From NCBI GenBank assembly GCA_004322265.1, contig SCSZ01000031.1, forward strand, positions 13,148 through 77,147: DNA of 64,000 bases, written 5' to 3'. A program made the position numbers and the translations under genes. Origin of the DNA: Patescibacteria group bacterium. GTDB lineage: Bacteria > Patescibacteriota > Saccharimonadia > Saccharimonadales > Saccharimonadaceae. The notes beneath the pieces were generated by a model. That model worked only from the letters and a program-made list of their open reading frames with translations. It searched no databases and was not told the DNA's origin. Positions 1-64,000 of this stretch are shown here, one piece after another (the stretch's first letter is position 1; every line of letters starts with the position of its first letter).

Positions 1-191
1 AGACACCCTTAAAAGGTAGTCTTCGTGAAGTTCGTGGTCTGATTGTGCGTTGTTTAACGCTCGGTGATATGAATGAGTCCGACCTACGTGCTGCCACCGT
101 AGCGGACGATCGTTTTGATGCTGCACTCACAGGTCTCATACACGACGGCCTGGTGAGTCGCACGGGCCTAGTATTTCATTTGACCAAATAG
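1..191 (+). CDS. 3' end of an upstream gene (last ~62 codons, product unknown)
   Basis: Frame 3 is open from the window edge to TAG at 189-191 (...LRAATVADDRFDAALTGLIHDGLVSRTGLVFHLTK). The other two + frames are closed early. Too short to assign a family. Confidence 0.4.
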   Translation, partial: TPLKGSLREVRGLIVRCLTLGDMNESDLRAATVADDRFDAALTGLIHDGLVSRTGLVFHLTK

Positions 192-215
192 CCGCAGAAA
201 GCGATAATAGGGGAG

Positions 216-764
216 ATGTTAAACTCTCGAAGGCTGATTACATTAGGACTATTCACAGCAGTGCTATCTTCACTTATTCTGCTCACTCATGTGTCAGCTG
301 ATGACTCTACAATGACAGACGCTCAAATTGTCCGCATTAAGGCGAGCTGTATAAATGTGAAAAACTCCCTAGGACAACTACGCGTTAATGATGCGCTGCT
401 TCGTGTCAACCGTGGACAAGTGTATGAATCGATGACCAGCAAGCTTATGACGCCATTTAATAGTCGAGTTGATAGCAACAACTTAAATTCCAAAGACTTA
501 GTATCGATTACTAACAACTATAATACGGCATTTGCAACATTTAGCACTGATTATCAAGCGTACGCTGAACAACTATCAACTGCACTGGACATTAATTGTC
601 AGAATGAACCCGTTGGATTTTATGATGCGGTCGCAAATGCCAGAACAAAACGTAGCCAAGTGCATGCTGATGTCCTCGTTCTACATCAGTACATTGATGA
701 TTATGCGACTACTTTTGGCACATTTGTCAGCGACAACCAACAAACAATTGGGGTAGGCAAGTAA
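216..764 (+). CDS. Secreted hypothetical protein (182 aa)
   Basis: ATG ORF with a signal-peptide-like N-terminus (MLNSRRLITLGLFTAVLSSLILLTHVSADD). Its stop overlaps the next start (TAATG at 762-766). Confidence 0.6.
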   Translation: MLNSRRLITLGLFTAVLSSLILLTHVSADDSTMTDAQIVRIKASCINVKNSLGQLRVNDALLRVNRGQVYESMTSKLMTPFNSRVDSNNLNSKDLVSITNNYNTAFATFSTDYQAYAEQLSTALDINCQNEPVGFYDAVANARTKRSQVHADVLVLHQYIDDYATTFGTFVSDNQQTIGVGK

Positions 765-1129
765 TGGATGCGAATAAAGAAACGACTGCCGAGTTAGGTT
801 TTTGGGACCAGCATCGCTTTCTTATCTTGATTGGTTTGGCGATTACGATCGCTCTTGTACTCGTGAGTATTAGCATGGCGCTGTACTCAAGCAGTGGCGC
901 AATCCAACTTGATCTCAGCCGTCCAGGTTATAAGACGACAAGTCAAACAACTACTGACGAAAGTGGGTTTATTGACTACCCAACATCAGGCAAGCTGGAC
1001 AATAAAGCTATTAGTGATTTCAAAACACTCTATGATGCGCAGGCTGCTAAGGCAAAAGCAGTCGATGCTTTTGGTGGTGATCCGCTAAATCCAGATACGC
1101 TTGATATCAGTGCACCGCAAACTAATTAG
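764..1129 (+). CDS. Membrane-anchored hypothetical protein (121 aa)
   Basis: Translationally coupled to the preceding ORF. One hydrophobic helix (FLILIGLAITIALVLVSISMALY). No recognisable domain. Confidence 0.6.
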   Translation: MDANKETTAELGFWDQHRFLILIGLAITIALVLVSISMALYSSSGAIQLDLSRPGYKTTSQTTTDESGFIDYPTSGKLDNKAISDFKTLYDAQAAKAKAVDAFGGDPLNPDTLDISAPQTN

Positions 1130-2384
1130 AAGATTTGCGTACCTGTTCGCGCAACCAGCCGTCAATTGCACCGGCCCCCATCCCAAGGACAAGTTTACCG
1201 TCATGACGCGCTTGTTGGATCGTATTCCATAGACCATCGTCGAATGCAGCTACGTGTACATGTTCGCGGTTCGTAATGTTTGTGATGAGTTCTTCGGGTT
1301 TTAGGATGGCTAGGCTAGGATCTTCGCGCGACAGGTACGTCGGCAGCCAATAAATATCTTCAGCAAGTTCAAATTGATTTGTGTATTCATCCTTGATCTC
1401 GTGTTGGCGAATATTTTGGTGTGGTTGATAGACGAGTACGACGTGGTCGGATAGCTCACGAGCCAGCTGTAACGTGGCGGCAATTTCCACCGGATGATGG
1501 CCGTAATCACTATATAGATTATCACCGAGTTTCTCAAAACGACGGTCAGTTCCTGGGAAACGAAGTAGTATATCGCCGACATCATCACTTATCCGTAGCT
1601 GACTAAATGCATCCTGTACCAAAATTGCATTACGACGGTTATGCAGGCCAATCATCGCAATGTCAGGCATGCTTTTTGTGGCTTCAAGTAACGTAACGTT
1701 ATTAAGGCCCTCGAACGCTTCAGCATGTTGATCGCTCCAAGCAATAACTGACTTACTCTTAAGAGCGAATTCTTTGAAAGCGTCCAAATAATCTTTAGGC
1801 GTCGGATACGTATCAGGATGATCGTAGTCAAGCGACGGAATAAGCGCCAGGTAGGGTGAAAAGTACAGCATATTGCGATCAAATTCATCGCATTCATAGA
1901 CGAAATATTCACTTTTTGGATCAAACGCACCACTTGGACCAAATGTCAGGGTTGTGCCAATCGAGTAACTGATTGGTATGCCAATTTCTTTCATTGTCCA
2001 GATAACCATCCCGGTTGTCGTCGTTTTACCATGCGTTCCACTAACTGCAATCAGCTTTAGATTCTTTTCTTCGATGAAATGAGCTAAATATTCACCCCTT
2101 TTAGCTGTTGGTATACCTAGTTTTTTTGCGAGGACTAATTCAGGATGGTCCTCCTTAATTGCCGGCGTGTAGACGAACCAGTCAATTGGATGAGATTCGT
2201 GGACCGATCCGAGAAATGATCCATCTTGTGGTCCGATATGTACGTCGATACCATTTTCGGCAAGCTTAGCTGTCATAAGACCCTCTTCAACATCAGAACC
2301 AAACACGCTGTAACCAGCGTCCCGTGCAATCTCAGCGAGCGGCCCCATACCAACGCCACCAAGTCCTGCGAAGAAAATGTTCAT
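1122..2384 (-). CDS. murC: Mur ligase family, UDP-N-acetylmuramate--L-alanine ligase-like (420 aa)
   Basis: N-terminal Rossmann motif MNIFFAGLGGVGMGPLAEIARDAGYSVFGSD, P-loop VSGTHGKTTT and C-terminal DYGHHPVEI. The long ORF (to 2648) has an implausible 88-aa extension, so the start is placed at the ATG at 2384. Confidence 0.8.
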   Translation of the reverse strand: MNIFFAGLGGVGMGPLAEIARDAGYSVFGSDVEEGLMTAKLAENGIDVHIGPQDGSFLGSVHESHPIDWFVYTPAIKEDHPELVLAKKLGIPTAKRGEYLAHFIEEKNLKLIAVSGTHGKTTTTGMVIWTMKEIGIPISYSIGTTLTFGPSGAFDPKSEYFVYECDEFDRNMLYFSPYLALIPSLDYDHPDTYPTPKDYLDAFKEFALKSKSVIAWSDQHAEAFEGLNNVTLLEATKSMPDIAMIGLHNRRNAILVQDAFSQLRISDDVGDILLRFPGTDRRFEKLGDNLYSDYGHHPVEIAATLQLARELSDHVVLVYQPHQNIRQHEIKDEYTNQFELAEDIYWLPTYLSREDPSLAILKPEELITNITNREHVHVAAFDDGLWNTIQQARHDGKLVLGMGAGAIDGWLREQVRKSSN

Positions 2385-2439
2385 ACGACAAGTATACCAT
2401 CCCCCGGTTGGCCTCTGTGCTATACTAATCACATAATTG

Positions 2440-3087
2440 ATGTGGGGTGTTCGGGTGGCAGACAAGGGTCGAGTACGACGGAGTATCAAGCAGTTGCAGC
2501 GTATTAAAACGTGGCAGCTCGTTATTCTATTGATTTTGGCAGGCTTTTTGTCCTTAACTTTTTTGCGTCTCAATAATATCGGTATGGTCGAAAGACGGTC
2601 TGCGGTACAGTCAGCCGATGAGGCAGGGAATAGCGATACAATCATCACTAGATTGTATGATTTACAACGTTATGTATCGGCTCATATGAACACCGATATG
2701 GGCAAGGGTGTCTACCTGGTCGCAAGCTATAAACGCGATGTGCAAATCGCTTACACGAAAGCGTCAAGCGATACAAATCCGAACGGTAATATTTATAAAA
2801 AAGCACAGGATGTATGTGCTCCCAAATTCACTCGATGGTCGGAGGCTTATGTCCAATGTACCACTAGTGAATTAGCTAAATATCCCGCTGCTAGTAACCT
2901 CGTGAACGCTGTTAACTTACCTCATGCTGACAGCTACTTGTACGACTATGTCTCACCCCTCTGGTCGCCTGATTTTGCCGGTTGGTCAGTGCTGGTATGT
3001 ATCGCTCTTATCCTGATGATAATTGCTCGTCTGATCAGCCTAGTTATCCTTCGAATTATTTTGCATCAACAGTATAAATCTATCTAA
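2440..3087 (+). CDS. Hypothetical membrane protein with N- and C-terminal TM helices (215 aa)
   Basis: ATG at 2440 (TTG at 2437 is also possible), downstream of TATACT at 2421-2426. TM segments WQLVILLILAGFLSLTFL and WSVLVCIALILMIIARLISLVIL. Divergent from murC. Confidence 0.55.
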   Translation: MWGVRVADKGRVRRSIKQLQRIKTWQLVILLILAGFLSLTFLRLNNIGMVERRSAVQSADEAGNSDTIITRLYDLQRYVSAHMNTDMGKGVYLVASYKRDVQIAYTKASSDTNPNGNIYKKAQDVCAPKFTRWSEAYVQCTTSELAKYPAASNLVNAVNLPHADSYLYDYVSPLWSPDFAGWSVLVCIALILMIIARLISLVILRIILHQQYKSI

Positions 3088-3090
3088 ATG

Positions 3091-3119
3091 TTGACAGCGC
3101 GCCTCTGAGGCTGTACTCT
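3091..3119 (+). promoter_or_regulatory. Sigma70-type promoter for the 68-aa gene
   Basis: TTGACA (3091-3096), 17-nt spacer, TACTCT (3114-3119). AGGAGG Shine-Dalgarno follows at about 3141. Confidence 0.5.
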
Positions 3120-3155
3120 AACTCTCGTATAGCACTAACAGGAGGAGAATCTTAC

Positions 3156-3362
3156 ATGGCTTACAGTCACAAAAATTCAAAGGGAGTTACTTACTACTTG
3201 CACAGCACCGAAGTTACACTTCGTGGTGGCAAGCCACAAACTATCTACTTTTTCGCAAAGGTAGAGAAGAACGCAAAGGGTCACCCAGTTGACCTGCCAG
3301 CTGATCGTGAAGTCAAAGAAAACCCACGAAACGGTTTCTTGACAGTTTCTAAGAAAAAATAG
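3156..3362 (+). CDS. Small basic hypothetical protein (68 aa)
   Basis: Strong SD (AGGAGGAG) 7 nt upstream of the ATG. Has its own promoter and an intrinsic terminator. Confidence 0.7.
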   Translation: MAYSHKNSKGVTYYLHSTEVTLRGGKPQTIYFFAKVEKNAKGHPVDLPADREVKENPRNGFLTVSKKK

Positions 3363-3426
3363 TCTTTTAAGACTTGCACCATAAGCGCGTTTGGTTGTAT
3401 AGTAATACCCAAACAAACAGGTGCCG

Positions 3427-3464
3427 AAATTGCCCCCTCCCCAGGGGGCAATTTTTGTTGTTTT
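3427..3464 (+). terminator. Rho-independent terminator
   Basis: 12-bp perfect stem AAATTGCCCCCT / AGGGGGCAATTT with a CCCC loop, followed by TTGTTGTTTT. Confidence 0.85.
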
Positions 3465-3470
3465 GATACC

Positions 3471-3491
3471 TTCCAAGGTTGAACCTTGGAA
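3471..3491. repeat. 21-bp palindrome TTCCAAGGTTGAACCTTGGAA (copy 1 of 2)
   Basis: Perfect palindrome. An identical 21-mer recurs at 55920-55940. Confidence 0.85.
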
Positions 3492-3528
3492 AGCAACCCT
3501 GCGATAACGAACATGAACCAATAACACC

Positions 3529-3556
3529 TTGAACCATACGTGAATTCGCGTACAAT
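3529..3556 (+). promoter_or_regulatory. Promoter of the ABC transporter operon (leaderless-type)
   Basis: TTGAAC (3529-3534), 16-nt spacer, TACAAT (3551-3556). An ATG lies 7 nt downstream at 3564. Confidence 0.5.
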
Positions 3557-3563
3557 GGATGTA

Positions 3564-4325
3564 ATGGCATCGATGATTGAAGTAAAGAACCTCAAGAAGC
3601 GTTATGGGGATAAGCAGGCTGTTGACGGCGTTAGCTTCGACGTCAAAAAGGGTGAGATATTCGGTATCCTCGGCCCGAATGGTGCAGGAAAAACGACAAC
3701 ACTTGAAATGATGGAAACGCTTCGTCCGATCGATAGCGGTACGGTGATTATTGACGGTATTAATGTTGCCAAAGACCCTCAGGCGATTAAATATCTGATT
3801 GGCGTCCAGCCGCAATCACCTGCTTTTCAGGACAAGACTAAACTTACCGAGGTAATCGAGATGTTTGCCGCAGCTTACGGTGAAAAAGTTGATCCGCTGC
3901 AGTTCCTGCGTGATGTTGATCTTGAGGAAAAGGCGAATAGCTATGTTGAAAGCCTTTCTGGTGGCCAGAAACAACGTCTAAGTATTACTACTGCACTTGT
4001 ACATGGTCCAAAAGTATTCTTTCTTGACGAGCCTACCACTGGGTTAGATCCTCAAGCTCGTCGCAATCTATGGGAATTGATTGAGAAAGTGCGCGATCGT
4101 GGCATTAGTGTGATTATGACGACTCATTACATGGATGAGGCGGAAGTTCTTTGTGATCGGATTGCTGTGATGGATAATGGCAAGATCGTCGCAATTGACA
4201 CACCCAAAAACCTCATTAAGCAGCTTCTAAAGCGTGGTTTCAAAAAAGAACAACACGTCGAACAGGCCAACCTCGAAGATGTTTTTATCGATCTGACAGG
4301 TAAGGGCCTGAGGGAGGGCGCATAA
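3564..4325 (+). CDS. ABC transporter ATP-binding protein
   Basis: Walker A GPNGAGKTT, signature LSGGQKQRL, Walker B VFFLDEPTTGLD. Start uncertain: GTG 3540, ATG 3555 and ATG 3564 are all in frame. I chose 3564 because of the -10 spacing and the typical MxxxIEVKNLxKxYG N-terminus. Confidence 0.9.
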   Translation: MASMIEVKNLKKRYGDKQAVDGVSFDVKKGEIFGILGPNGAGKTTTLEMMETLRPIDSGTVIIDGINVAKDPQAIKYLIGVQPQSPAFQDKTKLTEVIEMFAAAYGEKVDPLQFLRDVDLEEKANSYVESLSGGQKQRLSITTALVHGPKVFFLDEPTTGLDPQARRNLWELIEKVRDRGISVIMTTHYMDEAEVLCDRIAVMDNGKIVAIDTPKNLIKQLLKRGFKKEQHVEQANLEDVFIDLTGKGLREGA

Positions 4326-5434
4326 TGAAACGATCACTATTTACGGTCCTGACATTTGTACGAATCAATACCAAGCGCTTCTTTCGCGACCGCCTTGCAC
4401 TCTTCTTTACGATTGGCTTCCCGCTCATTTTCCTATTTGTATTCGGCAGTCTCAACAACGGCAGCGGCAACGTATCCTTTAACGTCGCCGTAATCAATAA
4501 CGCCAAGAGTGATTTTTCCAAGACGTTTGCCAAGCAACTAACAGATAGCAAGATCCTCAAGGTTAACAAAGACGTTACAACACTCGATGCGGCCAAGGAA
4601 AAGATGACGCGCTCAGAACTCGATGCGGTGATTGAACTGCCAGCTAACTTCGGGAACGTAACAGCAGGTACAACCTATCCAAGTGGACAGGCCAATGTTA
4701 TCTACACGCAGAATAATGCACAATCAGCATCAGCTCTGACCTCTATACTTGATGCGCAGTTCAAGGCAATTAACGGTAAATTCGTTACTAACGTTACACC
4801 GTTTACTGTAACCAGTCAGCAGCTCAATGAGCGCAGTCTGTCTCCATTCGACTACACATTTGCTGGACTGCTTGGCTTTGCAATTATCGGCATGGGTATC
4901 TTTGGCCCAGTCAATGTTTTTCCAGAGCTTAAGAAGATGGGGATTCTGAGGCGTCTGAGCACAACACCGCTTAAGGTGTGGCAGTATTTCCTCTCTACGA
5001 TGATTGGACAAGCAGTTATTGGCCTTCTTAGCCTTGGTATCATGTTCGTCGTGGCGATTCTTGTCTTCCATCTGCAGGTGGTAGGCAATTGGTTTGAGCT
5101 GGCCCTGTTTATTATCCTAGGCATCGTTACTATTCTTGGTATTGGTCTAGCCCTTGGTGGTTGGGCCAAGAACGAGCGCCAAGCCGCACCTCTCACGAAT
5201 ATTATTGTCTTTCCGATGATGTTTCTCTCGGGTACGTTCTTTCCCCGCTATCTGATGCCCGATTGGCTGCAAAACATCTCGGCTTTCCTGCCTCTAACCC
5301 CTATTATTGATGGTATTCGTCTCATCGCCACCGAAGGCAAACATCTGATTGATTTGCTACCTCAAATTGGCCTTATTGGTGCATGGCTTGTCATAATCTA
5401 CTTTATTGCCTTCCGTGTTTTCCGCTGGGAGTAG
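4325..5434 (+). CDS. ABC-2 type transporter permease (369 aa)
   Basis: TAATG overlap with the ATPase gene. N-terminal TM, a large extracytoplasmic loop, then a C-terminal block of about five TM helices, typical of ABC-2 permeases. Confidence 0.85.
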   Translation: MKRSLFTVLTFVRINTKRFFRDRLALFFTIGFPLIFLFVFGSLNNGSGNVSFNVAVINNAKSDFSKTFAKQLTDSKILKVNKDVTTLDAAKEKMTRSELDAVIELPANFGNVTAGTTYPSGQANVIYTQNNAQSASALTSILDAQFKAINGKFVTNVTPFTVTSQQLNERSLSPFDYTFAGLLGFAIIGMGIFGPVNVFPELKKMGILRRLSTTPLKVWQYFLSTMIGQAVIGLLSLGIMFVVAILVFHLQVVGNWFELALFIILGIVTILGIGLALGGWAKNERQAAPLTNIIVFPMMFLSGTFFPRYLMPDWLQNISAFLPLTPIIDGIRLIATEGKHLIDLLPQIGLIGAWLVIIYFIAFRVFRWE

Positions 5435-5435
5435 A

Positions 5436-5464
5436 TTGACTTTTTATACTGTTTATGGTAAAAT
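5436..5464 (+). promoter_or_regulatory. Promoter upstream of ORFan 1
   Basis: TTGACT (5436-5441), 17-nt spacer, TAAAAT (5459-5464). The spacer TTTTATACTGTTTATGG closely resembles the one at 6531-6547. Confidence 0.55.
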
Positions 5465-5473
5465 CTTTATCTA

Positions 5474-6508
5474 GTGAAAGAACAAGAACCGCCAATTCAC
5501 CATCGTCGAGACCCTAAGCTATCACCAATAGAGATTGGTTATAAGCGTACCCGACCGCCAATAAACCATGGCTGGATTCCAGAATTACAGGCACCAAACA
5601 GTGATTTATTTCCTTGGAAACTAGGTACAGTCAGGGACGGTGAACATCCCGCAGCAGAACCTAACCCAGATTTTCTTGCAACAGTCGATGAAGCCACAAC
5701 GACTCAGGTTTATGGCGACTGGCAACCGGATAAGAATCTTTCCGATGACGGCAGAATGTATCTGGCTACGATCGACTACGTATTCGATAATCTTAGTACG
5801 GAGTTAGTCAACACTGATGGTGAGATTCCAGAGACCCTTTTATTTGCAGGCTATCCACTCAAAGAGTTTCTAACAATGATTGATGATGCGATCAAAGACA
5901 AACGAGAGCATCGCTATATCATGGAGCAATTTGGTCGCGCATTGGATGAGTTTACTCAGACATGGCGCAAAGTAGCAGCAGAAAGACCTGTTTCGACGCA
6001 GGAACAAACGGACACTAGCTCTTATACTCATCCGATCAAACAGTTTCATCAGGATGCCTTATCGGCCGCCTTTGCTGTTCAACTTGCGCGTCATGCACCA
6101 TTAGTCAAAGACGATCCAATACAAGAAGAGCCTGAACCCCACGTCGTAGATAGTATACCTTTGCCGAGTCAGCAACTTATTGAAAGGATTGAAAGTCGAA
6201 ACTTTAGCCCGCCTAAACCTACTATTACGACAGATGCGTCGCAGACTCCTGACAAGGCTGTTGAGCGTCGCGTCCCCACAGATATCATTAAGGAAGATTT
6301 GGTAGCACAAGGGCTCATAGAAAAGGATGATGTATTGAAGCCAATTGTACTCGTTACCATGCGACGGATTCGCGACGCTGCTCTCGATTCATCAAACGAA
6401 GCCAACCTATATCAAATGGTTAACAGTATGAAGCTTGATGTGGGTATTAATGCCAACGATATAAAGATACTAAACCTATTTACGACTCGTTTGATACAAA
6501 AAAAATAA
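5474..6508 (+). CDS. Hypothetical soluble acidic protein (344 aa), ORFan 1
   Basis: Long open frame with a GTG start 9 nt after the -10. No TM helix, signal peptide or recognisable motif. Confidence 0.6.
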   Translation: MKEQEPPIHHRRDPKLSPIEIGYKRTRPPINHGWIPELQAPNSDLFPWKLGTVRDGEHPAAEPNPDFLATVDEATTTQVYGDWQPDKNLSDDGRMYLATIDYVFDNLSTELVNTDGEIPETLLFAGYPLKEFLTMIDDAIKDKREHRYIMEQFGRALDEFTQTWRKVAAERPVSTQEQTDTSSYTHPIKQFHQDALSAAFAVQLARHAPLVKDDPIQEEPEPHVVDSIPLPSQQLIERIESRNFSPPKPTITTDASQTPDKAVERRVPTDIIKEDLVAQGLIEKDDVLKPIVLVTMRRIRDAALDSSNEANLYQMVNSMKLDVGINANDIKILNLFTTRLIQKK

Positions 6509-6524
6509 ATCGACAGGGACCATA

Positions 6525-6553
6525 TTGCTTTTTTATACTACTTATGCTATAAT
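6525..6553 (+). promoter_or_regulatory. Promoter of the ORFan 2-3-4 operon (leaderless-type)
   Basis: TTGCTT (6525-6530), 17-nt spacer, extended -10 TGCTATAAT (6545-6553). The ATG is 8 nt downstream. Confidence 0.6.
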
Positions 6554-6561
6554 AATAGTAT

Positions 6562-6906
6562 ATGGATATTCAACCCGTAGGATTACCAGTTCACGATAGT
6601 ATAGTTGCCGAACGGACAGCTAAATTAACCGTGGAAATGCAACCTACTGAACCAACACTAAGCCCTGAAGCTAAATCAGAGCTTGGACACTCCGCAATGC
6701 GCAGTCTTGAGCCTCGACAAGTACTTTTGACACCTTCTGAGTTCTCTTTTGCAGTTCAACCGTTTATTACGGAAATCAACAATGCCAAATTGGACGGCAA
6801 ACGAACGATTCTAGGCCAGACTTTTATGAACTACGCACAATCTCACTTGACCTACATACCAGCACACGAACAAGTACGATTTCTTAATGCAGTTAGGAAG
6901 CTTTAA
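6562..6906 (+). CDS. Hypothetical protein (114 aa), ORFan 2
   Basis: ATG 8 nt after the TATAAT. Followed after 2 nt by the next ORF. Confidence 0.6.
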   Translation: MDIQPVGLPVHDSIVAERTAKLTVEMQPTEPTLSPEAKSELGHSAMRSLEPRQVLLTPSEFSFAVQPFITEINNAKLDGKRTILGQTFMNYAQSHLTYIPAHEQVRFLNAVRKL

Positions 6907-6908
6907 TC

Positions 6909-7625
6909 GTGGCAAAGTCAGCACGCAGACGAGATTTCGAACAGGAAAATGGAATATCTATCCAAACTCCTGAAGTTGATACTGAACATATTCATACCGA
7001 CGGTTCGTCGTTGTTTGCTTTTGGTGAGCAACCTGACTATGCTCCCGAACCTGACGATTTACCACCGGCCATGCCAGAAATCGTCACAACAGATAGCATT
7101 GATTACCCAAAACATGTCATCGATGCTCTAAAAAAGGTCGTTATAGCACTCAATACAGCCGGCCAAATTGCAGGACTTAAGGAGCACAGAAAAACTCCTA
7201 ACAACCGATTCCAGACTCGTTATGACTCACAGCCAGGCAATAGTCCGGACTCTATGAGCGATTGGATGGATGGTAAAAAAATCGGATTAATGGTCGGTGT
7301 GGGACTAGAAACATATAAAAAACCAGAAGCTGAAAAAACTCCAGATGAAAAGCGCAGAGAAGCCGAAGGTCGCAAAATCCTCGACACATTAAACGATACT
7401 GATACGCGTATCGCATTTGGAGAGCCACAACAAGAAGTCGAAGCATCTCGTGAGCGGTTTGCTGCCCTATTAAAACAGGAGCTACAGCCAGGTGCGCAGC
7501 ACAAAATTGATCTCGGTGATCGAACGGTCTCTAAAAAAGTTGATGCCGAGTATCGAAATAGCTTGCACGAAGATCCTGATGAGGGCATGTTTTTCCTGAG
7601 TAAGCTCCGTCTGAGGAGTCGCTAA
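6909..7625 (+). CDS. Hypothetical acidic protein (238 aa), ORFan 3
   Basis: GTG start with AGGAAG about 8 nt upstream. No TM helix or signal peptide. 1-nt gap to the next ORF. Confidence 0.6.
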   Translation: MAKSARRRDFEQENGISIQTPEVDTEHIHTDGSSLFAFGEQPDYAPEPDDLPPAMPEIVTTDSIDYPKHVIDALKKVVIALNTAGQIAGLKEHRKTPNNRFQTRYDSQPGNSPDSMSDWMDGKKIGLMVGVGLETYKKPEAEKTPDEKRREAEGRKILDTLNDTDTRIAFGEPQQEVEASRERFAALLKQELQPGAQHKIDLGDRTVSKKVDAEYRNSLHEDPDEGMFFLSKLRLRSR

Positions 7626-7626
7626 T

Positions 7627-9135
7627 ATGACAAATCCTGACGCCATGGCACCTGAACTACTAGCGCTACCATCAGATGCGCTGACAGTGAAGCAGTATCA
7701 GGAAAAGCTAACGATACTTAATGATACTGTTGGGGCAATTCCGCATAGTACGCGTGAACTGAATATGATGGCTGCACTTGCCCATCCGATCTATCAAGAA
7801 GATGGTGTGGCCGACTATGTTGACGAAGTTGTTCAGGTACAGTCCGATGAAACACCCTTAGAGCTTGCCGAGCAAATTGTTGGGTTCTATCGTGATGCCC
7901 TCATGAACATACGTGATGTGAGTAAGCTGATTGAGCAAATGGATGAAATTGGTCATATTGAACTAGACCATCCAGCCGTACTCGCTGCGGTGAGGCGCCA
8001 CGAAGACACAATGTTATTTATGATGATGCCCGAGGTTCTTAATCTTTATATTGATGACGACTACACTCAGATGGATAACGCTGCCTACGGACAACTTTTG
8101 ATGGCGAACGAAGACACCTCACATGTTCAAGCAGCTTTTGAGGCTGTTGTCGCAGCTGAGCGTGATCGAGCGGCCTTCTGGTTGTCGCAAATTACTGGCT
8201 TTGATAAGGAAGTCGATGGCGAACGGGTTGTACGAAAAGGCTTGGTTGATAGCAGTGATCCGGATGTCCAGGCGTACATTGCTCAGATAGCCGGTATAGA
8301 GCAACCTGTAACAGAACAGGATGAATCCGCTGATATTATCTTCTCGATTGGTAAACGTCCAAAGATTGGGGACACCAGGGCCTGGGAGAAATTCTTACAC
8401 CGTAATCGACTGAATGACGCGTTGCAACTTCACGGATTCTTACCGCAGAGTAATAAAGAAGCGTATAAAATAAAGCAATTTGATCGTCTTAAGAATGACC
8501 CTGCCGAAATCCTGAAATGGATGGACATGACTAATGAATCGAATCGACGCTGGGAAGCACCGAAGGGCAAAGTAGCTAATCCAAAGCAGCGTCTTGACGA
8601 GCTGGTTGGCAGATTTATCGAATATGCTAACGATGCTGATGGTAACAATGAGTCCGCGGATTTTGTCTTAGGAGCAATTGATGAGAAAACTGACGAAACG
8701 ACGTTGTTTAAGGATAGCTTTCCTCCTAATGAATGGTTTCGTGATTATCCGGATCAACTGGAGCCATTTACAAAATTAGTCGAATTTTTGCAAACAGAAG
8801 ATTTTATTCAAAGTGGGCGAGTAGACAATATTACTAAAAAAGCACGTGCCAAGCAAACTCCAACCCAGGAGCAGCTCATTGATGCTGTCATGGAACGGTT
8901 AGGGGATTTGCCTCTTACGAAGGTGGCCGAGATTGCTGATCGTTACAAAATGGATCAAACTAATCGCTACGCTTACTGGAAACAAATTATCGAAGCGACG
9001 CGTAAACATAGTATGACCGTATCGATTGCAGACCGGGCACTGAGCCAGTTGTCGGGTGTCGGACCACGCTACGTAGCACCCGATGACCCGTCGACAGTTA
9101 TTCATCCAACTATGACCGACGAGCAACCCTTCTAA
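7627..9135 (+). CDS. Hypothetical acidic protein (502 aa), ORFan 4
   Basis: ATG with GAGGAG about 9 nt upstream. 1.5-kb open frame ending at a strong terminator. No recognisable motif. Confidence 0.7.
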   Translation: MTNPDAMAPELLALPSDALTVKQYQEKLTILNDTVGAIPHSTRELNMMAALAHPIYQEDGVADYVDEVVQVQSDETPLELAEQIVGFYRDALMNIRDVSKLIEQMDEIGHIELDHPAVLAAVRRHEDTMLFMMMPEVLNLYIDDDYTQMDNAAYGQLLMANEDTSHVQAAFEAVVAAERDRAAFWLSQITGFDKEVDGERVVRKGLVDSSDPDVQAYIAQIAGIEQPVTEQDESADIIFSIGKRPKIGDTRAWEKFLHRNRLNDALQLHGFLPQSNKEAYKIKQFDRLKNDPAEILKWMDMTNESNRRWEAPKGKVANPKQRLDELVGRFIEYANDADGNNESADFVLGAIDEKTDETTLFKDSFPPNEWFRDYPDQLEPFTKLVEFLQTEDFIQSGRVDNITKKARAKQTPTQEQLIDAVMERLGDLPLTKVAEIADRYKMDQTNRYAYWKQIIEATRKHSMTVSIADRALSQLSGVGPRYVAPDDPSTVIHPTMTDEQPF

Positions 9136-9143
9136 TAAAAAAA

Positions 9144-9166
9144 GTCGCACGAATGCGACAGTTTTT
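9144..9166. terminator. Bidirectional intrinsic terminator
   Basis: GTCGCA-cgaa-TGCGAC hairpin flanked by an A-run upstream and AGTTTTT downstream. Sits between the convergent ORFan 4 and the minus-strand tRNA. Confidence 0.75.
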
Positions 9167-9241
9167 GGTGGGGCTGGATGGAATCGAACCATCTACCAAG
9201 TGGTTATGAGCCGCCTGCTCTAACCGATGAGCTACAGCCCC
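9166..9241 (-). tRNA. tRNA with CAT anticodon (elongator Met or Ile2/lysidine type)
   Basis: Reverse complement is GGGGCTGTAGCTCATCGGTTAGAGCAGGCGGCTCATAACCACTTGGTAGATGGTTCGATTCCATCCAGCCCCACCA. Perfect 7-bp acceptor stem, D arm GCTC/GAGC, T arm GATGG-TTCGATT-CCATC, loop CTCATAA, encoded CCA. GCTATAAT promoter 9 nt upstream. Confidence 0.85.
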
Positions 9242-9298
9242 GCTTCACACATTATAGCCTATAGCTACACCTTGAGCTATAATGTAAATGAACGCACT

Positions 9299-9745
9299 AT
9301 GAAAAAAATAAACATCCGTCGCCTCTATTATCACGTTCGACATAAATACTTTACGCTTAATAATGTCGTGATTGCGATTGCTTTTGCGATTGCAGCAGGC
9401 TGGGTGTGGGGATCGCTTGGTGTAATGCAGCGTAATTATAACCTGCAGAAGGATATTGATTACAAGCAGCGACAATTGCAACTGGCACAGTTACAGACGA
9501 GCAGCTTGCAACTCGAGAGTCGCTATTATCAAACTCAGGAGTATCAAGAACTGGCGGCACGTCAGGATTTGGGCTTGGCTCTACCGGGCGAATCTGTTTT
9601 AATCCTGCCACCAAATACGCAAGCGGCAAAAGATGCTGATAATGTAACACCAGTGCAGACAACTACTCCAGTTCAACAAGTCAGTAATTTCACCCAGTGG
9701 ATGAACTTTCTATTTGGCGCGGATAGTAAGAATTCATCGAGCTAG
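9299..9745 (+). CDS. FtsB/DivIC-like septum formation initiator (148 aa)
   Basis: Single N-terminal TM (VVIAIAFAIAAGWVWGSL), then a coiled coil (QKDIDYKQRQLQLAQLQTSSLQLE) and a LGLALPGE motif typical of the family. The ORF-track start at 9227 overlaps the tRNA and was rejected. Confidence 0.65.
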   Translation: MKKINIRRLYYHVRHKYFTLNNVVIAIAFAIAAGWVWGSLGVMQRNYNLQKDIDYKQRQLQLAQLQTSSLQLESRYYQTQEYQELAARQDLGLALPGESVLILPPNTQAAKDADNVTPVQTTTPVQQVSNFTQWMNFLFGADSKNSSS

Positions 9746-9791
9746 GCTGTCTTGTAAAAAACGTCCTGATCTGTTAATATGGTGGATGTAT

Positions 9792-9861
9792 CGCGGATGG
9801 AGTGGTCTAGTCAGCTCCAATTTGCGTCATCAATAGCTCATAACACTGGTTATGATCAGGT
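9792..9861 (+). pseudogene. Decayed partial copy of the initiator tRNA gene
   Basis: CGCGGATGGAGTGGTCTAGTCAGCTCC...GCTCATAAC...ATCAGGT aligns with the real tRNA (CGCGGGGTGGAGCAGTCTGGTCAGCTCGG..GCTCATAACCATCAGGT) but carries insertions. No T arm or 3' acceptor strand. Confidence 0.55.
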
Positions 9862-9895
9862 ACAACAATAGACTAGGTCATGAGTAAACCAATAT

Positions 9896-9973
9896 CGCGG
9901 GGTGGAGCAGTCTGGTCAGCTCGGATGGCTCATAACCATCAGGTCGCAGGTTCGAATCCTGCCCCCGCAACCA
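9896..9973 (+). tRNA. Initiator tRNA-fMet (CAT)
   Basis: CGCGGGGTGGAGCAGTCTGGTCAGCTCGGATGGCTCATAACCATCAGGTCGCAGGTTCGAATCCTGCCCCCGCAACCA. Has the C1:A72 mismatch and near-identity of the acceptor and T arms to the E. coli initiator tRNA as I recall it. Confidence 0.9.
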
Positions 9974-10010
9974 AGAAAAATAGTCATCGCAAGATGGCTA
10001 TTTTTCTTGG
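9971..10010 (+). terminator. Long hairpin immediately after tRNA-fMet
   Basis: CCAAGAAAAATAGTCATC-gcaa-GATGGCTATTTTTCTTGG, one bulge, followed by TT. Confidence 0.6.
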
Positions 10011-10302
10011 TTATGCGATGCTGGGTCCGAACCTGCGGCTTTTTGCAAAGCAAAAATAGTCGCAGGTCGGTGCAGCGATTGAAGCGAAAAAGTGTTTACA
10101 TTTTTTCGTGAACGAGCGGAAGAGCAAACCGCTGTTCGCTGAAAGCGAAAACGGATTTGCGATATCCTGCCCCTAATATATAGAGAATTTGCTTACGTTT
10201 GCAATTTCTAACAAATAAAACATACTAGCATCAAGAGATGGCGCCGCTGTCTCCTAACTTCCGTAGGAAGTTCCACGTACTTTACACGAAAGGTCCTTAG
10301 AA

Positions 10303-10575
10303 ATGGTTGCTGTACTTTTGCTGGTCGAAACTGTGGGTGCGGTGGCTTCTTTCGTCGCCCTTTCCTATATCGGACACTTGTTCTACCTCGATCCTGACAA
10401 TCGACTTCCACGGGTGGTCGATTTTCGCGAACTCAGAGACATCCTCGTCGTTGCGGTACTCTGGTGGGTCGTCATCGCCGTTGCTCTCTGTTTCGTCATT
10501 CTCGCTCTGGCGTGTTCCCCGTGGACGTACAAGAGACCGAAGAAGTCAATGCCAGCGGAGACGATTGGTCTGTAG
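10303..10575 (+). CDS. Possible small two-TM membrane protein (90 aa) in a GC-richer islet
   Basis: ATG ORF with two clear hydrophobic helices and a basic tail (YKRPKKSMP). Several frames are open here because of the higher GC, so the coding status is uncertain. Confidence 0.35.
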   Translation: MVAVLLLVETVGAVASFVALSYIGHLFYLDPDNRLPRVVDFRELRDILVVAVLWWVVIAVALCFVILALACSPWTYKRPKKSMPAETIGL

Positions 10576-10787
10576 GACCGAATACGTGGTGCGTGAACGC
10601 CCACATCCTGTGTATGTATTGAGCAAACTGCTCCATATCGAAGGATGTGGGCGGTTTGCTTTTAAAGGCAAAATTACGTGTTGTACCCCTTGCCCTTTTC
10701 TGTTAGATATAGGTATACTACAAGTAGCCAGACGCTGACGTAGGTAGGACTATCGTCAGCAGTTTAAATTTTAATTGAGAGGAAACT

Positions 10788-11801
10788 ATGATACAGTTCC
10801 AAATCGACCCAGCAAAGTACGCAAGAACATACCTTGCGAGTGGTAGTACGCATGTCGAATTAGCCGAACAGACAAGTCATGAAATGGGCGTCGAGCTAGG
10901 TAATGTCGAGCGCAAAATGTTTCCTAATACAGAACTGTACATTCGTTACGGCGATTCAGTTCGTGGTAAGCATGTCTTCATTATCCAATCACTAGCCGCT
11001 GTAAGCGGTCGTTCGGTAAATGACTCGTTCATGGAAACGTTGATCATGGTCGACGCAGCCAAGCGAGCATCTGCATCAGAAATTACTGTCGTTGTGCCGT
11101 ATCTTGCCTACGGTCGTCAAGATCGTAAGGCTAGGGGACGTGAACCAATTTCGGCCGCTACGGTCATTAGGTCATTACAAAGCGCAGGCGCTGACCGTAT
11201 CGTCAGCGTTGATATGCATTCAGCCCAAACCCAAGCAACCTTTAATGGGCCATTTGATCACCTAACCGCAGAGACGATTATTCAAGAAGCTCTCGAGAAG
11301 CGAGTTGGTGACAACACAGATAAATTCGTGGTTGTTTCACCAGATGGCGGGCGAGCAAAAGTAGCAGAGGACTATGCTCAGGAATTAGGTGTTAATGTCG
11401 TTCACATGACCAAAGCTCGCGATCGTCATGATCCAAGCAAGATCACTCGTCCAGAGACTATTGCTGGTGTTGAAGGTATGACCTGTATGTTGATTGACGA
11501 TATTATTGATACTGCAGGTACATTAGTATCTGCCGCCGAGACTTTGAAACGCTCCGGTGCTGCGCGAATTATTACCTGTGCAACTCATGGTATTTTCTCA
11601 GGTCCCGCACTTGAACGCCTCAAGGCAGCTCCAATCGATGAAATAATCGTTACAAACACTGTTCCAGTCGACAATGCAGTAGAAGTACTTGGCGACAAAT
11701 TAGAAGTTCTATCAATTGCACCAATCCTTGCGCAGACACTCGTCGAAATCGCGACACGTGGTTCCGTATCCAAAATCTTTAATGATCGCAACTACCACTA
11801 G
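10788..11801 (+). CDS. prs: Ribose-phosphate pyrophosphokinase
   Basis: SD GAGAGGAAA upstream. Motifs VVPYLAYGRQDRK and the PRPP-binding loop MLIDDIIDTAGT. Confidence 0.9.
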   Translation: MIQFQIDPAKYARTYLASGSTHVELAEQTSHEMGVELGNVERKMFPNTELYIRYGDSVRGKHVFIIQSLAAVSGRSVNDSFMETLIMVDAAKRASASEITVVVPYLAYGRQDRKARGREPISAATVIRSLQSAGADRIVSVDMHSAQTQATFNGPFDHLTAETIIQEALEKRVGDNTDKFVVVSPDGGRAKVAEDYAQELGVNVVHMTKARDRHDPSKITRPETIAGVEGMTCMLIDDIIDTAGTLVSAAETLKRSGAARIITCATHGIFSGPALERLKAAPIDEIIVTNTVPVDNAVEVLGDKLEVLSIAPILAQTLVEIATRGSVSKIFNDRNYH

Positions 11802-11803
11802 AG

Positions 11804-13177
11804 CTAGCTTAGTTTAGAGGCGGCGATTCTAACTGCTTCGCTCCAACCAAGGAACGCATGCGGAGTCTCGGCAATGTTGTCTGCCGTTAAATTATGTTTA
11901 ATGGCAAGGGCTAACTCTTGAATCATCTCGCCAGCACGAGGAGCAACGATTGTTGCGCCAATTATAACGCCTTTTTTGTCCGTTATGATCTTTACGAAAC
12001 CATCACGAAAATCGGCTGTGTTACTACGAGCTGTCAGATTAAGAGGAGCAATGGCCTTGTTAACCGATAAGTCGCGCTTGAGGCAGTCGTCCTCGCTAAG
12101 CCCAACGTGAGCAATTTCTGGATAGGTGAATATAACACTAGGTGTTGCGGTGTAATCAGGGGCGGCTTTGGCATTACTGAGGATATTATGTGCAGCAATC
12201 CTACTTTCAAGCAGTGCGCTGTGTGTGTTACTGGTTCGACCAAGTACATCACCAGCTGCAAAAATATGTTTAACGTTTGTCTGCAAATATTCGTTGACGT
12301 CAATTCCCTTTGGCGTGTATTTTACCGTTGCGTTCTCCAAGCCCAAATCAACATTTGGCTCACGACCTGCAGCGATAAGGATTTCGTCAGCGCGAACTGA
12401 TTTTTCGACACCACCGCGAGAGATAATGATTCGTTTGCCAAGACCGTCCTTGGCGACAGACAGAACACGAGTTTCTGTCAGCGACGTTACGCCCTTTTGT
12501 TCACGCAACATCCGTTCCATGAGAGTGCCCACCTCCGTATCTAAATGGGGCAGGATGCGACTCGCCTTTTCGGCTAAATATACTTTGGTGCCAAATGTTG
12601 CCATAAGTTGGGCTATCTCGACACCGACTTGACCTGCGCCGATAATGAACAAACTCTTGGGTGGGCGAATTGAATATAGAATTGCTCTGGCTGTAATGTA
12701 GCCGGCCTCCTCGAGCCCTGGAATATCGGGGACGATCCATTTCGAACCCGTAGCAATCAAAAACTTAGCGGCCGAAAGATGTCGACGATTCACGCTGATT
12801 TCGTTAGGTGATAGGAAGCGAGCAATCCCACTAAAGGCACTAATCCCCTGGTTCTCGTAATACCTGCGATTGCCCCCTGCTCCAGTTCGAGCTACAGCCA
12901 AATCTTTCCAGGCACGTAGGGACGGGTAATTATAACCAAGCGTCGAAGTCCGTAGGCCGAATCTGGCGCCTCCGGTAGCTTCGTCATACAAATGTGCGGC
13001 ATGGAGTAATGCGTTAGTCGGTACGTCTCCCCAGTTAGGCGAGTCGCCACCGAATGTGTCAGCCTCGATGATTGCTACACGTTTACCGGCCTTGGCTGCT
13101 AGGGTTGCCGCAGCGCTACCTCCAGCGCCGCTCCCGATAACGATGAGGTCATAATCAAAACTGTGTTTTTTTGCCAT
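11804..13177 (-). CDS. Class I pyridine nucleotide-disulfide oxidoreductase homolog (Lpd/GR-like) lacking the redox-active cysteines (457 aa)
   Basis: FAD motif DLIVIGSGAGGSAAA, NAD motif IIGAGQVGVEIA, C-terminal dimerisation region with H..SE. The usual GGxCxNxGCxPSK segment reads GGDSPNWGDVPTN here. Confidence 0.8.
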   Translation of the reverse strand: MAKKHSFDYDLIVIGSGAGGSAAATLAAKAGKRVAIIEADTFGGDSPNWGDVPTNALLHAAHLYDEATGGARFGLRTSTLGYNYPSLRAWKDLAVARTGAGGNRRYYENQGISAFSGIARFLSPNEISVNRRHLSAAKFLIATGSKWIVPDIPGLEEAGYITARAILYSIRPPKSLFIIGAGQVGVEIAQLMATFGTKVYLAEKASRILPHLDTEVGTLMERMLREQKGVTSLTETRVLSVAKDGLGKRIIISRGGVEKSVRADEILIAAGREPNVDLGLENATVKYTPKGIDVNEYLQTNVKHIFAAGDVLGRTSNTHSALLESRIAAHNILSNAKAAPDYTATPSVIFTYPEIAHVGLSEDDCLKRDLSVNKAIAPLNLTARSNTADFRDGFVKIITDKKGVIIGATIVAPRAGEMIQELALAIKHNLTADNIAETPHAFLGWSEAVRIAASKLS

Positions 13178-13190
13178 AAATCTTCTCCAC

Positions 13191-13478
13191 TTAAATCGTT
13201 ACAAGGTATTGTTCGTACATGTAAGCCGCGTCAGGATGATGGGTATGCAGGTGTTTTGCAGTAACAATACGGATATCTTGACTGGTAATTTCTGGTTTGT
13301 CTTCGAGCCAGTCTATGACGCTATCACATACGGTGCTTGCTATTGATTCGGCTTGGCCTGCAGGGGTACGAACGCTGAGACAGGCCGCAACAACACTGGC
13401 GTGAAGTTTATCCCGTAGAAAATATTCTGGTTGGCGTCTATCACCTCGTTTGACGACATCAACGACAGTCCCAACCAT
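13191..13478 (-). CDS. Stand-alone ATP-cone domain protein (95 aa)
   Basis: VVKRGDRRQPEYFLRDKLHASVVAA... matches the ATP-cone pattern (V.KRdG....F...Ki). Its start overlaps the upstream stop (TAATG). Confidence 0.6.
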   Translation of the reverse strand: MVGTVVDVVKRGDRRQPEYFLRDKLHASVVAACLSVRTPAGQAESIASTVCDSVIDWLEDKPEITSQDIRIVTAKHLHTHHPDAAYMYEQYLVTI

Positions 13479-14194
13479 TACATACCCCCCGCGACGATGT
13501 GAAAGACTACTTCATTAACGTAGACGAAAAATCCGAGAATCAGCAGTCCACCGCCACCAGCAAAACGCAGGAATTGTTTGTTATTCTCACGCCATTTTTG
13601 AATACGGCTCAGGCTGTGTCCGCTACCGATTAGTCCCCAGACTGTTAATGAAGAGAGGGTTGAAATAATCGTATACATGGCAAGACCGACTAACTGCCAG
13701 ATAGCAGGCAGGCCAATTAGGACAAGTGCGGTAACAATAATTGGTCCGATAATGAATAGTAACTCACTAATAACACCAGTGAGGCCAAGACTAAATGATT
13801 CTGCGGATGTCCTAGTTGCTTTACTACGTTCGTTTAAGTGCTTGGCAAACGAGCGGGGAATCCAGAGTGATGTTCCCTTTTCGCGGCGGTAATAGAATAG
13901 CCAAACCGCAATACCAATACCAACTAATAATCCGCAGGCACACGCCCAGACAAGCTGCGGGACGGTAGAGCCAAAAATATCGAGCAGGACAAGTGCCGCG
14001 AATGAAACCAACAGTAACGTCATGACCTTGGTACCAATAATAAAGCTGAGTGTTAGGCGCATCAGCTTGGCATGGGAACGTTTGGCGCCAATCGTATGGC
14101 TACTAAGCATTGTTAGTACACTCACACTTAGCTGGAAGCTGGCATGAATAAGAGCGGCGAAGCCGACAGCGAGGAGCGAGGTGAGTATGTCCAT
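13478..14194 (-). CDS. Polytopic membrane protein, unknown function (238 aa)
   Basis: About six hydrophobic helices. Start placed at the ATG at 14194 (MDILTSLLAVGF...). The longer ORF to 14365 is AT-rich and looks like non-coding sequence. Confidence 0.6.
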   Translation of the reverse strand: MDILTSLLAVGFAALIHASFQLSVSVLTMLSSHTIGAKRSHAKLMRLTLSFIIGTKVMTLLLVSFAALVLLDIFGSTVPQLVWACACGLLVGIGIAVWLFYYRREKGTSLWIPRSFAKHLNERSKATRTSAESFSLGLTGVISELLFIIGPIIVTALVLIGLPAIWQLVGLAMYTIISTLSSLTVWGLIGSGHSLSRIQKWRENNKQFLRFAGGGGLLILGFFVYVNEVVFHIVAGGM

Positions 14195-14349
14195 ATGTTT
14201 ATTTTTTGTTTCCTCTCCCTTATTTATAGCATAAACGGGACAAAATGGTAAACAAATAATATGAATACTACAAAATACTATTGCTTTTTTATAACCTTTA
14301 TGCTTAAATAGTATCACTACAAAATAAAACAAAAGAGAAAGCAAAAACA

Positions 14350-14502
14350 ATGGATACAGACGCACCAGCAGCAGATGTAGAATCGGTTACAATGAGCGAT
14401 ATTCTACAATTAACGAGTACCTGGGATCGCCCACGCACAACCGAGGAATTGCTTGGCTTTATCGCCCGCCGCGAAGCAGCACTTTCCAAAGAAAACGAAT
14501 AA
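14350..14502 (+). CDS. Possible small acidic protein (50 aa)
   Basis: ATG..TAA ORF (MDTDAPAADVESVTMSDILQLTSTWDRPRTTEELLGFIARREAALSKENE) in an otherwise empty 317-bp gap. No clear SD. Confidence 0.25.
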   Translation: MDTDAPAADVESVTMSDILQLTSTWDRPRTTEELLGFIARREAALSKENE

Positions 14503-14511
14503 ACTTAAAAA

Positions 14512-15342
14512 TTAAGCAAGGTGATTCATCACGAGCGTGATGACCGAAGATGACATTTCGTCTTTGGACATTTCCCTCGACGTATCTAGAAGATAGATAG
14601 GACGACCGGCTAAGGTGTTCGGCTCGATATCTGGTAGATGTGAGATTTGGACACCAGCAGGACGAACGAGTGGTTGTACTTGGCGTTTCTCATCAGCCTC
14701 GTTACGAGTTTTAATCTGGGTAACGAGTTCGTCAACAGATGCTTTCTCTGTTGGGGTCAGATTATCGTACGGTTGATTGGCAAATCCAAGCGTACGCCTG
14801 GCGCCGATAATAGGATCACAGATAAAATATAGTCCCAGTCGAAAATCACACAAATCTTCATTCTCAAGGACAGCACCAACCTCTTCGAGTGCACGACCGT
14901 CTAGTAGGACAATCTGTATGCCGTCTGCGTGAGCGTCTTTCAGCCATCTTTTTAGGAGCTCATCCTTAAAGTGCTGCGATAATGGGCGGGCACCAATCTT
15001 AGCGCTATTATGACCAACTTCGTTTGTGTAGAGCAGACTATCACGCTCCTCTTTTTCCATATGATAGACATCCTTGACTAGTTGTACGCAATCCTGAATA
15101 TTCTGATCATCACTAAGAAACGCGTCGATTGCATCTGGGTTGTCGAGGTCAACGCCTGCGCGTGAGGCTGCGACAACTAAAACGCGGAACACTTGTCCCG
15201 CGTCAATGAGCATGACACTGTAATTTTTACGGTCACGAAGATAGTTCTTGACTGCTTGGACGATAGTACCTTTACCACTGCGAGCTTCGCCGTCAAATGT
15301 GATCAAAATTGGAAGAGGATTATTCGTTGCCATTGGGGCCAA
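14512..15342 (-). CDS. cmk: Cytidylate kinase-like NMP kinase (276 aa)
   Basis: P-loop FDGEARSGKGT, then DAGQVFRVL, LLDGRALEEVG, ARRTL and RNEADEKRQVQPLVRPAG, all collinear with Cmk motifs. Longer than a typical Cmk. Confidence 0.6.
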   Translation of the reverse strand: MAPMATNNPLPILITFDGEARSGKGTIVQAVKNYLRDRKNYSVMLIDAGQVFRVLVVAASRAGVDLDNPDAIDAFLSDDQNIQDCVQLVKDVYHMEKEERDSLLYTNEVGHNSAKIGARPLSQHFKDELLKRWLKDAHADGIQIVLLDGRALEEVGAVLENEDLCDFRLGLYFICDPIIGARRTLGFANQPYDNLTPTEKASVDELVTQIKTRNEADEKRQVQPLVRPAGVQISHLPDIEPNTLAGRPIYLLDTSREMSKDEMSSSVITLVMNHLA

Positions 15343-15457
15343 CTATAGCAAATTACTTAAGAGGTCGCAAGGCACCCTAGCCCATACTATTTACATGACG
15401 AGCCACGAGTGAGATAATCATAAGTATTATAAAATTATAGTCTATAAGGTAGTATAT

Positions 15458-15994
15458 ATGGACGTTGATCCAAAACCACTCGATCCAACACCAAACACTT
15501 CAGATGAACCAGTAACACCGATTGCGGATATAAAACCTCCGCTTGGCGACAGCACCTCGCCTGTTAACTCCTCGAGTCCTATCGGTTCGGAAGCTATGGA
15601 TGAGCCTGCAAAATCTGAAAGTGGTCCACTAACGCCACCTTCATTCGTCAGTCGTTCTGATGTGCCAGCAAAAAAATCACGTCGAGGCGTCATCGGCGGC
15701 ATTGTTATCGTTATTATCCTGATCATTGTTGGTCTCGCTTGGTATGTATTTTACGGTGTGCCTGCACCAAAGAAAGTCTCAACAGCTACTACAACGTCAT
15801 CATCAACTGAATCGACCATCGCTCCTGCTACGTCAGCAACCAACGATGCGACTATCACAAGTGCAGTTGACTCACTCAGCACAAGTGCAACGGATGAAGC
15901 AACGGCTGCCGGAACCGACGACAGTAGTTCTGCGACGGATGCGAGCACGACAGCAGGTAATGTAGGAGACAGCGTCAATGCAAACAATTTCTAA
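15458..15994 (+). CDS. Low-complexity Ser/Thr/Ala/Asp-rich membrane-anchored protein (178 aa)
   Basis: Central TM (VIGGIVIVIILIIVGLAWYVFYG) flanked by Pro/Ser-rich and Thr/Ser/Ala-rich segments. Confidence 0.55.
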   Translation: MDVDPKPLDPTPNTSDEPVTPIADIKPPLGDSTSPVNSSSPIGSEAMDEPAKSESGPLTPPSFVSRSDVPAKKSRRGVIGGIVIVIILIIVGLAWYVFYGVPAPKKVSTATTTSSSTESTIAPATSATNDATITSAVDSLSTSATDEATAAGTDDSSSATDASTTAGNVGDSVNANNF

Positions 15995-16835
15995 TTCACT
16001 AAAAGCCGTAGCACTATCAGCACTTTCGCTACTACTTGGTTTATTTACAGTTATCCCAGCCTTTGCGGTTGAAGCGACCGATAAGACATCGACTGAACCA
16101 AATAGCTCAACAACTAGAGCGGTTGCAGGTGCGGCAATATGTTCTCGTATTACAACGCTATCAACGTCTGGCAAAGAGGCGCTGTCATCAAAGCAGTCAG
16201 CACTCCAAACAGACTTTTCTAAGCGTTTGACAAACGTATCAACCAGACAAGCCAATGTTGATACACAGGTTGCAGCGGATCGAGCTAAGGCTACTACTAA
16301 ATTTGATGACATCATCAAGAGTCTTGAGGCAGAAGCCGGCTTAACAACGGATCAGCTAGCAGCAATCAACACATACCAAATAGCAGTTAAGGCAGCGCAA
16401 TCAACGCGTCAGACTGCTGTTGACGGGGCCCGTGCGACGTATAGGACAGCTCTTGCAACACAGATCGCAACCCAGCAACAGAAGCTTTCAACGGCAGTAA
16501 CAACGTACCAGACAGCTGTAACAGCAGCATTTGCAACTGCAATCGCCAATTGTACCGATGCTAACGGTGCAGCCACACTCGCAACACTCAAGGCATCAGT
16601 TCAAGCAGCGCGAGCAACGCTCGAAGCAGCTAGGACTCCAGATGCATCAAAGACGGCTATCAAGGCACTTGCCGCAACTCGCGACGCTGCAATCAAAGCT
16701 GCCGACGAGACATTCGTTAAGACACTCCAGACGTTAACGGCAACACTAAAAACAGCTCTCAAAGTAACCGACACGACTACGAGTACGACGCCCGCAACAA
16801 CTCCTAGTGCAACGACGCCTTCAACAAAGAACTAG
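15978..16835 (+). CDS. Secreted Ala/Thr/Gln-rich helical repeat protein (285 aa)
   Basis: Signal peptide ending in PAFA-VE. Recurrent xTYQxAV motifs about 22 residues apart. Thr/Pro-rich tail. Confidence 0.65.
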   Translation: MQTISNSLKAVALSALSLLLGLFTVIPAFAVEATDKTSTEPNSSTTRAVAGAAICSRITTLSTSGKEALSSKQSALQTDFSKRLTNVSTRQANVDTQVAADRAKATTKFDDIIKSLEAEAGLTTDQLAAINTYQIAVKAAQSTRQTAVDGARATYRTALATQIATQQQKLSTAVTTYQTAVTAAFATAIANCTDANGAATLATLKASVQAARATLEAARTPDASKTAIKALAATRDAAIKAADETFVKTLQTLTATLKTALKVTDTTTSTTPATTPSATTPSTKN

Positions 16836-17494
16836 TTCGTAATAATCCTGTAGAGTGCGTCTGCGAGCACAAATTGAGATGGCTGATCTAGATGACAGCC
16901 GTCTTCGCCTGTTTTGGTGATCGGTCCTGAGTCTAAGAATAGACAGTCAATATCTTTTGCAATAATCTCTATATACTGAGCGAGATCATGCGATTTCTGA
17001 ACCGAGGTCTCATCATATATGTTAGCCGTTGGCATACTATCAATGAAGTGAAGCGCGGTATTATCCATATACGGGGGGCTAACCAAGATGATCTTTGGTT
17101 CTGCTATAGACTTGGTTTTGCAGAAAGTTTTAATGTATTCAGGATATTGACTGAGCGCCTTGGCGATATCTTGCGCAGAACGGTTGTAGACAGTTTTAAA
17201 GTCATTCGTACCAAGCATGATAATGATGAAATCGAGCGGTAGGTGGCTTTCAAGACATGCTTTGAAGTAAGTAAAACCATTGCGATTGGGCTTGTTAGGG
17301 TTTGGATGGTCCAAATCTGTAGTGCGTCCGCCGAGACCTTCTTCAATGACATAATAGTTATCACCAAGGTGAGTTTGTAATATACCGGTCCATCGTTCAT
17401 TAGCCACAAAGCGACCGCTGCGATCTGGCTTTTGGCCATATGTGTTTGATGCACCGTAACATAAAATCGTTTGAGCTTTAGGGTTCGTGTTCAT
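16832..17494 (-). CDS. SGNH/GDSL-family hydrolase (220 aa)
   Basis: Block I ILCYGASNTYG, block II GLGGRTT, block III MLGTNDF, block V DGCHLD. Confidence 0.8.
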   Translation of the reverse strand: MNTNPKAQTILCYGASNTYGQKPDRSGRFVANERWTGILQTHLGDNYYVIEEGLGGRTTDLDHPNPNKPNRNGFTYFKACLESHLPLDFIIIMLGTNDFKTVYNRSAQDIAKALSQYPEYIKTFCKTKSIAEPKIILVSPPYMDNTALHFIDSMPTANIYDETSVQKSHDLAQYIEIIAKDIDCLFLDSGPITKTGEDGCHLDQPSQFVLADALYRIITN

Positions 17495-17734
17495 GTGCTT
17501 ATGATAGCAAATTTGTATGCGCCCAAAGAAAAAGAAGTGTATTAATTTGCTTATTAAGCATTACCTTGATAGTATTACCGTAGGTACCATGTTCATGATG
17601 AGAGTAGATTAGTGATGTATACCTAATCTTAGTATCTCCCGTTAACATATCACTCAACCTTCTATACTTTTTCTGGTTGGAATTGATGCACAGAGATTCA
17701 CTCAGGGCATTTAACCAGTAAATAGAGGGCAGTT

Positions 17735-18679
17735 ATGAGAAGACTCATCAGTACTAAGTTTAAGAGCGGCATTTTTATTGCCGTCAGTGTTTTTGTTATT
17801 AGTTTTATTGTCATTCCAAGCCCGACAACTCGTGCCGCACAAGCAACAATTGACCTAGGAGCTGCTGCATCGTTTGCTATTCTCTCTGGTACGCCGAACA
17901 TTACTGACGCGGGAAATACATCGGTCATTAATGGCGATGTCGGCCTTAGTCCTGCGACTGGAGCTGGTATTGGTCTTTTATGTTCACAAGTAACTGGCAC
18001 AATTTACTCTGTCGATGCTACTGGGCCATTGCCGTGTCGGGTAACAAACGGTCCGTTGCTTGTTATTGCGAAGAACAACCTCACTAATGCATACACGACT
18101 GCCGCCAATAGAATACCCGTTACAACGGTTCCTACTGAACTAGGTGGTACAACGCTGGTCTCTGGCGTTTATAGTGCAGCCTCGACAACCTTTGGTATTA
18201 CAGCTGGTGCGGGGGCTTTGACGCTGAATGGCCAAGGCGACCCTTCCTCTGTTTTTATATTTGAAGCGGGCTTTAGCGGTACAGGACTAAATGTTGGACC
18301 AGGCAGTACAGTATCGTTAATTAATGGCGCTCAGGCTTGTAACGTTTTCTGGCGTGTAGATACCGCCAGTATTAACACGACCGCGAGCTTTGTCGGTAGT
18401 GTTTTGGCGCTAAACTCAATCTCCGTAACAAACGGAGCAACAATCAACGGTCGACTGCTTGCGCGTAATGGCTCTGTAACTCTTGTTAACGATACGATTA
18501 CGACGCCGATATGTGCAGGAAATGACTCGAGTAACAATACTCCAGTTTCGACTCCGACTCCAAGCTTCCCTAATACAGGAATATTCTCGGGACTAAACCT
18601 AGTAGTAATTGCACCGCTTGTGGTTCTTGCTACATTATTTGTGCTTGCAGTTATTGCTCGTAAAAAACATCTACTATAA
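17735..18679 (+). CDS. DUF3494 (ice-binding-like beta-helix) surface protein with a sortase sorting signal (314 aa)
   Basis: Signal peptide, then LGAAASFAILSGTPNITDAGNTSVINGDVGLSP, which is the DUF3494 signature. C-terminal FPNTG, hydrophobic helix and RKKHLL tail. Confidence 0.8.
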   Translation: MRRLISTKFKSGIFIAVSVFVISFIVIPSPTTRAAQATIDLGAAASFAILSGTPNITDAGNTSVINGDVGLSPATGAGIGLLCSQVTGTIYSVDATGPLPCRVTNGPLLVIAKNNLTNAYTTAANRIPVTTVPTELGGTTLVSGVYSAASTTFGITAGAGALTLNGQGDPSSVFIFEAGFSGTGLNVGPGSTVSLINGAQACNVFWRVDTASINTTASFVGSVLALNSISVTNGATINGRLLARNGSVTLVNDTITTPICAGNDSSNNTPVSTPTPSFPNTGIFSGLNLVVIAPLVVLATLFVLAVIARKKHLL

Positions 18680-18692
18680 AAAAGGACGTAGT

Positions 18693-19343
18693 ATGCTCAG
18701 GCAGCGTACTCAGTTATCAACTCAATCAAAGTTACGCCGACTATTCATTGTTATTGGCGTCCCGCTCGGATCAATGTGTCTCACGTTCGTGATACTTTAT
18801 ATATTTTTCCCACGCCAATCGCCCCCCGTTGTAGTTAATAGTACCCTCATAATACATACCAAGACCACATCAACGATTACTGTTCCTATAGCTGGTCCAC
18901 CCGTTCGTTTACAAATTGTCCCTATTGGTATTGATACAGTAATCAATCCAGTTGGACTTACCAATAACGGAGCAATGGACATAAGCGAAAATCCTGACCA
19001 GGTTGCATGGTATAAACTTGGAGCTATTCCTGGACAAGTTGGGAGTGCGGTTATTGCAGGTCATTATGGATGGCAACAGGATGGACATGGTGCGATTTTC
19101 AATAATCTCAACAAACTTAAACCTGGAGATACAGTAGCTGTATACGATGCCTCGGGTATTGAAACAGATTTTACTGTTCGAGCAACTCGGCTTTATGATC
19201 CTTCTGCCGACGCAAGTGAGGTGTTCGATGCGAATAACGGAAAGGTTCAACTGAATCTTATTACTTGTCAGGGAACGTGGGTTAATGCGACGGATAGTTA
19301 CTCTGAAAGATTGGTTGTTTTTACAGAATTAAAGCAAAAATAA
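18693..19343 (+). CDS. Sortase family transpeptidase (216 aa)
   Basis: AAGGA SD upstream, N-terminal TM, catalytic-type AGHYG His and LNLITCQG Cys motifs. Immediately downstream of its likely substrate. Confidence 0.8.
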   Translation: MLRQRTQLSTQSKLRRLFIVIGVPLGSMCLTFVILYIFFPRQSPPVVVNSTLIIHTKTTSTITVPIAGPPVRLQIVPIGIDTVINPVGLTNNGAMDISENPDQVAWYKLGAIPGQVGSAVIAGHYGWQQDGHGAIFNNLNKLKPGDTVAVYDASGIETDFTVRATRLYDPSADASEVFDANNGKVQLNLITCQGTWVNATDSYSERLVVFTELKQK

Positions 19344-19377
19344 AATAGACTCTTTCGAGCCTATTCAAGGAAACTAT

Positions 19378-19454
19378 TGGTAGTAGCGACAGGGATCGAA
19401 CCTGTGACCTTAGGCTTATGAGTCCTACGCTCTAACCAACTGAGCTACGCTACC
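19378..19454 (-). tRNA. tRNA with CAT anticodon (elongator Met or Ile2/lysidine type)
   Basis: Reverse complement is GGTAGCGTAGCTCAGTTGGTTAGAGCGTAGGACTCATAAGCCTAAGGTCACAGGTTCGATCCCTGTCGCTACTACCA. Full cloverleaf, loop CTCATAA. Confidence 0.85.
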
Positions 19455-19463
19455 GTAGGGTTG

Positions 19464-19472
19464 ATTGTAGCA
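19464..19472 (-). promoter_or_regulatory. Extended -10 (TGCTACAAT) for the minus-strand tRNA
   Basis: The reverse complement of 19464-19472 is TGCTACAAT, 9 nt upstream of the tRNA 5' end. Confidence 0.5.
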
Positions 19473-19505
19473 AAGAATCGATGGGTTTTCCAGAGGTAAC
19501 CGTGG

Positions 19506-19514
19506 TGCTATAAT
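19506..19514 (+). promoter_or_regulatory. Extended -10 (TGCTATAAT) that would drive a ~200-nt leader plus the small ORF-dinB operon
   Basis: Consensus TGnTATAAT. The same 9-mer precedes several other genes in the window (6545, 43431, 52905). Confidence 0.45.
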
Positions 19515-19720
19515 AAGATTACTTCCACGCGATACTCACTGGCACTAGCTAAGCGTCCCTCGCGAACGGATCATTCATTCATCGTCTTCGGATTCTCGTT
19601 AGAAACGGACAAGAGTACGGACGATATAATCCAAACGTTTCTCTAATATTTAATCCGCCTAGTACAAGAGCCAAGCTCAAGCTTTAGGGGGAGGAGTGAA
19701 CTTTTGAATTCACTTCAAAA

Positions 19721-20023
19721 ATGAAACAGAGGGACAAGTCCCTCCTGGAGAAAATCATGAATGATGAAACTTTTTTGAATGAACGTGTTGATGTGGTCGC
19801 GGTGTTTGGTGAAGGTCTGAATCCCTGTCGACCGATACGGTTTAGACGACCGAACGGACGAGAGATCGAAGTGAGCGAAATTGGCCTAAGACATCCCAGC
19901 ACTCAGGGTAAGCGAATGGTGCATGTGTTTGATGTAACGGATGGCGGCGCAGATTATCGCCTGGAATTCGATAGCGAACGACTCACCTGGCATCTCAAAA
20001 TGGAGTCAGACCATTATGAATGA
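19721..20023 (+). CDS. Hypothetical protein (100 aa) translationally coupled to dinB
   Basis: ATG ORF whose stop overlaps the dinB start (ATGAATGA at 20016-20023). No recognisable family and no S24 peptidase motifs. Confidence 0.55.
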   Translation: MKQRDKSLLEKIMNDETFLNERVDVVAVFGEGLNPCRPIRFRRPNGREIEVSEIGLRHPSTQGKRMVHVFDVTDGGADYRLEFDSERLTWHLKMESDHYE

Positions 20024-21245
20024 GTTTAATACCGAGAGACCGCTGATTATGCACATCGATCTGAACAGCTGTTTTGCAACGGTTGAACAACAGGCTCGTC
20101 CGATGTTACGAGGTAGGCCTGTTGCAATTGTGAATCGTCGGACGGACACAACGGCAATTGTAACCGCCAGTTATGAGGCTAAGGCACTTGGTGTGAAAGT
20201 CGGCATGAAACTTCGCGAAGCGAGGCAGCTATGTCCAGATATTATTGGTCTTGAAAGCGATCCTGCGAAATATCGTTTTGTGTATCATAAACTACTCGAT
20301 ATCATGCACGACTATTCGGCCCATGTAACGATGAAGAGTATCGACGAGGGCGTGGTTGACTTTCACGACACAACGGCCGTAATCCAGGGTCGGAACCTGG
20401 AGGACGTAGGTATTGAGATCAAACAGCGGTTGAAGGACGAGATTGGCATTTGGATGCGCTGTAATGTCGGCATTAGCACTAATCTATTCCTGGCAAAAAC
20501 TGCCGCAGGACTTCATAAACCTGATGGACTCGATATCATTACGCCAGATAATCTGAAGGAAGTTTTGAGAACACTCAAGTTAACAGATCTTACTGGTATT
20601 GCAGGGCGAAATGAAAAACGACTGGGCAGTGTGGGGATTTTCACTCCCCTAGACTTTTTGGATGCCGATGTCGCAACGCTACAAAAAGTTGTCTTTAAAA
20701 GCGTCGTGGGACAGTGGTGGCATAAACGACTGCGCGGCTGGGAGGTTGATGACGTCGAGAGTGCGGTCAAACGCGTCGGGCGGCAGTATGTGTTAGAAAG
20801 TTTTGATCTTTCGTACGATCAAATCCTACAGCGACTACATCATCTGTGTGAATCGGTCGGCAGTCGGATGCGTGGCCAGAATAAAGCTGCTCGGGGGATC
20901 TACGTGTATGGCAAAACGCTTGAGCGTACTTATTGGCACGCTAGTAGCATGTCTCAGGTTGCGTTCTGTAGTGATCAGACGATTTACTCGCAGGCTCAGC
21001 GCCTTTTTGAACATGCTCCTATGGGCCTAAAGGAGATCGGTATTCACTGCTATGAACTTGAGGATATTGACGATCCACAACTGAGTCTGTTTAAGGATCA
21101 AATCGTTCGTGAGCGTCAGATTACAGGCGCAATTGATGATATTAATAAACAATTTGGCGAACGAACGATTCACTCAGCAGACACCCTAGGGACGGGCATT
21201 TACGTCAAGCAGAAAGTACCATTTGGCAGCACGCGCTATCTGTAG
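20016..21245 (+). CDS. dinB: Y-family DNA polymerase (Pol IV-like, 409 aa)
   Basis: IMHIDLNSCFATVEQ (first catalytic Asp), KSIDEGVVDF (Asp-Glu pair) and the helix-hairpin-helix region LTDLTGIAGR. Confidence 0.85.
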   Translation: MNEFNTERPLIMHIDLNSCFATVEQQARPMLRGRPVAIVNRRTDTTAIVTASYEAKALGVKVGMKLREARQLCPDIIGLESDPAKYRFVYHKLLDIMHDYSAHVTMKSIDEGVVDFHDTTAVIQGRNLEDVGIEIKQRLKDEIGIWMRCNVGISTNLFLAKTAAGLHKPDGLDIITPDNLKEVLRTLKLTDLTGIAGRNEKRLGSVGIFTPLDFLDADVATLQKVVFKSVVGQWWHKRLRGWEVDDVESAVKRVGRQYVLESFDLSYDQILQRLHHLCESVGSRMRGQNKAARGIYVYGKTLERTYWHASSMSQVAFCSDQTIYSQAQRLFEHAPMGLKEIGIHCYELEDIDDPQLSLFKDQIVRERQITGAIDDINKQFGERTIHSADTLGTGIYVKQKVPFGSTRYL

Positions 21246-21261
21246 AGCGTATACTAAATAT

Positions 21262-21435
21262 ATGAATAAAATGATCATTATTACTTCTGCAACAATCGTG
21301 GGCCTTCTTGGGGGAGCAGTGCCATTTTTGTTTGGGGATACTGATCCCTTTAGCGGCTGGAGTATTCTAGCTGGCACTATTGGCGGCTTTGTTGGCATTT
21401 GGCTGGGAGTAGTTATCTCGAATCGAGTGAGCTAG
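21262..21435 (+). CDS. Small two-TM membrane protein, GlsB/YeaQ/YmgE-like (57 aa)
   Basis: MNKMIIITSATIVGLLGGAVPF...GTIGGFVGIWLGVVIS, with the Gly-rich helices typical of that family. Confidence 0.45.
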   Translation: MNKMIIITSATIVGLLGGAVPFLFGDTDPFSGWSILAGTIGGFVGIWLGVVISNRVS

Positions 21436-21443
21436 TAGTGGCT

Positions 21444-22274
21444 ATGAAATATGTCGTGGCGGTGAGTGGTGGTGTTGATTCAGTTGTTTTGCTCCATAAA
21501 TTTACTAGACATCCAGAACTTGAAATTATCGTAGCGCACTTTGATCATGGTATTCGTGATGACTCGGCTGAGGATGCACGATTTGTGCAGGAGCTAGCCA
21601 GGGACTATGGACTGCCATTTGAGACCAAACGAGAAGAGCTGGGTAAGGGGGCGAGTGAAGAGCAGGCAAGGGATCGTCGCTACGAGTTTTTGCGCTTTGT
21701 GGCAGACAAATATAGTGCGAGACTTGTAACCGCACACCACGCTGATGATGCGGTTGAAACGGTAGCGATTAACGTTACGCGCGGAACTGGCTGGCGAGGG
21801 CTGGCGGTTCTTGACTCCGATGTTGCTCGGCCACTGCTCGATATGAGCAAACAAGAGATTCTTGACTATGCAAAGCGACACAATCTGAAGTGGCATGAGG
21901 ACAGCACCAACGCGAGCGATGCGTATCTTCGTAATCGCATTAGGCGTAAAACTAGCAGTCTTTCGACTGATGAAAAGCGACAAATACTAGGCCTTCGTGC
22001 TCATCAAATCGCCTCAAAGAAAGCAATCGACAGTGAAGTCCGTAAACTTGTTGGTGATGGTCCGACCTACAGTCGTTATTTCTTTATTCACGCAGAGAAC
22101 AGCACCGCAATTGAATGTTTACGTTATGTTAGCCAGGCGCATTTAACGCGTCCACAACTCGAACGTGCGCTACTTGCTATTAAGACCAGTAAAGCAGGCA
22201 GTATCTACGAGGCGGGTTCGGGTGTACAAATTCGCTTCACCTCTCGTAATTTTACTGTTGAGCTGATAAAATAA
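21444..22274 (+). CDS. tilS: tRNA(Ile)-lysidine synthase, short form (276 aa)
   Basis: PP-loop VAVSGGVDSVVLL, then HFDHGIR and TAHHADD. Lacks the long C-terminal domain found in many TilS proteins. Confidence 0.8.
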   Translation: MKYVVAVSGGVDSVVLLHKFTRHPELEIIVAHFDHGIRDDSAEDARFVQELARDYGLPFETKREELGKGASEEQARDRRYEFLRFVADKYSARLVTAHHADDAVETVAINVTRGTGWRGLAVLDSDVARPLLDMSKQEILDYAKRHNLKWHEDSTNASDAYLRNRIRRKTSSLSTDEKRQILGLRAHQIASKKAIDSEVRKLVGDGPTYSRYFFIHAENSTAIECLRYVSQAHLTRPQLERALLAIKTSKAGSIYEAGSGVQIRFTSRNFTVELIK

Positions 22275-22326
22275 GAGTTAGTTGACACGTCTATTACTGC
22301 AAAACGAAAGGCACAGATAATTTTTT

Positions 22327-24189
22327 ATGGCACTTAAATCTCCGATATCCCCCAAGAAACCTAGCAACCTGATTCGCCTCAGTTTGTTTTGGGCAATTTT
22401 AGTATTTGGCATTCTGGCATTTGTTGCCATTACTTCGCCACACGATAACCTCAAGGAAGTCTCTATTTCAGAGGTGGTTAGCAAAGCGAACGCTGGTGAA
22501 ATTACCAAGATTGAAATCCAGGGAAATGATATGAAAATCACACCAAAGGGTAGTGATGTACCGACCGAAAAGTCGACCAAAGAGTCAACCACGAGTATTT
22601 ACGATCAAGGACTCAATAAGGACGCCAAGACTGAAGTGGATATCATTCCGCCATCGACAACCGGCGACACTATCTGGAACCTTGCGATCATTATTATCCC
22701 AGTAATCCTAATCGCTGGATTCTTTATGTTTATGATGCGTCAGGCTCAGGGCCAGAACAACCAAGCACTCGGCTTTGGTAAGTCAAAGGCGAAACTATAC
22801 GGCCAAGATAAAGGCCGTGTTGTGTTTGATGATATCGCCGGTAATGATTCAGCTAAACAAGATCTCGAAGAAGTTGTCGATTTTCTTAAACACCCCAAGA
22901 AATATGAAGCTCTTGGAGCCAAGATTCCAAAGGGCGTTCTACTTGTCGGTAGCCCAGGAACTGGTAAGACTATGCTAGCGCGCGCCGTTGCCGGTGAAGC
23001 GAACGTACCGTTCTTCTCGATTAGTGGTTCAGAATTTGTTGAGATGTTCGTGGGTGTTGGTGCCTCACGTGTTCGTGATTTATTTACGAAAGCAAAGAAA
23101 AACGCGCCAGCCATCATCTTTATTGATGAGATTGATGCTGTCGGACGAAAGCGTGGTAGCGGTATGGGCGGTGGTCACGACGAACGTGAGCAAACGCTTA
23201 ACCAAATTCTTGTCGAGATGGACGGATTTGAGACAGGCACAAACGTAATTGTCCTGGCTGCAACTAACCGTGCTGATGTGCTTGATCCAGCACTACTTCG
23301 TCCAGGCCGTTTTGATCGTCGTACGAATATCATGCTACCTGAGCGTAAGGACCGTGAAGCAATTTTGAAAGTCCACTTCAAGAAGAAGCCAGCTGATGAA
23401 ACAGTTAATCTTGACGCGTTAGCCGCTAAAACTGCGGGCTCGTCTGGGGCAGACCTTGCGAACATTGCCAACGAAGCGGCCATCGTTGCTGCTAGGCGTA
23501 ACGCCAAGAAAATCAGCAACAAAGATCTAACAGAAGCATTCGAAAAAGTCGCAATTGGTCCTGAGCGAAAAGCCAAGATCATGAACGAAAAAGAAAAGGA
23601 GATTACTGCCTATCACGAAGCAGGGCATGCCATTGTAGGCCACGTTCTACCTGATAGTGATCCTGTCCATAAAGTTACCATCATCCCTCGCGGTGGTACC
23701 GGTGGCGTTACCTGGTTCTTACCGCCGGAAGATAGTAGCTATACGAATGTTTACGAGTTCAAAGATATCCTGGCACGTGCGATGGGTGGTCGTATTGCTG
23801 AGGAAATTATGTACGGCAAGGATGGTATCACAACTGGGGCAGGTTCTGATCTACGTAAAGCAACCGAGATTGCCCGCGATATGGTAATCGAGCAAGGCAT
23901 GGGTACGAAGCTTCGCGACCAAGTATTCCACGACGATAATGGCGGTATGGTCTTTGATAAGATGACACACGATCGACCGTATGGCGAAGAGACTGCGAAG
24001 CAGATTGACATTGAAGTTCGTAACCTCGTTGAAGAAGCCAGAATTCGTGCTCGCGAAGTCTTGGTTCAAAACAAAAAGAGCCTTGATGCACTCGCAAAAG
24101 CACTTCTCAAAGAAGAAACACTTGAGGAGGATCGCGTTGTCGAATTGCTGAAAGATGCAACTTTACCTAAGGAGGCCAAGCTGTACTAA
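22327..24189 (+). CDS. ftsH: ATP-dependent zinc metalloprotease FtsH
   Basis: Two N-terminal TM helices, Walker A GSPGTGKT, Walker B IIFIDEID, zinc motif HEAGHA. Confidence 0.95.
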
Positions 24190-24207
24190 GCTTAGTGGTT
24201 ATCTTCT

Positions 24208-25830
24208 ATGCCAAGTCTACGAAGTACCGTCGCTCGAGCAAATAAAAAGCTTCCACTCCAGCTAGCGGCGACGCTGTTGGCTGGCTCGACGCTACTTTCA
24301 AGTATCTTAGGTCTGGTTCGTGAACGCCTACTAAACGGCCTATATCTACACACCTATCCACTCGGTATCGACGCCTATACGGTTGCCTTTACGATTCCTG
24401 ACTTCATGTTTTTTATTCTGACTTCAGGTGCGCTCAGCGTAACATTCATACCGATATTCAACCAGCGTCTTGCCGGTGGTAACAAAAAGTCTGCTTGGGA
24501 ACTATCAACAAGTATTTTGAACTTTATGGCAATTTTGACCTTCGCAGTCAGTATCCTGATTATCATTTTTGCTGATCCACTAGTTCATTACGTAGTGGGT
24601 CCAGGACTGGATGAGTCTGGTCGAGCGCTGGCGGTCAGTATGATGCGTGTGATTGCGGTTAACCCATTATTATTTGCGATTGCAACGGTTGTCGCGAGTA
24701 TGCAACAGGCAATTGGGCGGTTCACTTTCTTTGCATTAGCGCCGACTGTTTATAGCATCGGTATTATTATCGGTGCACTATTCTTTACAAAGGGTATTAA
24801 CATATTTGGCTGGCAGGTATTTGAGGGCGGTATTATGGGACTGGCTCTTGGTGTCATACTTGGTTCGATACTGCAGCTACTCGTTAGTAGTATCGGACTG
24901 CTCGGGATGGGATTCGATTATCGGTTCAAGATCTATTGGAAGAATAAAGGTTTTCGCAAGATGCTGTGGCTACTGCCTGCCCGTTCGCTTGATCAAGGCA
25001 TCGATTATGTGAATAGTATTGTTGAGACTAACCTGGCATCTCGTATGGTCGCCGGCACGGTTCGTTCGTACCAGCAAGCAACTGCTTTGTCGTACGTACC
25101 AATAAATCTTATTGGTGTTGCAATCAGCACAGCTGCATTTCCACGTATGTCGGAACGACTTGCAGAAGGTAGGCCTGATCTATATAAGCAAGAACTCCAG
25201 ACGGTCCTGCGTGTGATTATTTGGCTGGCTCTGCCCGTAACAGTCATCGCATTCTTTTTGCGTGGTTATCTGGTTAGCTTTATTATTAACGGTGGTGATA
25301 CGCTGATTGCTAGTATCTTTGGAATCCTTGCAATTGTTATTACATTCCGTTCGATTTACTATATCGCGGCCAAGAGTTTTTATGCTCATCAGGACACCAA
25401 GACGCCGCTATACGTTTCGTTTTTCACAATCGCGTTAAATATTACGCTCGCCGTGTGGTTTACGATGGGGCTTGGCATGGGACCATATGGATTGGCTTGG
25501 GCTGCAGCAATTGTTGCGGTTGTGGAAGTCTCCATCCTGTTGACCATTATGATGAGACGTATTCCTGGATTGTTCGGGAGAGCATTTGTTGGGTCTGTTG
25601 CTCGTATGACGAGTGCCGCTGGCTTTACGGCAGTCATTACCTATATTCTCGTCAACATACTACCGCTTAGTGCTAATGAGCAAGGCTTCTACTCGAGCTT
25701 TCCAAAGTTCTTGGTTATTGTCCTCGCGAGTGGACTTGCGTACTTACTTTTTAGCTATCTTTTGAAGCTAGAAGAAGTCGGGCCAATCCTGGCTCGAGCT
25801 AAAAAAATCATTTTCTATAGGAATCGATAA
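24208..25830 (+). CDS. murJ: Lipid II flippase MurJ/MviN family (540 aa)
   Basis: About 14 TM helices. N-terminal pattern SSILGLVRERLL...DAYTVAFTIPDF...GALSVTFIPIF matches MurJ. Confidence 0.8.
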   Translation: MPSLRSTVARANKKLPLQLAATLLAGSTLLSSILGLVRERLLNGLYLHTYPLGIDAYTVAFTIPDFMFFILTSGALSVTFIPIFNQRLAGGNKKSAWELSTSILNFMAILTFAVSILIIIFADPLVHYVVGPGLDESGRALAVSMMRVIAVNPLLFAIATVVASMQQAIGRFTFFALAPTVYSIGIIIGALFFTKGINIFGWQVFEGGIMGLALGVILGSILQLLVSSIGLLGMGFDYRFKIYWKNKGFRKMLWLLPARSLDQGIDYVNSIVETNLASRMVAGTVRSYQQATALSYVPINLIGVAISTAAFPRMSERLAEGRPDLYKQELQTVLRVIIWLALPVTVIAFFLRGYLVSFIINGGDTLIASIFGILAIVITFRSIYYIAAKSFYAHQDTKTPLYVSFFTIALNITLAVWFTMGLGMGPYGLAWAAAIVAVVEVSILLTIMMRRIPGLFGRAFVGSVARMTSAAGFTAVITYILVNILPLSANEQGFYSSFPKFLVIVLASGLAYLLFSYLLKLEEVGPILARAKKIIFYRNR

Positions 25831-25835
25831 TTTCT

Positions 25836-27614
25836 ATGAATCAGACACAAATTCGTAACTTTTGTATTATTGCCCACATCGATCATGGCAAATCTACTCT
25901 TGCTGATCGTATGCTCGAAATAACGAGAACGGTGTTAAAGCGCGATATGAAGTCGCAGTTACTTGATAGCATGGACCTCGAGCGAGAAAAGGGAATTACG
26001 ATTAAATTAGCACCTGTTCGTATGAAGTACAAAGACTATGATTTGAATCTGATTGACACGCCTGGCCATGTTGACTTTAGCTACGAAGTGAGTCGATCGC
26101 TTGCCGCCTGCGAGGGAGCAGTACTTGTTGTGGATGCAAGCCAAGGTATTCAAGCTCAAACACTGGCAAACGTCTACTTGGCGCTCGCTGCTAATCTCAC
26201 GATCATCCCGGTTCTCAATAAAATTGACTTACCAGCGGCTGATGTTCCACGAGTGAGCGCCGAGATTATCAACTTACTTGGTTGTAGTGAGGACGACATA
26301 TTAAAGATTAGTGCCAAGACCGGTCAGGGCGTTGAGGAAGTTCTCGATGCTGTTATCGAACGAATTACACCACCAAAAGGTGATAGTAATGCGCCAACAC
26401 GTGCACTTATTTTCGACAGCTACTACGATGATTACCGTGGGGTAATTCTCTATACTCGTGTCGTTGATGGCACAATTAAAAAAGGCGATACCATTGAAAT
26501 GATTGCAACATCTGCAAATGGATTAGCACTTGAAGTTGGCTCGCTCAGTCCAGCCATGAAAGCTGGCAGTGATCTAGGTAACGGTGAGATTGGTTATATT
26601 GTAACGAACTTACGGACTACTCGTGAAGCGCGAGTCGGTGATACCGTAACGACCAAGCGTGCGCATACTGACGAGCAACTACCTGGCTACAAGTTGGTTC
26701 AACCATTCGTCTACGCCGGCTTTTTCCCAGTCAGTAATGACGATTATCAGGATCTCAAGGATGCTGTTGAAAAGTTGAGTCTGAGCGATTCAGCACTACA
26801 ATTTGAACCAGAGAATTCGCCTGTCCTAGGATTCGGCGTTCGGATTGGCTTTTTAGGACTACTGCATATGGACATCATCCGGGAGCGTTTGGAGCGTGAG
26901 TATAATCTCGATTTAGTGGTAACGAACCCATCGACTGACTATCAGGTTAGTCTGTCATCGGGCGACGAACTCGATATTAAAAGCGCTAGTGAGTTGCCTG
27001 ATGTGAGCCGTGTACGTGAAATTCGTGAGCCCTGGATTAAAGGTGAGATTGTCGTCCCCCAAGCCTATATTGGTGCGGTTTTACAACTCATTATTAACAA
27101 ACGCGGTCGACAAAGTAATCTAAGCTATATTGACGAACAAGCGCTCATTAGTTTTGAAGCACCACTCGCGAACTTATTAACGGATTTCTACGACCAACTT
27201 AAGTCGGTTACAAGTGGCTACGGCTCATTTAATTATGAGTTGGATAATTATCGGGCAGAAGATTTAGTGCGCATTGATTTTTATGTGGCTGGTGAAATGA
27301 TTGATGCGCTTAGTATTATGGCCCACCGATCAGAATCGCAACACCTTGGTCGAAGTATTGTTGATAAATTAAAAGACGTTATTCCTAGGCAGAACTTTCA
27401 AGTTGCGATTCAGGCTGCAATCGGTGGTAAGTTTATCGCTCGAGCTGACCTATCAGCCTATCGTAAAGACGTAACGACTGGACTGTATGGTGGGGACGTA
27501 TCGCGTAAAAAGAAAGTCCTTGCTAAGCAAGCAAAGGGTAAAAAGCGCATGAAGCGATTTGGCAAAGTCGACATTCCGTCCGAAGCGTTTACTGTGATGC
27601 TCAAACGCGACTAA
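25836..27614 (+). CDS. lepA: Elongation factor 4
   Basis: IRNFCIIAHIDHGKSTLADR, DTPGHVDF, NKIDL and the LepA-specific C-terminal region. Confidence 0.95.
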   Translation: MNQTQIRNFCIIAHIDHGKSTLADRMLEITRTVLKRDMKSQLLDSMDLEREKGITIKLAPVRMKYKDYDLNLIDTPGHVDFSYEVSRSLAACEGAVLVVDASQGIQAQTLANVYLALAANLTIIPVLNKIDLPAADVPRVSAEIINLLGCSEDDILKISAKTGQGVEEVLDAVIERITPPKGDSNAPTRALIFDSYYDDYRGVILYTRVVDGTIKKGDTIEMIATSANGLALEVGSLSPAMKAGSDLGNGEIGYIVTNLRTTREARVGDTVTTKRAHTDEQLPGYKLVQPFVYAGFFPVSNDDYQDLKDAVEKLSLSDSALQFEPENSPVLGFGVRIGFLGLLHMDIIRERLEREYNLDLVVTNPSTDYQVSLSSGDELDIKSASELPDVSRVREIREPWIKGEIVVPQAYIGAVLQLIINKRGRQSNLSYIDEQALISFEAPLANLLTDFYDQLKSVTSGYGSFNYELDNYRAEDLVRIDFYVAGEMIDALSIMAHRSESQHLGRSIVDKLKDVIPRQNFQVAIQAAIGGKFIARADLSAYRKDVTTGLYGGDVSRKKKVLAKQAKGKKRMKRFGKVDIPSEAFTVMLKRD

Positions 27615-27698
27615 GAGATTCGGGAAGAGCAGCCAGTCCCGGCGAATTTATTTCGGTGCACTCGCGCGAGAAACCTACTTGTAGGTGCCTCATTTGTT

Positions 27699-28727
27699 CT
27701 AAAATGAAACGAGACGGGCACGAGGATCGAGTGGAATTGGTTCGTGGACACGATTCACCCACTCGGGTGGCGTTACAGCACTTGGCTTAATTTTACGCGC
27801 GCGTATATCCATATTTGTTTGCTGAGATTGTCGACTGACGTTCGTGTGCATTTTTACAGCGGCAACAGGTAGTGTCTGTTCTGTGTTGTCGACTGGTTGT
27901 CCGACGAGATCTTCAAACGATAAAACCTCGAGTGATAGTGTCGAATTTGGCATTGCAGACAGATCAAAACGTGGTTGTAGCGCTTTTGCCTTACGGTTCA
28001 TTTGTGCGTGTTGAATGGCAATAATAACGATTGATAAGTTATAAAGAACGATAATTGGTAGGGCAATCAGGAGTGTTGTTACAACATCAAACGCGAATGG
28101 GACAAGTATGCTTATAACTAAACTTCCTAGAATGACCCACTTTTCACCTGATAGGAGTGTCTGTGGACGAAGAGGCTTAATGCGGTCGATGAACGCCATC
28201 AGTAGAGGTAACTGGAAGACAAGCACAAACGTGATAATTACATTGGTGACAAATCCTAAATAGCTATCAGCTGATATCAGAGCGTTTAAGCCACTGACCT
28301 GAAATCCGGCGAAAAACCTAAGCGCTCCTGGGATGATGTAGTAAAAGCCAAATGCTGCTCCAGCAAATGCGAGAATTGCCGACATAAATGATGTGGCAAC
28401 AACGCGCCTTATCGGTACAGGCTGCGAGAAAGCTGGGCGAATAAACATGATAAGGTTAAAGATAATAACCGGGATCGCAATCGCAAGCGCACCCATAAAA
28501 CAAATCTTCATGACGAAAGAGAAACTTCCCGATGGAGAACTATAAAAGAGGGGTGCGCCAAGCGGTGAGCGCAGGAAATTAAGTAGTGGTTCGTAAAATG
28601 CATACACCACCACGCCTGCTACAACAAGCGCGAATACGGATACTAACAGCCGTCTGCGTAATTCGCGGATATGATCAACCAGTTTAGTCGCGTGATGCGA
28701 ATTGTGTACTGATTTTGCCACTGCCAC
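27699..28727 (-). CDS. tatC: Twin-arginine translocase subunit TatC with a ~95-aa C-terminal extension (342 aa)
   Basis: HIRELRRRLLVSVFALVV signature and six TM helices, followed by a hydrophilic tail. Confidence 0.85.
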   Translation of the reverse strand: MAVAKSVHNSHHATKLVDHIRELRRRLLVSVFALVVAGVVVYAFYEPLLNFLRSPLGAPLFYSSPSGSFSFVMKICFMGALAIAIPVIIFNLIMFIRPAFSQPVPIRRVVATSFMSAILAFAGAAFGFYYIIPGALRFFAGFQVSGLNALISADSYLGFVTNVIITFVLVFQLPLLMAFIDRIKPLRPQTLLSGEKWVILGSLVISILVPFAFDVVTTLLIALPIIVLYNLSIVIIAIQHAQMNRKAKALQPRFDLSAMPNSTLSLEVLSFEDLVGQPVDNTEQTLPVAAVKMHTNVSRQSQQTNMDIRARKIKPSAVTPPEWVNRVHEPIPLDPRARLVSF

Positions 28728-28735
28728 CCCTTAGA

Positions 28736-28930
28736 TTAAGATTTTTTAGTCGTCTTCTTGACTGTTTTTTCGGCGACTTCATCCTTGTCGTCGTACTCGC
28801 CGTTCATAGCTTTTTTGAATTCGCTACGTGTCTTACCGAGTCCTCGTGCAAACTCTGGAAGCTTCTTGCCTCCAACAAAAAGTAGCACTATCGCTAGGAC
28901 GATAATTGCAATAATCTCAACTTTTCCCAT
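28736..28930 (-). CDS. tatA: Twin-arginine translocase subunit TatA/E (64 aa)
   Basis: A TM helix followed by GGKKLPEFARGLGKTRSEFKKA, an amphipathic helix. Confidence 0.85.
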   Translation of the reverse strand: MGKVEIIAIIVLAIVLLFVGGKKLPEFARGLGKTRSEFKKAMNGEYDDKDEVAEKTVKKTTKKS

Positions 28931-28996
28931 ATACTCCCTCTTTCTCTCTACGTACTACTATTAATATAAGCAAAAGGAGGTGATTTTACAAGGGTG

Positions 28997-29617
28997 TTAT
29001 TGCTGTTTGGCACGCAGTTCGAGTTGGTCCAGAATGTCGCTTTGAACTTGTTCGCGAGACTTAGTCGCATCAATTTCAATTAACAAGCCAAGCTGACGGT
29101 AGTGATCGATGACAGGCATGGTTTTTTGCTCGAACTCTTCGAATCTCGTTTCGAGTAGTTTTTCATCATCATCTTCACGATCGCCACGATCTTTTAAGTC
29201 TTTACTTTTATTTAGTCGCATCAATGCATCTTCGCGAGATACGACTAAATAGATAACAGCCTTTAGGGGATGGTTGGACTCTTTGAGTACTTCCATCACA
29301 CCATCTTCCTCACCGTACCAACGACCGACTGAACTTAACAGAAGAGATTTACCCTGAAGAGAAGGTTGGCTAAGGTAGGGTAGAACCATTTCAACAAAGA
29401 GGCTACTAGGCATTAGCGCACCCTTATCAAAATAGGATTTTATTTCGGGCGTGATACCGGCTCGAAAAATATCACCACTACCAATTTTAGGCCCATTGAA
29501 CAACTTTGCTAGGCGGTTCGTTTGGTCGTCCTTGCCGGCAAAGGGCAAACCGAAGATATTAATCGAGCCGCTACCTAACCAGTCAGAAATAGTGGAAATC
29601 TGTTTTGGATCAACCAT
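28997..29617 (-). CDS. Adenylate kinase-like NMP kinase with a degenerate P-loop (206 aa)
   Basis: IFGLPFAGKDDQ in place of GxPGxGKGTQ, then GDIFR and the C-terminal R.DD..E....R...F...T.PVIDHY pattern. Start placed at ATG 29617. Confidence 0.5.
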   Translation of the reverse strand: MVDPKQISTISDWLGSGSINIFGLPFAGKDDQTNRLAKLFNGPKIGSGDIFRAGITPEIKSYFDKGALMPSSLFVEMVLPYLSQPSLQGKSLLLSSVGRWYGEEDGVMEVLKESNHPLKAVIYLVVSREDALMRLNKSKDLKDRGDREDDDEKLLETRFEEFEQKTMPVIDHYRQLGLLIEIDATKSREQVQSDILDQLELRAKQQ

Positions 29618-29668
29618 ATGTAGTAGGTAGTATAGCGAAGCAGCCAATAATCGACAAGCTTGACTACT

Positions 29669-29695
29669 TTGGCACTCATTGACATTGAGTGCCAA
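29669..29695. promoter_or_regulatory. CIRCE operator (hrcA-grpE)
   Basis: TTGGCACTC-N9-GAGTGCCAA, a perfect inverted repeat. The spacer contains the -35 TTGACA (29679-29684). TACAAT at 29703-29708, with the ATG 6 nt later. Confidence 0.85.
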
Positions 29696-29714
29696 ATCAA
29701 GCTACAATATTGCT

Positions 29715-30425
29715 ATGACAGAACGCCAAATGCAGATACTGGCCGCGATTATCGAACAGCATGCAGAGATTGCTGCACCAGTGGGAAGTGTGATGCTTGC
29801 CCAGCTATTTGGTGTCTCTAGCGCCACGATTCGTAGTGAAATGGCACGTCTCGAAGAGATGGGCATGATTGCACAACCACACACTAGCGCTGGACGTGTG
29901 CCGACCGATGCAGGCTATCGTTTTTACGTAAATACTCTCAATGAACTGCACTCAAATGAGCCACAGACACTACTATCAGATCGCAGTACTAAGGCAATCG
30001 AAGCGCGGGTTGGTAACCAAACAGGAGCTGATCGAGCAATTCGTAGTGCAGTCGATAGCTTAGTTGAGCTCACTCATAACCTTGGCCTCGCGACGATCGG
30101 TAACGAACTGTATCTCAGTGGTATTGGTAATTTATTCTCTCAGCCCGAGTTTGCCTCCAGCGACCACACGCAGGAAGTAGCAAGATTACTTGATAACCTT
30201 GAGCCATGGCTTCGTGAAGCTGCCCCGAATGAACCCCTTAATGTGTACATTGGTGCTGAGAATCCAATCGGCAAATCGAGCGGCGCCAGTCTGATTATTA
30301 GTCGATTCCGCTCACCATACAGCGACCGTAGTTACATCGGCGTACTAGGATCAACTCGTCAGAGTTACGCCAAGGTAATGCGGCTCGTTCGTCATGCGGG
30401 CGCGATGCTAGAGGAAGTACTGTAA
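29715..30425 (+). CDS. hrcA: Heat-inducible transcription repressor HrcA, short form (236 aa)
   Basis: Winged-helix N-terminus and LEEMGMIAQPHTSAGRVPTDAGYRFYV. About 100 aa shorter than typical HrcA. Confidence 0.85.
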   Translation: MTERQMQILAAIIEQHAEIAAPVGSVMLAQLFGVSSATIRSEMARLEEMGMIAQPHTSAGRVPTDAGYRFYVNTLNELHSNEPQTLLSDRSTKAIEARVGNQTGADRAIRSAVDSLVELTHNLGLATIGNELYLSGIGNLFSQPEFASSDHTQEVARLLDNLEPWLREAAPNEPLNVYIGAENPIGKSSGASLIISRFRSPYSDRSYIGVLGSTRQSYAKVMRLVRHAGAMLEEVL

Positions 30426-30889
30426 TGGCAAAAAGTAAAATCCAAGAACAGCTTGAATTGCAGGTGGCAGAGTTAACAAGCGACGTACAGCGTACGCGTG
30501 CCGATTTTGAGAACTTTCGTAAGCGCGCGGAGTCTGACAAATTACAAGCACGTGAATCGGGCCAAGCAAGTGCAATCCTAAAACTTCTACCAGTCATCGA
30601 TAACATTGAACGTGCAATTGCCTACACACCAGCTGAGCTTAAAGATAACGCATGGGTACAAAGTGTCGCAGGACTTGTCAAGAATCTTGATAAATCACTC
30701 GAGAGTTTGAACCTGAAACGTATTGATGCAAGTGTCGGTGTCGCGTTCAACCCAGATTTTCATGAAGCGATTCAATTTGATGAAGAGGCAACTGGTGAAC
30801 ACGAAGTCATTGCTGAGGAAATGCAAGCTGGCTACACACTAAACGGCCACGTGATTCGCCACGCAATGGTCAAAGTTACACGTCAATAG
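30425..30889 (+). CDS. grpE: Nucleotide exchange factor GrpE (154 aa)
   Basis: TAATG overlap with hrcA. Motifs DFENFRKR and LLPVIDNIERA. Confidence 0.9.
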   Translation: MAKSKIQEQLELQVAELTSDVQRTRADFENFRKRAESDKLQARESGQASAILKLLPVIDNIERAIAYTPAELKDNAWVQSVAGLVKNLDKSLESLNLKRIDASVGVAFNPDFHEAIQFDEEATGEHEVIAEEMQAGYTLNGHVIRHAMVKVTRQ

Positions 30890-30899
30890 ATCGCTCAAA

Positions 30900-30930
30900 C
30901 CAAAACCCATCAATAATTGATGATTTTTGG
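30900..30930. terminator. Hairpin terminator after grpE
   Basis: CCAAAACCCATCAAT / ATTGATGATTTTTGG, an imperfect stem with a T-run on the + strand. Confidence 0.55.
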
Positions 30931-30988
30931 CTTGAGGCGGAGAGGAGCTCCACCACAAGCCGCACGCCTAACACGTGCATCTTGTGGG

Positions 30989-31513
30989 CTAGCCCACGCG
31001 GACGTAAAGCTCGGGAATGCGAAGACGGAAATTCCACCTGAGGGTCAGGAAGACTCCGACGAACGGCTGACTCGCGATGAAGCGCTTCAGCAACTCGTAG
31101 TTCCCCGAACCCTTAGGAAAATCACCGACTAACGACGAGCGCTTGTTGATGTAGTGGAGGCCTTCACGCGTAATCACGAAGCACCAAGTGTTCTGGTGAG
31201 ACACCTCGCACTTGATCCTGCACGCACACCGCGACAGTCGCTCTGCCATCCTGACATCTTGATCCAGTTTCGACTGAATCAGCGATGTAAGGTCAACAGG
31301 AGTTGACTCTGGCGCCATCTTCACTTCATCGACACGTTCACCTCTGTTTGCATCGGTGATCTGCTGGTCGACGGGAATACCCCTCGCTATTTCTTCCAGT
31401 TTTAATGCGTTAATAACCACAGAGAACCGTGGCTCCTCTCCGTACTTTTTGGCTGAAACGTGTTTGTCTCTAAGACCGCAATCGATAATAGTCCTGTTAA
31501 TATATAAAATCAA
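30989..31513 (-). CDS. Doubtful ORF (174 aa, TTG start) inside the GC-rich grpE-dnaK insertion
   Basis: This is the only open frame across the insertion. No SD, no family match by eye, and its C-terminal third overlaps strongly self-complementary sequence. It could be a pseudogene or non-coding. Confidence 0.25.
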   Translation of the reverse strand: MILYINRTIIDCGLRDKHVSAKKYGEEPRFSVVINALKLEEIARGIPVDQQITDANRGERVDEVKMAPESTPVDLTSLIQSKLDQDVRMAERLSRCACRIKCEVSHQNTWCFVITREGLHYINKRSSLVGDFPKGSGNYELLKRFIASQPFVGVFLTLRWNFRLRIPELYVRVG

Positions 31514-31538
31514 GCATTTTGAAGGGTTATTTTATAAG

Positions 31539-31565
31539 TTGGCACTCTTGACATGAGAGTGCCAA
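31539..31565. promoter_or_regulatory. CIRCE operator (dnaK)
   Basis: TTGGCACTC-N9-GAGTGCCAA, perfect. The spacer contains TTGACA (31548-31553). TATAAT at 31572-31577. Confidence 0.85.
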
Positions 31566-31663
31566 CTTATGTATAATGAGAATACTTGGCAATCTAAGAT
31601 GTAGAGTGCTAAGATTGTAATTAGAAGATGCATACTTAGATTAATAAAATAGGAGATATAAAT

Positions 31664-33559
31664 ATGGGTAAAATTATTGGAATCGACCTCGGTACAACTA
31701 ACAGTGCCGTGGCGTACATGGTCGCAGGTAAGCCTGAAGTGATCGCAAATGCTGAAGGTAACCGTACAACACCAAGTGTTGTCGCAATCAACAAATCGGG
31801 TGAACGTTTGGTCGGGCAAGTTGCTCAGCGTCAACGTGTTACCAACGCCAAGAACACTATTTATGGTGTAAAGCGTTTGATTGGTCGTAAGTTTGGCGAT
31901 AAAGAGGTCCAGAAAGACCTCGACATCATGCCGTACGAAATCGTCAAAAAGGGCGATGGCGTTGCGGTAAAGATGGGCGACAAGGACTACTCACCAGAGG
32001 AAGTATCAGCCATGATTCTTTCAAAGTTAAAGGCAGATGCCGAAGCTTTTCTCGGCGAGAAAGTCACAGAAGCCGTTATTACGGTTCCTGCGTACTTCGA
32101 TGACTCGCAGAGACAGGCAACTAAAGACGCTGGTAAAATTGCCGGTCTAGAAGTTAAGCGTATTATTAACGAACCTACTGCTGCTGCACTTGCCTACGGA
32201 CTCGACAGCAAAAAAGACGAAAAAATCGCTGTATTCGACCTTGGTGGTGGAACATTCGACGTTTCAATTCTCGAACTTGGTGATGGTGTCTTTGAAGTTA
32301 AATCAACCAACGGTGATACACACCTTGGTGGTGAGGACTTCGACAACCGTATCGTAAATCACTTCCTCGACGTCTTTAAGAACGAACAAGGTATTGATTT
32401 GAAGTCTGATAAGGCCGCTATGCAGCGTCTAAAGGACGAAGCTGAAAAGGCAAAGAAAGAGCTTTCCTCAACTGCTGAGACTGAAATTAACCTACCGTTC
32501 CTAACAGCAGATGCTGAGGGCCCAAAGCACTTTGAGTACAAACTAACTCGTTCTAAATTAGAGGAACTCGTTAAAGACCTCATTGATGGTGTAACTGGTC
32601 CTGTCGAAAAAGCCCTTAAGGATGCGAAGCTAAAACCAAGCGAGATCGACGAAATCGTGCTGGTTGGTGGTATGACTCGTATGCCAGCAGTTGTCGAGAA
32701 GGTTAAGGAAATTTTCGGTAAAGACCCACTCAAGGGTGTAAACCCAGACGAAGTTGTTGCCATTGGTGCAGCAATTCAGGGTGGAGTATTGGCTGGTGAT
32801 GTTAAGGATGTTCTGCTACTTGATGTAACCCCACTGTCTCTTGGTATCGAAACCATGGGCGGTGTTGCAACCAAGCTTATCGAGCGTAATACTACTGTTC
32901 CGACTTCTAAGTCTGAGACATTTAGTACCGCTGCCGATAACCAACCACAGGTTGAAATTCATGTAACCCAAGGCGAGCGTGAGCTTGCAGCTGACAACAA
33001 ATCACTCGGCCGCTTTACACTCGACGGTATCGCCCCTGCACCTCGTGGAATCCCTCAGATCGAAGTTACGTTTAACATCGACGCTAACGGAATTCTTAAC
33101 GTTACCGCTAAGGACAAGGGAACTGGTAAAGAACAATCAATTACGATCTCTAACAGTGGTAACCTATCTAAGGAAGACATCGAAAAGGCAGCCAAAGATG
33201 CTGAAGAGCATGCAGATGATGACAAGAAAAAACGCGCTGCAATCGACGCACGTAACACTCTAGAGAGTGCTATCTACCAAGCAGAAAAGATGCCAGACGA
33301 GTTCAAGGATAAGATCTCTGATGAGGACAAGAAGATCATCACCGATGCTGTCGAGGAAGCGAAGAAGCACCAAACAAGCGATGACAAAGATGAGCTTGAG
33401 GCTGCAGCTAAGACACTCACAGACACAATCATGCCTATCGGTGCAAAGATGTATGAAGCCGCATCGAAAGAGGAAGCACCTGCCTCAGAGGACGCTGAAA
33501 AGAAAGACGACGAACCTGTTGAAGGTGAAGTTGTCGACGACAAAGAAGACGAAAAATAA
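31664..33559 (+). CDS. dnaK: Molecular chaperone DnaK
   Basis: SD AGGAGA upstream. Motifs [18 protein letters not shown], and an acidic C-terminal tail. Confidence 0.97.
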
Positions 33560-33575
33560 CCCACCTCGTTACAAT

Positions 33576-33609
33576 AAAATAGAGTCGCATATGCGACTCT
33601 ATTTTATAT
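33576..33609 (+). terminator. Intrinsic terminator after dnaK
   Basis: 30-nt perfect palindrome AAAATAGAGTCGCAT/ATGCGACTCTATTTT. Confidence 0.85.
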
Positions 33610-33672
33610 ATTAACTTATGTTTTCGTGATATATTGGTAGTATAGTCAAATTAGTGACAAGAAAAAACAAAA

Positions 33673-34725
33673 ATGACCATACACCATTGGTTTATACCAA
33701 ATAAAAAGAACAGATTTCACCCGATAGCACTGCGCCCTGTCGGACTGATGGTTTTTCTGGCGATTTTTGTCACAATCCCATTTTTGTACAATGTAACATC
33801 GGCAAAACAAGCTCAAGTGCTAGGCTACGCGACCGATGTATCAGTTGGAGACATTAACGCATTATCCAATCAACAGAGAGTTGATAATGGACTTCCGGCA
33901 CTTAACCTGGACAGTCAACTGGTAAGCGCTGCCCAGGCAAAAGCGGCCGATATGTTTGCAGACGATTATTGGGCACATATTGCGCCAGACGGTCTGACTC
34001 CATGGTCTTTTATCTATGGTGCTGGGTATAATTACGGCTCTGCGGGCGAGAACTTAGCTAAAGATTTTAATACATCTGCCGGTGTAGTTAACGCCTGGAT
34101 GGCCTCCTCGGAGCACAGAGCTAACATTCTAAATACGAACTACCAAGACGCAGGTTACGCAGTCGTAAATGGTGTATTACTTGGGTCAGAGACAACACTG
34201 GTTGTTGCAATGTACGGTGTAAGAGCGACGCCAGTACAAACTGCTCCAGCAGCAGCCCCAACAAGTCCGAAGGCAGTAACTAGTCCGTCGCCGACGGCTA
34301 CACCGACGGTCTCGACCCCTGCCCCTGCGACGACACCAACCCCTTCGCCAACTCCGACCCCAACCACCCAAGAGCCAGCACAGACAAATTCAGCGCCGTC
34401 GCCCACAACAACAACAACTACTCAAGTGACAACGACGCCGCCGGTCGAAGAGGCTGCGAGCAGCGATATTAATGGACTTGTTCAGGGGATTGCAACATCT
34501 GCTCCTGTCCGTGCATATACGACACTTAACTGGGGTCAGAAAGCATCAATCTTGTTGCTTTTAGCGTTGATATTACTATTTATTATGAAGCATACGCTAA
34601 TTTGGCGTGCTCAAAGACGTGGTATACGTCACATTTGGCTTCGTGCTCATCCAATCGGTCAAATTGCTGTACTAAGTACAGTTTTGGTGCTAACACTTCT
34701 TAGCGGAGTAGGTACAATATTATGA
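33673..34725 (+). CDS. CAP/SCP (YkwD-like) domain protein with Pro/Thr linker and C-terminal TM helices (350 aa)
   Basis: N-terminal anchor. CAP motifs QQRVDNGLPAL, HIAPDG, GENLA and SSEHRANIL. Then a PT-rich linker and a hydrophobic C-terminus. Confidence 0.75.
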   Translation: MTIHHWFIPNKKNRFHPIALRPVGLMVFLAIFVTIPFLYNVTSAKQAQVLGYATDVSVGDINALSNQQRVDNGLPALNLDSQLVSAAQAKAADMFADDYWAHIAPDGLTPWSFIYGAGYNYGSAGENLAKDFNTSAGVVNAWMASSEHRANILNTNYQDAGYAVVNGVLLGSETTLVVAMYGVRATPVQTAPAAAPTSPKAVTSPSPTATPTVSTPAPATTPTPSPTPTPTTQEPAQTNSAPSPTTTTTTQVTTTPPVEEAASSDINGLVQGIATSAPVRAYTTLNWGQKASILLLLALILLFIMKHTLIWRAQRRGIRHIWLRAHPIGQIAVLSTVLVLTLLSGVGTIL

Positions 34726-34973
34726 AAAAAAAGCATATTGCATCGCTAAAATTTCACACACTGTACAGCATCATTCTTGCGGCCATATTTGTCCTTGTCG
34801 TTATTTTTGTGCGCAATATTGTATTTGCTGCGGCAGCCGGCTTTTTGTTGCTATACATCATCGGCAATGGCATTATACATACTAAGAAAAACGAGCTCAC
34901 CCGGGATACGTTACTCGAATATATACTAATTTCCGCTATCGTGCTTGTCGTGATTGTTGGGCTTATTTTCTAA
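34722..34973 (+). CDS. Small membrane protein (83 aa)
   Basis: ATGA overlap with the upstream gene. About three hydrophobic helices. Confidence 0.5.
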   Translation: MKKKHIASLKFHTLYSIILAAIFVLVVIFVRNIVFAAAAGFLLLYIIGNGIIHTKKNELTRDTLLEYILISAIVLVVIVGLIF

Positions 34974-36033
34974 TACGACGAACAGCTAGGTGCGGTAACG
35001 TAAATAGCGCCAAGAGTACACCAGCAAGATAGAGCAGTGTATACACGATCAGAAAAATCGGCGCTAGCAGTGTAAGGTTTAGTCTGTCTACGAATGAATA
35101 GTCAGCTTGCTTTGAGAGCATTCCAATATAAATAAGAAGATATGCGACAATGATCGACGCGGCTAGTACGAGTATCTCTTGAGGCGCTGCAGCTACAAAA
35201 ACATACCCGAGACCAGCAAAAATAAGCACTGTTAGAGTAAGTCCAACACTGCGTCGAAACAGACTGGCATATGATACAGCCTGTCGCCGAAAAATCTTCT
35301 TTATTGATGGAGCCTCGGCAATTGAAACACCAGAGCTGTAAATAATTGCACCAGAACTACGCGTCGATAAGAGCGACGAACGCTTGTAGACGATACCGCT
35401 AGAAAGCGCTTGTGATACCGTTGGTTTTTTACGTTTTAGGATCATTTGACGCCACATCATTATCTGCGCTTCGAATGCGCTACGGATAGTTTTATTCAAA
35501 ATAATGCGACGACCCAGGATTATTCTATCTGGCATTTCAGGCGAGTAATCGAGTGCAATAGTATCAAAAAATTGTTTTGAAATATGCTGTTCTGGCGTAA
35601 GTATGGTAACGAGTGTCGCGCGACTATACTTCTTTATTAGATCAACTACTGTCATTTTGGCACGCATCGTGACGACATGGAAATTTTTTATCTTGTGGCT
35701 AGTCTTGTACTGTCGCAAAACGGATGCAGCGTTTTTGCCGGCGGTGTGGTGAACCAGTATGAGTACTTCTTGCTGTGAGTAGCCCTGGACGTATATCTCG
35801 TCCAAAAGAGGCACGATCGTATCAGCTTTTTTACGCAGCTCAATAACAACACCAATCATTTTTTTCGTCTTCTTTTTACCCAGTTCGCGTAGATGCTGAT
35901 TTAACCGTGCAGTGCTTTTGATGTCTTTAGCATCACTCACTAGTCGTAGCACAATAGCTATACCAAGTAAGCATAATGCGGCAATAATCGTAGGGGACAG
36001 TGTTATGGTAAGCTCCATACTAAACAACTCCAA
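34963..36033 (-). CDS. Membrane protein with a degenerate GT2-like glycosyltransferase fold (356 aa)
   Basis: N-terminal TM, then IGVVIELRKKADTIVPLLDEIYVQGYSQQEVLILVHH, which follows the GT2 beta-alpha pattern without the DD/DxD acidic motif. C-terminal TM bundle. Overlaps the sortase stop by 14 nt. Confidence 0.4.
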   Translation of the reverse strand: MELFSMELTITLSPTIIAALCLLGIAIVLRLVSDAKDIKSTARLNQHLRELGKKKTKKMIGVVIELRKKADTIVPLLDEIYVQGYSQQEVLILVHHTAGKNAASVLRQYKTSHKIKNFHVVTMRAKMTVVDLIKKYSRATLVTILTPEQHISKQFFDTIALDYSPEMPDRIILGRRIILNKTIRSAFEAQIMMWRQMILKRKKPTVSQALSSGIVYKRSSLLSTRSSGAIIYSSGVSIAEAPSIKKIFRRQAVSYASLFRRSVGLTLTVLIFAGLGYVFVAAAPQEILVLAASIIVAYLLIYIGMLSKQADYSFVDRLNLTLLAPIFLIVYTLLYLAGVLLALFTLPHLAVRRIRK

Positions 36034-36616
36034 TCAGGTCGAAATACATCATTCGACGCGCGTTACTCCACACACCTTCACATGTCATGACCGTTAACTG
36101 CGGTGTGTCAGAGTCTTGTTTGAGGGCATCGGTAAAGTCAGGAGCAACAATTGAATCATGGGTATATGCATAGGTAAAGACATGGCCATTACTGGTCGTA
36201 ATCACAACAGTATCCCCCGGCTGAATATCTTTCATACGTGCAATAACTTTGTCTTGGTTATGACCATAAATAAATGTGTTACCTCGATTATCGTTTGGTT
36301 GTGATGTGATGGTTGCGAAGTATACGGCGTCAGTCGACAGTGTCCATTCACCGGTTTTTGGATCGTAGGTACCATCCTTAACAGGCAAGTTGATGTGTAA
36401 ACGATCAATAACAAAACTTACTGGTTCGCCACTGATAATCTGTTGACTGAGCACCTTGGGTTTGATTGGTGCGTGATGAATAATTGGTGCAGGGGCAACC
36501 GCAAAGAGCTGTTGAATCTGCAGACTGCTCCAGCTAATTACGCCGATGACAATATACAAAGATACCACTCGTATTAGGAGAGGTATCTTTGAAAAAGTTT
36601 TTGTTATTGCACTCAT
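36020..36616 (-). CDS. Sortase family transpeptidase (198 aa)
   Basis: N-terminal TM, FIYGHN His motif, LTVMTCEG Cys motif and a downstream Arg. Confidence 0.8.
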   Translation of the reverse strand: MSAITKTFSKIPLLIRVVSLYIVIGVISWSSLQIQQLFAVAPAPIIHHAPIKPKVLSQQIISGEPVSFVIDRLHINLPVKDGTYDPKTGEWTLSTDAVYFATITSQPNDNRGNTFIYGHNQDKVIARMKDIQPGDTVVITTSNGHVFTYAYTHDSIVAPDFTDALKQDSDTPQLTVMTCEGVWSNARRMMYFDLIGVV

Positions 36617-36637
36617 GTGCTCACTTTTCGTGATGTG

Positions 36638-37897
36638 TTATCGACGACTTAGAACTGTGCGAGCAGTGATGCTAGCAAGTCCGATTGCGGCAACAGCGAC
36701 GCCAACAATGGCGAGAACAGGAAGGGTTGTATCACCACTTGTGTAGGGCAATTTAGTGATTGGTTGATCTGTTGATGCACCAAGTACACTACCAGTATCA
36801 CAAGTTACAACCTGGTCGTATACCGTTTGGTCGTTGATGACGATAGAAATCTTTAGGCCGCTATCAGTTGTGTCGAACGTTCGTGTTACAGTTGCACCAA
36901 TACCAACGGTGATTACTTCGCCGTTAACAGTAGCGTCGCCAGCTGCAGTACCATCGTTTGTGAGTGTTACGACGGCACCCTTGTCGCTACATGCAACACC
37001 GTAGTGAATATTGGCAACTGTTTCGTTCGTGTTACAGTCTTCTGGAGTTGTAAAGTCGTGGCTCCATGTTGTTGTACCGGTTAATGTGTAGGCAGAGCTT
37101 GCAGGGAAGGCATTGACGGTAACTGAATCACCTGGTTCTACTTTGTATGTACCCGCGGTTACAATGTTGCCGTTAATCTTGTATACAACGCCAGTCTTTG
37201 TAGGGATAGTGTAGCTGCCGCTAGTGTCACAAGTTGGGTCCACGAAGGTTACATCAACTGTTGAGACTTCGGTTGTACATTCACCTTTAATTGCAAATGT
37301 GTGTGTCCAGGTAACTGTGCCTGTTAGTAGGTAGCCAGAATTAGTTGCATATGCGTTGATTGTAACTGTTTGACCATTTGTTGCAGTGTATGTACCAGCG
37401 GGTGTAGGGTTTGAGTTGCCATTAATCTTGTATACAACACCTGTCTTGGTAGGGATAGTGTAGCTGCCATCACTGTCGCAAGTTGGATCCACAAACGTAG
37501 GAGCAGTTGGCTCAACCTGAGTAACATAGTTACAGTCATTGTTGTACATTGCCTGGCCAAGCGTGGTCCAGTTAAGGCCGTTGTGGTGTCCTGGAACTGG
37601 TGGAATAATGTCTCCCCAGTCCTGATGTGCATTCTTAAGGGTTTGTGCATAGGTTTGGCTTGAGGCTAGTGGGCCTTGGTGTTCGCTATAGTGATCACCG
37701 TGGTCGTTACCGCCGTCAGCTGCACTTACGTCAACTGAGATGCTGTCATATGGGTTTGTGACAGAATCTGTTCGGTGACAAATTGTGATTTTTGGATTAT
37801 TGTCCTGATGTGCACTGACACTGTTTGTATGTGCAAAAGTCGTCAGACCAGCAAGGACAAACAACATAAAGGTTGCTATAAGAATTTTTACTCGCAT
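36638..37897 (-). CDS. Sortase-anchored surface protein with two ~80-aa tandem repeats (419 aa)
   Basis: Signal peptide, ICHRTDSVTNPY motif, repeats beginning TFVDPTCD(S/T).GSYTIPTKTGVVYKINGN, and a C-terminal LPYTSG, hydrophobic helix and RTVLSRR tail. Confidence 0.8.
   Translation of the reverse strand: MRVKILIATFMLFVLAGLTTFAHTNSVSAHQDNNPKITICHRTDSVTNPYDSISVDVSAADGGNDHGDHYSEHQGPLASSQTYAQTLKNAHQDWGDIIPPVPGHHNGLNWTTLGQAMYNNDCNYVTQVEPTAPTFVDPTCDSDGSYTIPTKTGVVYKINGNSNPTPAGTYTATNGQTVTINAYATNSGYLLTGTVTWTHTFAIKGECTTEVSTVDVTFVDPTCDTSGSYTIPTKTGVVYKINGNIVTAGTYKVEPGDSVTVNAFPASSAYTLTGTTTWSHDFTTPEDCNTNETVANIHYGVACSDKGAVVTLTNDGTAAGDATVNGEVITVGIGATVTRTFDTTDSGLKISIVINDQTVYDQVVTCDTGSVLGASTDQPITKLPYTSGDTTLPVLAIVGVAVAAIGLASITARTVLSRR
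37031..37498 (-). repeat. Intragenic tandem duplication (2 x ~240 bp)
   Basis: The DNA blocks around 37190-37260 and 37430-37500 are near-identical (gtatacaac.c..gtctt.gtagggatagtgtagctgcc...). Confidence 0.75.
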
Positions 37898-38014
37898 AAT
37901 TCATATCTCCCAGGCTTCTCAGGCCAAGATTAAATGTGATTGCGTATATCATAGTACTCAATAGACTATAAGTCAACTATATTTTTTAACCATAAGCTCT
38001 ATGAAAGTAGTAAA

Positions 38015-38041
38015 TTAGCACTCTTGCGTCTTGACTGCTAA
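38015..38041. promoter_or_regulatory. CIRCE operator (dnaJ)
   Basis: TTAGCACTC-N9-GACTGCTAA, one mismatch to consensus. -35 TTGCGT lies in the spacer, TATACT at 38047-38052, and the ATG is 8 nt later. Confidence 0.75.
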
Positions 38042-38060
38042 TTTAATATACTAGTAACAG

Positions 38061-39152
38061 ATGAATAAACGTGATTACTATGAAGTACTTGGCATTGCCA
38101 AAGGCGCCTCTGCCGACGAAATCAAGAAAGCTTACCGCAAAGCTGCTGTTAAATATCACCCAGATAAAGAAGGCGGTGATGAGGCTAAGTTCAAGGAAGC
38201 ATCAGAAGCCTACGAAGTACTAAAAGATAGTCAAAAACGTCAACGCTACGATCAATTCGGTCACGCTGGTGTCGGTGGATCATCAAGTAGCGGATCTGGT
38301 GGAGCTGGCGGCAACCCATTTGAAGGATTTGGTGGCTTTGGTGGTCAAAATGTACAGTTTGACTTTGGTGAAGGCCTCGGTGATATTTTCGGCCAGTTCT
38401 TTGGTGGTGGCTCGAGGCGACAAGCACCACAGCGGGGTCGCGATGTTGAGGTCAGTATTCAGCTGACATTTGAGGAGGCAATCTTTGGCGTTGAAGAGAA
38501 GATTGAGCTTGATATGGACGACGAGTGTGAGCATTGTCATGGCACAACGGTCGAACCTGGTTATGAGATGAAAACTTGCCCGACCTGTAAAGGTGCAGGC
38601 CAAGTTAATCGCGTGATGAATACTATCTTTGGTCAGATTCAACAAAACGTTGTCTGTGAAACTTGTAGCGGACGCGGTAAGGTGCCAGAAAAAGTCTGTA
38701 CTGTCTGTCATGGCAAGGGTACACAGCGTCGTAAGCGCACGATCAACCTGAAAGTCCCTGCAGGTATCGACGACGGTGCGACGATTCGAGTAACTGGTAG
38801 TGGGGAAGCCATCGGTAATGGCGAGAAGGGTGATCTATATGTAAATATCCGTGTTAAGGCACACAAACACTTCACGCGTGAGGGCGATATCATTCTGTCG
38901 GAAGCTCACATTAGTATGATTGATGCCGCACTCGGTACAGAGATAGATGTCGATACAGTTGATGGCGACATTCGCATGAAAGTTCCAGCAGGTACACAAT
39001 CAGGGACTGACTTTAAACTTTCAAACCACGGCGTGCCGCACGTTAATAGCGACAAGCGTGGCCCTCATATTGTTAGTATTATTGTTGATACGCCAACTAA
39101 ATTATCTAGGAAACAAAAAGAAATCCTGGAGCAGTTTGACTCTAAGAAGTAG
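38061..39152 (+). CDS. dnaJ: Co-chaperone DnaJ
   Basis: J domain with HPDK, a Gly/Phe-rich region, and four CxxCxGxG zinc motifs ([32 protein letters not shown]). Confidence 0.95.
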
Positions 39153-39876
39153 TTAGGTCAGTTAGCTCAGCGATACGTTGGTCCAAACTATCGTGTGAGT
39201 TTCTCGTTAGAACACGTACATTGGCATTTGGTCGTGCACGGACAATTTCTGGGTCATTACCAAATATAGCAGCTGCATTGTTATCAATTGCGAATCCTCT
39301 ATTAATATCCTCAGGAAAAGTATTAAGTAAAGCTTCTAATCGACTGTCTGGTCTGAGACCGCCAGGGATAGGATCATGTTGATCAGCGTGAGCTGTTGCA
39401 ACACCGTATATAGCATCAACTCCAGGTGCTAAATATTCGTAGTCCCATTGAACTTCAGCCGGTCTAGCTGCCACATTGCTATGAGCGAGACTAAAAGGCA
39501 AAAGTGCTCCAGCGCTACTTCCGACATGGACGACTCCGTTTTCTATTGCTTTTTTAAGAAGGTTATTTGTTCCATGCTCGGTCATTTTCTGTATCATGTA
39601 AGGTGTATTGCCTCCAATCGTAAAGATGAGACTTGCACGTCCAAGTTCGTGCTGAACTCGCGTCGTAGAAGGATCTTCACCGAAGTCATGAAGTAAGTCG
39701 GCATTAATACCTAGTTCGCCAAAAAGCTTCATAGTATCACTAACTTTTCTGGTGTAAGAGCGTTCGGTTGAGGCTGCCGTTGGGATTATTAGTACTCGTG
39801 ATGGATCGCCTGCGAGCTCAAGGCCTTTTTTGATTGCTGGCTTGCGATCGCCGCCGCCAATTGCAACAATGTTCAT
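39142..39876 (-). CDS. Peptidase family S51 (dipeptidase E / cyanophycinase-like, 244 aa)
   Basis: IVAIGGG..., FTIGGNT and the nucleophile motif VGSSAGAL. Its 3' end overlaps the dnaJ stop by 11 nt (convergent). Confidence 0.75.
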
Positions 39877-39948
39877 ACTATTATATTAGCATATTTTGTA
39901 TAAAATTGCAAGTTGGTAAAGTATTGTGAGATTGGTATACTAACACAT

Positions 39949-40863
39949 ATGAAAAAAGTCCTAATCCTGAGTCGTCTTGATGACCGCGAATCCTACGATA
40001 ACAAACAAAATTACTTGAGCGCCCTAGCAGGTGTCGATACAGACTGTGAATATACCGTCGATGAATACGAAAACTTATTGTTTTGGTATGACGGCAATGC
40101 ACTAAAAGTAATGCTCGGTAATACTGACGTTGATATTGCATCATTTGACGCAGTATTTTTGATTGGGTGGTTTCAGCTACGCATGACCGAAGACATAGTG
40201 CTTAGTCTTTCAATGTATCTGGAACATAGGGGCGTAAAAGTGCTAAACAGTGAAGCACTACACACTCGCTCTAAATCAAAACTTAGTCAGTATGTTGTTG
40301 CCGCACTCAATGGTATATCTATTACGCCTTTCTTGTTTAGTATGTCGCCAGAAGTCTTGTCAGGTGCAATTAGCAATCGCTGGCAGTCTGGTTATCCAGT
40401 CATTATGAAGGGCGTGCAGGCTAGTAGGGGTAATGACAATTACCTTGTAGAGAATGAAGCTGACGCGCGCAAATATGCAAACACGATGCAAAAAAGTGTT
40501 AGCCCCTGGTTCGTAGTACAAGAGTTCATCCCGAACGAAGGTGATTATAGAATTGTCGTTATGGGCGACCAGGTAACAGCGGTAATTCATCGTCAGTCTG
40601 TTACCGAGTCTCATCTAAATAACACGTCAAAAGGTGGCAAGGCAGAACTTACTGATGATTCGATTTTGCCTCAAGATGTTATTGATCAATCAATTAAGCT
40701 AGCTAAGTTAATGCACCGTGAGATCACAGGCGTTGATATGATTCGACATACGGGAACGTCAAAATTCTATCTACTGGAAATCAATAATATGCCCCAGCTT
40801 GCAACCGGTAGCTACGTGGGCGAAAAAATCAAACGACTCGATACGTATTTCGCTAGTCTTTAA
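39949..40863 (+). CDS. RimK-type ATP-grasp ligase (304 aa)
   Basis: YPVIMKGVQASRGNDNYLV, QEFIPNEGDYRIVVMGDQVTAVIHR, NNTSKGGKAE and GVDMIRH...YLLEINNMPQL. Confidence 0.75.
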   Translation: MKKVLILSRLDDRESYDNKQNYLSALAGVDTDCEYTVDEYENLLFWYDGNALKVMLGNTDVDIASFDAVFLIGWFQLRMTEDIVLSLSMYLEHRGVKVLNSEALHTRSKSKLSQYVVAALNGISITPFLFSMSPEVLSGAISNRWQSGYPVIMKGVQASRGNDNYLVENEADARKYANTMQKSVSPWFVVQEFIPNEGDYRIVVMGDQVTAVIHRQSVTESHLNNTSKGGKAELTDDSILPQDVIDQSIKLAKLMHREITGVDMIRHTGTSKFYLLEINNMPQLATGSYVGEKIKRLDTYFASL

Positions 40864-40954
40864 GGACGGCTCCTAACAGAGGTAAGTCTGGCTAATAACT
40901 CTTTAAATTGCTATACTAAATATACAACCGCAAACTTACGTTAGGAGCTATTTT

Positions 40955-41971
40955 TTGATTGATTTAATGACGCTGGACGTCGATACTCTTAGCCAGTCGC
41001 TAAAAACTATTCGAGAAGAAATAGTTAAGCGAGGCTGGCATATTGAAGTATTCCGATCAAACAATTCACATCGTATTATTACGCGCGATGACGGCAAGCG
41101 TATGCACGTTTTTGGCTCAGTTTCACCTGCGACAAGTTATGCAGCCGCCAAAGCAAGTAACGACAAGTTGCTGACCTACGAATTACTTGAAAACGAAGAT
41201 TTACCGTTACTTGATCTTGTGACAGTAAGAGATGACAATGACCTCGAACAGGCAAAAGAGTTTATGGTCAAAAAGGGTAAAGTTGTCGTCAAGCCAGTTG
41301 ATGGCTCACATGGTCAGGGGATTACGGTCGACGTACGTGATGAGGCGTCGCTACGCAAAGCGCTAAAAGTTGCCAGGAATGTAACCAAACAAAGCAAAGA
41401 TGTTATTGTGCAGGAGCAATACGACCACGAAATCATCTGCGATCTTCGCATGCTCTACATTGACTACAAGTTTATTGGTGCAATTTGGCGTATCCCAGCC
41501 AGGGTGTATGGTGATGGCCAACACACTCTCAAACAGTTGATCGAACGAGAGAATGACACCGCCCGTCGTGGCATAGCCTATAGGGCAGAATTAACAACAA
41601 TCGATATGGATAAAGCTCACTTGTATCTAAAAGACAAAATGAATGAAGTAATTGCTGATGGTGTGGAAGTTCAGGTCGCTGGAGTGGCGAATTACGGGGC
41701 AGGCGGTGAAACAGTTGATGTTACAGATGATATCCCAGAGTGGCTGATCAAAGAAGCAGAACTGGCAGCTCGGGCCTGTGAACTGGTTGTAGCAGGTGTA
41801 GATTTTATGATCTCACAGGTTCCAACGTCGACGATGAAAAGGGAAGAATTAAGTCCCGCAATCACTGAAGTTAACAAGGCGCCATTACTGTCAATGCACG
41901 ATACGCCAACACATGGTAGGGGCAATCGTGGCGCCACGAAGGCCTTCATTGACCATCTTGCGACACTTTAA
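40955..41971 (+). CDS. ATP-grasp ligase resembling the cyanophycin synthetase G domain (338 aa)
   Basis: VVKPVDGSHGQGITVDV, IPARVYGDGQHTLKQLIERENDTARRG, GVANYGAGGETVDVTDDIPEW, VAGVDFM and ITEVNKAPLLSMHDTPTHGRGNRGATKAFIDHL are collinear with CphA ATP-grasp motifs as I recall them. TTG start (ATG at 40967 is an alternative) with TAGGAG SD. Confidence 0.65.
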   Translation: MIDLMTLDVDTLSQSLKTIREEIVKRGWHIEVFRSNNSHRIITRDDGKRMHVFGSVSPATSYAAAKASNDKLLTYELLENEDLPLLDLVTVRDDNDLEQAKEFMVKKGKVVVKPVDGSHGQGITVDVRDEASLRKALKVARNVTKQSKDVIVQEQYDHEIICDLRMLYIDYKFIGAIWRIPARVYGDGQHTLKQLIERENDTARRGIAYRAELTTIDMDKAHLYLKDKMNEVIADGVEVQVAGVANYGAGGETVDVTDDIPEWLIKEAELAARACELVVAGVDFMISQVPTSTMKREELSPAITEVNKAPLLSMHDTPTHGRGNRGATKAFIDHLATL

Positions 41972-42092
41972 AACACAAAATTCTCATCTGTTAACTCTTG
42001 ACTAAATAGGCAAAAAGTGCTAATATGCTGAAGTTACTAAATGACAACGTATTTTTGGTTGTTATTATAAGCATAAGGGCTATATTAAGAGT

Positions 42093-43412
42093 ATGTCAGA
42101 ATTTGATGAAGCAAAAAATCGCGATATGGTCCTGTTCACAGGGTCTTACCTTAGCGTACAGCGAGATGCAGTCAAGAAACTTGAAAAACTTCTTGATAAA
42201 CAAATTACTGCCTGCGTGATACTCGATATAGCTGATTCGGACAAAAAGCGACCAGCAGCAGCGGACAATAAAACTGTTGTCCTTTATGCTGATTTCTCTT
42301 CAACTCAAAAGCTTCAGCAGACTCTCGCTCCATACAAAGAGCGCTTTCTCGCTGTAACCTGTAGAGCAGAGAAAAATATCCCACTCTTTAAAAAGGTTAT
42401 TCCACACGTTCCATATATCAACACGCCATCCGAGTTATCGCTTGATTGGACTACTGACAAAGTAAAAATGCGTCAGTTACTTCGTAACTACGACAAGTCG
42501 ATTTCGCCTAAGTTTGCCGTTGTGCACGATGCTAATAAAGAAACACTTGATCGTATCGAGCGCACGGTTGGTTTTCCATTAATGATCAAGCCATCAGGAC
42601 TTGCCGCGAGTTTACTGGTAACAATTTGTTACCACCGCGAAGAATTAGAGGCAAATCTGAAGAATACCGTGCAAAAGATTAATCGGATCTACAAAGAGCG
42701 AAAGGGTCGTGGTGAGCCACAAATTCTTGTTGAGGAATTTATGGAAGGCGTTATGTATTCGATTGATGCCTACGTCAACCAGCGTGGTGTCATTTATTAC
42801 ACGCCACTCGTCCACGTTCGAACTGGACGTGCGGTTGGATACGAAGACTTCTTTGGTTACATGCGTATTACACCAGTTAACCTAAAGGCGCACAAAATTG
42901 AAGACGCCAAAAAAGCAGCAGAAAAGGCAATCGAAGCACTCGGTATGCGCAGTACAACTTGCCATATCGAACTGATGAAGACCGAAGACGGCTGGAAAGT
43001 AATCGAGCTTGGCCCACGCATTGGCGGATTCCGCCATGAAATGTATGAGTTGTCGTACGGCATCGACCATTCGCTTAACGATATCCTGATTCGTATTCCT
43101 AAAAAGCCAATTATCTCGAAGAAAGTTAAAGGTTATACATCTGTTATGCAGTTCTATGCACGTCGAAAAGGGAAGCTGAGCAGCATTGATGGTATTAACA
43201 AAGTTCGAAAACTTGAATCATTCAAGCGAATTGATGTGATCAAAAAAGTTGGGGACATGTGTGATTTCGCCCGAAATGGTGATTCGCCAGTCTTTACGAT
43301 TGTTCTTTTCAATAAAGATCGTTCACGATTACTCGCTGATATTCGACGACTCGAACAGGCGATTCGTATCAACGTTACCGTTCCAACTCGTAAGACCGTC
43401 AAGTCAGCCTAA
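42093..43412 (+). CDS. ATP-grasp ligase, L-amino-acid-ligase/ATP-grasp_4-like (439 aa)
   Basis: GFPLMIKPSGLAAS, ILVEEFMEGVMYSIDAY and CHIELMKTEDGWKVIELGPRIGG. Confidence 0.7.
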   Translation: MSEFDEAKNRDMVLFTGSYLSVQRDAVKKLEKLLDKQITACVILDIADSDKKRPAAADNKTVVLYADFSSTQKLQQTLAPYKERFLAVTCRAEKNIPLFKKVIPHVPYINTPSELSLDWTTDKVKMRQLLRNYDKSISPKFAVVHDANKETLDRIERTVGFPLMIKPSGLAASLLVTICYHREELEANLKNTVQKINRIYKERKGRGEPQILVEEFMEGVMYSIDAYVNQRGVIYYTPLVHVRTGRAVGYEDFFGYMRITPVNLKAHKIEDAKKAAEKAIEALGMRSTTCHIELMKTEDGWKVIELGPRIGGFRHEMYELSYGIDHSLNDILIRIPKKPIISKKVKGYTSVMQFYARRKGKLSSIDGINKVRKLESFKRIDVIKKVGDMCDFARNGDSPVFTIVLFNKDRSRLLADIRRLEQAIRINVTVPTRKTVKSA

Positions 43413-43446
43413 GTCTCAACTACCAGATCCTGCTATAATAATACTT

Positions 43447-43935
43447 ATGAATGTCGTATTTGTCTTCGCAGGACTTGCAGTTGTCTTATTTGTCTCAGCT
43501 TTTATCACTAGACGCCGGTTCGGATTACTCGGCCTCGCACTTGCGGCCGGATCAATACTGAGCGGTATTTGGAGTTTTGACGCAGGGCTAGTCGTCGGTA
43601 CAATCGGCGTTATACCACCTGGACCACTGACGACTTCAATTACTCTTGGTCTGATCGTACTGCTACCAGCGATTGTACTGTTATTTCATGGCTACACCTA
43701 TAAAAGCTTGCTCGGACGCATTGTTGGCGCGTTATTATTTACGTTACTGGCTCTTGCATTTCTCGTAACACCTCTTGGTTTTGGACTGCCACTTAGTGGT
43801 ATCGGCGCGAATATCTACGCTCAGCTGGTGAAGTACAAGGAAGTGATTATTAGTATCGGTTTGGTAATTGCGGTCATCGATTTGTTTTTCACAAAACCGG
43901 CTGCGCCACTATTAGACCGTAAGTCTAAACGTTGA
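43447..43935 (+). CDS. Polytopic membrane protein (162 aa)
   Basis: TGCTATAAT (43431-43439) with the ATG 7 nt later. About five hydrophobic helices. The ORF-track start at 43249 overlaps the previous gene. Confidence 0.6.
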   Translation: MNVVFVFAGLAVVLFVSAFITRRRFGLLGLALAAGSILSGIWSFDAGLVVGTIGVIPPGPLTTSITLGLIVLLPAIVLLFHGYTYKSLLGRIVGALLFTLLALAFLVTPLGFGLPLSGIGANIYAQLVKYKEVIISIGLVIAVIDLFFTKPAAPLLDRKSKR

Positions 43936-43994
43936 CGCCCACCTCTATAAGTGGTATATTTTTGAGAGCGTTTATGCGCTACCAATTTTCTATT

Positions 43995-44012
43995 GGGACC
44001 ATAGCTCAGCTG
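43995..44012 (+). pseudogene. Duplicated 5' fragment of tRNA-Lys
   Basis: GGGACCATAGCTCAGCTG is identical to the first 18 nt of the intact gene 116 bp downstream. No anticodon arm, T arm or 3' acceptor strand follows. Confidence 0.6.
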
Positions 44013-44110
44013 CCGGAGCGCTTTAGTGCGACCCGATAATAATAAGCAGCTCTAACCAATGAAGCAATGATTTGGGCAGTGGATTTTTCCTACACATTTA
44101 CAATTCATAT

Positions 44111-44187
44111 GGGACCATAGCTCAGCTGGTTAGAGCACCTGCCTTTTAAGCAGGGTGTCGTGGGTTCAAGCCCCACTGGTCCCTCCA
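44111..44187 (+). tRNA. tRNA-Lys (TTT)
   Basis: GGGACCATAGCTCAGCTGGTTAGAGCACCTGCCTTTTAAGCAGGGTGTCGTGGGTTCAAGCCCCACTGGTCCCTCCA. Anticodon stem CCTGC/GCAGG, loop CTTTTAA. TACAAT 6 nt upstream. Confidence 0.9.
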
Positions 44188-44268
44188 ATAAAAAGTACTC
44201 ACTCAATGTGGGTATTTTTTATTACAATTATTTCACAGCTGATTCTCAGTATTTGCTATACTACAGCC

Positions 44269-45726
44269 ATGAAATGGTGGGTGATTCGACGTCGACTTCA
44301 TGTGTCTTGGTTGATTAGCATTCTGTGTATGGCGATTTTAGTCGGTGTCTTTCTGTCTCGATACGTTGCACCTTCGTTTTTTGCATCAGGGATCTGGCTA
44401 GCAGCTGCTACAGCAATTGTTGTATTGACACTTTGGCGTCGTAATCTCTTCTTAATTGCGCCACTAGTTGTGGCTGGTGTCTTGGTTGGCTTGTGGCGAG
44501 GTTCAGTGCAAAGTATTGAACTACTTACCGTCAAACAATACTACGGAAAAACAATAACAGTTACTGGCAACGTCCGTGAAGATGTTGACACCGATACCTC
44601 TGGTAATCTAGTGATTCGTCTAGATACGATAAAAATTAAAAATAATATGTTAGCGGGATCATTATGGATTAGTGCAAAAACGGATACTGATATTAAACGT
44701 AGCGACCGAATTACGCTCACAGGTAAAATTAGCGAAGGCTTCGGAGGCTTTGTCGGTACAATGTACCAAGCACATCTGCAGTCGGATATTCGTCCGCAGC
44801 CTGGAGATATTGCGCTACGGGTAAGGGACTGGTTTGCTGATAGTGTTCGTCAGGCGATCCCGAGTCCACAGTCGAGCCTGGGTATTGGTTACTTAGTTGG
44901 ACAAAAGCGGGCCTTACCAGCAGATCTTGCTGAAGCATTACAAATTGCCGGCCTTACTCATGTGGTCGTGGCAAGTGGATACAACCTCACAATTCTGGTG
45001 AGGTTAGCCCGTCGGTTATTTGAGAAAGTTTCTAAGTATTTAGCAGCGCTATCGGCAAGCACCATGATCGTAGGTTTCATTGCGATAACCGGACTCAGCC
45101 CGAGTATGTCTCGAGCGGGACTTGTTGCCGGACTCAGCCTCGGGGCATGGTATTATGGCAGACGTTTTCACCCGCTCGTCTTATTATCATTCGCGGCCGC
45201 AATAACAGTCGTTATCAATCCGAGTTATATATGGGGTGATTTGGGATGGCAGCTTTCATTTGCTGCGTTTGCTGGCGTTATGATTCTGGCACCGCTACTA
45301 CAGCGATTCTTCTTTGGTCAGAAAAAGCCAGGTTTTATTCGTCAAATTTTAGGTGAGACTATATCAGCTACAGTGGCAACGGCGCCAGTTCTCGTAAGCA
45401 GCTTTGGACAGTTATCGAACGTCGCGGTTATTGCCAATCTTATGGTGCTACCACTGGTACCACTCGCGATGCTACTGACATTTATTGCAGGACTTGGAAC
45501 ACTCGTGATTCCAAGTCTTGCGACTATTATTGGTCTGCCTGCGACGTGGCTTTTAACATATATGACAGGTACTGCCCAATATCTGTCGCATGTTCCATGG
45601 GCCGTTACGTCTATAACATTGCCGAGTTGGGCGGTTGGGCTATGTTATCTTGGATTAACAAGCGTGTGTATTGTTTTGTGGCGAATCACTAAATATGATC
45701 TAAAGAATGCGAATATTATCGAATGA
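44269..45726 (+). CDS. comEC: ComEC/Rec2 DNA internalisation channel (485 aa, no beta-lactamase domain)
   Basis: N-terminal TMs plus an OB-like region, then the competence domain with GLTHVVVASGYNLTILV and many TM helices. TGCTATACT 6 nt before the ATG. The ORF-track start at 44155 overlaps tRNA-Lys. Confidence 0.8.
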   Translation: MKWWVIRRRLHVSWLISILCMAILVGVFLSRYVAPSFFASGIWLAAATAIVVLTLWRRNLFLIAPLVVAGVLVGLWRGSVQSIELLTVKQYYGKTITVTGNVREDVDTDTSGNLVIRLDTIKIKNNMLAGSLWISAKTDTDIKRSDRITLTGKISEGFGGFVGTMYQAHLQSDIRPQPGDIALRVRDWFADSVRQAIPSPQSSLGIGYLVGQKRALPADLAEALQIAGLTHVVVASGYNLTILVRLARRLFEKVSKYLAALSASTMIVGFIAITGLSPSMSRAGLVAGLSLGAWYYGRRFHPLVLLSFAAAITVVINPSYIWGDLGWQLSFAAFAGVMILAPLLQRFFFGQKKPGFIRQILGETISATVATAPVLVSSFGQLSNVAVIANLMVLPLVPLAMLLTFIAGLGTLVIPSLATIIGLPATWLLTYMTGTAQYLSHVPWAVTSITLPSWAVGLCYLGLTSVCIVLWRITKYDLKNANIIE

Positions 45727-45733
45727 TGTAGCT

Positions 45734-47275
45734 TTACCAACTACCGCCGCCACCACCACCAAAGCCACCGCCACCAACTCCTCCGCCAGAGCTAACGCTA
45801 CTATTGCTCGACATCACACTAGCAAAACTACTACCAAGATCTGAGGCAAGTGAAATCGCTGAGAACGCAACCAAGTTGCCGGTATACCAGTTCGTCGACT
45901 GCGTTAGATCAATACCATCAAACTTCTTTGCCCACTGTTTTTCAACACCAAGTGCAATCGCGTAGGGGAGTAAGGCGTTGAAACGCTCGGGAGTTTTGTC
46001 AGGAGCATCGCTGAACTCAAGTCGATCTTTTTCGACGACACTCAGATATAATTTGAAACCGTCGACTTGCGCCCACTGCTTGGCGCCCTCGTCGGTCAAG
46101 GTGCCACGCATAAAGATATCACCAGCATTTTGATAGTAGCCAAGCTTTGTTAAGTCGGATCTAATTGATGCTTTGAAGATTGATACTTCACTCGCCATAG
46201 TGCCTTTATCTAATTGGGAAAGTTTGACCTTTTGATCAGTGCCGAAGAACGAACTGAGCAGTGTATATTCTGCAGCTGGTAGATCGTCGCCACTTTTTAG
46301 AAGCACAAGTTGGTAATCAGTTGATCCAAAAAGACCTTTCTTGGGTAGGTAGACAATTTTAATGTACCCCTTAACCGCCCAATTAATAACGGTTGCCGTA
46401 ACCTCGCGATTATCTGCAATGTCGTCTTCAAGTAGACCAATATGAGCAGGTGTTAAGCCTTTGGGCGGTTCGTACTGGGCGACGACAATCTGGCGTTTCT
46501 TGCGCCTATGAGTACGAACTCCACGAACTATGAATATGATGGCAACTCCGAGGATGAGCAAAGCTATGAGAATACCAATCGCAGCACTTCCAATTGCCGC
46601 GAGTAGATCTTCAGTTCGCATTTTATTGGGCTGTAGGAAGTATGTGATGTAGCCATTTGGCAAGGTTGCGTTAATTGTAACACCTTGATAAGGTGCGACG
46701 TAGTCAACTGTTAATTCACCCGGGGTTGTACTTTGATTAGTAGCACCGTACCATGAAACATCACTAAGCTGCGCACCATTTTCCAGTGTAACTTTGGCAG
46801 AAATATTATAAATCGGTACTGTCCAACCAGATCCTACAACGTCCAGGTTTAGAAAAGGCTTGCCGTCTTTTTGAATAATAAGCGGCTTGAGCTCATAGCT
46901 AATAACATATGTATGGACGCCGGTGATTGTCGTATTTGGGTCGCCAATCTTGATACGCTTGTTGCCACTATCAGTGGATAGTTGTGTTTGGATTGAATTA
47001 CCATTTTCATCAGTAACACTATCAAGTTTGAAGTTAACGTAGTAGTTAGTATTACCATCGTGATAATCAATTGGTATATCGCGGTAGATTCCATGGTGCA
47101 TATTAGACGCGAAGTCGTATACGATTGTTTCCTTGACGGTTACATCATCACTTTGAGCGATAGTAATCTGACTATCAAACTTACTGACTTGCTCTGTATC
47201 TGATGCATAGGTCGTCGAGTAGTTTGCTACAATCACGAACACGAGCACGCCAATAGCAATAAGCAGTTTCTTCAT
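45734..47275 (-). CDS. DUF2207-like membrane protein with a C-terminal poly-Gly tail (513 aa)
   Basis: Signal peptide, beta-rich ectodomain (HHGIYRDIP), central TM, cytoplasmic region, and a tail GGGVGGGGFGGGGGGSW. Confidence 0.6.
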   Translation of the reverse strand: MKKLLIAIGVLVFVIVANYSTTYASDTEQVSKFDSQITIAQSDDVTVKETIVYDFASNMHHGIYRDIPIDYHDGNTNYYVNFKLDSVTDENGNSIQTQLSTDSGNKRIKIGDPNTTITGVHTYVISYELKPLIIQKDGKPFLNLDVVGSGWTVPIYNISAKVTLENGAQLSDVSWYGATNQSTTPGELTVDYVAPYQGVTINATLPNGYITYFLQPNKMRTEDLLAAIGSAAIGILIALLILGVAIIFIVRGVRTHRRKKRQIVVAQYEPPKGLTPAHIGLLEDDIADNREVTATVINWAVKGYIKIVYLPKKGLFGSTDYQLVLLKSGDDLPAAEYTLLSSFFGTDQKVKLSQLDKGTMASEVSIFKASIRSDLTKLGYYQNAGDIFMRGTLTDEGAKQWAQVDGFKLYLSVVEKDRLEFSDAPDKTPERFNALLPYAIALGVEKQWAKKFDGIDLTQSTNWYTGNLVAFSAISLASDLGSSFASVMSSNSSVSSGGGVGGGGFGGGGGGSW

Positions 47276-47309
47276 AATTTAATCTTACCACGACATTCAA
47301 ATCTGAGAA

Positions 47310-47344
47310 TTAGCTGAGCAGAGGTCCGTCCTCTGCTCAGCTAA
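47310..47344. repeat. Perfect 15-bp inverted repeat in a divergent promoter region
   Basis: TTAGCTGAGCAGAGG-tccgt-CCTCTGCTCAGCTAA. No flanking T-run on either strand. Confidence 0.8.
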
Positions 47345-47435
47345 AATTAAGTTTAATGGGACTGATCGACTAACGAAACGGCATCTTTATCTGTTATAAT
47401 AAAAGACAATACGATAATTATCTGGAGATAAAGGT

Positions 47436-48167
47436 ATGTCAGGACACAGCAAGTGGTCAACGATTAAGCGTGAAAAAGGTGCGAAAGACGCAAAGCGTGG
47501 TGCCGTTTTTACACAAATAGGTAACTTAATTGCTATTGCTGCTCGTGGTGGTACTGACCCTTCAATGAACTCATCGCTTGCGATGGCGATTGAAAAAGCT
47601 AAGCAAGCTAATATGCCGGCAGCTAATATTCAACGTGCGATTGATCGCGTTGCCGATAAAAATGCCGCAGTTCTTGAAGAAACAACATATGAAGGTATGG
47701 GCCCGGGCGGTGTCGGCATTATTATTGAAACAGCAACAGACAACAAGAATCGAACCTTTCCTGAAGTTCGATCTGCACTGACAAAAAATGGTGGACGTGT
47801 TGCCGATGCCGGCAGCGTAACATTCCAGTTTAGTCGTAAGGGTGTGATTCGAGTTGCGGCCCCTAACATGGACGATAGCGAAGATGCATTACTTACAATC
47901 CTTGATGCAGGTGCCGAAGATGCAGTTGAAGAAGACGGCGAAATTATTGTCTACACTGAGCTAAAGGACTTAGCCAAAGTACGTCAAGCTATTATCGATT
48001 CCGGTCTTAATGTTCTTGAAGCAGATCTTCAATACATTCCAAATAACTCTGTTGTTATTGATGATCCAGAAGTTGCCGCACGTGTTCTTAAGGTACTAGA
48101 TGCACTCGACGATCTTGATGATGTTGTCGGTGTACATACAAATGCTGACATCACTGCTGAAATATAA
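47436..48167 (+). CDS. yebC: YebC/PmpR family DNA-binding regulator
   Basis: MSGHSKWSTIKREKGAKDAKRG signature. GGAGA SD upstream. Confidence 0.9.
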   Translation: MSGHSKWSTIKREKGAKDAKRGAVFTQIGNLIAIAARGGTDPSMNSSLAMAIEKAKQANMPAANIQRAIDRVADKNAAVLEETTYEGMGPGGVGIIIETATDNKNRTFPEVRSALTKNGGRVADAGSVTFQFSRKGVIRVAAPNMDDSEDALLTILDAGAEDAVEEDGEIIVYTELKDLAKVRQAIIDSGLNVLEADLQYIPNNSVVIDDPEVAARVLKVLDALDDLDDVVGVHTNADITAEI

Positions 48168-48215
48168 GTCTATATAATTCTTGAATTTAGCTGAGAATTT
48201 GTATATTATTTTGAT

Positions 48216-50072
48216 ATGCATAAGCGTATTGTGGTGGCAATGCTTATAGTCTCGTCCGTATTATGCGGATTAAGTGTTAAAAATGCTTCGGCCGTCAGTT
48301 CGTCATTGGTTCTAAGTCAAATACAACTTGGTAATGCGGTATCTGCTTCTAATGAATTTATCGAAGTCTATAACAATGCGTCAACTGACACTGAGGTTAC
48401 CAACTGGTGTCTTTACTATGCTAGTGCGAGCTCGACACAAATCGGGAGTAAACTTGGCTGTTTTGTGCCCGAAAATGACAGTTTGCATCTATATTTACCA
48501 ACTCATACATATGCATTCGCAATTTCGACGATCCTTGCAACTAATATTCCTAGTTTGGGAAGTGATCTCAAATTTGCAGCAACGCTGTCCGGGACTGCAG
48601 GACATGTGAGGTTGCTCGATAATAACAATATCGAGATTGATAAAGTCGGCTGGGGAACGACCGCTGCTTCGCCCGAAACATTGTTTACGCCGACAGCTCC
48701 AGTCGAAAAAGTATTGTCTCGAAAAGTAATTCCACTTGTAAGTACTCTGCAGGATACCGACAACAATAGCCTAGATTTTGAACTACTCGCACCGAGATCA
48801 ACCTATTCATATGGTTCAATCTACGAAGTTCAGGATCTATGTAAAAATATTGCAGGTATACAGACAAGCATCCCTGCTGAATATTCTGTGGACGTTGATG
48901 ATAATTGTATGCCACCGCCAATAGATGTATGTACAAACATTGATGGGTTACAGATCACCCTACCAACCGGATATGAACACGATGAGGATGGTTTGTGTCA
49001 GCCCGATGTTTGTAGTAATATCGAGGGTTTACAAATGACAATTCCAACAGGTAAGGAGCTGGACGCAGTCGGTAATTGCGTCGATCACGATTATTGTCCC
49101 AATATTTCAGCCATCCAGATAACCATTCCTGAGGGTTATCATACGAGTGATCAGGGCGTATGTTTACTCAGTATTTTACCAATAAAAATTAACGAAATAC
49201 TTGCAAATGCTGCCGGTAGCGACAACGGTAATGAGTTTATTGAACTATACAATCCCAATGATACTTTTGTTGACCTCAGCGTCTATCAACTCAAGATTGG
49301 TATTAATGCACCTAAGTTTTACAGTTTTCCTGCTGGTAGTACCGTTGAACCACATGGCTATATAAGCTTTTCCGATGATGACATACCATTCACGTTAGTT
49401 AACTCAACCAGTCAAGTAAGTCTGGTTAGTAGTGATAATCAATTGATTGATGAGTCTCCAGCCTATAGTAATCCAGCGGATGATATGGCATGGGCCCTGA
49501 TTAATGGTATATGGCAGTATACAAATCAGCCAACACCGGGCAGCAGTAATATTGTCTCAGTGGACATATTGGATAATGTCGAAGAAGTTGTCGTTGGTTT
49601 GCAACCATGTGCTCCAAACCAGTATCGTAATCCCGAGACAAATCGCTGTCGACTGCTAGTAACGGTTGGGTCAGCCCTAGTACCCTGCCAAGACGGCCAG
49701 TATAGGAGTGAAACAACAAATCGCTGTCGGAGTATTGCATCAGATGCGGCCACACTGACACTGTGTAATCCAAACCAAGAGCGCAACCCAGAAACGAATA
49801 GGTGTCGACTAGTTGCTTCGAGCAACTCGGAGCCGACTCCATGTAAGGAGGGTCAAGAACGCAATCCAGACACAAATCGCTGTCGAAACGTGGTGAGTAG
49901 TGTGCCTACAGCTGCCTTTGCGGTCGAACCAATCAGTGATAGTAGTAGTGGGCTCATTGGGTGGTTGGCTGTTGGGGGTGTTTGTCTAGTTGCGTTACTC
50001 TATGCAGGTTGGGAATGGAGGGAAGAACTACTTCAATTGGTTCGAAGGTTGGGAGCGTTCTTTCATTGGTAG
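48216..50072 (+). CDS. Surface protein with two lamin-tail domains and two cysteine-repeat arrays (618 aa)
   Basis: Signal peptide. LTD motifs SNEFIEVYNNAS..VTNWCLYY and INEILANAAGSDNGNEFIELYNPND. Four repeats of C.NI.G(L/I)Q.T(I/L)P.GY, four repeats of C...Q.RNPETNRCR, and a C-terminal TM. Confidence 0.75.
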   Translation: MHKRIVVAMLIVSSVLCGLSVKNASAVSSSLVLSQIQLGNAVSASNEFIEVYNNASTDTEVTNWCLYYASASSTQIGSKLGCFVPENDSLHLYLPTHTYAFAISTILATNIPSLGSDLKFAATLSGTAGHVRLLDNNNIEIDKVGWGTTAASPETLFTPTAPVEKVLSRKVIPLVSTLQDTDNNSLDFELLAPRSTYSYGSIYEVQDLCKNIAGIQTSIPAEYSVDVDDNCMPPPIDVCTNIDGLQITLPTGYEHDEDGLCQPDVCSNIEGLQMTIPTGKELDAVGNCVDHDYCPNISAIQITIPEGYHTSDQGVCLLSILPIKINEILANAAGSDNGNEFIELYNPNDTFVDLSVYQLKIGINAPKFYSFPAGSTVEPHGYISFSDDDIPFTLVNSTSQVSLVSSDNQLIDESPAYSNPADDMAWALINGIWQYTNQPTPGSSNIVSVDILDNVEEVVVGLQPCAPNQYRNPETNRCRLLVTVGSALVPCQDGQYRSETTNRCRSIASDAATLTLCNPNQERNPETNRCRLVASSNSEPTPCKEGQERNPDTNRCRNVVSSVPTAAFAVEPISDSSSGLIGWLAVGGVCLVALLYAGWEWREELLQLVRRLGAFFHW

Positions 50073-50093
50073 AAATAAACTATACTTGAAGGT

Positions 50094-50570
50094 ATGAGAA
50101 TCATTGGTATTGATCCAGGTACAGGCATCATGGGCTTTGGTGTTATTGATGTCATTAAAGATAAAATGAAGCTTGTTGATGCTGGGGTTATTACCACACC
50201 TGCGCACACTCCGCATGACGAGCGACTCGAGGATATTTTTGATAGTCTGACCGAAATTATTAAAGCGACCAAGCCCGAAGTTATGTCAGTTGAAAAGCTA
50301 TTTTTTACTAACAATGTTACGACTGCCATGACGGTTGCTGAGGCCCGCGGCGTTGCGCTACTTGTCGGGCGTAAAGCAAAATTGCCGATTGCCGAATATA
50401 CGCCGAACCAAATCAAGCAGACACTAACTGGCTACGGCAAAGCAGACAAGAAACAAATGCAGGAAATGGTACGTATACAACTTGGGCTAAAAGACGTACC
50501 AAAACCAGACGATTGTGCCGACGCACTTGCTGCTGCGATTACGCATTCTTTAATGTCTCGCCTCAGTTAA
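50094..50570 (+). CDS. ruvC: Holliday junction resolvase RuvC
   Basis: MRIIGIDPGT..GFGVID and the C-terminal DAADALAAAITH-type motif (DCADALAAAITH). Confidence 0.9.
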   Translation: MRIIGIDPGTGIMGFGVIDVIKDKMKLVDAGVITTPAHTPHDERLEDIFDSLTEIIKATKPEVMSVEKLFFTNNVTTAMTVAEARGVALLVGRKAKLPIAEYTPNQIKQTLTGYGKADKKQMQEMVRIQLGLKDVPKPDDCADALAAAITHSLMSRLS

Positions 50571-50656
50571 ATCCTCCAAGCGTTCCTTCAGGCAAGCTTG
50601 CTACACTTAAATGATGTAGTGGCCGCTGCAAAGGTAACATAGACGGAGGACATTAT

Positions 50657-51220
50657 ATGAATAAATTAAAGAAGAGCCTAATTATTGGCGCTGGCGTTGC
50701 TACAATTGGCGTCGCGGGAATAACTGGCGTAGCGAGTGCATCAGCACTGACGGCAACGACAAGCTCATCAACCAGTTCAGAAACAAGCACTAATTCGCTT
50801 ATTGATAAACTGGCAGCAAAATTTAATCTTAATAAAGACCAAGTAAAAGCCGTGTTTGACGCAGATCGCGCCGATCACCTAGCTGCTATGAAAGCCTCAC
50901 AAACTGCAGCACTTAAAGCGGATCTATCAAGTGGAAAGATAACGCAGGCGCAATATGATTATATCGTTGCAGCGCAGGCAGAAATTGACACATTGATGGC
51001 TTCAGCTGGATCACCTGGCACACAGTCAGATACTGTGAAAGCTCAAATCAAGACAAAGATTGATGCTTTACGGGCATGGTTTAAAGCTCAAAACCTAAAA
51101 GCGAGCGATTTAGGACTAGGCTTTGGCCACGAACGTGGGTTGGGATATGGTAGAGGAGACCATGGTCATGGTTCAGACAACGACGCAGATGACACTTCAT
51201 CAACGTCGACAAATAAATAA
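50657..51220 (+). CDS. Secreted helical hypothetical protein (187 aa)
   Basis: GGAGGA SD, signal peptide, Ser/Thr-rich linker, His/Gly/Asp-rich tail. Confidence 0.65.
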   Translation: MNKLKKSLIIGAGVATIGVAGITGVASASALTATTSSSTSSETSTNSLIDKLAAKFNLNKDQVKAVFDADRADHLAAMKASQTAALKADLSSGKITQAQYDYIVAAQAEIDTLMASAGSPGTQSDTVKAQIKTKIDALRAWFKAQNLKASDLGLGFGHERGLGYGRGDHGHGSDNDADDTSSTSTNK

Positions 51221-51241
51221 GTAACGCACCTCACGCCCCTT

Positions 51242-51274
51242 ATCTGCCAGGCCACTACAGCCTGGCAGATTTTT
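51242..51274 (+). terminator. Intrinsic terminator
   Basis: ATCTGCCAGGC-cactaca-GCCTGGCAGAT followed by TTTT. Confidence 0.85.
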
Positions 51275-51300
51275 ATGTATATCTATGTCATAATAGACAC

Positions 51301-51870
51301 ATGATTGCACACGTATCTGGAGTTGTGGCTGAAAAGTTTGGCAGTGCAGTGATTGTCGATGTCGCTGGGGTAGGCTATGAAGTGCAGGTTGCCTCGGGGG
51401 ATTTCGATAGGGCGGTACTTGGTGAGGATATTAAATTTCATACCTATCATCACATTCGCGAACAATCCCAAGAACTATTTGGTTTTAGTAGTCTCGCGGC
51501 CAAGAAATTATTTGAACTTCTCATTACTGTGCAGGGTGTTGGGCCAAAGGCTGCTCTATCGATCCTCTCGCTCGGTGATAGTGAGCAAGTCCGTAACGCT
51601 ATTGCAAATGGTGATAGTGCGTATATTACGCAGGCAAGCGGAGTAGGTAAGCGAATCGCAGAACGTGTTGTAGTTGATCTTTCAGATAAGGTAGGTTTGG
51701 CGATTCAGCTAACGCGCAAGATTGGTTCATCTGGTCTAGTCGTTAATGATGAAGCACTAGAAGCCCTGATTGCCCTCGGCTATACGTTAGCTGACGCGAC
51801 CAAGGCACTCGAAAATATCCCAGGTGACTTGCCAACAGCGGCTCGCGTAACTCAGGCGCTCAAGGGGTAA
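51301..51870 (+). CDS. ruvA: Holliday junction branch migration protein RuvA
   Basis: MIAHVSGVV...VGYEV, and the HhH motifs [13 protein letters not shown] and [12 protein letters not shown]. Confidence 0.9.
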
Positions 51871-51872
51871 CT

Positions 51873-52901
51873 ATGGCGATTCAGAGAATCATCGACACAA
51901 GCCTTCACGATGAGGATGCTGACGAAGAGATTATTGAAGTTACATTAAGACCAAAAACTTTTGTAGAACTTATTGGTCAGGATCGACTTAAAAAGAATTT
52001 AAAGCTTGCGATTGATGCCGCCAAAAAACGCGGGGATCCGATGGATCATGTGTTACTCTATGGCCCTCCAGGACTGGGTAAAACGACAACGGCAAATGTT
52101 ATTGCTAATGAAATGGGTACAAATATCCGCGTCACATCAGGCCCTGCAATCGAGCGAGCAGGGGATCTGGCAAGTATTCTGACGAATCTGAGCGACGGTG
52201 ATATATTGTTTATCGACGAAATTCACCGCCTAGGACGAACAGTTGAAGAAGTTCTTTATAGTGCGATGGAAGATTTCAAACTAGATATTATGATAGGTAA
52301 AGGCCCAGCCGCGCGAAGCGTCCGACTTGATCTGCCGAAATTTACAGTCATTGGCGCTACAACACGAACAGGATCGTTATCTGCGCCACTGCGTGATCGT
52401 TTCGGTCTGATGCACCGTCTTGAATTTTACACATCTGATGAGATTGCTCAGATTATTACGCGTGCATCGAAAATCCTGGAGAGCAAAATTGATCCTGAAG
52501 CGGCAAAGATGTTATCGACTCGGGCTAGGCTGACGCCACGTATTGCAAACCGGCTATTAAAACGTGTACGTGATTATGCCGACGTGAACGGAGACGGTAT
52601 TATCGACGTTAAGACAACTACTTCAGCACTCGCACTACTCGAAATTGATGAACTTGGACTTGATCCAGGCGATCGTAACCTGCTCATTAATATTATTGAT
52701 AACTATGGGGGTAGTCCTGTTGGTCTTAATACCATCGCTGCGCTAACTGGCGATGAGGCAACGACCATTGAAGATTTCTACGAACCATACCTGATGCAAA
52801 TTGGTTTTATTGAACGAACACCACGAGGACGACGTGTTACTGCCAAAGGGCACAAACATGTTGGCCGAACAAGTGATGAGAAACAACAGAAATTAATATA
52901 A
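51873..52901 (+). CDS. ruvB: Holliday junction branch migration ATPase RuvB
   Basis: LRPKTF...[12 protein letters not shown] and FIDEIHRL. Confidence 0.95.
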
Positions 52902-52921
52902 GATTGCTATAATGAGGCTAT

Positions 52922-53716
52922 ATGAATCCTGAAGAAACTACGACAGATCAAGACGAACAACCAGTCGCCTATGATACTGCGGGCCATCCTCTCTATATGC
53001 ATCCAGCTCAAGTCCAGCCCGAGCCGCAGCCTATATCACAGTCAACAGAACAATCTGTAACGCGTCCAGAAGCTATGGTTGCTAGCCAGGCGGTTCATAT
53101 GGCTCAGCCTGTTGAAGAAGAAAAACCATTTGTTAGTGACGCAACAAAGGTAAAACACGATCGTTCAAAGCAACTTTACCCAACGCTTAATCTAAGTGAA
53201 GGCGAGTATGTTATTGCAGTTGTTAAACGTCATCCGATTGGCTTATTTTTGTCGTTTGGCATCGGACTCATACTTACAACAGTCGTCATCTCGGCACTTT
53301 TCAATTACGATCTTGTTGTTCAGTTCTTTCGTTTAAAGGGTGCAGCCGCTGATATTAACGCGATGGCATTGCCGCTGGTTGCTCTCGTGTTACTAATATG
53401 TTTGATGACGTACATCGCGTACTACATATACACAAACAATCGATTCTATCTGACGAATGAAAGTATTATTGACCAGATGCAAATTAGTCTGTTCGCGCAT
53501 ACCGAGAAATCGATCGACCTTGCAAGCATAGAAGATATCAGTTATACGCAGACGAATATACTTCAGGGCCTGATTAATTATGGATCAATTAAGCTCAGCA
53601 CGATCGGCGATGAAACGACGTATCGATATACGTTTGTGTCTAACCCCAAAGAATGCGTAAGTACGCTCAACAGTGCCGTTGAGGCATTCAAAAACGGCCG
53701 CCCGATTTCTGTTTAA
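52922..53716 (+). CDS. Bacterial PH-domain (YdbT/DUF304-like) membrane protein (264 aa)
   Basis: Acidic N-terminus, LSEGEYVIAVVKRHPIGLF, two TM helices, then a second beta-rich segment. TGCTATAAT 8 nt before the ATG. Confidence 0.5.
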   Translation: MNPEETTTDQDEQPVAYDTAGHPLYMHPAQVQPEPQPISQSTEQSVTRPEAMVASQAVHMAQPVEEEKPFVSDATKVKHDRSKQLYPTLNLSEGEYVIAVVKRHPIGLFLSFGIGLILTTVVISALFNYDLVVQFFRLKGAAADINAMALPLVALVLLICLMTYIAYYIYTNNRFYLTNESIIDQMQISLFAHTEKSIDLASIEDISYTQTNILQGLINYGSIKLSTIGDETTYRYTFVSNPKECVSTLNSAVEAFKNGRPISV

Positions 53717-54112
53717 CTATTTATTTTGACTGTCTTTAACGTAGTCGGCTTCGTTTTGTAGAGTCGTGCGCAACGTATAACTCTTACATTGTTCGTTTGC
53801 ACAATTGAGAGGTTCGTAACGATAGTCGCTCTTTGCTGTACCAATTTTGACACCGTTTGGATCCGTAAATAGCGCAGGGTCAACTGACGGAAGGTTTGCT
53901 TCGCTAATCGTTTGTGGGTAGAAGCCGTTTGCCTTATAAAAAACATTCTCAAGGCTGTAGTACATGGCATTAATTGCAGTTTTGCGCTCGTTATCACGAG
54001 CTGCAACTTCGACATTATTCTTTTGAATAAAGAACATAATACTAGCCCCCGCGAGGATGAGCACGATAACAATAAGTTCGATTACAGTAAAACCCCTGGA
54101 GTGCTTATTCAT
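53717..54112 (-). CDS. Type IV pilin / pseudopilin (131 aa)
   Basis: Prepilin signal MNKHSRG|FTVIELIVIVLILAG with Glu at +5. TATAAT 8 nt before the ATG on the minus strand. Confidence 0.8.
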   Translation of the reverse strand: MNKHSRGFTVIELIVIVLILAGASIMFFIQKNNVEVAARDNERKTAINAMYYSLENVFYKANGFYPQTISEANLPSVDPALFTDPNGVKIGTAKSDYRYEPLNCANEQCKSYTLRTTLQNEADYVKDSQNK

Positions 54113-54230
54113 TGCCTTTTATTATATCAAGTGATACGACAAATCGCTATTCTTCTATCCTATGCTCTTGTTGTAGCAAATTGTTCGCTAGCAAAGTATA
54201 ATAATAGATAGATAAGAGAGAGGGGACAAT

Positions 54231-55271
54231 ATGGCAGTTAAAAAGACAAAAGATCCACTTCAAGAGAAGCCAACTGCATCTGAAGGGAAGCTTAAAGCTC
54301 TGGGATTGGCCCAAGAGCAAATCAACAAGCAATTTGGCGATGGCGCAATTCGTAGACTTGGCGACACGACAACAGTAGATGTCGAATTAGTCAGTAGCGG
54401 TGCATTATCGCTTGATTTAGCACTAGGTGGGGGTTATCCAAAGGGTAGAATCCTAGAGATTTACGGACCTGAAAGTTCAGGAAAAACGACATTAACACTT
54501 CATGCTATTGCTGAAGTTCAAAAACTTGGTGGCACGGCGGCATTCATTGACGCCGAGCACGCACTTGATCCTGCCTACGCACGTCGACTTGGTGTAGATA
54601 CAGACAACCTACTCGTTTCACAGCCAGACAATGGTGAACAAGCTCTAGAGATCGCCGAGACGTTGGTACGATCTAACGCAGTTGACCTTGTGGTTGTCGA
54701 CTCTGTCGCTGCACTTGTTCCGCAGGCAGAGATTGACGGCGACATGGGCGATAGCCACATGGGTCTTCAGGCAAGGCTGATGAGCCAAGCGCTTCGTAAA
54801 CTCACCGGTATTATTAGCAAGAGCCACACAACAGTAATCTTCATTAACCAAATTCGTATGAAGATCGGTGTGATGTTTGGTAACCCAGAGACAACAACCG
54901 GTGGTAACGCGCTCAAGTTCTACGCATCGGTACGCCTTGATATTCGCCGTACTGGCCAGATCAAATCCGGTGAAGATATTATCGGTAACCGAACAAAGGT
55001 AAAGGTCGTCAAGAATAAGATTGCGCCGCCTTTCCGTGTGGCAGAATTCGACATCATGTACAACGAAGGGATTAGTAAGACAGGTGATGTCCTTGATCTA
55101 GCCGTGCTACATAACGTTGTTGATAAATCAGGAGCATGGTTTGCTTATAACGATGCCAAAATTGGTCAAGGTCGCGAAGCAAGTAAGGAATACCTGAAGG
55201 AAAATCCAAAAGTTTTGGCTGAAATTGAAGCCAAAGTACGTGCGAAGGTTGCCGCCGAAGCCGCTGCTTAG
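54231..55271 (+). CDS. recA: Recombinase RecA
   Basis: [19 protein letters not shown], and the L1/L2 loop regions. Confidence 0.97.
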
Positions 55272-55278
55272 TCGAGCT

Positions 55279-55914
55279 ATGAAGATCACGGGGATCGGCA
55301 TTCAAGCACGGGATAAAAACCGTGTTAATGTATCAGTCGATGGTAAGTATCGATTTAGTTTGGACGTATTCCAGCTGAGTGATCTAGGTATACGTGTCGG
55401 CAAAGAATACACTGACGATGAGCTGGTAACGCTGGAGCAAGAGAGTCAATTTGGTAAAGTCTATGCACGCGCGCTCGAGTATTCACTTATGCGTCCACAT
55501 AGTGCGAAGGAAGTCCGTGATTATTTATATCGTAAAACGAGACCGACGCGTACCAAGTCCGGAGAAATGCGTGAGGGCGTTAGTAGCGAGGTAACAAAGC
55601 GGGTCTTTGATCGACTGGTCGAAAAGAATTATGTGAACGATCAGAATTTTGCCCGTTATTGGATAGAGAATCGGTCCCTTGCCAAGGGGGTTAGCAAACG
55701 TAAGCTAACAGCTGAGCTACGCACAAAGGGTGTCGAGCAATCAATTATTGAGGCTTTGCTGATTGATTCTGATCGCAGTGATGATGATGAAATCCAAAAA
55801 GTAATCGCTAAAAAACGTTCGAAATATCCAGATAATCAAAAGTTGATGATGTATTTAGCCAGACAAGGTTTTTCATACGATGACATCAAAAAGGCGTTGG
55901 AGGATTCAGACTAG
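55279..55914 (+). CDS. recX: RecA regulator RecX (211 aa)
   Basis: Immediately downstream of recA. Three-helix repeat pattern (YALRLL-like ALEYSLMRPHSAKEVRDYL). Start placed at ATG 55279. Confidence 0.7.
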   Translation: MKITGIGIQARDKNRVNVSVDGKYRFSLDVFQLSDLGIRVGKEYTDDELVTLEQESQFGKVYARALEYSLMRPHSAKEVRDYLYRKTRPTRTKSGEMREGVSSEVTKRVFDRLVEKNYVNDQNFARYWIENRSLAKGVSKRKLTAELRTKGVEQSIIEALLIDSDRSDDDEIQKVIAKKRSKYPDNQKLMMYLARQGFSYDDIKKALEDSD

Positions 55915-55919
55915 ATCCT

Positions 55920-55940
55920 TTCCAAGGTTGAACCTTGGAA
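55920..55940. repeat. 21-bp palindrome TTCCAAGGTTGAACCTTGGAA (copy 2 of 2)
   Basis: Identical to 3471-3491. Lies between convergent recX and the last gene of the pilus operon. Confidence 0.85.
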
Positions 55941-55942
55941 CG

Positions 55943-56518
55943 TTAAACGTCGCTATTTTCTGCCTGCGGGGATGATGACCTAAAAGGGTTGACGTAGGAT
56001 AGACGCTCGGGTTTAGCAACAGCTTCTAACTTTTTTGCGGTAGTCCGCACAATAATATTATGATCATTAATCTCAACAATCTGCGAACGGTGAACGAGAA
56101 GACTTGTTTCAGTCAGTGCTTTTAATATTCCACGTTTCACATTAAGCTGTTGAATAACGAAGTTGTCTGACTCGACGCTATAATCCTCTACCTTGCCTAG
56201 TTTGTGTTTCGTTTCATCGACGACATTCATACCGAGAAGATTAAAGCCAAGATGGTACAATTTTTCTATCTTGATGACGTCTTCAAGTCCTATAAATTCG
56301 TCGCTGCTGTCAACAATCATTCCTATCGTACTCAGTTCACGAATATCATCTGTGCGAAGTAACGACGGCTGCTCAGTGAGCAGCGGACCTTCAAGAACAT
56401 AGGCCACGATCTTGAGGTTTGTTGGATCAATGAGCGGGATGTTAGCGACAGCTAACTTGGCACCTGTTTGGAGACTTAAAACTGGTGTTTGAATAAGTTG
56501 CGATCCAGCAAGTAACAT
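55943..56518 (-). CDS. PRC-barrel domain protein (191 aa)
   Basis: Two PRC-like segments (LIQTPVLSLQTGAKLAV and LLGMNVVDETKHKLGKVEDYSVE). Last gene of the pil operon strand. Confidence 0.55.
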   Translation of the reverse strand: MLLAGSQLIQTPVLSLQTGAKLAVANIPLIDPTNLKIVAYVLEGPLLTEQPSLLRTDDIRELSTIGMIVDSSDEFIGLEDVIKIEKLYHLGFNLLGMNVVDETKHKLGKVEDYSVESDNFVIQQLNVKRGILKALTETSLLVHRSQIVEINDHNIIVRTTAKKLEAVAKPERLSYVNPFRSSSPQAENSDV

Positions 56519-56564
56519 ATACTATTTAGTATAAGCGTTTTACTGTTCTGTGCCAAACGGTTAA

Positions 56565-56852
56565 CTATTCTGCGAATGGATTGATACGGGTTGACGGTAA
56601 GGTAACCGGCGTGAGCATATCACTACTAGTGTGTAACTGCTTTACTCGATTAATCGTAGTTTGATCGAACGTTGTTGGGTTAGCGGCGGAGGTATAGCCG
56701 GTGGTGTCTGAGGACTGCTGAAGTGTTGCATTGAGCATAAGAACGGCGACTGCAAGTCCTGTCGTCAGGACGACAATAAAGATCGTTAAGTTGTACTTTT
56801 GAAAGCCTTTTACGATTGGGCTAATGAGGCTGGATACGTCTTTATTCTTCAT
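56565..56852 (-). CDS. Small membrane-anchored protein in the pilus operon (95 aa)
   Basis: One TM helix (LTIFIVVLTTGLAVAVLML). Follows the pilO-like gene after a 4-nt gap (56853-56856). Confidence 0.5.
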   Translation of the reverse strand: MKNKDVSSLISPIVKGFQKYNLTIFIVVLTTGLAVAVLMLNATLQQSSDTTGYTSAANPTTFDQTTINRVKQLHTSSDMLTPVTLPSTRINPFAE

Positions 56853-56856
56853 AATA

Positions 56857-57414
56857 TTACCTTGTATACACCGCTATGGTTAATTGATCAATTTTGACCG
56901 ATGAGCTATCTCCACTAATTCGACTGAGACTGATGCCAGTAACCTGCATTTTTGGTAGATTCCCCTCGATTTCTGTAATAAACTTCAACAGATTTGTATA
57001 CGATACCGGACTACCTAAACCGATCGTTACTTGAGTGTTGGGCAACGTAGATGTCGTGGTCGTAGGTGCTCCTACGGGGAAAGAGTAATTTGTGATAGTT
57101 ATTCCTGTTGCCGTCGCGTAGGTACTAAGATCTTGAACGGCCTGTGTTTGATATGACGTTGAAGATGCAAAAAGGCTATTTGTTTTTGTAATAATATCCT
57201 GTTGATTTGACAGCTCATCTTGCAAAGTATGAAGAGACTGTAATCCCGTATTGCTTGCTTTGGAATCAGCGATCGTGTGGCTTACACTGACAGCAAAAGT
57301 ATGTAGCCAATTCTGTGCGAAATAGAAACCAACACCAGCCAGAAGAATAAGGAGAACAATACTTGTTCCAAGTATCCCCCGTAGCGTAACTGCGCTTAGT
57401 CCCTTTTTTTTCAT
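56857..57414 (-). CDS. PilO-like pilus assembly protein (185 aa)
   Basis: Single N-terminal TM plus a coiled-coil/ferredoxin-like ectodomain. 4-nt overlap with pilN. Assigned by position only. Confidence 0.5.
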   Translation of the reverse strand: MKKKGLSAVTLRGILGTSIVLLILLAGVGFYFAQNWLHTFAVSVSHTIADSKASNTGLQSLHTLQDELSNQQDIITKTNSLFASSTSYQTQAVQDLSTYATATGITITNYSFPVGAPTTTTSTLPNTQVTIGLGSPVSYTNLLKFITEIEGNLPKMQVTGISLSRISGDSSSVKIDQLTIAVYTR

Positions 57415-57968
57415 TTCGCAACACCTTTATTTATCACGAGACTGAGGCTGACACTAATGGGATAATCTGATGATCGACTGTTAGCGTTTGAAAGAGACAA
57501 AAAATTGATATTCGAAAACATTGCTGACTTTGCCAAACTATCCTTTAGAGTAAGAGCCTCTTGGGTAGTTTTTGTGTAAAACTGTAGTGTTACTGGCGCA
57601 CCGAATAGAGCTGGGTTTAAATTGATACTATCAAGTATCACGCCAGTCGGCATAGCACCTGCAATATTCGTAATAACTTTTGTATAGAGAGTTTCCTGAT
57701 CAAGTATGGTCTTGGCACTAGATAGGGTCGCACGAAGAGATGCTCCCTGCGCTTCGACAGAGGCGTACGCTGAGCTTTTCGCTTGACTCGCACTGATGAG
57801 GTTTTCGGCATCAGTCTTGGTACCTAAAAGTACGACATAGACACCAGCTGATATGATACCTAGGAATATAACACCAAGCCCCAGAACCAACATGTAGTTT
57901 AGGAGCGTAACGTTGGAACGAGCAGCCCGAAGCTCTTTTTTCGCCTCTTCAGACAGTAGGTTTATCAT
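57411..57968 (-). CDS. pilN: PilN-like pilus assembly protein (185 aa)
   Basis: MINLLSEEAKKEL then a TM helix, the conserved INLLP-type N-terminus. 4-nt overlap with pilM. Confidence 0.65.
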   Translation of the reverse strand: MINLLSEEAKKELRAARSNVTLLNYMLVLGLGVIFLGIISAGVYVVLLGTKTDAENLISASQAKSSAYASVEAQGASLRATLSSAKTILDQETLYTKVITNIAGAMPTGVILDSINLNPALFGAPVTLQFYTKTTQEALTLKDSLAKSAMFSNINFLSLSNANSRSSDYPISVSLSLVINKGVAK

Positions 57969-59020
57969 TTCCAGATGCTCCCTGGTGTAACACTGGCAAG
58001 ACCCGCGACAGTGATATAACGAGAACGAAACTGTTTGGCGGGCTCTGGTAGCTTACCGAAGTCGAGCTTCTGCCATGGGCTTGCAACACGTGCAGGCATA
58101 ACAAGTGCATTGGTGAAGTATTCACCGATGCCGGGTAAGTTGCTGCCGCCACCAACGACCAAGAGCTGTTCTAGCTTACGATCGTCGCTAATTCGTTCAT
58201 TGTAGTAACGAATGACTTTACGAGTCTCAACGATGATACGCTCCAAACTTGGATTAAGCGCAGCTTTGATCTTTTCCTGTCGTGATCCTGCATTGAGCCC
58301 GTTGAGAACTTTTAATTGGTGTGCATTTTCGAGGGTAACGCCTAATTTCTTAGCAATGTCGAGTGTGAACGTATTACCACCGATCGCTAGTCCCCCAGTT
58401 ACGCGGATTGACCCACTATCAAGAACAGCAATATCAGTGCTAGCTGGGCCAATGTCTACAATGACCGTTGGAAGGTGGCCATCCTCTGTGGCGGTGAGCA
58501 GTCGTCCAACGGCATTCATACCAGGCTCGACCAGAATAACTTCAAGTCCAGCGCCCTCAACCGCACTCACACAGTTATCAACAATAACTCTCGATATTGC
58601 GCTCATGAGTACGGTGATATTTTGTTTATCTCTCTCGATAATTTGATAGTCAATATAAAGAGTTGCGGCAGGAATCGGTATATATTGATCAACCTCAATC
58701 TCTACGGCGTCTTTGAGTGTTTTTTCAGCACTGACTGGGAGTAGAAAAGTTCGCGAAAAACTACGAGCAGTTGGCACACCAAGTACGACATGGTTGCTCG
58801 ACAACGAACCAAGCATTTTTTCTTTCATAAGTGCTTTGATATTATCGGCCAAATACGTACTTGTCCCCTCGAGGGCTTCTTTGACCTTGACGGGCTCCAG
58901 GTCAATTGATCCGTAACCAAGAACGAGCCACTTTTTAGTGTCGACGGCCATGACTTTTACACCAGTACTACTGATGTCTATTCCGATAATCGGTTTGTCT
59001 CTATAGAATAATCTTGCCAT
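57965..59020 (-). CDS. pilM: Type IV pilus assembly ATPase-fold protein PilM
   Basis: Actin-like motifs IGIDISSTGVKVMAV and VDIGPASTDIAV. Confidence 0.8.
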   Translation of the reverse strand: MARLFYRDKPIIGIDISSTGVKVMAVDTKKWLVLGYGSIDLEPVKVKEALEGTSTYLADNIKALMKEKMLGSLSSNHVVLGVPTARSFSRTFLLPVSAEKTLKDAVEIEVDQYIPIPAATLYIDYQIIERDKQNITVLMSAISRVIVDNCVSAVEGAGLEVILVEPGMNAVGRLLTATEDGHLPTVIVDIGPASTDIAVLDSGSIRVTGGLAIGGNTFTLDIAKKLGVTLENAHQLKVLNGLNAGSRQEKIKAALNPSLERIIVETRKVIRYYNERISDDRKLEQLLVVGGGSNLPGIGEYFTNALVMPARVASPWQKLDFGKLPEPAKQFRSRYITVAGLASVTPGSIWK

Positions 59021-59079
59021 TAATGCCCACTCTTAATACTTAAGCATTATTATAGCATGAGCGGCATGCTTCCACAGGG

Positions 59080-60303
59080 TTATTTTATTTGTTGAGCTAG
59101 ACCTGCAATAGGTGTCATAACACTGGCTGCAATGAGTCCAACCATACTACCCATAATGACGATCATCACTGGTTCAATGATTGAGCTAAGGCCTTCAATT
59201 GCAACGTCTACCTCTTCTTCGTAAAAGTCAGCAACCTTCACGAGGACAGTATCAGTTTGACCTGTTTCTTCACCGACAGATAGCATTTGAGCAACAATTG
59301 GTGGAAAGAGGGGGTTATCACCAATCACAACTGATAATGGCTTACCGTTTTTGACCTGTACGGCAGCGTCGTTGAGCGCATTTTCGTAAACGGTGTTACC
59401 AACAGAACGTGCAGTTACGTGAAGACACTCGAGCACGGCGACACCAGCTCCCATCAGTGCCGAGAAGGTACGAGCAAAACGGGCCAGCGCAACCTTCTGG
59501 ATGATCGTTTTGATGCCAGGAATGCGAAGCGTTAAATTATCGAACTGAACCTTTCCTTTAGGAGTTCTAAGATAGCGAAGCACTCCATAAGCTACTCCTC
59601 CAAGGAGTGGAAAAATAATAAACCAATAACCGGTTAGTAAGTTACTAATAGCAAGCATAAAAAGGGTAATACCTGGTAATTTTGCATCTGGGCCACCAAG
59701 ATCAGTGATAATTTTACCAATTTGTGGAATGACGAAGAGCATCAAACCAAAGAACGCTAGTATAGTAATAAAGATCAACACTGTTGGGTATGCCATGGCA
59801 CTTTTAATTTTCTTACGAATCGTGGCGTTTTTCTCCTGCTGTGAGGCAAGACGTTTTAGGATTTCATCCAAGATTCCTGCGGCTTCGCCTGCGCGAACCA
59901 TGTTGACGTAGACATCGCTAAATGCCAACGGGTGTTTTGCGAGTGCATCACCAAGCCCCATACCGCCCTCGACGTCTTTGATGACTTCACCCATTATTTT
60001 CTTGAGGGCAGGGCTTTCTGAGTGTTCCGCCAGGGACGTCAGCGAACGAACGATTGGTACGCCTGCGCTAACCATGGCACTAAGCTGTCTCGTCATCATA
60101 ACGAGGTGATCAGGCTTTACCTTATTAGAATTAAACAAATTATCAAGTGAAAATCCACTGAGCGCCTTTGCTTCACGGATACTGATCGGCCTGAGGCCTT
60201 GTTTTGTAAGAGCTGCAATCACGTTTGCACGGTCGAGTTGTTCGGTAACGCCATTGACTGGTTTGTGATCTGCGTCAGTTGCAATGTATGCAAATTTTGG
60301 CAT
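59080..60303 (-). CDS. pilC: Type IV pilus platform protein PilC (T2SS F family)
   Basis: Duplicated T2SSF domains with three TM segments (407 aa). Confidence 0.85.
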   Translation of the reverse strand: MPKFAYIATDADHKPVNGVTEQLDRANVIAALTKQGLRPISIREAKALSGFSLDNLFNSNKVKPDHLVMMTRQLSAMVSAGVPIVRSLTSLAEHSESPALKKIMGEVIKDVEGGMGLGDALAKHPLAFSDVYVNMVRAGEAAGILDEILKRLASQQEKNATIRKKIKSAMAYPTVLIFITILAFFGLMLFVIPQIGKIITDLGGPDAKLPGITLFMLAISNLLTGYWFIIFPLLGGVAYGVLRYLRTPKGKVQFDNLTLRIPGIKTIIQKVALARFARTFSALMGAGVAVLECLHVTARSVGNTVYENALNDAAVQVKNGKPLSVVIGDNPLFPPIVAQMLSVGEETGQTDTVLVKVADFYEEEVDVAIEGLSSIIEPVMIVIMGSMVGLIAASVMTPIAGLAQQIK

Positions 60304-60305
60304 GA

Positions 60306-62093
60306 TTATTCTTTGCTCACTCGAAGAACTTCTTCAATCGTTGTTTGCCCGCGCAGCGCTTTAATTAGCCCATCAGTCTGCATGGTCATCATGCCATCTG
60401 CAACCGCCTGAGTAGCAAGTTGATTACTCGTAGCATGGCTCATGATGAGTTTCTGGATAGGAAGTGTGTTCGCTAGTGTCTCGTAGATACCAATACGGCC
60501 TTTGTATCCGTTGTGAGCATCATTTTCATTATCATCTGGGTTTGCTCGCCACAGCGTGTTAATACCTCGTTCATCCGTACTAAGTGGTGCATCTCCACCG
60601 ATTCCCTCAGCTGCAGCCTGTTTTTCAAGCTCGTGTATGTAGCTGAAATCTTTTCCAGGAGGGATATTGAACATGCGAATGATTGCTTGCTTTTCTTCTT
60701 CGGTTGGAGCGTAGCTCTGTCTTGTGGCTATGTTGAGTTGTCGGACAAGTCGTTGACCTACAACGGCTTTGACAGTACTTGCGATAAGAAACGGCTCAAC
60801 ACCCATATCAAGTAGTCGAGGTAAACAGGTGGCGGCATCATTTGTGTGCAGGGTACTAAATACCAAGTGTCCAGTTAGGGCAGCTTGGACACCAAGGTTC
60901 GCTGTCTCACCATCACGGATCTCCCCGATCATGATAATATTTGGGTCTTGGCGAAGTAGAGCGCGGAGACCGCTGGCAAAGGTCATACCTGCCTTACTAT
61001 TTGTCTGTGTTTGATTAACGCCAAGGATCTTATACTCCACAGGATCTTCAATAGTTGCGATGTTAACATCGGGTGTATTAAGGATTGATAAAATACTAAA
61101 GAGACTCGTCGACTTACCACTTCCTGTAGGTCCAGTAAGCAGTACCATGCCATCTGGCTCTGTTAATGCTAATTTAATAACTTTGAGTGAGACGCCCCAA
61201 TAGCCAAGGGATTCTAGAGTGACAGCCTGATCCGATTCATCCAAGATACGCATGACGATCTTTTCGCCGTCTGCAATTGGCATCGAGCTAACACGAAGGG
61301 CGTACTGTTTGCCGCCAACTTTAATTTTAAAACGACCATCTTGAGGTACGCGTCGTTCGTCAATCTTAAGGTTAGCTAAGATCTTAACGCGACTGACGAG
61401 CGCACCGATGACATTACTCGGCAATCGGTTAACCTCTTTAAGAACACCATCAATACGGTAGCGAATCTGAACGAAACTCTCTCTCGGTTCGATATGAATA
61501 TCACTAGCGTGTGACCTAATTGCATATTCGAGCAAAAGGTTAACAGTCTGAGCGATTGGTGAGTCCTCCGCGACATCCTGTTCAGACACTGCCTGTACCT
61601 GTTCGCCGTTATCGTCTTCACGTTGAACGTCGATAACTTCGTTCAGTTCTTGGTTAACATCACCGCGGTAGTTCTCAAGCGTCGCAAGAATATTGGAGCG
61701 TGATGCGATAAAAATCTGAGTATTTTCACCAATTTCCTTTTGGATAAAGTTAACGGCCTGAACATCATCCGGGTCTTCCATTGCCAGTTGCTGCATGCCA
61801 CCCTCGGCGACATTGAAAAGAACGGCGTTATATTGTCTGGCAACGCGCTCAGGTATGCGGTTTAAGACATCGGATGGGATAGCATGAGGGTCAAGTTCTA
61901 TGTAGGGGATCTGTGCGTAATCGGCGAATGCCTGTGTTAGCGTCTTTTCGTTAAAGATTTCTTTCTCAACGACAAGTTCCTGTAACGGTCGTCTCGAATG
62001 TACCGCCTCGTCTTTCAAGGTGGTAATTTGCTCTGCAGTAGCCACACCACTGCGTGCGAGCAATTTTTCGATGATTGCATCAGAAATACGCAT
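60306..62093 (-). CDS. pilB: Type IV pilus extension ATPase PilB (GspE family)
   Basis: T2SSE N-terminal domain, Walker A GPTGSGKST, Asp box, Walker B IIMIGEIRD, His box. Confidence 0.9.
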   Translation of the reverse strand: MRISDAIIEKLLARSGVATAEQITTLKDEAVHSRRPLQELVVEKEIFNEKTLTQAFADYAQIPYIELDPHAIPSDVLNRIPERVARQYNAVLFNVAEGGMQQLAMEDPDDVQAVNFIQKEIGENTQIFIASRSNILATLENYRGDVNQELNEVIDVQREDDNGEQVQAVSEQDVAEDSPIAQTVNLLLEYAIRSHASDIHIEPRESFVQIRYRIDGVLKEVNRLPSNVIGALVSRVKILANLKIDERRVPQDGRFKIKVGGKQYALRVSSMPIADGEKIVMRILDESDQAVTLESLGYWGVSLKVIKLALTEPDGMVLLTGPTGSGKSTSLFSILSILNTPDVNIATIEDPVEYKILGVNQTQTNSKAGMTFASGLRALLRQDPNIIMIGEIRDGETANLGVQAALTGHLVFSTLHTNDAATCLPRLLDMGVEPFLIASTVKAVVGQRLVRQLNIATRQSYAPTEEEKQAIIRMFNIPPGKDFSYIHELEKQAAAEGIGGDAPLSTDERGINTLWRANPDDNENDAHNGYKGRIGIYETLANTLPIQKLIMSHATSNQLATQAVADGMMTMQTDGLIKALRGQTTIEEVLRVSKE

Positions 62094-62157
62094 ACTGCTT
62101 ACGCTCCATTGTACGACACAAGAGGTGAAAAACGCCAGATGTTATAATGAAGAAACT

Positions 62158-62610
62158 ATGATTATAGAGGTCAATAACATCCTTGAAATGAATGCTTTCG
62201 GTAAGCGCCTTGCCAAGCTCCTTCATGGTGGGGAAGTAATTGAATTAGTTGGGGACGTTGGATCGGGAAAAACAACGCTTACAAAAGCAATAGCGTTGGA
62301 GCTTGGAGCTCAGGAAGAAGTACAGAGTCCGAGCTTTACGATTAGTCGCATTTACCCCGTTCGTGATGGACTGCGACTTGTGCATTATGACTTTTATAGA
62401 CTCCACGATGCAGGGATTATGAAGCAAGAACTCGACGAAGTTTTCAGAGACCAGACGACCATCACGGTTGTTGAGTGGGGAGACATCGTTTCTGACGTCT
62501 TACCACCAGATCGGCTGACTCTCACGATCGTGCCACCGAGCGAAGTTACGAGACGAATTATTGTTGAGGCTAGTGGTCCAAAAAGTCGCAAGATCGAGAA
62601 AGCTTTATGA
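62158..62610 (+). CDS. tsaE: t6A biosynthesis ATPase TsaE (150 aa)
   Basis: GDVGSGKTTLTK, SPSFTI and HYDFYRL. TATAAT 9 nt before the ATG. Confidence 0.85.
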   Translation: MIIEVNNILEMNAFGKRLAKLLHGGEVIELVGDVGSGKTTLTKAIALELGAQEEVQSPSFTISRIYPVRDGLRLVHYDFYRLHDAGIMKQELDEVFRDQTTITVVEWGDIVSDVLPPDRLTLTIVPPSEVTRRIIVEASGPKSRKIEKAL

Positions 62611-62993
62611 TTCTTTTACTTGATACATCAACACCTATATGTAAACTAACGCTCATTGATGGAGATACGCGTATCGACGACGAATGGCAAGCCGATAGGA
62701 CACTTGCAAGTGGCCTGTTAGGCTACCTGAAAGAACAGTTAGAGGAGCTTGATAAAACGCTACATGATATCTCGGCCATTGGGGTTTTTGAGGGACCCGG
62801 TAGTTTTACAGGACTGCGCATTGGTTTAACCGTTCTCAATACGATTGCCGATAGCCAAGGAATCCCGATTGTCGGCGGTAGGGGCGATACGTGGCAAATG
62901 GATACACTAACCGCACTTAAAGAGGGCAGAAATGACCAGATTGTCATGCCTTTTTATGGTAGCGAAGCACATATTACAACACCTCGTAAATAA
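62607..62993 (+). CDS. tsaB: t6A biosynthesis protein TsaB, short form (128 aa)
   Basis: ATGA overlap with tsaE. MILLLDTS... and GPGSFTGLRIG. About half the usual length. Confidence 0.75.
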   Translation: MILLLDTSTPICKLTLIDGDTRIDDEWQADRTLASGLLGYLKEQLEELDKTLHDISAIGVFEGPGSFTGLRIGLTVLNTIADSQGIPIVGGRGDTWQMDTLTALKEGRNDQIVMPFYGSEAHITTPRK

Positions 62994-63145
62994 CTTGTAC
63001 GTTCGTACAAAAAGGCGCTACAATAAAGACAGTCCGACGTATTTCCATGGGACTATGTATAAATTTTTGAAACTTTCGGTGTGGTTTGTGATATAGCTCC
63101 AGTCAAGATGAACACTTGGCCAAATTACCCGAGGAAGGAACGATT

Positions 63146-64000
63146 ATGATAGAGGGTATTATTGCCGCAGTTATTGGGGCATTTGTTGGTGTGGGCGGAA
63201 CTGTCGTCTACGAAAAGCAGAGAAGTCTAGGTGGTAAACACAAAGCTGACAAGGCAATTGCCGACGCCAAAACGAAATCGAGCGACATTGTCCTTAAGGC
63301 TAAGGACGAGGCAATGCAAGTACTAAACGACGCCAAAAAAGAAGAAGCCGATCGACGCAAAGAATGGCAAAAGACTGAGACACGCCTAGCAGAACGCGAG
63401 GCTAACCTTGACCGTAAACTCGATGAGCTTGATAAGCGTTCCGATGGTCTACGTTCTCAGGAAGATGAGGTTGATGGCCTCAAAAATGAGATTCGTGAGA
63501 TTCGTGTTCGTCAACAAGAAAAACTAGAAAAAATAGCTGGCCTCAAGAAAGCCGATGCTGCCGATAAACTTATGCAAATGACCGAAAAGGACATTAAGCA
63601 AGATTTGCTGGGGCTTGTTACTAAATTACAAAATGACGCCAAAGAAGATGCCGAAGAAAATGCTCAAATGATTCTAGTAACCGCTATGGAGCGCATGTCT
63701 TCCGAGGTTACCGCTGAGCGAACGGTTACTGCGGTTAAACTTCCTGATGAAGAAATGAAAGGTCGTTTAATCGGTAAAGAAGGTCGCAATATTCAGGCTT
63801 TGCAACGCGCGACCGGTGTTGATATTTTGGTTGACGATACTCCAGGTATGGTGATCCTGTCGAGTTTTGATCCGATTCGCCGCCAAGTGGCACGCATTGC
63901 CGTCGAGCAACTTATGAAAGATGGGCGCATCCATCCTGCTAGGATTGAGGAAGTTGTTGCCAAAGCTGAAAAAGATCTCGACAAAGAAATCATTCGTGCA
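63146..64000 (+). CDS. rny: Ribonuclease Y, 5' part (runs off the window)
   Basis: GAGGAAGG SD, N-terminal TM, long coiled coil, KH domain GRLIGKEGRNIQAL. No stop before position 64000. Confidence 0.85.
   Translation, partial: MIEGIIAAVIGAFVGVGGTVVYEKQRSLGGKHKADKAIADAKTKSSDIVLKAKDEAMQVLNDAKKEEADRRKEWQKTETRLAEREANLDRKLDELDKRSDGLRSQEDEVDGLKNEIREIRVRQQEKLEKIAGLKKADAADKLMQMTEKDIKQDLLGLVTKLQNDAKEDAEENAQMILVTAMERMSSEVTAERTVTAVKLPDEEMKGRLIGKEGRNIQALQRATGVDILVDDTPGMVILSSFDPIRRQVARIAVEQLMKDGRIHPARIEEVVAKAEKDLDKEIIRA

Follow-up and report, generated by a model that had tools for sequence, protein, structure and literature searches.

A variable, modular ATP-grasp island in Saccharibacteria and its possible role in short-peptide synthesis

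What might three neighbouring ATP-grasp ligases and a peptidase make together in the reduced genome of a tiny symbiotic bacterium? The question is raised by a locus in a 64,000-nt stretch of Saccharibacteria (Patescibacteria) DNA, the whole of which is referred to here as the window. The original prediction was a split, cyanophycin-like route to an Asp/Glu polymer with a dedicated hydrolase. The window in fact holds one version of a variable, modular and Saccharibacteria-specific ATP-grasp island, apparently undescribed, which lies between dnaJ and tRNA-Lys/comEC.

Layout of the locus

The predicted arrangement, an S51 gene divergent from three ATP-grasp genes and a small membrane protein, was recovered with all five reading frames, and the flanking dnaJ and tRNA-Lys(UUU) and the adjoining tRNA debris proved equally real:

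38015..38041, + strand: CIRCE (HrcA operator) before dnaJ, one mismatch to consensus; marks the heat-shock unit bordering the island
38061..39152, + strand: dnaJ (Pfam DnaJ, DnaJ_C, DnaJ_CXXCXGXG), conserved upstream boundary
39142..39876, - strand: atypical S51 hydrolase (Pfam Peptidase_S51), converging on dnaJ, which it overlaps by 11 nt, and divergent from A
39877..39948, no strand: divergent intergenic region, 72 bp, with promoter-like TTGGTA-17-TATACT
39949..40863, + strand: A, divergent RimK-family ATP-grasp ligase, 304 aa (Pfam RimK)
40955..41971, + strand: G, standalone CphA G-domain homologue (CphA-G/GshF clade), 338 aa (TIGR02068, fold, residues)
42093..43412, + strand: L1, L-amino-acid-ligase-type ATP-grasp enzyme, 439 aa (ATP-grasp_4, LAL_C2)
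43444..43935, + strand: m163, small polytopic membrane protein, 163 aa, often the island's last gene
43994..44012, + strand: exact 19-nt copy of the tRNA-Lys 5' end (the debris)
44111..44187, + strand: tRNA-Lys(UUU), conserved downstream boundary, followed by comEC

CIRCE sites number four in the window against 0.03 expected. The promoter-like match, by consensus only, stops 7 nt short of the ATG of A, and its region shows no enrichment of such matches over shuffled sequences; G starts with TTG at 40955, with AGGAG 6 nt upstream. For m163, Pfam and NCBIfam returned no family match, while BLAST places it at the same position in 23 of 74 loci. The same profile libraries confirmed that the cluster lacks a Mur-ligase-like domain.

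Three ligases and an atypical hydrolase

Domain identities and intact catalytic motifs, as judged by profile and alignment comparison, identify A, G and L1 as predicted intact carboxylate-amine ligases, and neither they nor the S51 protein reach a curated equivalog cut-off in profile searches. The predicted collinearity of G with the cyanophycin synthetase G domain is upheld by both profile and fold. G scores 186.9 bits against TIGR02068 over model positions 156-470 (cut-off 850), and its family profile gives 197 bits against TeCphA1 residues 159-479 and 159 bits against GshF. By score, its nearest relatives are CphA1 (187 bits), the NAGGN synthetase Ngg (143.5) and GshF (134), all of which extend peptide C-termini. 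Furthermore, Foldseek with the AlphaFold2 model of the 338-aa protein (pLDDT 90.6) placed CphA1 G domains on top, at TM 0.80-0.82.

At residue level the cyanophycin analogy breaks down: the catalytic residues K220, K261, H267, R309, D431, E450 and N452 are invariant in all 81 G sequences, but Glu215 and Arg458, which clamp cyanophycin's Arg side chain and the alpha-carboxylate of the incoming Asp, respectively, occur in 0/81 G proteins and in 7/7 CphA1 sequences. At the Glu215 position the residue varies (His, Arg or Lys in 40 of the 81 proteins) and does not track partner type. Arg323 and Asn394 are kept in G; because Gly-adding GshF also keeps both, they are no indicator of Asp.

A is RimK-like, as predicted (Pfam RimK, 67.9 bits), and its ATP-grasp core motifs align to RimK; it scores 91.7 against TIGR00768 (cut-off 143.4) and 50.8 against PRK10446 (cut-off 331). 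Only one of the RimK substrate-loop residues R211, H215 and R216 is conservatively kept, and A shares 55% identity with its counterpart in L004 and 28.5% with true RimK. The assignment of L1 to the L-amino-acid-ligase/ATP-grasp_4 type likewise holds (ATP-grasp_4 72.8 bits, LAL_C2 30.9 bits), its best solved relative being the L-amino-acid ligase BL00235 (E = 8e-13, 51 bits). No other protein of the cluster is as conserved as L1: genomes whose G shares only 37-50% identity have an L1 with 71-94%, and the best 120 of the 1,443 L1 homologues are all at least 70% identical.

The S51 hallmarks are genuine (GGNT from residue 88, GSSAG from residue 119; Peptidase_S51 65.6 bits, cut-off 23.9). The triad columns hold Ser121, His163 and, in place of the triad Glu, Asn199, a replacement found in 51 of 62 family members, the window's included. 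Identification as PepE or cyanophycinase was rejected on scores far under the curated cut-offs (PepE 39 against 156; cyanophycinase TIGR02069 31.6 against 126.6). The model (pLDDT 96.8) matches a generic S51 fold at TM 0.65-0.74. The subfamily was seen only inside the island in every context examined and appears restricted to it; it accompanies a LAL-type ligase in 9/9 genome loci (Fisher p = 1.3e-4, loci counted without phylogenetic correction), and also in L090-L093.

A variable island across the phylum

The grouping of a peptidase with three distinct carboxylate-amine ligases in a reduced genome is real and recurs. Within it, G is a phylum-wide, vertically inherited orthologue with its anchor at dnaJ..tRNA-Lys/comEC. 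This makes recent horizontal transfer unlikely, a possibility raised earlier from the position between dnaJ and tRNA-Lys and from the tRNA debris; the order dnaJ-island-tRNA-Lys-comEC is syntenic phylum-wide and the GC content is in line with the rest of the window. dnaJ adjoins the island in 49/74 loci, and the same tRNA-Lys marks its edge in eight of nine relatives checked.

The contents of the island are far from fixed. Among the 74 loci, G is accompanied by RimB/RimK in 60, an L-type ligase in 30, S51 in nine and A in eight, and the closest relative carries A-G-L1 without S51 (G 84% and L1 94% identical to the window's). S51, A, G and L occur together in just four loci, which argues against the predicted fixed four-gene module on terms the original prediction had itself set. 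At its smallest, the island of the window's clade consists of G+L1 alone (L001, L011, L012, L037, L040), and up to six ligase genes of one superfamily gather at this locus elsewhere (L004, L017, L090). Such variation means that the enzymes need not all belong to one pathway.

The commonest neighbours of G are not S51 but a bona fide RimK, which passes the NCBI equivalog cut-off for S6-glutamate ligase (343 against 331), and a RimB-like retropepsin. Both are absent from the window and its closest relatives, and L1 is anticorrelated with them (present in 4/13 loci with L1 and in 56/61 without). The best-known substrate of RimK and RimB is ribosomal protein S6, a protein and not a free peptide, which counts against a free-peptide reading. 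In addition, the B and G genes overlap, suggesting translational coupling; relative P0162 is a fusion of G with a RimB-like protein; and in some loci G adjoins a GNAT gene, possibly for a capping enzyme. The distant relative P0102 adjoins a GCS2 glutamate-cysteine ligase and ABC exporters, a context with split glutathione-type logic, in which one ligase would make a dipeptide and a G-type ligase would add the third residue.

Readings of the island and comparison with known systems

We tentatively favour a ligase set that extends peptide C-termini and joins free amino acids into a short peptide, probably an acidic one; S51 would be an optional hydrolase at the dipeptide level. Each ligase would turn a C-terminal alpha-carboxylate into an acyl-phosphate and then add an amino acid: L1, with its L-amino-acid-ligase architecture, would make the starting dipeptide, G would extend its C-terminus by one or more residues in the CphA-G/GshF manner, and A, of the RimK family, would add further residues. 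The membrane protein m163 may have a part in handling the product, and S51 would serve as an accessory hydrolase, trimming or recycling at the dipeptide or oligopeptide level. The presence of G beside genuine RimK and a RimB-like protease elsewhere in the phylum points to related poly-alpha-glutamate-type chemistry. The predicted ATP-grasp-only route, leading to a peptide and accompanied by a hydrolase, stands as the most economical reading; the cyanophycin-type polymer does not.

The main rival, which we consider rather unlikely, is a RimK-like system that would add tails to a protein and take them off again, through S51 here and RimB elsewhere, and that would tune translation or proteostasis under stress. 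The known substrates of LAL-type ligases and S51 peptidases are free amino acids or small peptides and not proteins, which speaks against it, as do the absence of RimB/RimK from the window, their anticorrelation with L1, and the low RimK score and degraded substrate loop of A; an S6 gene, sought for its C-terminus, was not found among the sequences examined. It gains from the prevalence of RimB/RimK beside G, the equivalog-level RimK, the P0162 fusion, the basic residues at the Glu215 position, which would suit an acidic acceptor, and the location of the island behind a dnaJ under CIRCE control; in 5/18 dnaJ-G pairs the gap is -7 to 6 nt. Moreover, the C-terminus that the CphA1 G domain lengthens is that of a macromolecule (PMC9427784), and Pseudomonas RimABK edits RpsF tails dynamically (PMC7343187, PMC11957791).

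It is improbable that the genes are neighbours solely through conserved synteny in a small genome, each with its own function; L1 could, for example, be a housekeeping ligase that makes a cofactor or cell-wall peptide, and S51 could serve nutrition as an Asp-X dipeptidase. The freely changing partners of G, candidate separate promoters in the 91- and 121-bp gaps, and a preprint that treats Saccharimonadia S51 as a nutritional dipeptidase are consistent with this, as is the evolution of L1 at the rate of DnaK/DnaJ, with A, G and S51 much faster, a conservation that could reflect an independent housekeeping role. The apparent confinement of the S51 subfamily to the island, the clustering of up to six same-superfamily ligases, the B-G overlap and the G-RimB fusion argue otherwise.

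Most improbable by far is a split, all-ATP-grasp cyanophycin synthetase analogue making a branched or linear Asp/Glu storage polymer, with a second ATP-grasp replacing the M domain and S51 as depolymerase: the closeness of G to CphA1 in sequence, fold and P-loop His, the S51 genes adjoining classical cphA1 genes (L077, L080, L086, L089) and an S51 model whose fold resembles cyanophycinase (TM 0.72) roughly as much as PepE (0.65) are opposed by the missing Glu215/Arg458 clamps, the lack at this locus of an N domain, M domain or M-like surrogate (U528 has no Mur similarity), the low TIGR02068 and TIGR02069 scores, the lost triad Glu, and the rarity of S51 and its absence from the nearest relative. 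The locus is not a cyanophycin pathway.

Among known systems, the CphA1 G domain (TeCphA1 7wac/7wae, SuCphA1 7lg5) is collinear with G throughout (Gcore, Glid, G-omega) and shares its fold, all ATP/Mg/acyl-phosphate residues, including the CphA-type P-loop His267, and the predicted chemistry of ATP-dependent amino acid addition to a peptide C-terminus. G differs in standing alone without N or M domains, in not conserving Arg269 and Gly456 besides the two clamps, and in having RimK/RimB, LAL-type ligases or RimK-like paralogues, and no Mur-like ligase, as partners.

The GshB-like module of the bifunctional glutathione synthetase GshF (3ln6/3ln7) shares clade and fold with G, including the G-omega insertion and the Arg323/Asn394 equivalents, and GshF and split GCS2 + ATP-grasp pairs add the last residue onto another ligase's dipeptide, the logic proposed for L1 followed by G. 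However, G has a P-loop His where GshF has Tyr/Phe, scores higher against CphA1, and lies in an island without a gamma-glutamyl-cysteine ligase.

Characterised LALs make dipeptides, and L1 shares with BL00235 (3vot) and BacD/YwfE (3vmm) the ATP-grasp_4 core, LAL_C2 C-terminal domain and similar length; unlike them, it falls far under all curated LAL equivalog cut-offs (BacD 34.6 against 850), is unusually conserved within the phylum, and lacks neighbouring genes that would produce an unusual amino-acid 'warhead'.

The S51 enzymes characterised so far cleave dipeptides or cyanophycin, and the window's protein has in common with PepE, CphB/CphE, 'pseudo-CphB' (7uqv) and Lmo0363 the fold, the GGN and G-x-S-A-G nucleophile motifs and the conserved His, differing in its triad and its apparent restriction to the island. 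Finally, the RimABK system, in which the poly-alpha-L-glutamate ligase RimK and the retropepsin-like trimming protease RimB make free poly-Glu and edit S6 tails, offers the same ligase-plus-peptidase pairing, with A as a RimK-family ATP-grasp and with a bona fide RimK and a RimB-like gene beside G in the same island of most Saccharibacteria; in the window, by contrast, A has no detectable Rimk_N and the peptidase is an S51 serine hydrolase in place of a retropepsin.

Layout and surroundings of the island

The ATP-grasp island is bordered upstream by dnaJ and downstream by a tRNA-Lys(UUU) gene, and all open reading frames of the original prediction were confirmed at their predicted positions.

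Features of the island and its downstream border
39142-39876, minus strand: S51 protein, 244 aa; Pfam S51, 65.6 bits (cut-off 23.9)
39949-40863, plus strand: A, 304 aa; RimK-type ATP-grasp domain, PF08443, 67.9 bits (cut-off 21)
40955-41971, plus strand: G, 338 aa; TIGR02068 positions 156-470, 186.9 bits
42093-43412, plus strand: L1, 439 aa; ATP-grasp_4, 72.8 bits (cut-off 27), and LAL_C2, 30.9 bits (cut-off 29.4)
directly after L1: m163, 163-aa membrane protein, no family
44111-44187: tRNA-Lys(UUU)

In four related loci (L001, L003, L011 and L012), a DUF192 gene separates L1 from the small membrane protein; no DUF192 gene is present in the whole 64-kb window, where the gap between L1 and m163 spans 43413-43443. 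The ComEC reading frame that follows (44155-45726) has a mechanically assigned GTG start at 44155 that runs into tRNA-Lys; its true start is probably the ATG at 44269, giving 485 aa, with homologues of 480-486 aa. The tRNA debris reported earlier does exist, as a 19-nt exact repeat of the tRNA-Lys(UUU) 5' end (43994-44012) located 116 nt upstream of tRNA-Lys itself. Since tRNA-Lys is a conserved landmark, marking the island edge in eight of nine relatives, this fragment may be the scar of a local rearrangement, such as the loss of a DUF192 gene.

Upstream of A, positions 39913-39951 contain a promoter-like TTGGTA-17-TATACT element ending 7 nt ahead of the ATG, with no visible Shine-Dalgarno sequence; the A transcript may be leaderless. 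Promoter and terminator scans of the cluster gave no enrichment over shuffled sequences. Several other explanations of the locus were discarded: a riboswitch or leader RNA (Rfam matches are to tRNA alone), a defence island (no PADLOC model matches any of the five proteins), and a RiPP or graspetide cluster (a precursor gene is missing, and MvdC/D-type models, whose cut-offs are 425-475, reach ~26-29 bits).

The window carries four CIRCE inverted repeats, the operators of HrcA (29669-29695, 31539-31565, 31586-31612 and 38015-38041), against a chance expectation of 0.03, and these precede hrcA, dnaK (two sites) and dnaJ; none stands ahead of the ATP-grasp genes. In relatives, the gene after dnaJ is usually an island gene on the same strand, and for 5 of 18 pairs dnaJ and G are spaced by -7 to 6 nt, an arrangement which suggests that the island is probably read through from the heat-shock unit in part of the phylum. 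In the window, such read-through from dnaJ is interrupted by the antisense S51 gene.

The heat-shock genes themselves fall into units that are each under their own CIRCE control, and genes for a sortase and a surface protein separate dnaK from dnaJ. The sortase gene (36020-36616, minus strand) adjoins the gene for a 419-aa secreted protein (36638-37897, minus strand) with two internal ~80-aa repeats (VDPTCD..GSYTIPTKTGVVYKINGN) and with a membrane anchor after its C-terminal LPYTSG motif, features that together make it a probable sortase-attached surface protein; the gene pair recurs in L003. Elsewhere in the window, three tRNA-Met(CAT) genes occur within 10 kb (9166-9241, 9896-9973 and 19378-19454), presumably representing initiator, elongator and tRNA-Ile2-type species.

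Assignment of the ligases and the S51 protein

The cyanophycin synthetase CphA1 combines an N domain, an ATP-grasp G domain and a MurE-like M domain in ~870-930 aa, and true CphA1 proteins recovered in our scan measured 797-1642 aa. The window's G aligns with CphA1 residues 159-479 alone, that is, with the whole G domain of the solved chains. The predicted collinearity of its motifs with that domain is borne out by TIGR02068 and by matches to solved CphA1, as well as by structural comparison, in which an AlphaFold model of G (pLDDT 90.6) fits CphA1 G domains at TM 0.80-0.82 and agrees less well with GshF and CphA2. Family searches likewise agree with the earlier statement that no Mur-ligase domain is present in the cluster, and the N domain is also missing from G. 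At 186.9 bits, G lies below the TIGR02068 equivalog cut-off of 850, and it reaches 134 against a cut-off of 425 for the GshF model PRK02471.

Residues were mapped in 81 Saccharibacteria G proteins, with seven true CphA1 proteins as controls and with residue roles and numbering taken from the substrate complex of the cyanophycin synthetase TeCphA1 (PMC9427784). The catalytic residues K220, K261, H267, R309, D431, E450 and N452, which serve ATP, Mg and acyl-phosphate, are kept in the controls and invariant in 81/81 G proteins (K71, K113, H119, R165, D283, E305 and N307 in the window). Two further residues are essential by mutagenesis (PMC9427784), namely Glu215', which binds the primer Arg side chain, and Arg458, which holds the incoming Asp by its alpha-carboxylate. 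Both occur in 7/7 CphA1 controls and in 0/81 G proteins; the Glu215' position is His, Arg or Lys in 40 G proteins, and the window's G has K66 and S313 at the two sites. Arg323 and Asn394, which contact the Asp beta-carboxylate, are kept in CphA1 and invariant in G (R179 and N246 in the window), but were rejected as a sign that G adds Asp; because the Gly-adding GshF and P0102, a G relative linked to a GCS2 gene, equally keep both, they are clade features. With catalytic residues kept, substrate clamps lost, and N and M domains missing, G is best assigned, on sequence grounds, as a predicted CphA-G/GshF-type ligase that would extend peptide C-termini, yet one that falls outside the cyanophycin synthetases. 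The same losses speak against the cyanophycin analogy of the original prediction.

The ATP-grasp core motifs of A (Lys/Glu/Arg/Asp/Glu/Asn) align with RimK structures 7qyr and 5zct, and its scores fall below the RimK cut-offs (TIGR00768, 91.7 against 143.4 bits; PRK10446, 50.8 against 331), A proteins in general scoring 83-92 against the 143-bit subfamily threshold. The RimK of L004, run as a control, scores 265 and 343 on the two models, and the latter value, set against the 331-bit cut-off of the S6-glutamate ligase equivalog, is the score by which the RimK of related loci is genuine.

L1 has the architecture of an L-amino-acid ligase (LAL), with an ATP-grasp_4 core and LAL C-terminal domain 2, and its best solved relative is BL00235. 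It lies outside the characterised LAL equivalogs (BacD NF053745, 34.6 against 850; DdaF, 24 against 840). L1 proteins are 71-94% identical where G proteins are 37-50% and DnaJ proteins 66-90% identical, and identity is no lower than 70% for any of the best 120 of 1,443 L1 homologues. An alternative is that L1 is a D-aspartate ligase of the Aslfm type, an ATP-grasp enzyme of peptidoglycan cross-bridges; no aspartate racemase was seen in the loci.

The S51 protein carries the predicted hallmarks, GGNT from residue 88 and GSSAG from residue 119. Its model (pLDDT 96.8) resembles pseudo-CphB (Foldseek TM 0.74), CphB (0.72) and PepE (0.65) about equally overall, and it scores below the equivalog cut-offs of both PepE (NF003642, 39.3 against 156) and cyanophycinase (TIGR02069, 31.6 against 126.6). 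The catalytic triad of these enzymes we take to be Ser-His-Glu (S120/H157/E192 in PepE; S132/H174/E201 in CphB). Ser121 and His163 are each conserved in 61/62 family members; the triad acid is Glu in cyanophycinase (IDEDTA) and Asn199 in the window protein (IDNNAA), which thus lacks the full Ser-His-Glu set. Of the 62 family members, 51 have Asn at this position, five have Glu and five have Asp.

Distribution and modularity of the island

The window's G and S51 proteins match, with full identity, database entries of a metagenome-assembled genome labelled 'Patescibacteria group bacterium'. A locus scan with one genome per species returned 80 loci. Standalone G proteins of 309-377 aa were found in 73 of them, nearly all labelled Saccharibacteria or Saccharimonadales; the other seven hold ordinary full-length CphA1 from Acidobacteriota and Chloroflexota, with an S51 neighbour in four. 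Every reading frame of the scanned loci was then classed against reference proteins, the counts covering 74 loci, window included.

Island components among 74 loci
RimB and/or RimK: 60
LAL-type ligase, any: 30
L1, window type, ~439 aa: 13
L2, ~408 aa, opposite strand, ~30% identical to L1: 19
S51: 9
A: 8
B, second RimK-like paralogue: 8
U528, 528-aa protein: 8

G forms a single orthologous group whose clusters track host lineage, and the residue at its Glu215 position shows no pattern as a marker of partner type (A, B, RimK, L1 or L2). The slot is conserved, running from dnaK-dnaJ through the island to (DUF192)-m163-tRNA-Lys-comEC, and the GC content of the island is unremarkable; the suggestion that the block was acquired horizontally is therefore unsupported as far as recent transfer is concerned.

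L2 is accompanied by RimB/RimK in 19/19 loci. RimB/RimK is anticorrelated with L1 (4/13 loci with L1 against 56/61 others; p ~1e-5, phylogeny ignored), and an L-type ligase accompanies S51 in 9/9 loci (p = 1.3e-4, phylogeny ignored). The four genes that had been proposed as one module do not behave as such: S51, A, G and an L-type ligase occur jointly in only four of 74 loci, and the closest available relative reads dnaJ-A-G-L1-m162-comEC (G 84% and L1 94% identical), with a dnaJ-A gap of only 12 bp and therefore no S51 gene. S51 homologues down to 43% identity nevertheless always lie within the island, which makes S51 an optional part of it.

At E <= 1e-30, the wider G family counts 2,507 representatives after clustering at 50% identity. 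In one of them, P0162 (489 aa), G is fused to a RimB-like protease of the retropepsin type, an independent link of G to RimB. In large metagenomic members (P0109, P0111, P0132 and P0141), two or three G-type ATP-grasp domains are joined to an acylphosphatase at the C-terminus, which could proofread acyl-phosphate intermediates; P0109 additionally has an LPG_synthase_C-like domain. At L009:7001-9476, genes for a GCS2 glutamate-cysteine ligase and two ABC exporters come after that of the 370-aa GshF-like standalone ATP-grasp P0102, on a contig that also holds T9SS and Nqr genes; the cluster looks like a split set for glutathione-type synthesis and export. U528 (L005:8103-9689; also L025, L051, L076, L079, L081, L083, L088 and similar) directly adjoins G in its eight loci, in the slot that LAL-type ligases take elsewhere, with a GNAT gene beside it in L051, L085 and L088. 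It is the one large neighbour that lacks an explanation; considered as a hidden Mur-like M domain, it was rejected, having no Pfam or PDB similarity and none to Mur ligases.

Possible products and comparison with known systems

LAL-type ligases, GshF/CphA-G-type extenders, RimK-family ligases and S51 hydrolases act on free amino acids or small peptides wherever they have been characterised. For this reason, and with all three ligases intact by their motifs, we tentatively favour the stepwise assembly of a short linear peptide, probably acidic, in which the peptide would be started by L1, lengthened by G and given more residues by A, with S51, a putative hydrolase, serving optionally in its trimming or recycling.

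The main alternative, in which a RimK-like system would write and erase at the C-terminus of a protein, is rather unlikely here. G is linked across the phylum to genuine RimK/RimB and to dnaJ, but the LAL and S51 enzymes are of small-molecule character, and the 64-kb window holds neither a RimB nor a RimK homologue, against their presence in most related loci. Ribosomal protein S6, sought with E. coli and B. subtilis queries, had no match in the window or in 95 loci. That the neighbouring genes have independent functions is improbable, and a cyanophycin-like pathway very much more so.

A broader reading, possible though doubtful when taken as a whole, is that a phylum-wide, undescribed peptide-extension system is organised around a standalone CphA-G-type ligase and builds and trims a non-ribosomal acidic hetero-oligomer; its partners would be RimK/RimB in most lineages and the RimK-like, LAL-type and S51 proteins here; the oligomer would serve in free form as a reserve of amino acids or charge, in an organism unable to make amino acids itself, or else would be attached as a tail to a protein, ribosomal or not; and in many lineages the system would be expressed together with dnaJ, as an extended part of its heat-shock unit under HrcA/CIRCE control.

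Saccharibacteria, ultrasmall epibionts, have ~1 Mb genomes and almost no amino-acid biosynthesis. Despite such reduction, ATP-consuming peptide ligases and peptidases take up as many as six genes of a single conserved locus. Once identified, the product would point to a novel small peptide or polymer, or else to a novel way in which ribosomes or proteins have their tails edited, within a lineage that is both major and uncultivated. In studies of metagenome-assembled genomes (MAGs), 'cyanophycin synthetase' is already in use as the annotation of the G gene and 'peptidase E' as that of the S51 gene, names from which, given the residue analysis of G, metabolic inferences about cyanophycin are unsafe. 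In one 2026 preprint, Saccharimonadia MAGs are tallied, by annotation alone, for genes named 'cyanophycin synthetase' or 'S51 dipeptidase E', probably the same families as G and S51 here; a full-text literature search found no paper connecting Saccharibacteria with RimK.

Compared with known systems, the island differs from GshF in that GshF has Tyr/Phe in the P-loop where G has His, and a fused or adjacent glutamate-cysteine ligase where neither the window nor the Saccharibacteria loci have a GCL or GCS2 gene. RimK and RimB edit poly-Glu tails on S6 and also make free poly-alpha-glutamate; the RimABK arrangement unites rimK with the retropepsin-like rimB, both absent from the window. The glutamate-binding loop of RimK, with R211, H215 and R216 (PMC10092738), reads fRSNLHRGG, whereas that of A reads hLNNTSKGG, with Leu, Ser and Lys in their place. 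Iyer et al. (2009) reportedly described the clustering of several ATP-grasp ligases with peptidases. Gene clusters of this kind are a known theme (PMC4431377), within which the lineage-specific combination of genes found here is apparently undescribed.
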